Assembly (NCBI GenBank): GCA_951406725.2
Contig: OX597816.1
Span: 171,120,001-171,184,000, forward strand
Origin: Octopus vulgaris
Lineage: Eukaryota
Reading direction: 5' to 3'
Length of the DNA stretch: 64,000 nucleotides
The notes beneath the pieces are model-generated. The model searched no databases and was not told where the DNA came from. It saw only the letters and a list, made by a program, of their open reading frames with translations. A program made the position numbers and the translations under genes. This document shows, piece by piece, positions 1-64,000 of the stretch. Every line of letters starts with the position of its first letter. Position 1 is the stretch's first letter.

Positions 1-683
1 CGCACGTCACACACACTTGTACATGCACAATCGCTTTGCTTCTTAAAATAATCCAATTGTTATTCCAAGAAAGTAAGAAGTGTAAAAAATGCAAAAGATG
101 TTGTTGATACACGAAAAGTTCAGAAATGTTCAAAGGCAAGTCAAATTGAAGCAATTTTTCTCACAAATTAATGAAAGAAAATGACTCATCATTTCAGAAT
201 ACTTTGATGTTGCAAAAGTCTTTCCTTCGTGACATATAAGCTGGCTTCTCTTCAAGCAAGTATTGATCAAGAAACACGAACACAGTGTTATAAATATTAT
301 TCCTGTCATAAGATCAATAAAATACCATACATAACATTTATTTGTACTCTAAGGACAACGACAACTGGAAACAGCATTGAATTAATTTGCATTTTCTTTT
401 TCTTACATTTCATGGCCTTCCATGCCATGATTCTCACCCGCATCGGATCAATGTTTACTTTCAGATATTACCCTTTCCGATGAAATGTGAGTCACAGCTG
501 ACTTAATACCCGAGAAACTGGTCCGAAGTCTATCAATCAAAGACGTTGTACTGCATTGCATCAATAACAAGACAAAAAAGACACTTAGATTTCATTGGCT
601 AGACATAGGTATGGCAGTAGAGTTGTTAAGAAGATCGAATCACATCATTTTTGAACTGGGCCCATGGTTGTAAGGGTTTAAAA

Positions 684-921
684 GATAGCGAGCTGGCAGA
701 GACGTAAGCGCGCCGGACGAAATGCTTTGTGGTATTTCGTCTGTCTTTACGTTCTGAGTTCAAATTCCGCCGAGGTCGACTTTGCCTTTCATCCTTTCGG
801 GGTCGATTAAATAAGTACCAGTTACGCACTGGGGTCGATATAATCGACTTAATCCCTTTGTCTGTCCTTGTTTGTCCCTTCTTTGTTTAGCCCCTTGTGG
901 GTAGTAAAGAAATAGAAATAA
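684..921 (+). mobile_element. SINE family A (tRNA-like head, GTCGACTTTGCCTTTCATCCTTTCGGGGTCGA core)
   Basis: Near-identical to copies at 5422, 15381, 25399, 42933 and 56916. B-box-like GAGTTCAAATTCC; AAAGAAATA tail. Confidence 0.85.
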
Positions 922-1113
922 GTATTTCGTCTGTCGTAACAAATTCGAACTGATCGAATCTATACATAGGTATGGCAGTAGAGTTGTTAAGAAGATCGAA
1001 TCACATCATTTTGAACTGGGGGTTCTGCTAAAAATAGCTTTCGGTCAAGTAAGGGACGCCGTATGAGCAGAATTTACTGGACGAAACTGATTTTCTGCGA
1101 AATATCTGTAGCT

Positions 1114-1319
<206 letters not shown>

Positions 1320-1323
1320 ATTC

Positions 1324-2780
1324 TCAAAAACTAATCAGAGCTCTACATAATTTATAGCCTTGCATACGGTTGATAAGACAGTATGTCAAACATATCGTCA
1401 GTCTTCTGGAAGATGATGCACTCTGGGATGCCACTATGACAGAGGCACAAATGTGCAAGTCTCCTATGCAGCTGAGAAACCTCTTCTCCATCATGCTGGT
1501 GAACTGCAGATTGTCAAATCCAAACCAACTTTGGTTCAAAACAAGGAGGGGTTTTCTGAAGACATCCTTCAAAAAATTCAATATCAGTGTAACATCTTCA
1601 ATGAGGCTTGAAAATTAACAGACGACAAAGTTCGATCACTCGGTGGAAACAAACTTGAAATCTGTGGTCTTCCAGCTCCTGTCAAAGATTTTCAACACAG
1701 ATTAGCACAAGAGATAATCAGGGAAACATCATACAAGGAAAGTTTGCAAGTAGTTGTCAATGAAAAGGAACCAATTCTGGTACAGGACCAAAAAGAGGTA
1801 TACTGGCAAATTCTTACTGGTGGGGGTCTTTGTCTTAGATGCTCCTGGAGTCACAGGAAAGACTCTATTGATCAGCCTGCTCCTTGCCAACGTGAGACAG
1901 AAGAAGAAGATTGCTCCGGCTGTTGCATCCTCTGGAATTGCAGCCACACACCTAACAGGTGGAAGAAGAGCCCATTCATTATTCAAGCTGCCTCTGAACT
2001 TCATCCAAAATGAATCTCCGTTATGCAACATGTCCAAGAATACAACGTTAGCAAAGCTCCTTATAGATGCCAAATTCCTTGTCTGGGATGAGGTAATAAT
2101 GTCCCATAAGACAGCCTTTGAAGTGTTTGATACAGCACTACCAGACTTCAGAAACAATAAGAAGATCATGGGTGGTGTCACCCTTCTCATCGCTGGTGAC
2201 TTCAGGAAAACGCTGCCTGTCATTCTCAAGGGCAGATGAGCTGAATCCAAATTTGTTGTCTCTGCTTTCAGGACCTGAATGTTCATACAGATCAACTTTG
2301 TCCCTGATCAAGAACAGGCAATGCATAACCCAGTGGAGTTCCTCAATTCACTTTACCCACCAGGATTTTCACCACACATTCTGTTCATCAAAACAGGTGC
2401 TCCCATAATGCTACTATGAAACCTTGATGCACCCAGACTCTGCAGTTAAAACAGCAGTTAAAACAGTTGGAAGCAACAATAATTACAGGCAACATAATGG
2501 GTGAAAATGTCTTCATTCCAAGGATACCTCTCATCTCAAATGATCTCCCCTTTCAAATCAAATCAAGAGACTGCAGTTTCCTGTCAAACTTAGCTTTGCA
2601 ATATCCATCAACAAAGCACAAGGTCAATCTCCAAAGGTGGTGGGACTTAACCTCCTTCAACCTTGCTTCTCACATGTTCAACTGTATGCTGGATGTTCTA
2701 GAGTTGGAGATGAAAAGAACCTCTACATCATTCTCAGTGATAAACATGGCAAGACAGAAAACACAGCATATGAAGAAACA
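1324..2780 (+). pseudogene. Helitron RepHel PIF1-type helicase remnant (frameshifts and stops)
   Basis: Motifs LDAPGVTGKT (Walker A), ASSGIAA, AHSLFKLPL, LVWDEVIM, GDFRKTLPV, then VFIPRIPL and SINKAQGQS in shifted frames. Confidence 0.9.
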
Positions 2781-2942
2781 CTTACATGAATAGTAAATCC
2801 ATATCATGTACAGAAGTGTAAAACCATTGAGTGTTGAAGTATTACTATTACACTTTCACTTTTCGACTGACATGAGTGAATGTATATCTGTGTGTATGAA
2901 AGAGAAACAATGACGTGATATATTAACTGTCTGTGTGTGTGT

Positions 2943-3140
2943 GTCATCATCATCATTGTTCGACCGTGGTCGAGACAATGGAATTTACCATGCTACGCCA
3001 GACTTCACGGTCCATCATGGCATTACGGAGGTCCTGTTGCTGGATGCCTGTATCCCTGGAGATTACATCAGGGTAGGAGAGTGTGCGCCCTCTGGTATTG
3101 CGAGTAGATGGCTTCCAGAGGAGAAGAGTAGAAATTACTT
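2943..3140 (-). mobile_element. 3' end of an RTE-like LINE with (TGA)n tail
   Basis: Minus-strand translation LLLWKPSTRNTRGRTLSYPDVISRDTG...AMMDREVWRSMV...* followed by TGA repeats, typical of an RTE C-terminus. Confidence 0.65.
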
Positions 3141-3410
3141 CTTTTTCAGCTGTGTGTGTGTGTACTCAACGCACAGCTTTTCATTGTTTATAATATGTAA
3201 CTGTTTTTTCTTTTTTGGTTACGAAATAAGTCAGACAAACGGACATTTACTTATATACATGAGTTGAAAACTTTCTTTTCACATTTCACTTAACGTTTAT
3301 GTTCCATGCTAGCATGGGTTGCAGGGTTGTGTAGAAGTTGGTATCTCAGCTACTAGCAGTTGAGACCTGCGTAATCTAGACGGCGTTTTTAAATTTCATT
3401 ATTTTCTTCA

Positions 3411-3440
3411 ACCCGAGCAACACCAGGTATTTCTGCTAAT
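3411..3440 (+). mobile_element. degenerate Helitron 3' terminus (hairpin + CTAR-like end)
   Basis: acccgagcaacaccaggtatttctgctaat resembles the 3' ends of the Helitrons at 13795 and 49218 (cccgagcaacgccgggcgatactRctagt). It lies downstream of the helicase remnant in the same orientation. Confidence 0.55.
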
Positions 3441-3484
3441 GTATATGAGTGTGTGTATGTATGGGTGTGTGTGTGTGTATATAT

Positions 3485-3892
3485 TCTTTTACTCTTTTAC
3501 TTGTTTCAGTCATTTGACTGTGGCCATGCTGGAGCACCGCCTTTAGTCCGAGAAAATCGACCCCGGGACTTATTCTTTGTAAGCCCAGTACTTATTCTAT
3601 CGGTCTCTTTTGCCGAACCGCTAAGTGACGGGGACGTAAACACACCAGCATCGGTTGTCAAGCAATGCTAGGGAGACAAACACAGACACACAAACACACA
3701 CACACACATACATATATATACATATATACGACAGGCTTCTTTCAGTTTCTGTCTACCAAATCCACTCACAAGGCATTGGTCGGCCCGGGGCTATAGCAGA
3801 AGACACTTGCCCAAGATGCCACGCGGTGGGACTGAACCCGGAACCATGTGGTTGGTTAGCAAGCTACTTACCACACAGCCACTCCTGCGCCT
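3485..3892 (-). mobile_element. SINE family B (tRNA-like head, internal TA/TG microsatellite, AGTAAAAG tail)
   Basis: Matches copies at 8881, 21342, 26816 and 36790. Confidence 0.9.
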
Positions 3893-3937
3893 ATATATAT
3901 GTGTGTGTGCGTGTGTATGTATGTATGTATGTATATA

Positions 3938-4031
<94 letters not shown>

Positions 4032-4437
4032 TGGTGTGAGAACACAGCAGCATCAGTTAGTTATGGTATTAAGAAGTTGAACAGTAGGCAGTATTTACTG
4101 AGGTACGTTTTTGATTTGGCCTTGTGTTTGCTTTGCAAATGTTTTATTTCAACCGTAGGCTTCCATAGTCTTGACAAAATTAAGAATAATATGGAAATGT
4201 TATATCAAATGGAAACATAAAATTAAAGAAAAACATCTCTAAGTCATTAATTTGCAAAATAACAAATTCGAACTGATCGAATCTATACAACAACATGTAT
4301 ACCATTGGAGCTGGAATTCTATTACTTGATTCATGCCTTCTTCAAGACTAATGGAATTATGAAACTTTACTGTACTGTGCATCAACTTGTTATATTTATG
4401 CTAATTTTATTTCTCTAGATTGTATAGCAGACATCTA

Positions 4438-5165
4438 GGAGGCGCAATGGCCCAGAGGTTAGGGCAGCGGACTCGCGGTAGGAGGCGCAATGGCCCAGTG
4501 GTTAGGGCAGCGGACTCGCGGTAGGAGGCGCAATGGCCCAGTGGTTAGGGCAGCGGACTCGCGGTAGGAGGCGCAATGGCCCAGAGGTTAGGGCAGCGGA
4601 CTCGCGGTAGGAGGCGCAATGGCCCAGTGGTTAGGGCAGCGGATTCGCGGTAGGAGGCGCAATGGCCCAGTGGTTAGGGCAGCGGACTCGCGGTAGGAGG
4701 CGCAATGGCCCAGAGGTTAGGGCAGCGGACTCGCGGTAGGAGGCGCAATGGCCCAGAGGTTAGGGCAGCGGACTCGCGGTAGGAGGCGCAATGGCCCAGT
4801 GGTTAGGGCAGCGGACTCGCGGTCGTAGGATCGCGGTTTCGATTCCCAGACCGGGCGTTGTGAGTGTTTATTGAGCGAAAACACCTAAAGCTCCACGAGG
4901 CTCCGGCAGGGGATGGTGGTGATCCCTGCTGTACTCTTTCACCACAACTTTCTCTCACTCTTACTTCCTGTTTCTGTTGTAACTGTATTTCAAAGGGCCG
5001 GCCTTGTCACTCTCTGTGTCATGCTGAATATCCCCGAGAACTACGTTAAGGGTACACGTGTCTGTGGAGTGCTCAGCCACTTACACGTTAATTTCACGAG
5101 CAGGCTGTTCCGTTGATCGGATCAACCGGAACCCTCGTCGTCGTAACCGACGGAGTGCTTCCATC
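4438..5165 (+). mobile_element. SINE family C with its 43-bp 5' head tandemly repeated 9 times
   Basis: Units start at 4438, 4481, ... 4782. Body matches 17362-17749. 13-bp TSD atagcagacatct at 4424-4436 and 5166-5178. Confidence 0.92.
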
Positions 5166-5421
5166 ATAGCAGACATCTCCAAGTAATTTGAAGTTCATGA
5201 ACCACGAAAGACCACTCTACACTTTGCACAACTACAAGGTATATAAGTCTTACTTGCCCATGGGGATTGGTTTTTCCATTTCGCATATATCACAACCTTG
5301 GCCTATTCTTACTCTGATGTAATTACACTATACTGCCACGTTTGAGATGCAAAGTGATTTATAACCTACCACCATCAAACTGGGTACTTCACCACGTGGT
5401 ATGTATCCTACAAGTATGTAA

Positions 5422-5653
5422 AGGCGGCGAGCTGGCAGAAACGTTAGCACGCCGGGCGAAATGCTTAGCGGTATTTCGTCTGCGTTATGTTGTGAGTACA
5501 AATTCCGCCGAGGTCGACTTTGCCTTTCATCCTTTCGGGGTCGATAAATTAAGTACCAGTTACGCACTGGGGTCGATGTAATCGACTTAATACCTATGTC
5601 TGTCCTTGTTTGTCCCCTCTATGTTTAGCCCCTTGTGGGTAATAAAGAAATAT
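5422..5653 (+). mobile_element. SINE family A
   Basis: Full copy with 17-bp TSD gtatgtatcctacaagt at 5399-5415 and 5654-5670. Confidence 0.9.
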
Positions 5654-5957
5654 GTATGTATCCTACAAGTTAATATACCGTGGAGCATATAATAGAATCA
5701 ACTCATATCGCTGATTTCCTAAAGTATTCACTTGACCTGAACTAACGGGGGCCGAAATATCTACACCTGGAAACTATTTTTTTCTCTTCTTCGTGACTCC
5801 GCAAGTCTAAGAAGGTGGGTGCTTTCTCTGCCAACGACATTTTAAGCAATGTGGACCAAGACAACTTTATAACACACGCGCGCGTGCACATATGTGTATA
5901 TGCATATGCATGATATGTGTGTGTGTGTGTATGTGTGTGTATGTGTAGCAGTGTACA

Positions 5958-5993
<36 letters not shown>

Positions 5994-6309
5994 AGGATGT
6001 GGTGTTCGAGAGAATTTTGCTATTTCTATCACGTCTAGCGACCGCGTATTTGCTGGTTGTTGGTTCATTCGCACATATACGCACATAAAACAACAGGGCG
6101 TAGTTTAAGGGATACGCTGATAGGTCTATCAGTTCTAGATATAAAGTCATTCTGGATCAACCATATTTATGAAGAAAGGAATTGCGGCCGCAACCATCTT
6201 ACCTCTTTCCCAGGCACAGCGCACATTGCAACGAGAATAACATCACCTGTTCTTGTTCTTCTGTCCCTGTGATACTGAAATACTATTGGTGACAACTCTA
6301 ATTGGATTT

Positions 6310-6815
<506 letters not shown>

Positions 6816-6964
6816 GAGACACGCAGAAAGTAAATAGACACCTTTAATTTTCAAAGTTTCTGATCTAAGCATCTTAATATGTTTTCAGCGGTGTAGAATT
6901 TACAATGTAATTATTCTTTTTCATTGCAGGCACCATTATATTAAACATTTGCGAAGAGTAACCA

Positions 6965-7355
6965 TGCCACGCACAAAAAATTCAGTAGAACTGTCAGATT
7001 TTCTAAGAGCAATCTGTTGGCTATCTGAGGTGGTCTTAGCCAGCGAAAAATTGCCGAAAATCTTCGAATTCCTCTTGCTACTGTTAATAGAATTATAGGG
7101 CAATTCAAAAGCCAAGGAAACGGATCAACAAATTCTCGTCCCGGCCGACTTGTGCCCTCAGAAAGGAAGCTTCGCTGTTTGAAGAGAATTGTGGAAAACG
7201 AACCCCGTTCGAAGGCTTCTGACATAGCAAAACAGCTAGAAGATAGTCCAAGAACGTGTGTTACATATCTGTTTAAACTTGGGTATTATGGACGAGCAGC
7301 TAGAAGAAAACCTCTCCTTCAGCTAATTGATATAATGAAAAGAAAGAAATGGGCT
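6965..7355 (+). pseudogene. Tc1-like transposase N-terminal (HTH) fragment
   Basis: GLSQRKIAENLRIPLATVNRII...SRPGR...LGYYGRAARRKPLL. Confidence 0.75.
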
Positions 7356-7853
7356 ACATATACGAATATATACAAACTTGCTACAAGTTCAAATATGCTT
7401 TTGGCATATTCGAATCTGTAAGAAAGCATTCGTCATAGAGAAAGTTTCTTCCTGTGGGCAGATAGATGTAAATACACCAAGTCAGTCGGCAGCTCCTCCT
7501 AACAAGACTGGTGGATGCATGCATTTCGGAGTAGTTATCTCCTCCTCAGCACCAGAGATCGGAAAGGTAAACGCTACGAGCTGAAAGGAGAGATGGATCT
7601 CTCTTACATATTTCCGTCATCGTACTACAACCGGTCGCGCTAATCGGCGGCACAACGTAAATGAAATGCGGAGCAAAAGCACTAAGCAGTGATGCGTATG
7701 AATACAAACACGTTACCATTGCTTGAGGTATACTCGAACTTGTAAGCCACTGATTGCATTTTGTCATGAAGAAAATTTCCAATTACGTTTTATATATTCT
7801 TTTACCTGTTTCAGTCATCAGACTGTGGCTATATATAAATGTATATATGTGTA

Positions 7854-8716
7854 CAGGGGTTGGACAAAATAATGGAAAACCTAGCATCATAGCATCATAA
7901 TTTTGAAATATCTATAAAACCGTCAAGAGCTTGTTTATTTTTATGCTTTTTTTTATTTATTATTAGTGTTGCTTAATGTGTTTTGCTAAAATTGCTGTTT
8001 CTTTTCAGATATCATCACAAAAAGGTAATTAAAATTCATTAGAATTGCAGATCTATCGGACTTCAAATCGTTGGTGCTCATGTGGTAGGCGCTAGCGTAA
8101 CAAAAGCAACCGAAATGTTTGGTGTATCAAGAAACACTGTCTCGAAAGTAATGAGAGCCTTTGAGAAGGACAGGAAAACCTCTTCGTTGAAACAAAACTC
8201 CGGAAGAAAGCCAAAACTTTCAGATAGGGACTGTCGGACTCTTACACGAATTGTTAGAAAGGATCACAAAAGTACAGCTCCCAAAATTACAGAAGAGCTT
8301 AATGACCACCTTGAGAACACAGTTTCCACAAAAACAGTTCGCCGGGAGCTGCACAAAGCCGGATTTCACGGGAGGGCTGCAATCAGAAAACCACTACTAT
8401 CAAAAACAAATATTGCAAAGAGTTTAGAGTAGAGTAAAAACCTATAGAATTGGTCCCCAGAGCAGTGGAGGAAGGTTATTTTCTGGGACGAGTCATCCTT
8501 TACCTTATTTCCGACCATCGGCCGAGTAAACGTGTAGAGACAGCCAAAAGAAACATTTGACCCAGACTGCCTTCTTCCAATTGCTAAACATGGAGGAGGA
8601 TCTGTGATGATCTGGGGTGGGGAGCTATATCTTGGAAATCCGCCGACCCAATGGTTTCCCTTCATGGCAGAATTAATAGTCAAGACTATTTAAGCACTTT
8701 ATCTGATCAAATTCAG
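7854..8716 (+). mobile_element. 3'-truncated Tc1-like transposon
   Basis: TA followed by the terminus CAGGGGTTGGACAAAATAATGGAA. ORF has SGRKPKLSDRD...GFHGRAAIRKPLL, then VIFWDES and KHGGGSVMIWG, with stops. Confidence 0.85.
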
Positions 8717-8880
8717 GGAGAGTTGTATATATGCAAAGAGCATCATTTATAGACATATAATGAAAGCACGACTGTGTTCTAGCTTTTTCTTTTTATCAAT
8801 GTTTCATTTTAGCCCAAATCATTTATTCCTTTAACTGCAGTTGTTTGGAGCATTATAACGTCTAAATCCCTTATCAACAT

Positions 8881-9289
8881 TTACTCTTTTACTTGTTTCA
8901 GTCATTTGACTGCGGCCATGCTGGGGCACCGCCTTTTACTCGAGCAAATTGACCCCGGGACTTATTCTTTGTAAGCCCAGTACTTATTCTATCGGTCTCT
9001 TTTGCCGAACCGCTAAGTGACGGGGACGTAAACACACCAGCATCGGTTGTCAAGCAATGCTAGGGGGACAAACACATACACACAAACATATACACACACA
9101 CTTATATATATATATATACATATATACGACAGGCTTCTTTCAGTTTCCGTCTACCAAATCCACTCACAAGGCATTGGTCGGCCCGGGGCTATAGCAGAAG
9201 ACACTTGTCCAAGGTGCCACGCAGTGGGACTGAACCCGGAACCATGTGGTTGGTTAGCAAGCTACTTCCACACAGCCACTCCTGCGCCT
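8881..9289 (-). mobile_element. SINE family B
   Basis: High identity to 3485-3892. Confidence 0.9.
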
Positions 9290-9734
9290 AGACATTCAAA
9301 TAGAGGCCTTATATCTTTACAAATCACGTCTATTATACAAAAGCAACAGTTTGTTTTAGTATAAAAGTATGAAGCTGCGAAAACGCTGATGATGGATCTA
9401 GATTATTACTACACCAAACATACTGCAAATAACATATACGGAAATATGAAACACAAAACCGATAAAAAAAAAACCCAGAATTTAACCGTATTTTAAACAC
9501 AAATATATACAGTGTATGGGAATGCGTGTGCGTTAGTGCATGCGTGCATGCGGTGTGTGTGTGTTGTATGTGTGTGTGTGTGTTGTATGTGTGTGTGTGT
9601 GTGTGCTTACCTTCCCAGAAGACAGAGATAAAGGGAGTGAAAGAAAGGGAGAGAGAGAAGAGAGATAATGTCACAAAATAAGTGAATTACTTCCATAGCT
9701 GGCGTATAAAATTTTCCGCATAGATAGATAGATG

Positions 9735-9821
<87 letters not shown>

Positions 9822-9887
9822 ATATCTATGTATATATGTATCTTTGAAATTATGTATGCATGTATGTATATGTATGTATGTATATAC

Positions 9888-9936
<49 letters not shown>

Positions 9937-10623
9937 CATATATATAAATATATACATATATATATGTATTTGCATCAGTTTTGCATCACAATATCAACAG
10001 TTGTTATTGTTGTTACAAATACCATTTTTAATGTCGCAAAAAAAATTTTCTGACAAAACATCCCTTGGTATTGTTTGATTTCCATCAAAGGAACTGCTGT
10101 CTAGTTTGTTCTGACGCTGAATAAACTACATTTTTTTTTTTTTTTTTTTTTTTTTTTGTAATTTGTAATTTTTTTTCCCTGTTTGTATCATTTATAATAT
10201 ATATTTTATCAAGTCAAAGAACGTTAATCAAAGTGTTATCCATGTTGATTCCAAGAAATAGCCCCCATCCCCTGTTGCTATCATTTTATTATTCCTATAG
10301 AATTTTCAACAACAAAAAAAAATAAATTTATACATCTTTAAGTGATTGCGTGCCAGGAAATATAAAAAGTGCCCGATTTGTAATTCCCTGTGAGAATCCA
10401 AATCAAGTACTGAATATATTAAAAATGACAACTACAAGAATTTCACTGAGTGAAGCGAATCATCTTTCAACATTGAATTACAATTTTGGTTGTTTTCAAA
10501 CTACTAAAAAAAAAATATGTTTTAATACTGAACAACTTTTAAACTGTCACCAAAATAAATTTCATATATTGATGTTGAGACATTAAATAGTGACAGTAAA
10601 AAAAAAAAAAAAAAAAAAAAAAT

Positions 10624-11883
10624 TCCAACACTGATGTCATCTACCTTGATTTCAGCAAGGCCTTTGACAGGGTTGATCATAAGATCCTTCTGAGAAAGCT
10701 GTCCAATATTGGTGTCACTGGAAAGCTGCTGCAATGGATCAAGTGCTTCCTCTCTAACAGAACCCAACATGTTGTAGTCGAAGGAGTCAAATCCAGCCCA
10801 GCCAAAGTCAGCAGTGGTGTCCCACAAGGCACTGTGTTGGGCCCACTTCTCTTCATCATCTACATAAATGATATTACTGACACCATCAAACACAGCAACA
10901 TCAGAACCTTCGCTGATGATTCCAAGCTCCAGAAGGTCATCAATGGCGTGGATGACCGAATAAACCTTCAGTCAGACCTACTAGCTGTTGTCCAATGGGC
11001 GGAAAAGAATAACATGTTGCTAAATGAAGACAAATTCGAACTGATCCACTTTGGAAGGGAGGACGCTCTGAAACTCCCATACTCTCTTCCTTCTGGAGAA
11101 ATTCTCATGGCATCCAACAACATCAGAGACCTGGGAGTAACAGTGGACAACAACATAAGCTGGGCTACACATATAAGCAGCAAAGTTGACATGGCCCGCA
11201 GAATGTGTTCCTGGATTCTCAGAACCTTCCAGTCGAGAGATTCCCACGCTATTATCCTTCTCTTCTCCACTTTTGCCCGACCCCACCTTGAATACTGCTG
11301 TCCACTGTGGTCTCCCTACACAAAACAAAATATTATGAGAATTGAAGCTCCCAAAGGTCAATCACAAAAAAGATAGATGGCATGTCAGACCTTGACTACT
11401 GGGGTAGACTAGAGAAGCTGAAATTGTATTCACTCCAACGACGCCGTGAACGCTACATTATCTGTATGATGTGGAAAATATTCCATCAGCACTGTCCGAA
11501 TGATGTTGGCATCACCTTCAAAATGCATCCAAGGCTTGGACCACGTGCCATCCGTCCACAACAAAAATCTAAATCGCATCACATAACGACAATACGGCAC
11601 AACTATTTCACCTCAATTGGACCCGCTCTCTTCAACATTACACCAGGACACGTCAAAAAAGAAACTGACCACACAAAATTCAAGAAGTCTTTGGACAAAT
11701 TCCTTCAAACAGTACCGGACAAACCATCCACACCCGGATATGTCTCCGCAAACAATAACTCTCTGCTCGAATGGGCCTTGGTGCCCAAATCCTGAACTGA
11801 AAGACTTCGCCAGGTGGTGCTATTAAGTTAGACATGGCCTGGGCCAATACTGGCCAAAAACCTTTCTAAGTTATTCTAAGTTA
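10624..11883 (+). mobile_element. 5'-truncated CR1/L2-group LINE (RT C-terminal half, one frameshift near 11350)
   Basis: YLDFSKAFDRVDH, SGVPQGTVLGPLLFIIYIND, FADDSKL, RDLGV, RPHLEYC, LYSLQRRRER. Stop at 11795; short TTCTAAG tandem tail. Confidence 0.92.
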
Positions 11884-11936
11884 TATATACATATATATAT
11901 ATACATATATATATATACATATATATATACATATAA

Positions 11937-11985
<49 letters not shown>

Positions 11986-12222
11986 CATATACATATATAT
12001 ATACATATACATATACATATACATATATATATACATATACATATATATATACATATACATTTATATATACATATACATATATATATACATATACATATAT
12101 ATATATGCATATACATATATATGCATATATATATATATACATATATATACATATACATATACATACATATATATATACATACATATATATACATATATAT
12201 ATATATGCATATATATGTATAC

Positions 12223-12255
<33 letters not shown>

Positions 12256-12417
12256 CATATATATATGTATGTATGTATGTATATATACATATATATGCGT
12301 GTGAGTGTATGTGTGTATGTATATATATATATGTGTGTGTGTGTATATGTATGTGTAGATATATATATAGCTTTGAAAATATGTATGTATGTATATGTAT
12401 GTGTGTGTACATATGTA

Positions 12418-12462
<45 letters not shown>

Positions 12463-12495
12463 TGCGTGTGTGTGTGTGTGTGTATACATATACAT
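11884..12495. repeat. degenerate (TA)n/(TACA)n/(TG)n microsatellite tract
   Basis: Seen directly. Confidence 0.95.
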
Positions 12496-13069
12496 AAATT
12501 ATTGCTGTAAAGTAAATTTATAATATTTATTATATATCATGCGTCGTTGTAAAAGCTTCCTATTTTTATTGTGAATATACCTGCAAGTAGTTTTCTTTAG
12601 ATTCGCCCTTTATTCTTTTCATTTATTTCTCTTATAATTTCTGTTGATTCATTTCATTAATTTTCTGCTTCGTAGTTATACACGAGTTAAATTCGTTTTT
12701 AGGATCATATTTTTTCCCTGTAGCTTCAAGAAACTAGATTATTTGTTTATGTATTAACCATAGGGGATTTTTTTATAGTTTTTATTTATCTATCTGTTGT
12801 ATTTTTTCTGTATTTTTTTTTTATTGCCGTGTCTGTTACTTCAGTATTGCAGTGCCAACAGTAAATTGAATATCCAAGATATCGAGACAACATAATATCA
12901 ATAAGAAGCGAAACTGTTTTGCGTGTGTAAAAGAGAGATAAAGAAATAGAGGGAAGAAGAGGTGGGGAAAAGGGTACAAATTTCATCCCAATATCTATAC
13001 GTTTTACTTTTTAGTTAATCCATTTACATGACTAAATATTCTAAATGACATATATTTCACTTAATTAAT

Positions 13070-13487
13070 GACCCGCTACGGAAAATGGGATTTTTTTCTA
13101 GCGTTGTTAAATGAAATTGTCACCCATAATTATAACCCTAGTATCGATCTATTGCATTTCAATCTATTTTAGGGTTAGGTTTAGAGTTATGGTTAGGGTT
13201 AGGGTATCTTTTTTCTTCGCAAATGTAAATAAACCCAATCTGTTTCTTAAACGAGGGACATATTCATACAGCACGGAATGTTTTCACCCCAAATGGAGGT
13301 CAGCGATTGGTTAAAATTGCCGAAATGCTCGAAATTAAAGTCGAAATATGTTACAACATATAGAATTTTCTCAATAAAGCCAAGAAAAATGATGTTTTAT
13401 AAACACATTCTACCAGTATACGAAGTTTAAAAGTGTTTAGTTAACTAGAAATTGTGTTGAAAACTGCCGTTCAAAAGGAAAAGATCC
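13070..13487. mobile_element. MITE of the 24650 family; left terminus diverged
   Basis: Internal sequence and right TIR (aaaactgccgttcaaaaggaaaagatcc) match 24650-25065. Confidence 0.8.
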
Positions 13488-13794
13488 TGAAAATTATATA
13501 CACACAATGAAGAAATATTTTTAAAAAGATTCTGAAGAAAAAATGCCTGTTAAAACTGAACTACACACAGTGAAAAATAATATAAGTCCGTTCGAATGAC
13601 TTAAGTCGGGTCGCTATATATAGTAGCGTTACCAGTAAACAATGTAGACTGGTACTACCTGCGACATTTTGAAGGAAAAAAATATGGTTCTGTGTGAAAC
13701 AGAGATACAATTCTGTGTGGAACAAGAAAAAGTCTAAATAAGAAGAGAAAAATAATTTAGGTTAGAAGAGCAAATAATGAAAATATATATATAA

Positions 13795-14190
13795 CTAGTA
13801 GTATCGCCCGGCGTTGCTCGGGTTTGTAAGTGAAATAACTATATAAGCATTTTTAGAGATGTTAAGTATAATAGCCATCTCAATATGGCTAACCGCAAAG
13901 GGGGGGGTGTTACTGTAGCTTTTTACGTTCTGAGATTTAATAATAATTTTTTAGAGAGTTACTTCCCTTATATATGCCAAAAAATGCATTAAAAATGGGA
14001 AAATTGATGGTAATTTTTTTTTAAATCGTAGACTCATCGTAGACGCGCGCTAATACCCAGAAGGGCTCGATATGAATCACGACTATAAGATACCCGGTTT
14101 TGGTTAAACTGTACCGCAAAATGTGGGAGTAGTTAGGAATCTAAATCGTAGGAGACAGACAGCACACAACCTCACTTTTATATATAAAGA
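13795..14190 (-). mobile_element. non-autonomous Helitron
   Basis: On the minus strand: A|TCTTTATATATA ... hairpin cccgagcaacgccggg ... CTAG|T, no TSD. Related copy at 49218-49730. Confidence 0.88.
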
Positions 14191-15380
14191 TATTGTGTTG
14201 AAAGAAGGAAAAAAACCTCAAAGGGAGAGGTAATGTGGTGGACGCCTCCAGGTAAGAAGTGGGCTGGTCCACTACTAAGTAGACAGACTCAGTAAGTAGT
14301 GTCTGTCAGCGAGGTACGCTGTTCAAGCCAGTCAAGCAGAAGACAAAATATGTCGTCTTAATGCGGGACATATCAGCTATCAACAATGATCAAATAGTAC
14401 TTGCCATTCACTGGTCCTGCGTAGTCTATATGTACCCTGGACCATGAACTATTCGTCTCAGACCACGACTGGTATTTCACCTATGGTACTTTGGCTGCTA
14501 CATTATTTTACCAAATTTTCAATGTTCGGTCCATTGTCGGCCAATACACGTAACTCCTCATCAAAGCTTTCATTCTTGACATCCTCGGGTGTCCACTATG
14601 AAATTCCTACAATATTCGTTTCTGTAGTGCAGTTGGTACTATCGCTTTTTTTGTGCGTACATTAATACATAATTGCAGAGTGAAAAATGGCTCGTATTTG
14701 TGTTTCTCTTTTGTTTATTTTTCAAGGTTTCCTTCACTTTTATGATGTATTTGTCCTCCGCTGACTTACCTTTTATATCTTGTACATTCACTGGCAACTC
14801 CTGAATGACATTACACATAGCGTTTAATTTCCTTTTCTTTTTCTAATGAGACTATCACCGTATCTTCCAGCGGTTTCGCATTCTTCGGAATTAGCCCTGA
14901 TAAACAATCTGTATGGCCAATTTTCTGAGCAAGAATGTGTGCCATCTTACCTCAGCATTGTAATCTGTTAGCTGTATGGGTAGGATTCCTTTCTCCGATC
15001 CGAAACTTCATAGTAACGGTCAGTGGTCCGAAAACTTCTACCGTGTAGAAATCAGCGAAATTTCTACATGACAAAAATAACTGCTACAGCTTCTTCCTGT
15101 ATCTGACTAGTTTCTTTCTGTTGCAATCAGAGCACGTGAGGCATGAACCACCGCCTTAATATTGCCGTCTTTATATTTGTGTAACAAAAATGTTTCTACG
15201 CCGTATACGGAAGCGTCAGAAGCTACAAGAATCTCCGCCGCAGACTTAAAATGAGGCAGCAACAAATCCGAAATTGATATTTTTTTTTAATATCCTGAAA
15301 CACCTTTTGACTATTTGACCATTTGACCAATTCCGTTTGGCGTCGTTCTTTAACAAATTATTTAGTGGAGCTCTCAATTA

Positions 15381-15608
15381 GAGCTGGCAGAAACGTTAGC
15401 ACGCCGGGCAAAATGCTTACCAGTATTTCGTCTGCCGACACGTTCTGAGTTCAATTTCCGCCAAGGTCGACTTTGCCTTTCATCCTTTCGGGGTCGATTA
15501 AATAAGTACCAGTTACGCACTGAGGTCGATATAATCGACTTAATCCGTTTGTCTGTCCTTGTTTGTCCTCTCTGTGTTTAGCCCCTTGTGGGTAGTAAAG
15601 AAATAGGT
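15381..15608 (+). mobile_element. SINE family A inserted in Gypsy pol
   Basis: Family A sequence interrupts the RT/RH region. Confidence 0.88.
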
Positions 15609-17361
15609 ATGTAATTTTGATAATAGTTCGCTAGACCATGAAAAGCTTGTAATGTCGCTATGTTAGTTGCGGGAGGTATACTTTTAATTGCATCTGACCC
15701 CGATGGGTCAGGTCATCTTCCGTTTTTATCTGTAATTTGTCCTAAATATCTACTATTAGGCAAAAAGAATTCACAGTTCTCCTCACTGAGTGTGAAACCA
15801 TAATCTCGTATTTCTTAAAAAACACACCTCACATTTTCGATATGCTGATCACGCGTATTCACTGTTAGAAGCTTCCAGCATTCCTCGTCTACTTTAATTT
15901 ATAGATACGCATCAGACAGATCCAATTTCGAAAATATTTTGCCACCATTTAATTTTGCAAAATTATCCTCCGGAGAAGACAGTGGGTTGTGACACATTTT
16001 TAGACAGCCATTCAAACCAGTAGAAAAATCGACACACACCCTGATTTTGTTATTTTTTTAATACACACCCACTTAGAATAATCTACTTTTTTAATAATTC
16101 GCAATTTCTTCAGTCTGTCTAATTCTTACTCTACCTGTTTTATTGCAGATAAAGGTACCTTTCAATTAGGTTTGAATACAGGTACAATGTTTTCTTTTAT
16201 TTGAAAACAGGCCTCAGTCTTAGAATTTATCTCACAGCACTTTAGGAAGCAAGATTTTAAAATTTTTTCTTTCAGTTCGGCTGCTGAGTTATTTTCACTG
16301 ATGGGACAACTATCTATTTTTTTTTTACAGAACAGACTTATGGGGGGGTCTCATAAGTCAAACAACTCCAACCAGTCCGTACCGAACAGATTGGTTGCGT
16401 ATTTTACCACGAAAACTTACTCTACAGGTTTTTCCCCGAAATATGATATGAAGTGTAGTTTTTCACCTGTCACACTACGTGCGATTTTAGATGTTTTTCT
16501 TAACGTAGCTTTCCCAGTTCTTATCCACGTGTCGGTATTAATAATTGAAATGTCGCTACCAGTATCTAGCTGTAATTTAATATTCACTTCGTTTACTTTA
16601 ACGTGTATAAATTTACTCTTTGGTGTCGCTTCTACTTTCCATTGAGAAAACTTTAGAATTTATGTTCGATCTTCCTAAATTTGCTCCACAATGTGAGCTC
16701 TTGTGTCCTACTTTTTAGAAACTGTAACATTTTTGCATTTTGAAAGGACGATCCTTCTTGAAATGTAGGGCTCCACATCAGTAGCATGGGTTTGGTCTTA
16801 ACATATTTTTTTTTAAACCTACCCGGTCGGCACGCTTCTCTTCGGAACTCTTTCTCTTCAATTTTCTTTATGTCCTGACGTAAGTTTACCATTCTTTGAC
16901 ACTCCACTGCAACTGTCTTCAGGGTGAACTTTTGTCCTCTTGTTCAAGTTTTCTGAGAATTCTTGCACGCATCTCCGCATCTTTGTTTGCCGTAAGCTCT
17001 TATACAAAAATTAGGCAAACATATCAAGAGTTAGTTCCTACAGTTTAAACCCTTCGCACATTCAGTTTATGGTCCTGGCATATGTGACAAAGCCTTCCTT
17101 CTCTCTTTTAAGTAGATCCCAACATTCCTATCGAGTTTTAAATAGGGAACTCTTATCACTGAATATTTTTTATAGTAGCAAATTTCACTAGTTTTGGCGA
17201 AGTATGAAATTACAATATTTTTCATGTTCCGCCGACGCTAATTTACGTAATAATAGTCTTACTTTTTCGTTGTCCGTCCACAACTTGCGATCTTCCCTGA
17301 AGATTTCTTCACACCTTTTAAAGTACGCTGCAAACGTTATAACTCATCTGGATCATAAATG

Positions 17362-17749
17362 GGGGGAAGCACTCCGTCGGTTACGACGATGAGGGTTCCG
17401 GTTGATCCGAAGCAACGGAACAGCCTGCTCGTGAAATTAACGTATAAGTGGCTGAGCACTCCACAGACACGTGTACCCTTAACGTAGTTCTCGGGGATAT
17501 TCAGCGTGACACAGAGAGTGACAAGACCGGCCCTTTGAAATACAGGTACAACAGAAACAGGAAGTAAGAGTGAGAGAAAGTTGTGGTGAAAGAGTACAGC
17601 AGGGATCACCACCATCCCCTGCCGGAGCCTCGTGGAGCTTTAGGTGTTTTCGCTCAATAAACACTCACAACGCCCGGTCTGGGAATCGAAACCGCGATCC
17701 TATGACCGCGAGTCCGCTGCCCTAACCACTGGGCCATTGCGCCTCCACC
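17362..17749 (-). mobile_element. SINE family C inserted in Gypsy gag
   Basis: 12-bp TSD ggatcataaatg at 17350-17361 and 17750-17761. Confidence 0.92.
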
Positions 17750-18021
17750 GGATCATAAATGAATTCTGTTATAGAGTTTGATATGCTGTCTGGCAAAAAC
17801 GAACTTATAGTGTTTCCGGGCTTCTTAAGACATAGCTCCATTAACCGTTGTTGTTTTTCTTGTTGTTGAAGTAGTTGTTACTGCAACTCCGGTTGCTGTT
17901 CTTGCTGCTGGTATTGCAACTGCAGTATAGAAGCTAATGGGTCTTCTATCATTAATGCCTTTGTATCACAAAATAGTTGTTAACTAACCTGCGTGAGCTT
18001 CGAATCCTCGTCGCCAATTAT

Positions 18022-18330
18022 TGTAACGTAGTTACTCGTTGTCAATTATTCTAGTATCGCCACTATTTGTGACGTTACTTGTTTACACTATAACCGTGTA
18101 GTAACAATAAAATATATAACGAAGCAAGGTAACAACAATGTAACAATCCAACAAACTCTCCACGAATTATACACGAGCCAACAATCGATATTCCGACAAA
18201 GGACCAAAACGACACCTTACGACTTCCTGCGGTTAACACCTGCTCTCTGTCTCCCACTCCGACCACTGCTCTTTACAGTCGTTCGATCGAGTCTATTCTC
18301 GCAAGGAGTGTGGTGATTCTAGCCATAACA
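18022..18330 (-). repeat. probable 5' LTR of the Gypsy element
   Basis: TGTTA...TTACA on the minus strand, immediately upstream of the PBS. No partner LTR seen. Confidence 0.6.
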
Positions 18331-19489
18331 GTTATAGTTAGAAAGTCTTTGAAAATATTTATACAACTCTTCCTGAACTTAAAACCATGACATTGCAGCT
18401 CATATGGCTTGACACTGCCTGGCCATCAGTCCTTGTGCATGACTGAACATTGTGGATGTTTACATATCTTAGGACATTCAAAAGAAATAACCCGGTATGG
18501 TCGGTGACCCCAGCTGCGTCATACTCCCTATGAACAGTGAGTCATTTTCTCTTTTTACTTAGAAGGAATCTTTGCGAAATAAGAGTGGTTTCCTAGCGTT
18601 CATAATCATTGGGATATCAAGGTCGCAAATTACAATGAATTGTCTATTAAAGTATAAAGTCTTCAGTGGGAGGGATTTCAGTTTTGAAAAATAGAAATCT
18701 ACGATTTCAAGGGCTGCTTTGTTCTCAATGCTACAGAAACAATTGATTATAGGAACACTAAAATTCCACTGGATCTATAATTTAGCTCTTCTAGTGTCTG
18801 AGTTTATAGCATCTAGAGTACACTTACAATGTCTGTCTCACTCTGAGAGGAGTTGATTAGCTTATATTGAGGACTGGAAAAGTAGTTGTGATGTAGTCGT
18901 TAAGAGGGAAAATTCCGACTCCTTTTCTCGCTTAACCTATTAATTCCAACCATCGAAATAACCACCTAACACTTCTCCTCTCCAGAGTATCTTTTACAAG
19001 GGCCTCCTTGCTCATCCGAAGTTCATTATTGCTCTTCTGCCTCCGTGTGAAAGTCTTTATGCTCCTCTGCGACGAACATAAATAAGAAAATTTAAATATA
19101 TTATTGTTGTCACCATAAGGACATACCACCTTAGACCTAGACATATTCCACCTATATATTATATTTCAAACTACTGTCGCTCATGCTTGATCATGCAGAC
19201 TCAAATGTAACAACCTCACACCATCCAATCGGAGTAACTGTTGTTGAAATGTCACACACCGCAAAAACCGAGTGGGTAACTCCTATTGAAAGAACTGATG
19301 TCGCTAAGGAGCCAAAACAATCAAGTGACATGAAAATACCAAGACAGACAGGAATACTCTCACATAGAACTCATTTTAAATTACTTTTTAATTCTCTTCA
19401 CTCGGACTCACAATATTTGGTGATGCGAACTATTTCTGCGGCCACGAAACATTAAGTAATGTGAACCTGGATCGATCTGTGTGCGTGGG

Positions 19490-19571
<82 letters not shown>

Positions 19572-20118
19572 GTGAAGAAAAAGAAGTGGAGAAGGAGGAG
19601 GAGGAGGAGGAGGAGGAGGAATGAATGAATAGAAAGAAGTGAATGATGGAAAACATGGGATGAGCAGGATGAGGAAAAAGAAAGAAGAGAAGAAAGGAGG
19701 AACAATAAGGATGAAGATGACATCGAGAGTAAAAATGACGAAAGAGAATTTCTTTTCTTCCAAAGAAAATTAATGCTTAAAACTTTTATGGTTTGAAGAA
19801 TCATAGACTTTTCACTTGAAAAATATTAGTTGATTTGACAAAGTGTTTAAGATATTTTTAATGTCAAAGACGTTGTGTAGCCTAAAACAACATTTAAGCG
19901 AAAGCATCAATATAAGAAATCAATAAAAGAAATGAAAAGATTACGGTCAATTTTACTTATGTAACTCTTACAGTAAACGGAAAGAGTATCTTTTAAAGTT
20001 TTTTTTATAAATCACTAAAACTCTGCGGGTGCCTAAGTTATAAATAAATGCCTATATAAACCATTCTTCATTGTATTGTTTCGTGTCTATAGATTTAAAA
20101 GAGTACTAAAGGATATGA

Positions 20119-20534
20119 GGATCTTTTCGGTTTGAACGGCAGTTTTTAACATAATTTCTTGGTAACTAAAAAATGTTAAACTTCGTATACTGGTAGAATG
20201 TGTTTATAAAACATATTTTTCTCTTGGCTTTATTGAGAAAATTCTATAGTTTGTAAGATATTTGTTGTTGTTTTTCTTCAATTTCTGCAATTTCAACCAA
20301 TCAATGACTGTCTATTGAGGTGAAAACATTCTGTGTCGTATGAATATGTCCCTCGTTTAAGAAACAGATTGGGTTTATTTAGATTTCTGAAGAAAAAAGA
20401 TACGCTTCTCCCCACTCCTAACCCTAACCCTAAAACAGATTTAAATGCAATAGATCGATACTAGGGTCATAATTATGGGTGACAATTTCATATGACACCG
20501 CTAGAAAAAACTGCCGTTCAAACCGAAAAGATCC
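20119..20534. mobile_element. MITE (GG...CC TIRs), inverted relative to the 24650 copy
   Basis: ~29-bp TIR ggatcttttcggtttgaacggcagttttt at both ends; no clean TSD. Confidence 0.88.
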
Positions 20535-20809
20535 AAAGAATTTATTATAGAAATGCTTACAGCGTATCGTTAATTCCTTTTATGTTAATTAGGTTACTCT
20601 GTGACGTAAGTATTTGGAGGGACTCCTCTAAGCAAAGTTCGCATTTTAGCGACCCCGAAACGATGAAAATGCAACCAGTCATAATAATTCCATCAAGGTT
20701 CCCTCTCTGCTAGTGTGAAGGCATTCTTTTTTTACTTCATACAGCAGAATCTTATTCTTTTCTCCATACTGACGGATTTCTGTGAATTTTCTTTATGCGT
20801 ACATATGTG

Positions 20810-20858
20810 TATGAGAGAGAGAGGGTGGTGTGTGTGAGAAAGTGAGTAAGTGTAGTGA

Positions 20859-20894
<36 letters not shown>

Positions 20895-20926
20895 GGGTGG
20901 TGTGTGTGAGAGAGTGAGAAAGTGTA

Positions 20927-20979
<53 letters not shown>

Positions 20980-21019
20980 GGTGGTGTGTGTGAGAGAGTG
21001 AGAAAGTGTAGTGAGTGTA

Positions 21020-21051
<32 letters not shown>

Positions 21052-21100
21052 TGTGTACGCGTGTGTGTGTGAGAGAGAGAGGGTGGTGTGTGTGAGAACA
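20810..21100. repeat. compound GA/GT minisatellite (GAGGGTGGTGTGTGTGAGAGAGTGAGAAAGTGTAGTGAG unit, ~4 copies)
   Basis: Seen directly. Confidence 0.85.
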
Positions 21101-21341
21101 CCTGTCGTCATTATGACATTTCCCTTCCCAAAAACTGATATGAACATCACCCGAAACCAGTCGCATTGGGTAATAAAATTACTATTTTGTGAGAATTTAC
21201 CATCCATACTGACAGACAGATAAATGCCTACAGACTTCATATTATTATCAAGGATCATTGACAAAATGCCTCCTATCCAGTAGATATGACAGTACTAGCT
21301 GATCGATATAGCTCAGTCAAAAAATTATAGAAGTTAGCTAA

Positions 21342-21500
21342 AGGCGCAGGAGTGGCTGTGTGGTAAGTAGCTTGCTTACCAACCACATGGTTCCGGGTTC
21401 AGTCCCACTGCGTGGCACCTTGGGCAAGTGCTATAGCCTTGGGCCGATTAAAGCCTTGTGAGTGGATTTGGTAGACGGAAACTGAAAGAAGCCCGTCGTA

Positions 21501-21532
<32 letters not shown>

Positions 21533-21940
21533 GGCGCGGGAGTGGCTGTGTGGTAAGTAGCTTGCTAACCAACCACATGGTTCCGGGTTCAGTCCCACTG
21601 CGTGGCATCTTGGGCAAGTGTCTTCTGCTATAGCCCCGGGCCGACCAATGCCTTGTGAGTGGATTTGGTAGACGAAAACTGAAAGAAGCCTGTCGTATAT
21701 ATGTATATATATATGAGTGTATGTGTTTGTGTGTCTGTGTTTGTCCCCCTAGCATTGCTTGACAACCGATGCTGGTGTGTTTATGTCCCCGTCACTTAGC
21801 GGTTCGGCAAAAAGAGACCGATAGAATAAGTACTGGGCTTACAAAGAATAAGTCCCGGGGTAGATTTGCTCGACTAAAAGGCGGTGCTCCAGTATGGCCG
21901 CAGTCAAATGACTGAAACAAGTAAAAGAGTAAAAGAGTAA
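21342..21940 (+). mobile_element. SINE family B: 5' half-copy followed by a full copy
   Basis: Head occurs at 21342 and again at ~21531, after a TA run. Confidence 0.9.
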
Positions 21941-22227
21941 ATACAAGACCCTAGAAATAGAAATCAGCAGAATTTGAGAGCTAAAAATATTTATTCTTAC
22001 CGGTAGTAGTAAGAGCACTAGGTATAATTAAGAGAGGCTCTTCAATTTTCATTGATAAAATACCTGAAAAATCAAATACACACGATGTCCAAAACCTTGC
22101 ACTGACCTCAACAGCCCATCTCTTGATAATATTCCTATTTTTATAACGTAGTTAATAACTTTAGATCTCGGGTAGGGACCCCGCTAGTAACTAAAATACC
22201 CCCGAAATCATGCTATTTTATAAAATA

Positions 22228-22553
22228 GAAGAAGAAGAAGAAGAAGAAGAAGAAGAAGAAGAAGAAGAAGAAGAAGAAGGGTGATGATGATGATGCTGAG
22301 GAGGAGGAGGAGGAGGAGAAGAAGAAGAAGAAGAAGAAGAAGAAGAAGAAGAAGAAGAAGAAGAAGAAGAAGAAGAAGAAGAAGGGTGATGATGATGATG
22401 ATGATGAGGAGAAGAAGAAGAAGAAGAAGAAGAAGAAGAAGAAGAAGAAGAAGAAGAAGGGTGATGATGATGATGATGATGATGATGAGAAGAAGAAGAA
22501 GAAGAAGAAGAAGAAGAAGAAGAAGAAGAAGAAGAAGAAGAAGAAGAAGAAGA
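22228..22553. repeat. (GAA)n interrupted three times by GG(TGA)n
   Basis: Seen directly. Confidence 0.95.
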
Positions 22554-22591
22554 ATTTCATAGCAATCACTTTATGAATACGCTGTAACGTA

Positions 22592-23881
22592 CGAGGGACG
22601 TTCAATAAGTAATGCCTCTGACCCACTTGCAGTTGTTTGATCTAGCTGAAATTTTTCATGTGCAATTATTTATATCTCTATAGAGTAAGTGGCAAATTAC
22701 AGCTCTGAACTAATTGTGGTTTCTGATTTACAGGTATTTGAACTGATTCAAGTGTGAAATGGAGCCTGTTGAGTGTCGAGCAGTGATCCGGTTTTTGTAT
22801 TTGAAAGGACGCACACCACGGGAGACTTTTGATGAAATGAAAGTAACTTATGGTGATGATGCCCCATCATATGACCTTGTAAAACGCTGGCATCATGAAT
22901 TCAAACATGGTCGGAACTCTGTGGAAACAGCTCTCAGATCTGGTCGCCCCCTTCTGCCATTGATGAGGCATCTGTCCGTCAAGTTGAGGCTGCCATTTTG
23001 GAAGATCGACGCATGACTATTCGCCAAATAGCCCATGAGGTCAAGATTAGTACCGGGTCTGTGGAAACTATCATTCATGACCATTTGCATATGCAAAAGG
23101 TGTCTGCCAGATGGATTCCCAGGTTGCTCACACCTTTCCAGAAGCAAGAACGCGTCGATTGCTCGAGGATGAATTTGGAGATGTGCCAAGAAGATGAGTC
23201 AAAATTTTTCAAAAGACTGATTACACAGGATGAAACCTGGCTCCATCACGATGATCCAGAGACCAAAGCCCAGTCAATGCAGTGGAAGCACCGTGACTCA
23301 ACCCCTCCAAAGAAGGCAAGGGTGCAGCCCTCCGCTGGCAAGGTCATGCTCACAGTCTTCTGGGACCAGGACAGAGTAGTGATGACAGATTTCCTGGCAA
23401 AGGGTGCCACAATTGCAAGAGCCTATTATGCTTCACTTTTGAGGAAATTAAGAGAAGTTATCAAAACAAGAGGCGGGGCAAGATCGGCAAAGGCATCCTC
23501 CTCCTGCGGGACAACGCTCCGGTCCACAACTCGCTTGTCGCCAGATCAGAAGCACAGGCGTATGGCTATGAACTCCTCCCCATCCCCCCTACTTTCCTGA
23601 CCTTTCACCCTCTGATTTTCACCTCTTCCCAGTCATGAAGTTGTTTTTGAAAGGAAAGCGTTTCCCAGATGATGCAGCCTTGATTTCTGAAGTCACGTCG
23701 TGGTTGGAGGACCAAGCTGGGGTCTTCTACAAAAACGGTCTCCAGAGCCGCATCAAACGATGGGAGAAATGTGTAACTCTGGGTGGTTCCTATGTAGAAA
23801 AAGACTAATAACTGTGCCAAGTTTCGTTGCTCTACTTCTATGGGAAGTGGGTCAGAGGCATTACTTATTGAAAGCCCCTCG
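22592..23881 (+). mobile_element. full-length mariner (irritans-like, DD34D), frameshifted transposase
   Basis: TA TSDs; TIR CGAGGG..GTTCAATAAGTAATGCC. Motifs WIPRLL, ITQDETW, SAGKVMLTVFWD, DNA, PDLSPSDFHLF. Confidence 0.95.
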
Positions 23882-24140
23882 TATAGCTTAGAATAGGTGT
23901 TCTCCTAAAAGATTGAACAGAAAGGATGGTCTCCTACTCCCAGCTTCCAAAATTATAACATTTGAAGAGAACACTGGACTAATAAAGGTTTTTATTAACG
24001 AGTTTCACTACTGCTGCATATACGTGAGCAGCACTTTAAAACAGATCTATAGATTATGGAGAAATACTCGTTCAAGTGAGAGATATTATGGCAAATACGT
24101 TTGTCATCATACTCGTCTCTATCTTGCACTGGATATATAC

Positions 24141-24223
<83 letters not shown>

Positions 24224-24649
24224 GTGCGTACGTTGCAATCCAGTCTCAACTTCTCGGAGGAAAGTTATTTATTGCGTACAAACTTCCACCTGTCTTACAA
24301 AGTTCTGGAAAAAAATTTTAAGGAACTTTTACGTGAATAGCAGCTTGAAATTACGTATAAGAAACATGACAATGATATGTCAATAATCAATATGACTATA
24401 ATTTCCTGCAAATGACAGCAGAAAATAGAAGAAATTACTCTTGTTAGTCATGGACTAAATATCGAAATGGAAAGATTGTAAGAGAACATGTCCGATTCTT
24501 CATTTGTAAACAGTTCACATGGAAGGATGCATAAGCGCGTCTTAGAAAAAGTATATGCTTATATGTACAATATAGCTTTATGCTTAAACACAGATATATT
24601 CCTAGAAAATAGCAATAATTCGGTGTGTATATGAATGAGTAGTCTCTCG

Positions 24650-25065
24650 GGATCTTTTCGGTTTGAACGGCAGTTTTTTCTAGCAGTGTCATATGAAATT
24701 GTCACCCATAATTATGACCCTAGTATCGATCTATTGCATTTCAATCTGTTTTAGGGTTAGGATTAGGGGTGGGGGGAAGGGTATCTTATTTTCTTCACAA
24801 ATGTAAATAAACCCAATATGTTTCTTAAACGAGGGACATATTCATATGGCACAGAATGCTTTTTACCTCAATAGACGTCAGTGATTGGTTGAAATTGCAG
24901 AAATTGAAGAAAAAAACAACAAATATCTTACAAACTATAGAATTTTCTCAATAAAGCCAAGAGAAAAAGATGTTTTATAAACACATTCTACCAGTATACG
25001 AAGTTTAAAATTTTTTAGTTACCTAGAAATTGTGTTAAAAACTGCCGTTCAAACCGAAAAGATCC
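24650..25065. mobile_element. intact MITE, Merlin-type (GG...CC termini, 8-bp TSD)
   Basis: TIRs ggatcttttcggtttgaacggcagttttt / aaaaactgccgttcaaaccgaaaagatcc; TSD gtctctcg at 24642-24649 and 25066-25073. Superfamily is inferred. Confidence 0.88.
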
Positions 25066-25398
25066 GTCTCTCGGAGTTTTTAACTTCGAATATCAGTAAA
25101 CATTTTCCCAAAGAAACTCATAATGAATCTCCCAAATCGTAAATAGAAAAAAGAATTAAATGATGACATAACTACCAATAGTAACATATGAAAGAAACAA
25201 AACCTATGAGATGATATAGTTATTTCTTTAATTATATCAGAATTCTTTCATATAACCAGCTGAATATATTTTAAATTAGATAATAGATTCTATGTATCTG
25301 CTACATAGAATCTCAATAAGCTTTAGGAAAGCGGAATTGAGTCTCCTGCGCCCCAAATTTAAGTCACCATCAAAACATTAACAGGTTACATGGATATA

Positions 25399-25810
25399 AG
25401 GCGGCGAGCTGGCAGAAACGTTAGCACGCCGAGCGAAATGCTTAGCGGTATTTCGTCTGCGTTACGTTGTGAGTTCGAATTCCGCCGAGGTACTTTGCCT
25501 TTCATCCTTTCGGGGGTCGATAAATTAAGTACCAGTTACGCACTGGGGTTGATGTAATCGACTTAATACCTATGTCTGTCCTTGTTTGTCCCCTCTGTGT
25601 TTAGCCCCTTGTGGGTAGTAAAGAAATAGGTATTTCGTCTGCGTTTCGTTGTGAGTTCAAATTCCGCCGAGATCGACTTTGCCTTTCATCCTTTCGGGGT
25701 CGATAAATTAAGTACCAGTTACGCACTGGGGTCGATGTAATCGACTTAATACCTATGTCTGTCCTTGTTTGTCACCTTTGTGTTTAATCCCTTGTGGGTA
25801 ATAAAGAAAT
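25399..25810 (+). mobile_element. SINE family A with tandem duplication of its 3' ~180 bp
   Basis: 15-bp TSD aggttacatggatat at 25383-25397 and 25811-25825 encloses both units. Confidence 0.9.
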
Positions 25811-26032
25811 AGGTTACATGGATATGGTTATACGTCTGTTCACTATTTTAGATCCATTTTTTCTGCTAAGTTGAGATAGATAATTTTACAAACTTGGAAA
25901 ACTTGGATATTGTTTGGATTTCCGTTTTAGCAGTTAGATGCCTGAACTTTTGCTTTTTAAATATTAAACTATATAGCTTAAAGCAAACATAGGGCTTCAT
26001 CTAATCAGATAAATCATAAATAAATAATTTAT

Positions 26033-26430
26033 TAATAGTTATCGCCAAACTAATATGGCAGTCCATAAATATAAGACTAAAGCTATCGCTGATTAGCTCC
26101 AAGAGGCCATCGCCTCTAGCTAGCTATATGACACACGAACCTGCGTCCATTATAACCTTCGAACAGGGGAGGTCAGCCGCTTAACCTTGCTGGTCAGACA
26201 TCTGCAGACATGTTTCAGGGTTGTTGCCCTTTATCAATGCAGCGTAGTCAGACCCAGCAGGTGTCGCTACCGACCGTCTGTTCGAAGATTTTATTTACCT
26301 AGTTACAGTGGAATACATCCACTTGTTTTCAATAATAGAAATATTAAAATTACTAAGTCTCTCTATAGGAGATTACGGCAGCGTTACTGGATAGTAATAG
26401 TTATCGCCAAACTAATATGGCAGTCCATAA
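26033..26430 (-). mobile_element. terminally redundant 362-bp HHR-bearing unit (retrozyme/Penelope pLTR-like)
   Basis: 36-bp direct repeats at 26033-26068 and 26395-26430, with a central HHR. Confidence 0.7.
26202..26242 (-). ncRNA. type I minimal hammerhead ribozyme, U3-A8 core variant
   Basis: cugca UUGAUAA aggg-caacaa-cccu GAAA caug UC ugcag: perfect stems I and II, palindromic stem III (acaugu). Confidence 0.75.
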
Positions 26431-26582
26431 TTTATTTTTTACGTATAAATATTGAAATAGTAAGCGCTAGAATTGTAATAACCTGCCAGTACTATTCGAG
26501 AAATTAAACTAATTCTGTTTAAAAAGGTAGTGAGAAATACAATTAAAAAACAAAGAGGACTAAGATTTTATAAATATTGCTT

Positions 26583-26726
<144 letters not shown>

Positions 26727-26815
26727 GATCTCAAATGCATGTGATTCTATAAAAAATAGCAGAATTGGATTGACCGTCTACCGTTTCTCAAATAAGTTTT
26801 TAAAAATTATAGCAT

Positions 26816-27223
26816 GGCGCAGGAGTGGCTGTGTGGTAAGTAGCTTGTTTACCAACCACATGGTTCTGGGTTCAGTCTCACTGAGTGGCACCTTGGGCAA
26901 GTGTCTTCTACTATAGCCTCGGGCCGACCAAAGCCTTGTGAGTGGATTTCGTAGACGGAAACTGAAAGAAGCCCGTCGTATATATGTATATATATATATA
27001 TGCGTGTGTATGTTTGTGTGTCTGTGTTTGCTACCTTAGCATTGCTTGACAACCGATGCTGGTGTGTTTGTGTCCCCGTTACTTAGCGGTTCGGCAAAAG
27101 AGACCGATAGAATAAGTACTGGGCTTACAAAAGAATAGGTCCCGGGGTCGAGTTGCTCGATTAAAGGCGGTGCTCCAGCATGGCCGCAGTCAAATGACTG
27201 AAACAAGTAAAAGAGTAAAAGAG
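26816..27223 (+). mobile_element. SINE family B
   Basis: Full copy with AGTAAAAG tail. Confidence 0.9.
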
Positions 27224-28147
27224 TATTTAATGTAATCTTTCCTTTATTTACAAATTTAGGCTTGACACCAAGAATTGAAGTCTCGGTGCATCTGCATATG
27301 TTCCCAATTCAGTATGCAGCAAAAGGGAGAAGAATATCTTTGATACCAGCTTGACACCAGAACTCAGTTAAATTATGTTCTTCAAGATACATTAAAATAC
27401 TCCTGTAGAATATCAGCCATGTACTGTATATAACACCTCACACTGTGAAAGTTCATGAGAAAATTATATTGATAGTCAATACCTCTATGTGTAGAACAAT
27501 ATATAGTAAATGGAAGATATTTCTAAATCAATATTCTAATCAATAATAATTTAATCAATAGTAGTTAAATCCTTCAATCAATATTATTGATTTTAGATAT
27601 AATATTTTACATCTGTGATCTCCTTGTATTTTGTTGAAATTGAGAAATTTAGTAATAGAATAAATTTAGAAGATATTGCAGTATAGTAAACGCCTAATGG
27701 CAATCAATACATTAAAAAATATTTTTTTGTAAATTGTTCAATTGCACAAAAAAATATTTCTTTTTGGAATGATTTTAAATCGATATATTTTGAACAACAG
27801 AAGTAGGTTGCGGAAGAAAACTGTCTCAACCGTATTTATGAAATAAATTTCCATGAAATATTGATTTTGTTATTTTGATGCTTTTCTTCAGATGCCAAAA
27901 GCACAAATATAATATTTAATTTAGTGTGTTTACTAGTCTCTCTAACAAGACAAAATAATTTCCCAAAGGTGATGCCTTGAAAAGGAAACTTCATATCATG
28001 AAATTTCTTAATGGTTATTTTGTTTTTATAATCAGTTCAACTTTCTTTGATAAAAAATATTGTTATATAATTCATATAAGAACAAAATCTTTTGTCACAA
28101 AGTGATTAAAGTAAGCAATTCCTACTTTGCACTTTTAGCAAGTGATA

Positions 28148-28197
<50 letters not shown>

Positions 28198-28339
28198 TTC
28201 AAATTCCGCTGAAGTCTTTTTTCTTTTCAGGGTCGATAAAATAAGTACCAGTTAAGTACTGGAGTCGATATAATCGACTTGTGACCACCCTTCAAATTGC
28301 TGGCTTTGTACCAAAATTTGAATCGGATATTAAAATAGG

Positions 28340-29815
28340 AAAGCTAAAGAGACCTGGCTGAATGGACAGTGTGAAGAAATTGAAAAGCGAATTCAGGTAG
28401 GATACAAAATACATCCGTAGATAAATGAGATCTCTGACAGAAAGCTGGGATCCTTAAACAGCGGATGTATCTGAGCAAAGTATGGTACCATGCTGGTTGA
28501 GAAGATTGATATTTTGAATAGATGGACAGAATATATAGATTTATTTCATGATGCGAGAGCAACCTTGCCTAGTTTTCCTGACTTCAGAAAGCCTGTTCTC
28601 TGAAGTACAAGCAGTCATCAAAATGATGAGGAAACAGAAAGCTTCTGAGCAGGACGGGATTATCATTGAGATGATAAAAGCATAAGGAATATGGAATTAG
28701 AAAACTGACAGATGTAATAAACAATATCTATGATGATGGGAAATTTCCAGATCTAAGTAAATTCATCTTTATTACACTCCCGAAGAAATTAAGAGTGGTG
28801 AACTGTGGACAACATCGCAAGATTGTTGCAAAGATCATTCTGAGAATTTTACTCCTGCGAGCAAGAAAGAGAATAACGCCTGAGGTTGGAATTGAACAGT
28901 TTAGCTTTGTAAAGGGTGCTGGTACTAGGAATACTGTTTGTTTGTTTTTTGTATTGAGAATGACAATGAAGTGGGTGGTGAAGATGCAAAAAGATGTCTT
29001 CATGCATTCCATAAATTACACAAAGGCCTTCAATAAAGTAAGATATATGTTTAATTGAAGAATTTAGTAACCTTGATCTGCATGGGAAAGACCTCCGAAT
29101 CTTGCAGAGCCTGTATTGGAACCACCAAGCCTGCATAAAGGTGGTTGGAGAATGCAATGAATACACTAGCATCAGGAGAGGGTTAGACAAGGATGTGTAA
29201 CGTCACCAGGTCTCTTCAATTACTATAGTGAATTGATTATAAGAGAGCTGGAAAAGGAAAAAGGTCTTAAGGTAGGAGGCATAAACATCACAGTCATGAG
29301 ATAAACAGATGGCACAGTCTTACTAACAGAACTGGAAAAGAAACGTTAGCGAATTTTGTGATCAGAGAAAGTGGGGGGGGGGACAGTTTGTTTATAAATT
29401 GCAAGAAGGCAGAGTGTATGGTGGTAACAAAAAAAGGAAGTCCAAAGTGCATGCTGAAAGTGAACAATCGAGGAATCCTCCTTCAACCATCTTCGAACTT
29501 TGATCACATACGACGCAAGATGTGTGAAGGAGATCAAAAGACGAATCTTGAGAAACCGTACTCTGAGCATCAAGACCAGGATCAGTATACTGAACTGCTA
29601 TGTCTGCTCTGTGCTAATGTATGGATGTGAGGCATGGTATACAACATGATAAATGAAGGTGCTTGGAGAACTGTGAAATGTGGTTCTTAAGGAGACTTTT
29701 AGGGTAGCATAGACAGACAAAACGTTTAATAAAGAAGTGATGACCCAGGCTGCTGTAAATAGGAAGCTGCTTCTTGAGATAAGCGCCAATAAATTGAGAT
29801 TCCTAAGCCACGTGA
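28340..29815 (+). pseudogene. heavily decayed RTE-clade LINE RT region
   Basis: KASEQDGIIIEMI, QFSFVKGAGTRN, YTKAFNKV, RQGCVTSPGLFNYYSE, with many stops and shifts. Confidence 0.8.
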
Positions 29816-29858
29816 TATATATATATGTGTGAGTGTGTGTGTGTACATACATATATAC

Positions 29859-29903
<45 letters not shown>

Positions 29904-29939
29904 ACTGTATATATATATATATGTATATATATATGTATG

Positions 29940-30000
<61 letters not shown>

Positions 30001-30259
30001 CTAATTAGCAAAGCTAACTTTAAGCCCGCTAACAAAATTCATACGTTTGTTCTTGTCTATTGTAGGCGTGTCTCGAAGAGTACGTCAGCCACGCTATTGG
30101 CTGATTACATGTACACGTGACAAGATGTGATTGGTCGACTCAACAGCGACTAGCTAAGCAGCACTGTGTAATTCTGAAGTTTTGAGTTGTGTTCACTTAC
30201 AACGTTGTCACATTACAGACAGTTTTACAGAGTACGTTATCGTCTTATCAAGTTATTGC

Positions 30260-32105
<1,846 letters not shown>

Positions 32106-32109
32106 CTCA

Positions 32110-32776
32110 GGCACTTGGTGTCGGTATTCCAAAGGTCTCACGGAATCTGCAGAAGATTGGTAAGGTAAAAAAGCTCGATAAATGGGTACTGCATGAACCT
32201 GATGAAAATCAAAAAGTTTGGCATTTTGAAGTGTGATCGATGCTCTTTCTGCGAAACATCACTGATCCTTTCCCTTTTCTTGACTGAATAGTCCTTGTGA
32301 CGAAAAGTGGATCCTTTATGATAACCGAAAATGATCGGGTCAATGGCTTGATCGTGATGAGTCCCTCTAACATTTCCCAAAGCCAAAGTTGCAACAGCAA
32401 AATATTATGGTGACTGTCTGGTGGTCTGCAATTTGTGTTGTCCATTGCAGCTTTCTGAAAGCCAATCAAAGCATTACAGCAGAAGTTTACTGCAATCAAC
32501 TCGCTGAAATGCATGCTCATTTGCAAAAAAAGAAACCTGCATTGGTGAATCGATGTGGCCCAATCCTGCCCCACAATAATGCAAAGCCACATGTTGCAAG
32601 AATGACGTTACAGAAACTCACAGACTTGGGATACGAGACTTTACCACATCCTCTATATTCTCTTGATCTTTCACCCACAGATGCATAGATGTTCACGGCT
32701 TATACATTTCTATTGCTAATTTTTCCAAAATAAAATTATGTTTCTGAAATCAGCCATTATTTTCGGAACAACCTAA
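32110..32776 (+). mobile_element. 5'-truncated mariner of a second subfamily
   Basis: KLDKWVLHE, IMVTVWWS, HNNAKPH, LPHPLYSLDLSPTD. Right terminus ...gaacaacctaa followed by TA. Confidence 0.85.
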
Positions 32777-33223
32777 TAGAAATAATGCACAAATTATAAC
32801 TAAAAATCTAAATTATCTCAATATTAAAGTTGATTATTTACTCCAAAGTTGATTTTGTCTTTCATAGCTTTCGGGGTCGAAAGTGTCATTTTCCCACGCC
32901 CTTATGCCAAAATTTGAAGCTAGTATTAAAGTTGGTTACTATAATTGTAATATGTTTCTGTCATTTATATGTTTATGTATAATTTACCACGTTAATTACA
33001 ATATTCTAACAACCCAGTCTATTTAGTTTAATAAGATTTCATTGAATGTGTGCATGCATGCGTATGTGTGTGTATGCGTGCGTGTATGTATGTATGAGTA
33101 TGTAACTTTACGGAGATATGATTACTAAAAGTGGAATGTAAATAACGACAGAGAAGTTTATACTGCCTATATGTGTATGCATGTGCGCATATGTATAAAA
33201 GTAAAGATATATATATATGCATC

Positions 33224-33277
<54 letters not shown>

Positions 33278-33501
33278 AATCAATATAGGGTGGCAAAAAA
33301 AAATTTTTTTAGAATTCTTTTGCCACCAGCGGCCTAGTGGGAAAAAATTAAATAGTCATAAACCATTTTAAGTTCAACATCGCAATCAAGGAACGGCCAT
33401 AATAGGCCATTCACCCACTAGAAATAACAGCCAAAAGCTTTAACCGCAAAATAACATTAATTCCGTAAACCAGGAGAAAATTGAAAAACATTTACCCTGT
33501 A

Positions 33502-33608
33502 ATTTCTTAGACGATGCACCGTTTCATCTACCGTTTAATGGTAAACTAACCTGATTAAATTAAATCAAGCCAATCCACCATAGGCCCTTAGACTCATCAG
33601 TAAGAAAT
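33502..33608 (-). ncRNA. type I hammerhead ribozyme (canonical core), unit 1
   Basis: auuucuua CUGAUGA gucua[long hairpin]uagau GAAA cggugcaucg UC uaagaaau. Confidence 0.85.
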
Positions 33609-33993
33609 AGCCAAGTCGGAACAGATATTTTTCACGAGGCATTCCTCTTGCTACCTCGGCAATATCTGACCTAAAATTTTCAAATCGTCGCACTCGCGCC
33701 AAATTTATCGGCAGCAAATAAATATAAGCCACCGATTCCATTACGGAACTAACCAGAAAATTCATAATTAATCAATATAGGGTGGCAAAAAAAATTTTTT
33801 TAGAATTCTTTTGCCACCAGCGGCCTAGTGGGAAAAAATTAAATAGTCATAAACCATTTTTAAGTTCAACATCGCAATCAAGGAACGGCCATAATAGGCC
33901 ATTCACCCACTAGAAATAACAGCCAAAAGCTTTAACCGCAAAATAACATTAATTCCGTAAACCAGGAGAAAATTGAAAAACATTTACCCTGTA

Positions 33994-34100
33994 ATTTCTT
34001 AGACGATGCACTGTTTCATCTACCGTTTAATGGTAAACTAACCTGATTAAATTAAATCAAGCCAATCCACCATAGGCCCTTAGACACATCAGTAAGAAAT
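33994..34100 (-). ncRNA. hammerhead ribozyme copy with core mutation (CUGAUGU) and stem III mismatch, unit 2
   Basis: Plus strand reads gacacatcag instead of gactcatcag, and gcactgttt instead of gcaccgttt. Confidence 0.75.
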
Positions 34101-34600
34101 AGCCAAGTCGGAACAGATATTTTTCACGAGGCATTCCTCTTGCTACCTCGGCAATATCTGACCTAAAATTTTCAAATCGTCGCACTCGCGCCAAATTTAT
34201 CGGCAGCAAATAAATATAAGCCACCGATTCCATTACGGAACTAACCAGAAAATTCATAATTAATCAATATAGGGTGGCAAAAAAAATTTTTTTAGAATTC
34301 TTTTGCCACCAGCGGCCTAGTGGGAAAAAATTAAATAGTCATAAACCATTTTTAAGTTCAACATCGCAATCAAGGAACGGCCATAATAGGCCATTCACCC
34401 ACTAGAAATAACAGCCAAAAGCTTTAACCGCAAAATAACATTAATTCCGTAAACCAGGAGAAAATTGAAAAACATTTACCCTTATATTTATTTGCTGCCG
34501 ATAAAATTGGCGCGAGTGCGACGATTTGAAAATTTTAGGTCAGATATTGCCGAGGTAGCAAGAGGAATGCCTCGTGAAAAATATCTGTTCCGACTTGGCT

Positions 34601-34707
34601 ATTTCTTACTGATGAGTCTAAGGGCCTATGGTGGATTGGCTTGATTTAATTTAATCAGGTTAGTTTACCATTAAACGGTAGATGAAACGGTGCATCGTCT
34701 AAGAAAT
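34601..34707 (+). ncRNA. type I hammerhead ribozyme (canonical core), inverted copy
   Basis: CTGATGA at 34609-34615, GAAA at 34684-34687, GTC triplet at 34697-34699; 8-bp stem I. Confidence 0.85.
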
Positions 34708-34826
34708 TACAGGGTAAATGTTTTTCAATTTTCTCCTGGTTTACGGAATTAATGTTATTTTGCGGTTAAAGCTTTTGGCTGTTATTTCTAGTGGGTGAAT
34801 GGCCTATTATGGCCGTTCCTTGATTG

Positions 34827-34895
<69 letters not shown>

Positions 34896-35313
34896 GATAA
34901 AATGTAACAACAAAAGAATGAGACCTCGATATTAGAGAAATAGAGGATTGTTTGTATGAGTACGTACATGCATATGTGTTTGTGTGGTTATGTATGTGTT
35001 TGTGTATGTATATATACATGTTTGTGTGAGTGTGTACGTATGTAGACGTTGTGAACGCAGGACGTTTGTGTCTATGTACTGTAAGAATATGGTTGCGTGT
35101 ATTTTTATCTTCTTTCTTTTTCCACCTATTAGAGTTACATCCTTTTTATTTAACGGTTTTTCATAGCGTTGATATCCGACGAGAATGTATCATAGCTATT
35201 CGTTCCGACATTGGAAACTCTGAGTACTATAACGACAACATTTTACTGTTTGTTCTAAATAATTATAACATATATATATATACTTTTTTATTAAAGCTGC
35301 AAAAATATCACTC

Positions 35314-35694
<381 letters not shown>

Positions 35695-36299
35695 GTATAT
35701 ATATATGCATGTGTATATACGTGTGTGTCCGTGTCTGTGTGTGTGTGTGTGAGCGTTTCTATGTATACGGATGTATGAATATACATATGTTGTATGCGGA
35801 AAAGAAAGTACAATTCACCTACTTCTCCGGTTCTCTAGAAGCATCGATCCTTTCCGTGCCTTACCCGTCTAACGTCACTGACCCTATACTTCCTGTTCAC
35901 CTCATCCCCACACTCGCCCTAATCTCAAAGATAATCTCATCACCTCACTCCATGTCAAAATCTGCCATCAACTAGGATAGACGTCTCATCCACTGTAACC
36001 ACCGCAGGAATGGAGCGCTGCTCGTATCCTCTCCTCCTCCTTCATCGCCCGACGAATTGGCGAACATTCAAAACATGATACAACATTCCATCCACAGACA
36101 CGTTATTCTGAGAATTAGCGGCCGTTATTATTCCTTTCCCCCATTGAAACGTACAGAGTACATTTGGGGGTTTGATCTAGACCTACCAGCACAAAAGCAG
36201 GTTTTCTCTCTTCTACATGTCGCTGTGATACCGGACACGGATGACGCCATTCATATCTGAATATTGTTCTGTGTGGCACCGGTTTCTCAACATGTGACC

Positions 36300-36600
36300 G
36301 AGGTGACATCTACCAAAATGTCGTATCAGCTGATATTGCCGTAATTTCTCACTCATGTGGATCTTCAGATATGCCGACTTCAGGTCGACGATTGTGGCAG
36401 CCCTCGTCATCCGCCTCCATTCTTACAATGTTTCCCCACAGACATCGGTAACCTTGCCGCCCGTGTGAGACGATACGTAGTTATTAAGTTCTCTAAAATC
36501 CAGTATTGATCTGACCTTGCCATTCGTTGGCTGCACCATTACCACTAGCAGCAGCACTCCGTTGTTACTTTTCCCTTTCAAGGGATTAAAAGGCTCTCCT
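36300..36600 (-). pseudogene. LTR-retrotransposon (Gypsy-like) RT fragment
   Basis: GKVRSILDFRELNNYV...IVDLKSAYLKIH...QYQLI. Confidence 0.7.
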
Positions 36601-36789
36601 CGATTCGTTTGAATATATTTTAGATATCATAAAATGTAGCAGTCTCCTTCATAGAGCACACTATTTAAATATTTTAATAATCTATGCTATACAGATCCTT
36701 GCTTCTCTGACTCACATGCTATCGTTAGATCAAGATGATAATCAAGTTATTACATTGGAGAAATGAAATAAAATTTAAAAAAACTAAAT

Positions 36790-36968
36790 AGGCGTAGGAG
36801 TGGCTGTGTGGTACGTAGCTTGCTTACCAACCACACAGTTCCGGGTTCGATCCCACTGCGTGGCACCTTGGGCAAGTGTCTTCTACTATACCCTCGGGCT
36901 GACCAAAGCCTTGTGGGTGGATTTGGTAGACGGAAACTGAAAGAAACCCGTCGTATATATGTATATTG

Positions 36969-37020
<52 letters not shown>

Positions 37021-37238
37021 ATGCGTCTGTGGTTGTCCCTTCAACATCACTTGACAAGCGATGCTGGTATGTTCACGTCCCCGTAACTTAGCGGTTCGGC
37101 AAAAGAGACCGATAGAATAAGTACTAGGCTTACAAAGAATAAGTCCTGGGGTCGGTTTGCTCGACTAAAAGGCGGTGCTCCAGCATGGCCGCAGTCAAAT
37201 GACTGAAACAAGTAAAAAAAGTAAAAGAATAAAAGAGT
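36790..37238 (+). mobile_element. SINE family B
   Basis: Full, somewhat diverged copy. Confidence 0.88.
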
Positions 37239-38379
37239 ATATATCCCATTTGTTCATTGAATTCACAGCATATGGAAAATAGTTTATTTTCTTTTGGTCC
37301 GCCATCAACAAAATGGCTATTTTTTATCATAAATACTGCGTGATGACAAGAGAAATAAGGGAAAGGCTGGAAGAAGGAAAAGAACGTTAATAAAAATATT
37401 TACAGATTTACTAACACCTTCAATCAGTAAAACTATTAACTCTACTATAAACCTATCACATGCATACAAACATACATACATACAAACATACATACATACA
37501 TACATACATACATACATACATACATACATACATACATACATACATACATACATACATACATACATACATACATACATACATACATACATACATACATACA
37601 TACATACATACATACATGCATGCATATACAGGGTGGGCCAAAAGTCACGCACAAAATACGTTCAATACGCTTCGGATTGTCAGATTTGCTTCAAATTTTC
37701 TAAAATTGAATAAGATAAATAAAATAATGATGAATACACAAACGTACTTGTACATGATGAACAAAATTCATAATAATCGTTTCTACTACAGGTACAACGT
37801 CCGAAATTTGAGAGGAGATAGTTGATGACATCGACCCCAGAACTCCAGTGGTACTTATTTTATCGAATCCAAAAGGATGAAACGAAAGGAAAAGTCGACC
37901 GCGACGGAATTTGAACTGAGAACATAAGGACAGGAGAATCGCTGCTAATCCCCGGAGTGCTAACGATTCTGCCAACCTGGCGCTTTAATTAAGATAGCAA
38001 TAATAACAAATATATTTGTTCTCGTGCATTTTGATGGTTGAAAGTGTATAAATAAAATGTCGAATGTTTTGGGGCGTGATTTCTGGCCCTTCTTTCTCTC
38101 TTCATCTGTCCCTCTTTTCCCCTCTCTTTCCCTCACACGTGACTAGCCAACCGATGCTGGCCTTTCGTGTCCAGCAGCCGTTGCGGCAAGACACAAGTTT
38201 TTTGTCTCTCTGTAGCCCTAAGGCTTTCTTCTAACACCAGCTCAAAATATTTACTCGTCCTGTCGAAAAGACGCTTGTCTGTGACGTCCTGTTTTTGTTG
38301 TTATTATTATTATCATTATTGTTTTTACGTATTTTTGTATTCTTATTCGTGTTATCATTATTGTTTTTACGTGTTTTTG

Positions 38380-38650
38380 TATTTTTATTCGTGTAACATC
38401 GTCCGGTTTTCCGTCCTTGTTTTGTATACATTCGAGGCTTTCTTCCAAGGAATCTAATGCGCTTGGCTTAGATTTTCCTTTGGGGCTGGCCAGATCGGAG
38501 CAATCTTAAGATTAATCAGCCGAAATTGCGAAGATGATCCGGTTCTTGACTGAAGATTGAAGGCTTCGAATGTCCCGTCCGTGTTTTTTGTATCGTCTTC
38601 TAAATGTTTCACGTTCTTGTCCCAGTTTGTATTTTTTTACATTTACATAT
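38380..38650 (+). repeat. unclassified interspersed repeat
   Basis: Segments recur at ~44708-44757 and 52637-52772; two of the copies abut (TA)n. Confidence 0.7.
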
Positions 38651-39560
38651 ATATATATATAATTATTTAAGTAGACAAATGAATTATCTTATTACGGATA
38701 ATTCGAAAGATAACCGATACCTGGGTAGCAAACTCGCAACAGAAAGGGCACGGTTGAAGTTACGACCATAGGGCATAAAATCCGTGCCTTAGTGCGGAAA
38801 TTTGAAGTTTTATATATTAAGTATAGGAAAGAATGGAGCTGAATGAAGATTTAACAAAATTCCTTTATTTTCGACATATGTTTCGAAGTCTGCAAAGTCC
38901 CTAATTCCTAATGATTTGTTAACACAATAATTGCAAACATTAAAATCATGGAATCGCTCCTTATTGTGAATCACAATAATTCATGAAACTTAGTATTTAT
39001 CACTTCATGTATGAGGAAGCTTTGGCCTATTGAAATATTGCGTTAATACTGCTGACAAAATTAATTTCAGGAGTTTCCTATTGACATTTATCGTCTGCTA
39101 CAAATATCATTAATATAAATACACATATTCACAAATGGAATAGCTTTTAAGTGGTTACTCAACCTGCTAGAAACAACAACCGTGTATCACTCAAATCAGC
39201 CAGAAAGAAACAGTACAATGATGAAAGCAGGGCCTTGATTCGGAACATTGTTTATGAAGTCGTCTTAATAAATGTCGATATTCTACAATGCTAAATGGAG
39301 GGACGGAAGCAAAAGCATGAGATCGAGTCTAGGTAGCGTTTGGGTGCCGCATCGTTTCCCTGAGACAACTACATCATTTATGAACTCAACAACGAATATG
39401 ATTAAATCAAGAGATTAGGTGAGGAACTCCTGAATAGGTACTCTGAGTGTACAGAAGTTCCATGTGGACCAAAGCAACTGGACTGGCCTACATAAACAGA
39501 AAGTTATGCATAGGTAGATATCCACCACGCTGGAAAATACCAGTGACATTCACAGATCTT

Positions 39561-39604
<44 letters not shown>

Positions 39605-39629
39605 TTATGTATGTATATATATTTATATG

Positions 39630-39699
<70 letters not shown>

Positions 39700-40129
39700 T
39701 AAATTAATAATTTTTATTTTAAATTTAAATAATTTAAACTTCTAAATTTTATATTTTATATATTTTGTATATTATTTTATTTATTTTTATTTTTATGTTT
39801 TGGTTTATGCTTTTCATTGTTTGATTTGCCTAATAGTGGTTTTATCTCTAATTTAATTTATATATATATCTTATCTTATCGAAACGTGGAGTAGATGAAA
39901 TTAAGGCGACTGAAGAAGGGGACTTTTCCTTGTTTTGTATGTCCTGTACTCTTTCTTTCGTTGTTTTAAAAAAATGTCCATTTCCTTGGTTTTGTGTTTA
40001 TGTTTTCGTTTCTCATTGTGTTCGACGTTTTTTTGGTGTCCTGTACCCATATATGCATGTATATATACATGTAGAGGTAGGTACGTACATATATGTATGT
40101 ATACATGCATATATTTTATTTATTTGTTA

Positions 40130-40169
<40 letters not shown>

Positions 40170-40171
<2 letters not shown>

Positions 40172-40345
40172 GGAATTTACAAAAAAGAAACAAAAGACGA
40201 AGACGGGTGTATAAACAACAAACAGGTGTATTAGTTTAACGCTCGGGAGGGTAAGAAAGTCTTTTGAGTTTCGAGCCTACGCTCTTCAGCAGAAAAGAAC
40301 ATAAGAAAATAAACAGAGAGAGAATAAAAGAAGCTTTAGCGGCTA
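40170..40345 (-). mobile_element. solo Penelope-like terminal repeat fragment with HHR-like motif
   Basis: Reverse complement of the 3' end of the Penelope-like element at 46500-46645. Motif ucuuuu CUGCUGAA gagc-guag-gcuc GAAA c UC aaaaga at 40260-40298. Confidence 0.7.
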
Positions 40346-40463
40346 TTGGTCAATTGCATCTCACGTGACACATCAAAACCAAAATGCATTCACACCTTTA
40401 GCAAGAAAGAATGCTAGTGGAACATTCCAATTAAAAATATCAACCTTTTCTGAAATCTATATA

Positions 40464-41754
40464 CGAGGAGCGTTCAATAAGTAATGCCTCTGATCCACTT
40501 GCAGTTGTTTGATCTAGCTGAAATGTTGCATGTGCAATTATTTATATCTCTATAGAGTAAGTGGCAAATTACAGCTCTGAACTAATTGTGGTTTCTGATT
40601 TACAGGTATTTGAACTGAGTCAAGTGTGAAATGGAGCCTGTTGAGTGTCGAGCAGTGATTCGGTTTTTGTATTTGAAAGGACGCACACCACGGGAGACTT
40701 TTGATGAAATGAAAGTAACTTATGGTGATGATGCCCCATCATATGACCTTGTAAAACGCTGGCATCGTGAATTCAAACATGGTCGGAACTCTGTGGAAAC
40801 AGCTCCCAGATCTGGTCGCCCCCTTCTGCTATTGATGAGGCATCTGTCCGTCAAGTTGAGGCTGCCATTTTGGAAGATCGACGCATAAGTATTCGCCAAA
40901 TAGCCCATGAGGTCAAGATTAGTACCGGGTCTGTGGAAACTATCATTCATGACCATTTGCATATGAAAAAGGTGTCTGCCAGATGGATTCCCAGGTTGCT
41001 CACACCTTTCCAGAAGCAAGAACGCGTCGATTGCTCGAGGATGAATTTGGAGATGTGCCAAGAAGATGAGTCAAAATTTTTCAAAAGACTGATTACACAG
41101 GATGAAACCTGGCTCCATCACTATGATCCAGAGTCCAAAGCCCAGTCAATGCAGTGGAAGCACCGTGATTCACCTCCTCCAAAGAAGGCAAGGGTGCAGC
41201 CCTCCGCTGACAAGGTCAGGCTCACAGTCTTCTGGGACCAGGACGGAGTAGTGATGACAGATTTCCTGGCAAAGGGTGCCACAATTACAGGAGTCTATTA
41301 TGCTTCACTTTTGAGGAAATTAAGAGAAGCTATCAAAATCAAGAGGCGGGGCAAGATCAGCAAAGGCATCCTCCTCCTGCAGGACAACGCTCCGAACCAC
41401 AACTCGTGTGTCGCCAGATCAGAAGCACAGGCGTGCGGCTATGAACTCATCCCCATTCCCCCTACTCTCCTGACCTTGCACCCTCTGATTTTCACCTCTT
41501 CCCAGCCATGAAGTTATTTTTGAAAGGAAAGCGTTTCCCAAATGATGCAGCCTTGATTTCTGAAGTCACGTCGTGGTTGGAGGACCAAGATAGGATCTTC
41601 TACAAAAACGGTCTTCAGAGCTGCATCAAACGATGGGAGAAATGCGTAACTCTGGGTGGTTCCTATGTAGAAAAAGACTAATAACTGTTCCAAGTTTCGT
41701 TGCTCTACTGCTATGGGAAGTGAGCCAGGGGCATTACTTATTGAACGCCCCTCG
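40464..41754 (+). mobile_element. full-length mariner, same family as 22592-23881
   Basis: TA TSDs, same TIRs, near-identical split transposase. Confidence 0.95.
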
Positions 41755-42478
41755 TATATGCAAATGTGTATGTGTGTGTATGTGTGTGTGTTTGAGAGAG
41801 AGAAAGGGAGAGAGAGAAAGAGCATCCAAATACAACCGTTTACAAGCCTACGCACCTACACACTTTCCGTACATAATTATACGTAAATGCATTCACATTA
41901 GAACATAATTTAGCATTTATATCTATAAGATAAACTCATAATCTGACGAACATCAGTAATGCAGGGATAAAGAAAACACGATGTACAATATTCTAGCCGT
42001 AGTAATGATTTCTGCACTCATCAAGAATTAGGCAATTACCATTCAAGAAGCAATTATTCCAACCAATACATTAGCTATTTGCATTATCATAACAATCATC
42101 ATTTCGAGAATCATTATAACTACTTGTTAATTAAGCGATGTCAGAAGCTTTTTTTTGTTTTTGTTTTGTGCAAGTTTAGAAGTTGTAAAATTAGATAATT
42201 TAGACTGTATCTGTTAAAGATGTGATAATACATATGTTCAAGGAAATATTCCTTGCGTAAGAAAAGGAGATAGGGGAATCTAGCTAAAGATGGGTACTTA
42301 AATGATGAGTCATACCAAATGATATTCCTAGATTTATTCTAGTTGATTTTATGCTCGATAGAACCATTAAACACCTTTGTCTCGTTATAATAGGTCGAAC
42401 GATTGTTGAGAATTTGCTGATTAGCTGACAAGCAAGATATATCAATTAGATATTTTTTGTCATTCTATGTTATTATGG

Positions 42479-42780
42479 TGGATGCACAATGGACCAGTGG
42501 TTAAGGCAAGCGGACTCGCGGTCGGAGGATTGCGGTTTCGATTCGCAGACCGGGCGTTGTGTGTGTTTATTGAGCGAAAATACCTAAAAGCTCCACGAGG
42601 CTCCGGCAGGTGGTGGTTCTCTTGTTGTACTCTTTCGCCCCAACTTTCTCTCACTCTCTCTTCCTGTTTCTTCAGTAACGCTGCGATGGACTGACGTCCC
42701 GTCCAGCTGGGGGGAACACATACGCCACAGAAACCGGGAAACCGGGCCCATGAGCCTGGCTAGGCTTGAAAAGGGCGACG
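42479..42780 (+). mobile_element. diverged SINE family C variant
   Basis: Head matches family C; 3' end is distinct. Confidence 0.75.
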
Positions 42781-42932
42781 CTTATCGTTACATTTTATGT
42801 TACTATGATCGGTTTGAAAATTTCTCGTTTGAAAGTTTCGTTGAATTTCGTGAGATATAATATCCTATGTATAGATAGATTCGTCTGTGTACATACGCAC
42901 ACATAAATGTTCACTATGAGCGTACAGAAATA

Positions 42933-43121
42933 GGGTGGCGAGCTGGCAGAAACGTTAGCTTAGCAGTATTTCGTCTGCCGTTACGTTCTGAGTTCAAATT
43001 CCGCCGAGGTCGACTTTGCCTACCAGTTACGCACTGGGGCCAATGTAATCGCCTTAATCCCTTTGTCTGTCCTTGTTTGTCCCCTCTATGTTTAGCCCCT
43101 TGTGGGCAATAAAGAAATAAG
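42933..43121 (+). mobile_element. SINE family A with internal deletions
   Basis: Family A sequence; tacagaaat repeated on both flanks. Confidence 0.8.
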
Positions 43122-45495
43122 TATACAGAAATTTTTGGATGTATATGCATGTGTGTGTGTGTGTGTGATGACATGTATTGCGTGTTTACATATCTGTTTG
43201 AAAGTATGTGTGTGAGAGAGCTTAAATATATGCACGTGGATATCTACATAACTGAAGCTGAGTGTTCATTCGATTTTAGTCTACTCGATCTTTGATTCAG
43301 CGGTTTATGGTATCCAAATGGAAGCAATATATCTGATTGCAAATATAAACTGTAGAAGCAGAAATCTAATCTACTGCACTAATGTTGACATATAAGATTT
43401 ATATATTGATCAGACAGGAAACTCATTATCGGAACTACGTGAATACACCTGCAACAAATTAGGGCCATTGATGTCCATTTGATCCCAATAAGCAATAATC
43501 TAAAAACATGCGGCAATAAAATGGTTTTAATAATTCCATTTTAAAAACTGTACTGCTCAATTATTGAGAGGCTTAAACCCGTTCTGAGTAGGCGATAACA
43601 CGAATTTAATATTGATTTGAATTTAATTTTATTCAAAAACTATAGTTGTATTGACAATGATATTAATTTGAATTTAATTTCATTTAGAAATATTTAATGC
43701 GGGACCAGTGTTTGTTGTATTGTATGTTTTTTGACATTCGACTGTAGCCGAATCTTCTATCGGAGACACTGATTGCTTAAAATATTTATATGAATAATCA
43801 CTGTTGATGTCAACTACGTTACCATATTACTCAAATTGTGGCGTCAAAGTCACACTCTGGTTGTCTAAAATAACTTTCGTAAGCATCAACCTACTGGAGC
43901 CTATTGGATGATATTTAGATGGAAAATTTTACTATTTCGCTACAATTGTCAATTGCAAAATGCATTAGTTGATCGTTAACGCGACCGCATAAACATTTAT
44001 CCAGATTGTTATAAAACATGACAGTACTTGTAAAATTATGAAAATGCAAAAATAAAATGTGAAGATCAGACTATGTTAGAATTACATTGACTGTTAAGTA
44101 AACACGACAAACCCCAAAAATAAACTGCAAAAGTAAAGACGTTTTTAACCATATGAAACGTATAGAGGGACAATGTAAAAACACCACTCAACCTACATAT
44201 GAGCTGCACCACTTACCCTACAGGAACGAATCGCAGAACGCTATAGAAGACACAATGAAATGGTAAAGAACATAACTGTACTGCATCGGCATGCCAAACA
44301 GAAACACAAAAGCTAAAACCAATGCTGAAGTAAAATTTCTAAAACTGCGAGATAATTCTTTGTCTTTTCTCTCTCATATACTTCATGACGCTACTTCCTA
44401 CAGACATTTCAGTAAAAACATTTCTTCAAATCCTAAGTTTAATCCAGCGTCGACCAAATTCTGTTGATTGGGTGTTTTGAAGAAACGGGAAGTTGAAGAA
44501 GAAAAGTGGTTTTAATTTTCCTTTCGTCAATTGTACCAAGTATAAACTTGTCCCACTTTCTTTCAACCAATGTATTCGTTCGTTGTGCACAATGTTGTTT
44601 TTTTAAATGAGGCAAAAACGATCATTGGAGTTAGCTGCAGTACATGACAAGGACTATAACATAAAACTTGTTACATATTTCTGATAGTTAATTCCTCTGC
44701 TGAGATCCTTCTTCCAAGAAATCTAATGCTCATAGCTTAGTTTTTCCTTGGGGCTGTTCGTGTTTCATCATAAATTCTAACAGTGTCTGTTTACTTGCTG
44801 TTATTGTAATTGTTTTCTTTGAACAAGTGTTATTAGGCGAATAACGGATACAAAGAGAAATTATGAGAAAAATCACACAAATTGACGATCAAATATGTAG
44901 ATATTATTTAGCAACTAGTGTATGAAGTAGAAAAAGAATCAATGAAAATATATCCATGTAACCAGAACTGAAGCAAACTTCTGAATCGAACTAAAATGAG
45001 AAATATTAGAACTCCAACTTGAATATGTCTTCATAAATATGTAATTTTTATGGTTTCTTTTGAAAGTTCCAATGCTGCTTGTCATATCTTTTCAATCAAA
45101 TTGAACAATGACTGACTTTTACTGTGATGTCTATTTCTTATCTCCGCCTTTCATTTCTTTGTCACTTTCTTTAAAAATACGCACGTGAAATTTCATGTCT
45201 ATGTTGTTGAATTAAGTTTCTGTTGTTGTTGATTTCTTTTGTTGTTAATGGCGTTGTTAATGTTTGAGCTGCTAAATTTGGGACAGTGTGATTATATTAG
45301 ATCGTTTACGATATTTTTGTCATTTATTGATATTGCTTAAAATATGAAGGTACAATTTGACAGCAATTCCTGTGGATCGAGCCACCATACTCATTTTAAG
45401 TATTTCTTAATTATTCTTACACTGTAACTTGACTGAATATAAATAGCATACAAATTTCCTTCAAATTACGCCGAAGCAACTTCAACTAGGAAAAG

Positions 45496-46640
45496 TTACC
45501 ACCCCACCACCCTACCTCTCCAATGCACCATTCTCCGAGCCTTCCGGCGACTCCAGTCCGACCCCTCCACCTCCCACAGCTTCCCTAACCGACCCCTCTC
45601 CTCCTTCAAACGAACCCACAACCTACGAGACCTCTTGGTCCAGAGCTTCTTCCTTGACCCAACCTCCCAACCCGGCTCGTTCCCCTGCTCCCGCCGCGCA
45701 CGCTGCCGCACTTGCCATTACCTCTCCAACACCACCCTCCTCACAGGCACCCATCATCGACCCTGTCATATCACTGACTCTTTCACTTCTAGCAACGTCA
45801 TCTACTGCATCTCCTACTCTCTCTGCCCTTCTCTATACACCGGTCAAATGGGACGCCACTTGGCTGATGGGTTCGCGGAACACCTCCGAGACATCCGACT
45901 CGGCAACGACACCCCGGTCTCGCGCCATTTCCACTCTACCGGTCACTCTTTACAACACCTGTCTGTGTTCGGATTGTCCTTGCATGAGGGCCATCCGGAC
46001 TCCCGTCTCCGCTGTGAGCAAGGATCAATCTTCTCTTTTCGCTCCTTTGCGCCACATGGGCTCAACTCTCCTCCCCTCGTCATCTAACCCTCCTCCTCTC
46101 TTCATTTCACACCTACTCCCTCCCACCCCTTTCCTCTCTTGCTCTGGCACCTACTTCCTCTCTTCACTCCTACCCACCTTCTCCCTTCATCGTCACCCCT
46201 CCCTCGTAACCCCACTCCTATACATTCCAACTCCATCATCCTTATGCAACTCATAGACCCCACCCTTGCTTCCCCCACACCATACCAGCGCACACACTAG
46301 CACTGACCACTTCCCAATACCTTCCCAACACCATCATCCATACACCTACACATACACAAACGCACACGTCAATGTCACCAGCCCTCTTTCACACACACAC
46401 GCACGCGCACCTTCGTTTTGGGATCCCCACTACGTTATTATCTCTCCTGTGTGACCCCTCTGTCCGGCATTCGCCATGATAGATCGCTAGCCACTATACC
46501 TTTTTCTATTTTCTCTCCCTGTTTATTTCTGTGGGAGAGCGTAGGCCCGAAACATAAAAGACTTTCTCACTTCCCGAGCGTTAAAGTAATATATCCGTTT
46601 GTTGTTTGCACACCAGTCTTCGTCTTTTTGTAAATTCCCA

Positions 46641-46645
<5 letters not shown>
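45496..46645 (+). mobile_element. Penelope-like element 3' fragment: GIY-YIG endonuclease + terminal repeat
   Basis: PGSFPCSRRARCRTC...SSNVIYCISYSLCPSLYTGQMGR...FAEH...PVSRHF...APHGLN. Tail at 46500-46645 has a degenerate HHR-like gagcgtaggcccgaaac and ends in (TATC)n. Confidence 0.85.
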
Positions 46646-46676
<31 letters not shown>

Positions 46677-46701
46677 ATATATATATATATAGCATTATTG
46701 T

Positions 46702-46747
<46 letters not shown>

Positions 46748-46997
46748 TCATTATTAAGGCAGCGAAGAGAAGAGTTGTCTATAAATGCTTATCAATATAG
46801 GACTTCATTATAGGGACAGCACTTCTGTGAAACGATTGTAAGATGCTTTAAATAATTAATTCAAAACTTTTAAACTGTCATATACATTATATATTTATAC
46901 TTGTACATATTTACATGTATTTATATTTTTAATACAATAATTATTTTACACACATATATCTTTCTGAAGAACTTTTTTAATACTGATTTCCTGATAT

Positions 46998-47051
<54 letters not shown>

Positions 47052-47054
47052 GTG

Positions 47055-47172
<118 letters not shown>

Positions 47173-47224
47173 GTATATATATATATGTGTGTATATATAT
47201 ATATATTATAATATGTGTTGTGTG

Positions 47225-47473
<249 letters not shown>

Positions 47474-47483
47474 ATATATATAT

Positions 47484-48455
47484 TACTCTTTTACTTGTTT
47501 CAGCCATCCGGCTGAGGCTATGCTGGGGCACTGCCCTTGTTGCTACCCTCTCTAAGTCCAGTTTGCCGTGGCTGGCCACTGATCTAAGAGAGAGTTTGTA
47601 GCTGCTGCCCTTAGGTTACCTTCGTACCTTGCAGTGGGTTCATCTGGGATCCCGGAAAGCAGCTTGTCTAGATGTTTTTTGAAAATGTCCACATCCGCAT
47701 CATGTAGATCTCTTAGTTTTCTTGGCAGTTTGTTGAACAGCTGAGGGCCCCTGAACCCCAGGCTATTACAGTATCTACTCCTTACCCTGGATGTGGAAGA
47801 CGGGACCTTTGGCACCACACAGTGATGTCCTGTACGGGGATTGGAACAGCTCTCAATTCCAAAATTTGGTGCTAGTCCCTCCAGGATTTTCCATATGTAT
47901 ATCACTGCATATCTCTCTCGTCTTCATTCCAAGGAGTACAAATTGAGTTCCCTAAGCCTCTCCCAATAGTTCTTTTCTTTCATGGTGGAAATCCTCTTGG
48001 TGAAATGTCTTTGGATCGTCTCAAGCTCTGTGGTTAGTTTGACACTATGCGGTGACCACAGTTGGGAGCAGTAGTCCAGGCGGCTTAGGACAAAAGTCCT
48101 CCATAGTGTCAACATGGTCTCGCAGTCTCTTGTCCGGAATGTCCTCAGGATCCAGCCAGTGAGTCGTCTGCACATAGTCGCCACCTTCGCGATGTGTGAA
48201 GAAAAGGATGCATCGTCACTCATGTCTATCCCCAGGTCCCGTATTGATTTCGATACTGGGATTTCGATCCCTCCTGGACCAGTATAGTTGTGTTGTAATG
48301 TATATGTGTTTACAGCTTGATATTGTAAGGCTTGAAATTTACCAGCATTAAATTGCATGTTGTTGTCTTCAGCCCATTTGTATATGGCATCCAGATCTTG
48401 TTGTAAAAGGTCAGCATCAGCTGGGTTTTTGATTGCCTGTGCTACCTTTGTAGCA
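47484..48455 (-). mobile_element. 5'-truncated CR1-group LINE with intact 3' end
   Basis: [45 protein letters not shown] (single in-frame stop at 47924). ORF resumes in frame to 47552; tail AGTAAAAGAGTAA. Confidence 0.9.
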
Positions 48456-48858
48456 TATATATGTATGTATATATATATATAAATATACATAGATGTATAT
48501 GCATATATATACACATATATGTAGATATGTATATATATATGTATGTATATATGTATATTTACATACATATAGATACGTATATATACATATATATATATAT
48601 ATACTTACACATACACATACATACATGCACAAATATATATATGTATGCATATATGTGTATAAATATATATATGTGTATGTATGTGTATGTATATATATGC
48701 ATATACATGCATATATATATGTAGATACATAAATATATATACATATATATTTATATATACATACATATACAAATATATATACATACATATATACATACAT
48801 ACATAAATATATATTTATATATACACAAATATATGTACACACATATATATGTAAATAC

Positions 48859-49185
48859 TGCTTAGTGCATTAACTCTGATATTTTTCTTGATCAGTCGAT
48901 CTACTAGCGCAAGTCAGTCAATGTGTTGGCTGAATTATATATAAAGCTCTAAGCTTTGTCAGTTCGTACAGGGTTGCCTCTCTCAGCTACATCTGATCGA
49001 CAAGGGTCAATAAACTCGAAACATCGATGTCTCAGATCCCTGTAAGAGGGCAACACTGAACAAATGGGAACTTTTCAAAACTTTTTACAGTAAGAGATTT
49101 TTTTCTCCACAGTAACTGCAGTGTATTTGCCTTCGACTAACCTAAATTCTGATTATACATAAACATTGCTTAGTGCATTTACTCT
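48859..49185 (+). mobile_element. terminally redundant 308-bp HHR-bearing unit (retrozyme/pLTR-like) within TA-rich microsatellite
   Basis: Direct repeat tgcttagtgcattWactct at 48859 and 49167, with a central HHR. Confidence 0.7.
48991..49037 (+). ncRNA. type I minimal hammerhead ribozyme, variant core (U3, C4, A8)
   Basis: aucuga UCGACAA gggu-caauaa-acuc GAAA caucgaug UC ucagau: perfect stem I and 10-nt palindromic stem III. Confidence 0.7.
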
Positions 49186-49217
49186 CATACGTATATATAT
49201 ATATATATATATATATA

Positions 49218-49730
49218 CTAGCAGTATCGCCCGGCGTTGCTCGGGTTTGTAAGGGAAATAACTATATAAGCATTTTTAGAGAGTTACTTCCCTTATAGAT
49301 GCCAATTCGGGCTTTCTTAGCCATTTCTGTTTTGGTGTCTTCAAGCCATGAAGTCGTTGTTCTAAAAGAACGCTGGTCTCCTTGACAACGCTTTACGACG
49401 TTGATTTCCTTACACTCCCTTCCCCACAGCTTCACGAGGGAGGGAAGAAGGGGGAGAAGCAAACAGGTGCAGGTGTGACCATGGACGCCAACTCCGCCAC
49501 CATTGACACACGAAAAATTATGCATTAAAATGGAATAAAAAATTATGTTAAATTATTTTTAAAATCGTAGACTCATTGTAGACGCGCGCTAATACTCAGA
49601 CGGGCTCGATATGAATCATGACTACAAGATACCCGAATTTGGTTAAACTGCACCGCAAAATGTGGGAGTAGTTAGGAATCTAAATCGAAGGGGACAGACA
49701 CTCACACAACTACAGTTTTATATATATAGA
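49218..49730 (-). mobile_element. non-autonomous Helitron
   Basis: Minus strand A|TCTATATATATAAAA ... cccgagcaacgccggg ... CTAG|T; same family as 13795-14190. Confidence 0.88.
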
Positions 49731-49744
49731 TATATATATATACA

Positions 49745-50200
49745 TGGCACCTGTGCAGGTGGCACGTAAAAAGCACCCACTACACTCATGGAGTGGTTGG
49801 CGTTAGGAAGGGCATCCAGCTGTAGAAACACTGCCAGATCAGACTGGAGCCTGGTGCAGCCTTCTGGCTTTCCAGATCCCTGGTCAAACCATCCAACCCA
49901 TGCTAGCATGGAGAACGGACGTTAAACGATGATGATGATAATATATACTTATATATATATAAAAGCACCAACTGATCGTGGCCATTTGCCAGCCTGCTCT
50001 GGCTCCTGTGCCTGTGGCACGTAAAAAACACCCACTACACTCACAGAGTGGTTGGCGTTAAGAAGGGCATCCAGCTGTAGAAACACTGCCAGATCGCACT
50101 AGAGCCTGGTGCAGCCTCCATGGCTTACCAGACCCCGGTTGAACCGTCCAACTCATGCTAGCATGGAAAACGGACGTTAAATGATGATGATGATGACGAT
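49745..50200 (+). mobile_element. two tandem copies of SINE family D 3' part, (GAT)n tail
   Basis: ggcacgtaaaaagcacccactacac...gttaaacgatgatgat; also at 59560, ~63480 and 63817. Confidence 0.85.
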
Positions 50201-51349
50201 ATATATATATTTGTATGCGTATCTACATGTGTTTTACTGTTGCATGTAAGTATCTATGTAGATATGTATGTCCTACTATATGTGTGCATTTGCAAGCTTG
50301 CTGAAGTGTCTAACAATTGTTAGATACTTTTTAGGAATGCCAGCTTCAAAATCTTTTCACTCTCTATTTTTCTCTTCCTCTTTCTTTCTCCTACCACTTA
50401 CTCTCTGATTTTCTTTTTTTCTTATTTCTGTAGCTTATAACAACTAAGTATATTATGTGCATATTCAAAGCAATGAATAGCTTATGACGAAATCATGGTA
50501 TGCTTTGCTTTCTGACTTTTTAATCATCTCATAATAATGACATTTATTACTACCTCAGTTCTTCTAATTGTATATATCTGTCCTTACCTTTCATAAAAAG
50601 CCTTTTCTTTTTTATTAACAATGTGCATTTTCGTTGATTTTTTCTTATTTTCCCCTTACATTTTCACGTGTATTTTATATTTTCTTTTTGTAATATATTT
50701 CTACTATATATATATATGTATGTATGTATGTCGATACCTACATATGCATTTGTATATATTTGTTTTGCCTGTATTTGTTTGTATAACTATGCAGGCATGT
50801 ACCAGCGTTTGCATTTTAGTGTATATATAGATTTGTTTTTGGCATGTGTATGTATTACTAAATGTATATGTATTTTATAATGTTATTTCTTTGTAAATGT
50901 TTTTATCTTAAATGGACATATCTTTTTAATTTAAATTTATTCTTACCATTAATTAATTTATCCTGGATATACACATTTTCTACCTTCTACTAAAGGTAAT
51001 TTTTGAATGAAGGTTTTGTTTGATTTTTATAAGATTTTAAACCGCAATTGAAATTTAATATCACCTGCTATTGAAAAAAACCGTTATTTGAAAGGGCCAA
51101 TGAAACAAAACCATTTTCAAATGTGTATCTATCAACATAATTGTATATATATATATATACATATATATACACATAACTATATTTTGTGCCATTCTCAACC
51201 AAAAGTGTAACTCTGAGTAACAGTTTTTGCGATGTCTTTGCAGCTTTATTAATAAAGCATATTACTATACCTCCAGTATTCGAATACTATTCTTTCCACC
51301 TTGTTTCACATTTATGTGATTACTGTGGGGTGTGTGTATATATTTATAT

Positions 51350-51809
<460 letters not shown>

Positions 51810-51810
<1 letters not shown>

Positions 51811-52078
51811 TCACGTGATCACATGACCGAATAGACCATCGGATGTTGCTACACATTGCTGGTCAAAATACATTTGCATTGTTTTAGCCTTCGAATGATG
51901 CCACCCCGCAGAAGAAAGAGCGGTGAAAGAGTACAGCAGGGATCACCACCCCCTACCGAAGCCTCGTGAAGCTTTTAGGTGTTTTCGCTCAATAAACACA
52001 ACGCCCGGTCTGGTAATCGAAACCGCGATCCTCCGACCGCGAGTCCGCTGCCCTAACAACTGGGCCATTGCGCCTCCA
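51810..52078 (-). mobile_element. SINE family C variant
   Basis: Reverse complement of the family C head and of the 35314-type tail. Confidence 0.82.
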
Positions 52079-53604
52079 CACACATACTTAAGTTAGGCAG
52101 CAGTTTAGGAAAACTATAATTGTCATTAAATTATATGTATACATGTCATATTTACAGCTGTTTACTGTCGCTGTCAGTATGTTAGTATACAATTAAGTGC
52201 ATTGACTACAGTATCAGAGCATTTTAGCTCTTATTTCTAGCATTGTAGGTGTTCCAACATCCTCAGTCATATTTAATGACAATTTTAGTTTTTCTTTTTG
52301 GCAATACATTGCTAAACCACTGGCTACTTTAATTATTTCTATACACATTAGCAGTTCACTAAATCCTCCTTAGATTTCTATGGTATAGACATGTATCCTG
52401 GAACTGATCTTGTCTGTAACCTGGCAAGCTGTGCCAATCCTACTGATGTTAAAGCCAAACCTGCCTGACAGTGTAGGTATATCTCGACTGCCCCTTTCAG
52501 CCATTTATGAGTGCTGTCAGTATGTATGTATACAATTATGTGCATCGACTGCAGCATCAGAGCATTTTAGCTCTTATTTCTAGCATTGTAGGTGTTGTAA
52601 CACCCTCAGTCATATATATATATATATATATATATATCAAGATTAATCAGCCGAAATTGCGAGGATGATCCGGTTCTTGACTGAAGATTGAAGGCTTTGA
52701 ATGTCCCGTGCATGTTTTTTGTATCATCTCCTAAATGTTTTGCATTCTTGTCCCAGTTTGTATTTTTATACATATATATATATATATCACGCGATCAACC
52801 AGACCATCAGATGTTGCTACACATCACTGGTCACAATGCTTTCGCATTGATTTAGCCTTCGAACGATACCATCCAGCTGGCTAAGCGAGCAGATGGATGG
52901 ATGGATGGATGGATGGATGGATGGATGGATGGATGGATGGATGGATGGATGGATGGATGGATGGATGGATGGATGGATGGATGGATGGATGGATGCATGC
53001 ATGCATGCATGCATGCATGCATGCATGCATGACATCAACAAGTAAAAACTTGCAGGCTTTGTATAACTGAGAGTGCACACAACCTCATTAAATTGAAAAC
53101 TGCACCAACCTTCTAAACTTGACATCAGAAAGTTTTTAGGTGTATACATCCTCACATTATTATTAATATTATTTTGGTTGGTAAAGAGTAAAGGCTATAA
53201 ATTTCCTTAAATTTCTGGTCTAACCTCTGAATTAATAATAAAAATAGAGTATTTAAAAATACCAAAACAAATATAGTCACCAGTCATACCAAGCTGGACA
53301 AAAGATTTAGATTTAAAAATAGCAAATTTTTTTTTTTTTTTCAAGTTTGTCAGCAGGGATACATTCAAAACATTCACACAGCAGCCCCCTCTCTTTATCA
53401 TTCCCAACAGATGAATTAATTACAAATGATATCAGAATGTTAACATTTGGGTTTTACAAAGTACTTAATGTTTTCAAAAATGCAAAATTTATTGAGAACA
53501 TTTTGCAATATTTTGTAGCAGTATTTGATATCAGTTAAACAGTGAAATATATAATAAAAAGATTTGAAAGGGAAAAAAACTTGACTTCATTTCTGTAAGA
53601 CATG

Positions 53605-53610
53605 TTTATT
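53605..53610 (-). terminator. candidate polyadenylation signal of the beta-PIX-like gene
   Basis: AATAAA on the minus strand ~1 kb after the stop codon, followed by a U-rich tract. AT-rich context makes this uncertain. Confidence 0.35.
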
Positions 53611-54650
53611 AAAAATTTAGACAAAAACTATTTGTCATCTGAAAATATAAAAATTTTACAATTGTCAGCAAAGGGGGTGGAAGCATTTCCTTTTTTATAA
53701 TATTTAATTCAAACCTATCATAAGTTATCTGAATATTTCTGCAAAATGTCAACTAAAATATGTTTGAGTAAACAACAATATACAAACTACATGAAATAAA
53801 TATTTAATTACATTCCAGTCCCTGGTGAAAATGATTAAATTATATTTCTTTCATTAAATGAGGTTTTCTATTATGTAAAAAATCCATGGAAAAATCTTTA
53901 ATTATTTTTATTTGCTTTGTACTTTTAATGAATAATTGCTTAAATGTGATTTAAAAATGTACAAATTTTCATTCACAATAACCAATTACACAATGCATCT
54001 CTGGTTGGAAATCTTACAAATGTAGTTGACCTTCCTTAATTGTTTGGCCGTTACAATGTACTATTTGTTATCAACAGACACTTTTTTACAGAAAGAATAC
54101 GAGTTCCGAAGGTTTAGTTTTCTCAGATTACATAGTTTTTAATACTGGCAGTGGTGCCAGTGTAACAGTTATTGGGTCAAACATTTTAAAAGAAAAATAT
54201 TGCTAAGAGATATTTATTTAGATTTCAAGATATAAAAAAAAAAATAGGAAAAAATTCCAAATAAATTCATGGAATATTTATGAAAGTAAAGAATGATTTT
54301 GTTCAACAGCAATGTTTTTGAAGACACTGCTGCCATGTGAATTCATTCTTCAGTTTCATCGATGCACCAAGCACATAATACTTGCATACACATGTATGTA
54401 CACAATGAAAAATATATGCATGTGTATGTGCATGTACACACAGATGCACTGGTGTCTTTGCGTAGGCGTGTGTGTGTGTGTGTGTTGGCTGTGGTTAAAT
54501 GCAGACATTAATCTGAAAAAAAATCTTAGCAAGGAACATTAACATCATGACACTGATAAGTGAAACTAAAAGGAACAGCCATAAGGAGCAGGCACAGTCA
54601 TTCCAAGTAGAGAGGCAACAGATAATTAGGTTGCATGTAGTCAAACGAAA

Positions 54651-54776
54651 CTACGTCATATTCTCTTCCCAGGTGGTTGTATGACCAGCGTTCTTCAAAG
54701 TGACAGGTAAAATGCTTTCAAGTTTCTTTCTTGCTTTTACTTCTTCATCCAAATCTTTGCGAAGTTTTTTCTGTTC
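54651..54776 (-). CDS. ARHGEF7: beta-PIX/ARHGEF7-like RhoGEF, last coding exon
   Basis: After an AG acceptor: EQKKLRKDLDEEVKARKKLESILPVTLKNAGHTTTWEENMT*. Resembles the beta-PIX C-terminal coiled coil (LEEEQRARKDLE...WDETNL). Confidence 0.85.
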   Translation of the reverse strand, partial: EQKKLRKDLDEEVKARKKLESILPVTLKNAGHTTTWEENMT

Positions 54777-56864
54777 CTGCAATTAACAACACAAAATAGA
54801 CATTTCTTCATATCATTCAACAAGTACCTTCTACCACCATATTGAGCAATACATAAATGTGTGATACCATATAGGATACATACGTATATACATAAACATT
54901 AAAATATCTATATATGGAAGAAAATGCAAAACAACAAGAAAGTGAAAGCTAAAATGCTTCAAAATTTCATTTCATACATTTGCTTTTACTGTCACAAATT
55001 TAATACTAAAGGTAAAACTTTTAGTGAAAAAGAGATCACAGGTAAATGAAAAGAAAACTTTTTAGCTAGATGGTGAATTATTGCATGGACACTAATCATA
55101 ACATAAGGACATAGGGAGTGAGAAACATGGGGAAGGAGGAGAGATAGAGAAAGTTGTGAGCAGGCAGAAAATTTTATTTTTGAATTAGTCATGCAAAGGA
55201 CAATTTATGAAGTAAAGAATGCTTTAACAAACCTATATATATTAGTACACAAACACACACAAACACATATATACATACATACACAGAAATGTACACATAT
55301 GCAAGAATCCATATATAGACACATGTATGTGTATACACACACACAAATACATTTTAAATACTCTCACATACATAGATACATACAGACAGCTGCATTAGCA
55401 AGACTTTATAGAAAGCAACAGAAAGAGTGAGTAATTTTCAGGGAATAGAGTATGTTTCAGGTAGGGTTTTCCTTCAGGTTTGTAATGTCAGGGAAAAGGT
55501 GGATGAAAGACATCCTTTATGTTTGAGCAATTGGCTGCAAGTGACGGGGAACACAAAACAATGAGTAAGCTTACAAAGGCAGGAGGCAGGAGGCAGTAGG
55601 AGAGAGAAACCAGGTGAGAAAGAGAGATGGGGAGAAGGAATAGGAAATGAAAAGTAGAAGAGAAGTGAATAAGGGTGAGGTGGAAGAAAGATTTCAGGAT
55701 AACAATAAAACTGAGAGGCACAGACTACCACTACACAAACAAGCAGTAACTAATTACGAATTAACAACAGTAATGAGATTGAAGAATATAAACTGGAAGC
55801 AGGGTTCACAACAAAACTTAAATAAATCTTTACCATCTACATTAATAAACAATTACATGAGAGAATAATAACATGAGAGACTAAAACTGGAATTGAAAGC
55901 AAAACCTACCAATCTCATATTAGTGATGGATGATGTAACTAAGATACAACTGGTAGATTTTTAGACATCAAATACTTTAGTATACTATGCAGCAATTATC
56001 AGTCATCAACAGATGGGATAATGAGAAAAGAAAACAACCAAAATGGATGACCACTTTTAAGACAAATATCAACAAACTAAGAAAAAGTGCAAAGTGAATA
56101 GTAAATTAACTAACCAGAAGCAGTGACTTAACTGTGGATTATCTAAAGCTTATGAGAACTGTCAAGCAGAGACACTAATGGACAAGCTGTCCTTAAACAC
56201 AAACTGTGGGCAGTAAACGATAAACTTTGTTATTGTAATATACAGTTTGAATGCTAGGTCATCCCATCAAGATCATAAAAAAAAACTCCTCCCCAAGATG
56301 ACATAGAGTCTGGAATGTAAAGAAATAACACAACTACAATGCAACATAGTTAAGTGAGCACTGTGCAAATGTCTCCTAAAACTTATGCAAACAACTTTAT
56401 GTCAACAAGTGCCATGCAAAACTACTGAATGGAAAATCACCTAGGAAAGACCTGGTAATCATTTGTTGGTAAGGAAATCTCACATCCTATAGAACAGCCC
56501 TTATTAACCTGTCCAAGTAACGAATACTGAGATTGATGAGCGAGACTAGCTGACAGTTGCATGTACAAGACTAGAAGCTAAAAAACCAGGAGATACATGT
56601 GGTCAAAATCTACAGGCTCATAACATGGTTCAATGTGATGTATAAATTATACACAGGTCACTTTACCATATTCCTCTAGCATTCCTGTAAAAGAGACAGT
56701 GTGATGGCTGATGAGCAAGCAAGAGGAAAGAAAGAATTTGAAGCTGGGTCAAACAACTCCACACCAACAAGCTGTTGCTAAGGAGTCTAGACAGCACTGC
56801 TGAAACTGACAGTGGTCTATATATAGGGTGAGTGATTACATACATATACATACACACATCATAG

Positions 56865-57227
56865 GCACACAGGCATCAGTGTGTGGTTAAGAGGTTCAAA
56901 GTGTCTTTTATTATATATTTCTTTATTGCCCACAAGGGGCTAAACATAGAGGGGACAAATAAGGACAGACAAAGGGATTAAGTCGATTACAACGACCCCA
57001 GTGCGAAACTGGTACTTTATTTATCGACCCCAAAAGGATGAAAGGCAAAGTCGACCTCGGCGGAATTTGAACTCAGAACGTAGCGGCAGATGAAATAACG
57101 CTAAGCATTTCACCCGACGTGCTAACGATTCTGCCAGCTCGCCGCCTTAAAAGTGTCTTTTATTATAGCCTTGAAGTGACCAAAGCCTTGTAAATGGATT
57201 TGGTAGATGGAAACTGAAAGAAGCCTA

Positions 57228-57230
<3 letters not shown>
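56865..57230. mobile_element. SINE A (minus strand, 56916-57149) nested in an old SINE B head
   Basis: 18-bp TSD aaagtgtcttttattata at 56898-56915 and 57150-57167. Confidence 0.88.
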
Positions 57231-57267
<37 letters not shown>

Positions 57268-58950
57268 GTAGCAACAGCTCTGTCCTTGAGCATTCATCCA
57301 AAAGAAAATTTCAGCCAGGCTGTGGATGAACACACCTTTAGATATAATGGACAGCAATGCTTTACTGATGCTGTTGGAGATGTATACATATAAGCATCCA
57401 GTGTTGTTCTCCCAATGTAAGCTTAAATGAATGACAAGTATAGCTACGAAAGAATAATGCAACCACACACGGTACAAGTGAGATTATCTCTGGACCCTCT
57501 ATCATGCAGACCTTCACAGCCAACAGTTTTCAAACAGCATGTTTCACTGTTTGATAGAAAATTCAGATTTTCTTCAGTTGCCAGCCATTGTCTCTAATTA
57601 TAGAACTGCCATGTGCATTTATCCAATGTGAAATGTTCCCAATGAACAAAGCTGGTATTTAAGAACTAAGGGTAAAAATTTTTGTGATGTTAGGAAATCT
57701 CTTTTTGGTTTGTGCTGAGTTAGCTTACCAACAAATAATTCTCCAGAAAGTAATCACTTCAGACACCTGAAATCATAAAAATGGATGACATGACCAATCT
57801 ATTGTATATGGTAATTGATGAGGTGAGCTTCATACTGAAACAGCCCACCTTTAATAGCACTTCAGTATCAGGTGTAAAAGGATTTCCAAGTGATGTTTAA
57901 TATACACATTAGACACTTAGGATGAAATCTCTCAAGTATTTAGACATATCGTCTATATAGTGTCCATGTTTCAAATGAGAATAGTAGGGATGTGAAAGGA
58001 AAAATACAGATGAAAGCACAAATCATAGATGCAAAGCTATTTCACCAATCTCAGATAGATGAAAAGTAAAATTAGCCTCGGTAGGATTTGAACTCAGAAC
58101 AAATACTGAAGGCATTTTATCCAACACTAATGATTCTGGTACAAATAAAACAATGCCAACACTGGTAAGTACAAGCTGAAGACAAATAATGAACTAGCAT
58201 TTTATAGTTATCTTCTATCATCACTAGAATGACTTTGAGTGCTGATTCCATCACCTAATGTACTTGATTTGAAAATCACAGAATTAAACATACTGAAAAG
58301 TTGTTGTTTTTTTTAATAAGTCTCCAATTTAACTCTTCAGCAGACAACAAAAAAATACTCATTTTAGACAACATCATACAATAAAAATACATCTAGGAGC
58401 TTGGAATTAAGTTTGTAACTATTCAGAATAGTCACAAGCTTAATGAAGGTGGCAAGCTGGCAGACTCGTTAGCACACCACGCAAAAATGCTTAATGACAT
58501 TTCATCTGTCTCTACATCCTGAGATCAAATTCTGCTGAGGTTGACTTTGCCTTTCATCCTTTAGTTGAGCACTGGAGTCAATGTAATTGAATTAACTCCT
58601 TCTCCCAAACTCATTGGCCAAATGCCAAAATTTTGAAACGAATAGTTACAAACTTAATTCCAAGTTAAGAATTATATATAATTAACTAAATAACTAAACT
58701 TACATCACAAGATGTAAAATTTTACAATAAAGAATTATAGAATTCAGAAAAGGATTATAGAATTGTTTTTAGGCTTCACCAAATGAAAAAGAATTAGCAT
58801 ATATTTGCAAAAAATTCATTTGGTTTCAGCAAAAAAATCTCAGGTAGCCAGAATAAATGATAAAAGGATGAAGTGTGAGAAAATAAACAAAGCCGAAAGA
58901 TCTGTATCAATTATACTTCAGACAGAAACAAACACAGGGATACTACGCAC

Positions 58951-59005
58951 CAGACTTAATTCTTTCAGATGATCTTTCAAAGTGTACACTGTGTCAACCA
59001 GTCCC
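58951..59005 (-). CDS. ARHGEF7: beta-PIX/ARHGEF7-like RhoGEF, penultimate exon (55 nt)
   Basis: AG|G GGA CTG...CTG|GT encodes GLVDTVYTLKDHLKELSL (cf. SLVDTVYALKDEVQEL). Phases fit both neighbouring exons. Confidence 0.9.
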
Positions 59006-59559
59006 CTACAAATAAGAATAAACAATGCAATGTTATATTTGTCCTGAAACAAATATTCGGTAGATTTACATCTCTGTGAGAAGAGAAAGTGTCGAGAGCA
59101 CCTTAAATATATGAATGAAGTCTAAACAAGTCTAAACAAGCTTGTTTGTATCAAATTAAAACTGACACCTCAACCTAACGAACAATGAATCCACAGCAGT
59201 TCGACAATTTCTGAGATAACATATGTTTGTTGGAAATAAATGCATAATTCATTACAATATCACATAATTCATTACAGAGGTCAATCAAACACCTTGCATT
59301 TGTACATGTGTTTGTGCAACAATGCATGTACCCCCTGCATATATATATCTTGCTTTAAATTCTCACTTCTCCCTCTTTATCTGACCTGGCCCTCATCACC
59401 TTTTTCCTATTTCAACTGATGTAGGAGTCTCTTACAAATGTTACTCTTCCTCTCTGAACTTCAACCTCCGACACACAGCCCCTAACCACATAAACACCTC
59501 ATACATATTTCCATCCCCCATTTTTCTCCATACCAACATGGTGGACTACTATATTCATG

Positions 59560-59857
59560 TCATGGCACGTAAAAAGCACCATCCGTTCGTGGCCGTTGCC
59601 AGCGCCGCCCCAACTGGCCTCATGCCGGTGGCACATAAAAAGCACCATCCGATCGTGGCCGTTTGCCAGACTCGTCTGGCATGTAAAAAGCACCCACTAC
59701 ACTCATGGAGTGGTTGGCGTTAGGAAGGGCATCCAGCCGTAGAAACATTGCCAGATCAAACTGGGCCTGGTGCAGCCTTCTGGCTTCCCAGACCCCAGTT
59801 GAACCGTCCAACCCATGCCAGCATGGAAAGCGGACGCTAAACGATGATGATGATGAT
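59560..59857 (+). mobile_element. SINE family D with internal tandem repeats
   Basis: Three ggcaYRtaaaaagcacc units followed by the family D tail. Confidence 0.85.
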
Positions 59858-60817
59858 TCAATTTAGAAGTCCACCATGGACCTGATTGACAACACTTCTA
59901 TACTCTCTCTCTTTCAAGTATAAAGTTCATTAAATACAATAAATACACGCCATTAGATGTTTGAAAGTTATCAGAACCACACACACACACACACACACAA
60001 TAACTGCCATTCTGTAACATTTCTAAGGCTTTTGGTCTCACCATCAAAACTTGAAGACTAAAAGCAAAACATTTTTTAATATCACGTTATCTTGAAGAGC
60101 AGATATACCATGATGCAACATTTTCGATAGCTTCCAAAATTTCCTTTACATTATTATCTTGGTGGTTTTCCCTTGATTTTTCAAACAAGCCCTAGAAGGA
60201 GATTCTGTCTACTAATTGGATGAATAATCTCCATTAACTGACGTTTCGCATCTCACTATATTCCTTTGACTATATACATTATCAATATGATGACAAGCAG
60301 CTGGTTTTACAAAATTAGTCCTGAGTATGTTTGAAATGGAGGCTTTAGCACATGCTGTTTGCAGTAATGACTAATTTAACATGTAGGAAGTCACATTACA
60401 ATTCTCATACACTAGAGTATGCAAATTGGCTAGCTATTTATCTCTCTCTCTCTAACACATACACATGCAACAGTCTCTTATATAAATAGGAACAAATTCA
60501 GTTTTACATACATAAAATTTGATAGAAATAAATATTTGTAAATACATTCAAATATTCAATATACATTATATGACAATATAGCAAACTGATTTCAATTTTG
60601 TAATCTTACAGTCACCATAATAAAGCTACATTAACCCTTTCATGACCAACCCAGCTGAAACCGGTTCTGGCTCTGTAGTATAAATGTCTTGTTTTCATAA
60701 GTTCTGAATTAAAATCAGATACATCACACCTCACTTAAAAACCTACACTCTTGCTGTCCAGGAACAGGAAATAGCAACTAAATATCTAATCAGCAGAAGA
60801 AGTAAAGGTGCCTTTAA

Positions 60818-61038
60818 CCCTTTCGTTACCAACCTGGCTGAAACCGGCTCTGGCTCTGAGTACAAATGTCTTGTTTTCATAAGTTCTGAATTAAAATCTT
60901 CCCCCAAACCTTAGTCACAATTTATGTTCCTAACATCAGCTGAATGATAACTAAGTTATTTTACTAAATTCTTTGTTATATTTAAGATTAATTGAAAGAA
61001 ACACAGAGCATCTCAAAATAAATACAGTAATGAAAGGG
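60818..61038. mobile_element. piggyBac-type MITE (TTAA TSD, CCC...GGG)
   Basis: TTAA|CCCTTTCGTTAC ... GTAATGAAAGGG|TTAA. A truncated left-end copy lies at 60635-60716. Confidence 0.85.
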
Positions 61039-61841
61039 TTAACTTATTTCAACTGCTCCACCATACACTTCACAGTTTTAGTCATTCTCATCAAAAGTTG
61101 CAAAATGTTGATGTATGTTCATATGAGATACTTTGGATGGTTTTACAATAAGAACCCTAGTCCTATCAATAGTCTAAATATTAGAATATTTTCAACTTGG
61201 AAGAATCAGTCAAACCATAAGAGATAATTCAACCTCCATCAACAGCCCCAATTCCAGAGCAGAGCATACTGAATTTTAATGATAAAAACTTCATGTGAAT
61301 CACTGCCAGAATGATCTCATAATGTGTTCTTTCACAATATCATGTATTTCGAAGTCCCTATACACTATTATCAGATACTTGTTAACCCAATGCTGGACTC
61401 ATCTGTATTATCAGCAGGTTTTGCTTTTTATCTTGTTGGGTTTCTAATAACCTACCAGCAGTTGAGACTGTTATTGCTAACCAATAACCTGACCACATAA
61501 TAGGTTGCAGTGAATTCACTGCAACCTACAAATTACTAGTAGCCTTCAAAGTAACTTGGCAAAAAAAGTTACATCAATATTTAATAAACAAGCTAAACAC
61601 CTGAATTCAGTGAGTCTAAAAATTGTTTCGGATCACATTTATTGCTATTTATCATTAACCACCTTAACTCAGTTGCAACTTTCAAAAAATGCAATAAATT
61701 TCAACTTGTTCTGTTCTAGATATATCACAAAACTTTATATAACCATTTCTTTTTTTAATTATCAAAAAACACAAAATTTGTATTAATCATATTGAAAATG
61801 AAAACCTTAAAAAACAATATTGACAAAAAACATAGACATAC

Positions 61842-61926
61842 TTTTCCTTGAAGACGAATTCTTCCCCGTCCACATCATCAATTATTTTTTCCTCTTCAGC
61901 GATAAGCACATGGGGGCTATATATTG
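61842..61926 (-). CDS. ARHGEF7: beta-PIX/ARHGEF7-like RhoGEF exon (GIT-binding region, 85 nt)
   Basis: CAG|..IYSPHVLIAEEEKIIDDVDGEEFVFKE-K|GTATGT (cf. PQVLLPEEEKII...EEK). Confidence 0.88.
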
Positions 61927-63816
61927 CTGGAAGCCATTAAAAGCAAATTAATAGTTACAATTTATTATACAAAAGTCAAATGCTATTTCCATAATTTTTC
62001 TTCTTAAAAATATATAAAGCTTTAAAATAGAATATAACATGTAAAATATGAGACCAGATCTAAACTTTTAAAACAAAATTTTTAATGCAATTCTTAAAGG
62101 TGAAAGAAAAAATATTTGACTTCAGAAAATACAATTAAAAGAACAGCTTCATTGAGATATGTAATATGACAAATAAGATTAAAAAATGGCAAGCAATCAG
62201 AAAAATAAATTGCCAATTTTCTTTTTAATAGAAAATATTAAAGGTGTACATTATGTGAGAGTTTAAAAAAATACGTAGTTATATTTATTATTGAGAGAAA
62301 AGGCAGCATGTACATGCATCTGTAGATCTGATCCACAAAAGAAATTTAGAATTGATTCTAAGTTTATCTGTGAAACAATCAAAAGGGGATTCTGATACCA
62401 GATATGACATGAAATATTCAAAGAAGCAGAAGTCAGAAAAGAATGACCTCTACAAAAATAACAAGAATTATGTTTTAGCTGCTATCATATTTAAAAAACA
62501 AAATTTTAAGCAAGATTGAAAACCAAAGAAAACAAACAACAGAAACTGTAATATGGCTTATTCAAATTCACTAAGACAAATATCTTTGCATGCTTAGCAA
62601 CTGTTCAAATAAAGTTAAAAGCATCTTTCAAAATCGTATTTCAGTAAATCCTTAATTAAATCAACAGTGAAAACATTAAAGCTTTTGATAAAATTAATTA
62701 AAAAATATCCAATGTTGATGGTGTGAGGTTACTAATCATGTTATTCAAGAAAAGAATTTAGAATTTCTTGGCAAAATTCAATATAGAATTTGAAAATTTC
62801 ATTTTACATCAGAAACTTGAATAAAATCTTAGAGACAGTAATTGGCTAATTTTCTTTAGTAAGAGTCCGATATCAGAGGATTACCTTTACTTAAGAGCTT
62901 AGCTTTCATAAGAGAAACACTAAAAACTGTTCTAGTATGTTGAATTTCTATAATACCTGGTTGAAAGTTGTTTCTAGAAAGATAAGGGAACTAAGCAGTG
63001 AGGTTAAAACTCAAAGCTGGTTCTGAAGGACATGATGATGTGGGGTTAGGGTTAACCATACCAAAATCAAATGGATGCTGTGATGAAGACAGTGATGACA
63101 TTTTGAATACACATTTTCCTTTTTTAAATACAGAGGGTACAAAAAAAGTGTATGAGTGAATTACAAATGGTCGTTTCAGGCCCATTAATATCATGGCACA
63201 AATTTATTGCTAAATCTGAGAAAATACATTGTAAACAATTACCTTTAAAATTTGCATAAATTCTTGGGGGGTAAAAACTCGAAATGATAAGTTTAAGAAC
63301 AAAAATACAAATGTGACAATTGCACTCTGTTAGAATGATTGTAAGCATTAAAATCAGACATCCCTGTATTTACATTTACTTCATTATCTTATAACAATTT
63401 GCTATCAAAGACTTGCCATGTGTATTACAAACTATATTACAAATTCCTCTCCCAGTTGAGAGATCATTGTTTTGAAGGTGCTGGTGCCACATAAAATGCA
63501 CTTATACCAGTGTCACATAATATGCACCCATGCTAGTTACACATAGAAGGCCCCCCAGCACACTCTGTAAAGTTGTTAGTGTTAGGGGTGGGCATTCAGC
63601 TGCAGAAACCATGCCAAAACAGACAACTGGAGCCCGGCCAGCTCCTGTCAAACCATCCAACCAATGGAAAACATACATTAAATGATGGTGATGATGATAG
63701 GCACAGGGCCGAAAATTTGAGGGGACAGAGATAGTAATTACATCAACCCCAGCGCTCAACCCTAAAAGATTGAAAAGCAATGTTGATCACAGCAGAATTT
63801 AAACCCAGACTGTAAA

Positions 63817-64000
63817 TCATCATCATCATAATTTTGTGTCTGTTGTCCATGTTGGCATGGGTTGGATAATTTCACTGGTCTGGCATGCTGGGAGGCTGCA
63901 CCAGACTCCAGTCTGATTTGGCATGGTTTTCTATGGCTAGATGCCCTTCCTAATGCCAACCACTCTGTGAGCGTAATGGGTGCTTTTATGTGCCACTGGC
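63817..64000 (-). mobile_element. SINE family D (cut by window end)
   Basis: Reverse complement of the family D tail. Confidence 0.8.

Follow-up and report, generated by a model that had tools for sequence, protein, structure and literature searches.

The locus studied here raises the question of how a short non-coding repeat with a hammerhead ribozyme came to lie between two (TA)n tracts of the octopus genome, and from what kind of template it was copied. The window is the whole stretch of DNA that was analysed, 64,000 nucleotides of Octopus vulgaris (contig OX597816.1, positions 171,120,001 to 171,184,000 of the forward strand). An initial annotation of it had proposed a retrozyme copied by a Penelope-type reverse transcriptase (RT), and in the present study this was found to be the best reading, strengthened by the paired ends of the insertions, by variants fixed within them and by a test of variant phase. 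We consider it probable that the family is a non-LTR retrozyme pasted into (TA)n by the RT and endonuclease of a Penelope-like element (PLE) acting in trans, probably from a single circular RNA of 492 nt. The parts of the insertion are as follows.

33207..33275, no strand: left part of the (TA)n target tract
33276..34830, no strand: whole array insertion between the two (TA)n tracts, locus end type L+S
33276..34482, minus strand: long-ended (L) arm, 2.45 tandem units of 492 nt in ribozyme sense
33276 (3' end, in (TA)n) and unit position 270 (5' truncation), minus strand: termini of the L arm
33276..33378, minus strand: one-sided tail of about 103-107 nt, bounded by the two fixed 3' ends
34481..34830, plus strand: short-ended (S) arm covering unit positions 40-389, with its 3' end in (TA)n
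34831..34893, no strand: right part of the (TA)n target tract

The head-to-tail 492-bp repeats that had been described form a tandem array at 33276-34482 (period 492, 2.5 copies, 99% matches), and the inverted copy of about 350 bp was located at 34481-34830, where 350 nt are the full complement of 33379-33728. The two arms overlap by 2 nt at their junction (34481-34482), and (TA)n is present to the left and right, as had been stated. A GGUGGC/GCCACC hairpin sits inside the tail. The units were rightly called non-coding, since within the array there is no ORF of at least 80 aa except one that enters from the (TA)n flank; neither coding capacity nor a true LTR is apparent, and the GC content of the region is 0.36-0.37, below 50%. 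The inverted copy with its two different ends is a PLE insertion footprint, a point which the initial annotation had missed. Further out, the flanks at 28678-29630, 30318-32020, 32000-32690 and 35320-35570 hold what we take to be a decayed RTE-type LINE, hAT-like and mariner-like transposase and very abundant SINE fragments. SINE-derived tandem arrays were also seen in the window at 4436-4823, 21342-21714 and 25447-25814 (periods 43, 190 and 183), and a lone weak hammerhead-like match at 7514-7549 on the minus strand is probably due to chance.

Three copies of the hammerhead motif were read at the locus. Below, 'u' gives the position within the unit in ribozyme sense, and the predicted cleavage lies at about u259.

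33502..33608, minus strand: intact type I hammerhead motif of unit 1, with its core at 33600-33594 and cleavage predicted after 33510
33994..34100, minus strand: hammerhead motif of unit 2, mutated at core position A9 (34086) and mismatched in stem III (34012)
34601..34707, plus strand: intact type I hammerhead motif of the inverted arm, with its core at 34609-34615 and cleavage predicted after C34699

All the type I parts that had been named are there (8-bp stem I, CUGAUGA, GAAA, palindromic stem III and the GUC site), together with a 5-bp stem II. The statement that each complete unit encodes a full hammerhead holds for unit 1 and fails for unit 2, whose core (CUGAUGU, not CUGAUGA, at 34086) and stem III are mutated, and the partial unit 3 has no ribozyme; the unit 2 ribozyme is likely impaired. 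Placement on the minus strand was correct for unit 1 (33502-33608) and wrong for the intact copy at 34601-34707, which lies on the plus strand. Because the minus strand keeps only one intact ribozyme, this locus is a poor monomer source. Both further hairpins that had been noticed (ggtggcaaaa/ttttgccacc and cgaggta/tgcctcg) fall within the predicted fold, and predicted folding gave z = -4.3 for the ribozyme region and z = -5.5 for the monomer. A scan with the Hammerhead_1 model, which had been proposed as a check, matched 34603-34705 (RF00163, E 0.003 in a search space of 201 nt) with 22 bits, below the gathering score of 34; the score is reduced because stem II carries a hairpin extension of about 60 nt. 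When the Rfam scan covered 6 kb, the hammerhead was not listed, and the matches were mostly microsatellite-driven miRNA. The 10.1-11.1 pair is G-U or A-U, whereas canonical type I hammerheads have G10.1-C11.1.

The copies elsewhere in the genome suggest that this motif has been maintained. CUGANGA was found in 312 of the 317 cores read, the core being invariant apart from N7, the variants of which were picked by the search pattern and yet are also present in unselected sequences. The cleavage base is C or A across family copies. Pairing is kept in 99.5% of 776 cells (21 aligned units). Changes of both partners were seen at two positions, from A-U to G-C in stem II and from G-C to A-U at the middle of stem III; each is probably one event, and independent events are few. 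The ribozyme looks to be under selection. Pairing at the centre of stem III requires two copies, and the 12-nt palindrome of this stem is preserved; the predicted energies are -17.5 kcal/mol for the duplex and -0.2 kcal/mol for the hairpin, and the stem III pairing probability is at most 0.01 in the predicted fold of the circle. An A-C centre occurs in 7 of 337 stem III copies, and a guessed variant motif of stem III had no match in the pattern search. Animal hammerheads that are active as a dimer and silent as a monomer are described in the parts of PMC4209133 and PMC7229834 at hand. In its predicted pairing, stem III fits such a design, its activity being a prediction. As far as the excerpted reports go, cleavage was seen in only one of nine Xenopus retrozymes (10.64898/2026.07.22.740005), and ribozyme cleavage was dispensable in vitro for a PLE of the anole (PMC11167929).

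Genome-wide copies in tandem organisation, which the initial annotation had listed as a check, were found in number: there are at least 2,272 hammerhead copies of a young family. A 20-mer spanning stem III and the cleavage site has 988 exact copies genome-wide and none in the control, so the hammerhead motif is not a product of chance. Sister subfamilies with another base at N7 account for 1,284 copies that are 89-94% identical to the unit, and one of the end types is joined to (TA)n at no fewer than 829 insertion junctions; reverse-pattern controls of these exact counts gave 0 or 1 match in the 2.8 Gb assembly. A search with the unit gave 205 matches in the 40 regions scored of 950 candidates, with 95-100% identity among the 150 unit matches listed. 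Two or more consecutive intact hammerhead units are common at other loci. Assembled contigs from public runs of several studies also contain the unit, with no RNA run among the holders listed. Relative to neighbouring repeats, the depth of the unit in presumed-RNA runs is not clearly unlike that in DNA-like runs, and contigs are blind to ends, strand and circles. A joint skipping 32928-35316 in one run was not accepted as an empty allele, as it had only 24 letters on one side.

The footprint was compared across 105 loci, made up of the 40 best matches, 31 consecutive ones and 34 from the subfamilies. Back-to-back 5'-truncated arms were found in 71 loci and a single orientation in 34, with no face-to-face arrangement. 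The 3' ends are fixed at two places about 105 nt apart, S at u385-391 and L at u492 plus up to 4 nt; both come after a hairpin and TTGATT and then run into ATAT. One end of each kind (L+S) is present in 61 of the 71 two-arm loci, with no case of L+L or S+S and 10 loci with a damaged or other end. (TA)n lies on both flanks in 86 of the 105 loci and on one or both in 103. This strict pairing suggests one start site per DNA strand within an event. A few arms beside inversion junctions are riddled with deletions (L049, L164 and L225), as long reads can be at hairpins. These arms are the one observation in favour of an assembly artefact, and the notion of an artefact or a chance motif deserves virtually no credence, since the same ends recur at hundreds of independent loci and the unit is found in the public runs.

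The inverted arm might instead be a fold-back, self-primed copy of the first cDNA without a second priming on RNA. Self-priming has been proposed for PLE inversions in the available part of PMC3846280, and symmetric junctions are more frequent than expected (6 of 61 loci against 1.4). However, arm lengths are uncorrelated, and in 12 of 61 loci the pair of lengths is impossible for a single fold-back cDNA, in line with the 14.1 +/- 3.1 loci predicted by independent lengths; a fold-back also gives no reason why the second arm should always end at the other fixed site. We regard this explanation as very improbable and retain two primings. In 26 of 61 loci each of the two arms is a multimer. The cleavage site is crossed by 151 of 163 arms, at least twice by 92 of them, in searches that favoured such loci. 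Truncation of the 5' end at the cleavage site is not enriched among the long arms (4 of 115 against 2.1 expected, p = 0.16); a wider window around the site, chosen after looking, has 13 truncations against 6.1 expected. A pile-up of truncations at unit position 1 was discarded as a BLAST edge artefact.

The variants bear directly on the template. Arm ends and two homopolymer tracts were masked, and 48 main-family and 23 subfamily two-arm loci were counted. Rare variants of the main family are present in all units of both arms in 20 cases (15 loci), in several units of one arm in 6, in some units of both arms in 3 and in a single unit in 108. The subfamilies gave 20, 3, 1 and 33 for the same classes, and 9 of their 23 loci are uniform for a rare variant of their own. 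At the window locus, a variant at u386 occurs in all four pieces and in none of the 39 other loci of that set. Divergence amounts to 0.34% among the units of an arm, to 0.41% when opposite arms are compared and to 1.81% when loci are, the last figure marking a recently mobile, dispersed, multicopy family. Unit-specific variants in phase in both arms were seen once, against at most about 42 expected from a linear template as heterogeneous as present arrays; this is an upper bound, because the variants confined to one unit have later mutations and assembly errors among them, and young sources would be more uniform. The opposite arm is the nearest relative, or tied for it, for 102 of 181 units, a count that is uninformative because many loci are near-identical. 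Since rare variants are mostly fixed in both arms and phase sharing is near zero, each insertion likely derives from one monomer sequence. Together with the repeated crossing of the cleavage site without stops, the variants make a circular monomer the simplest explanation. There is a good likelihood that the template was circular or otherwise a single monomer.

As the main alternative, the same twin priming by a PLE could have used uncut linear multimers transcribed from a few young, uniform source arrays, with no circle involved and the ribozyme doing something else, e.g. trimming transcript ends. The PLE RT accepts unprocessed RNA in vitro, according to the portion of PMC11167929 available, arms cross the cleavage site freely, and identical arms would be expected from uniform sources as well. 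Against this, many sources would be needed, each uniform for its own rare variant, as the 15 of 48 and 9 of 23 loci demand, and a bottleneck of one unit would thus still be required somewhere. Repeated 5' truncation should moreover shorten the arrays, yet 35% of 176 arms are longer than two units, and phase-matched variants are nearly absent. We therefore think linear multimers unlikely and keep the circular monomer as the preferred template. Some arrays do show growth at the DNA level (L033 and the 9 one-arm multi-unit variants). L033 (G000:C10:17474895-17483871) is a one-armed array of 17 units in which variant patterns recur, and it clearly grew in this way.

The unit belongs to a clan of related families. 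Family B (535 nt, L176:1881-2415; members L171-L200 and L241-L270) aligns to the unit end to end with a score of 143 (shuffles 35 +/- 14, maximum 77.5). Its hammerhead is complete, though the stems differ, and the two-end arrangement in (TA)n is shared; the end pattern of the family has 941 matches, i.e. about 940 insertions, and 98 of the 100 listed matches of a tail-motif search belong to it. A profile search brought up further, more distant families with the same layout, and at least five homologous families keep the whole layout of the unit. Older or distant members (A-old, C, D) with hammerhead and 3' module in the same place are the following; the single-arm locus L230 lies outside the set of 71 two-arm loci.

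L223:5043-5494, L230:860-1310 and L242:2033-2464: members of A-old, C, D with hammerhead and 3' module
L233:6000-7290, L203:733-1180 and L236:5250-5449: more members of A-old, C, D with the same arrangement

Other hammerhead-like elements ending in (TA)n were met at L079:455, L109:2133, L102:6230, L154:3779, L166:6427, L113:1999 and L074:690. Some of them have inverted arms and they lack a significant alignment to family A; the genome seems rich in such elements. Conserved long helices outside the ribozyme suggest, in the predicted folds, a structured RNA lineage of its own.

For the partner enzyme, we surveyed the top-ranked PLE candidates of the genome. Two families have open frames, of 781 aa in 16 of 150 entries and of 784 aa in 4 of 150. 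The 781-aa protein consists of an RT with a C-terminal GIY-YIG, both families have a cysteine linker, and their elements end in (TA)n. By the description in the consulted part of PMC8557442, and without a tree, both would be of Neptune/Nematis type. Among autonomous PLEs, the two-arm loci whose ends can both be read number 6 (three families), and all 6 have the L+S arrangement in (TA)n; their tails are 33-43 nt long, and the unit tail of about 105 nt has 2.5-3 times this length. In the sampled literature, PLE insertions have an inverted copy and a one-sided tail (PMC8557442, PMC3846280), and both strands of the target were extended by a PLE protein, copying having begun at two internal positions which delimit the tail, without any observed difference between the strands in vitro (PMC11167929). 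We hold with high confidence that the family is a PLE-mobilised passenger.

No homology to the unit was found downstream in the 781-aa and 784-aa families, where their 3' regions were compared, or in those of about a dozen other PLE fragments, and no RT or GIY-YIG ORF adjoins a unit in the family A and B loci scanned or in a tblastn screen. Family B and the 784-aa family have a 10-nt terminal word in common, noticed after the fact. We infer the partner enzyme, because none of the sampled PLEs is homologous to the unit and just this word is shared. Close matches to the published octopus Naiad were only broken relics among 150 scored; one fragment nearly matches that element, in keeping with an octopus as host. 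In one locus (L104), a frame of 479 aa (1268-2704) overlaps the 781-aa frame (2626-4968) from upstream and has no Pfam match over the cut-off; as canonical PLEs have one ORF, this could be an additional one or else reflect a frameshift or an intron. Downstream of the ORF, the 3' regions of the 781-aa family (L101-L117) contain variable tandem repeats with TGACGTC and ATTGG words, which may be promoter elements, and the only hammerhead-like motif there is degenerate.

These results also concern the idea that the units are pLTRs of an unfound autonomous PLE, or solo insertions which unequal crossing-over later multiplied into a minisatellite and gene conversion made uniform. Such an origin has been proposed for vertebrate retrozymes in the retrieved text of 10.64898/2026.07.22.740005, DNA-level duplication did occur in L033 and a few other arrays, and our survey was limited to top-ranked candidates. 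What makes it quite improbable is that the screened A and B loci have no ORF beside the units, that the two arms, so often both multimeric, share variants about as closely as the units of one arm, and that the layout of the whole unit has been kept across the homologous families of the clan.

On the retrozyme reading, the cycle would begin with transcription of an array. Neighbouring ribozymes would pair through their palindromic stem III and, by predicted cleavage as dimers, release 492-nt monomers, and by analogy with axolotl and mussel retrozymes the monomer would be ligated into a circle in which the lone ribozyme would be nearly inactive. The presumed PLE enzyme would cut both (TA)n strands, one of which would be primed at about unit position 389 and the other about 105 nt downstream, a hairpin and UUGAUU preceding both sites. 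Each cDNA would then run a variable length round the template and across the cleavage site, presumably as a rolling circle, and the two would be joined back to back. A few arrays have afterwards been enlarged by DNA-level duplication. A further-reaching reading, which we rate as possible and on balance slightly doubtful, is that the clan of at least five ribozyme RNAs of about 470-540 nt consists of viroid-like circles with a conserved fold of their own, not leftovers of PLE repeats, and that a PLE dimer loads on one circle at two fixed sites, its two active sites going round the circle simultaneously and giving two multimeric arms in one (TA)n break. If true, rolling-circle reverse transcription, with one start site per target strand, would be recorded directly in the genome by these arrays.

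Copying of retrozyme circles by PLEs has been proposed since 2020 from co-occurrence and partial homology, and the insertion cycle of PLEs is still partly undefined. Hundreds of young insertions are now available, and their ends and variants indicate a single monomer as template and one start on each DNA strand. The 492-nt RNA and two candidate enzymes with open frames in one genome make a defined system for in vitro work, and if a small RNA circle is written into (TA)n, it would be of interest to RNA-templated genome writing.

Judged by its sequence, the family is to be classed with the animal non-LTR retrozymes by all features open to test, homology to pLTRs excepted, with self-cleavage as a prediction (PMC7761336 in part is a further source for the class). 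As in the animal non-LTR retrozymes covered by the available text of PMC7229834 and 10.64898/2026.07.22.740005, the tandem units are non-coding with one type I hammerhead each, GC is low, the fold is self-paired, PLEs co-occur, and the weak palindromic stem III implies dimer cleavage, as in axolotl. The octopus unit has 492 nt, whereas invertebrate units typically have 170-400 and those of the 2026 survey 51-972, and its stem II is longer by about 60 nt. In Xenopus 21 of 57 families are homologous to pLTRs according to the same excerpt of 10.64898/2026.07.22.740005; for the octopus unit, no homology to the sampled pLTRs was found. The strict two-arm, two-end footprint in (TA)n is not described in the portions of these retrozyme papers at hand, and a count of the words 'inverted' and 'microsatellite' in the main text of PMC7229834 gave 0. 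With the Neptune/Nematis-type endonuclease-positive PLEs, so far as PMC8557442, PMC3846280 and PMC11167929 in part describe them, the family shares truncation at the 5' end, incomplete tandem copies, a shortened copy in inverse orientation, a tail on one side, insertion into (TA)n, a pair of internal start sites and a hammerhead motif. It differs from them in the lack of an ORF, in a tail of about 105 nt instead of 30-40, in a full-size and not minimal ribozyme and in up to 17 repeats. Satellite-2 of newt and axolotl likewise has hammerhead tandem repeats that likely work as a dimer (PMC7229834, as excerpted), whereas the octopus family forms hundreds of short dispersed arrays with fixed ends and is of another sequence and size. 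In a literature search of incomplete coverage, outside Repbase and Dfam, we found no octopus retrozyme and no such footprint in retrozymes. The retrozyme class is known, and what appears to be new is the octopus family and the mechanistic record kept in its insertions.
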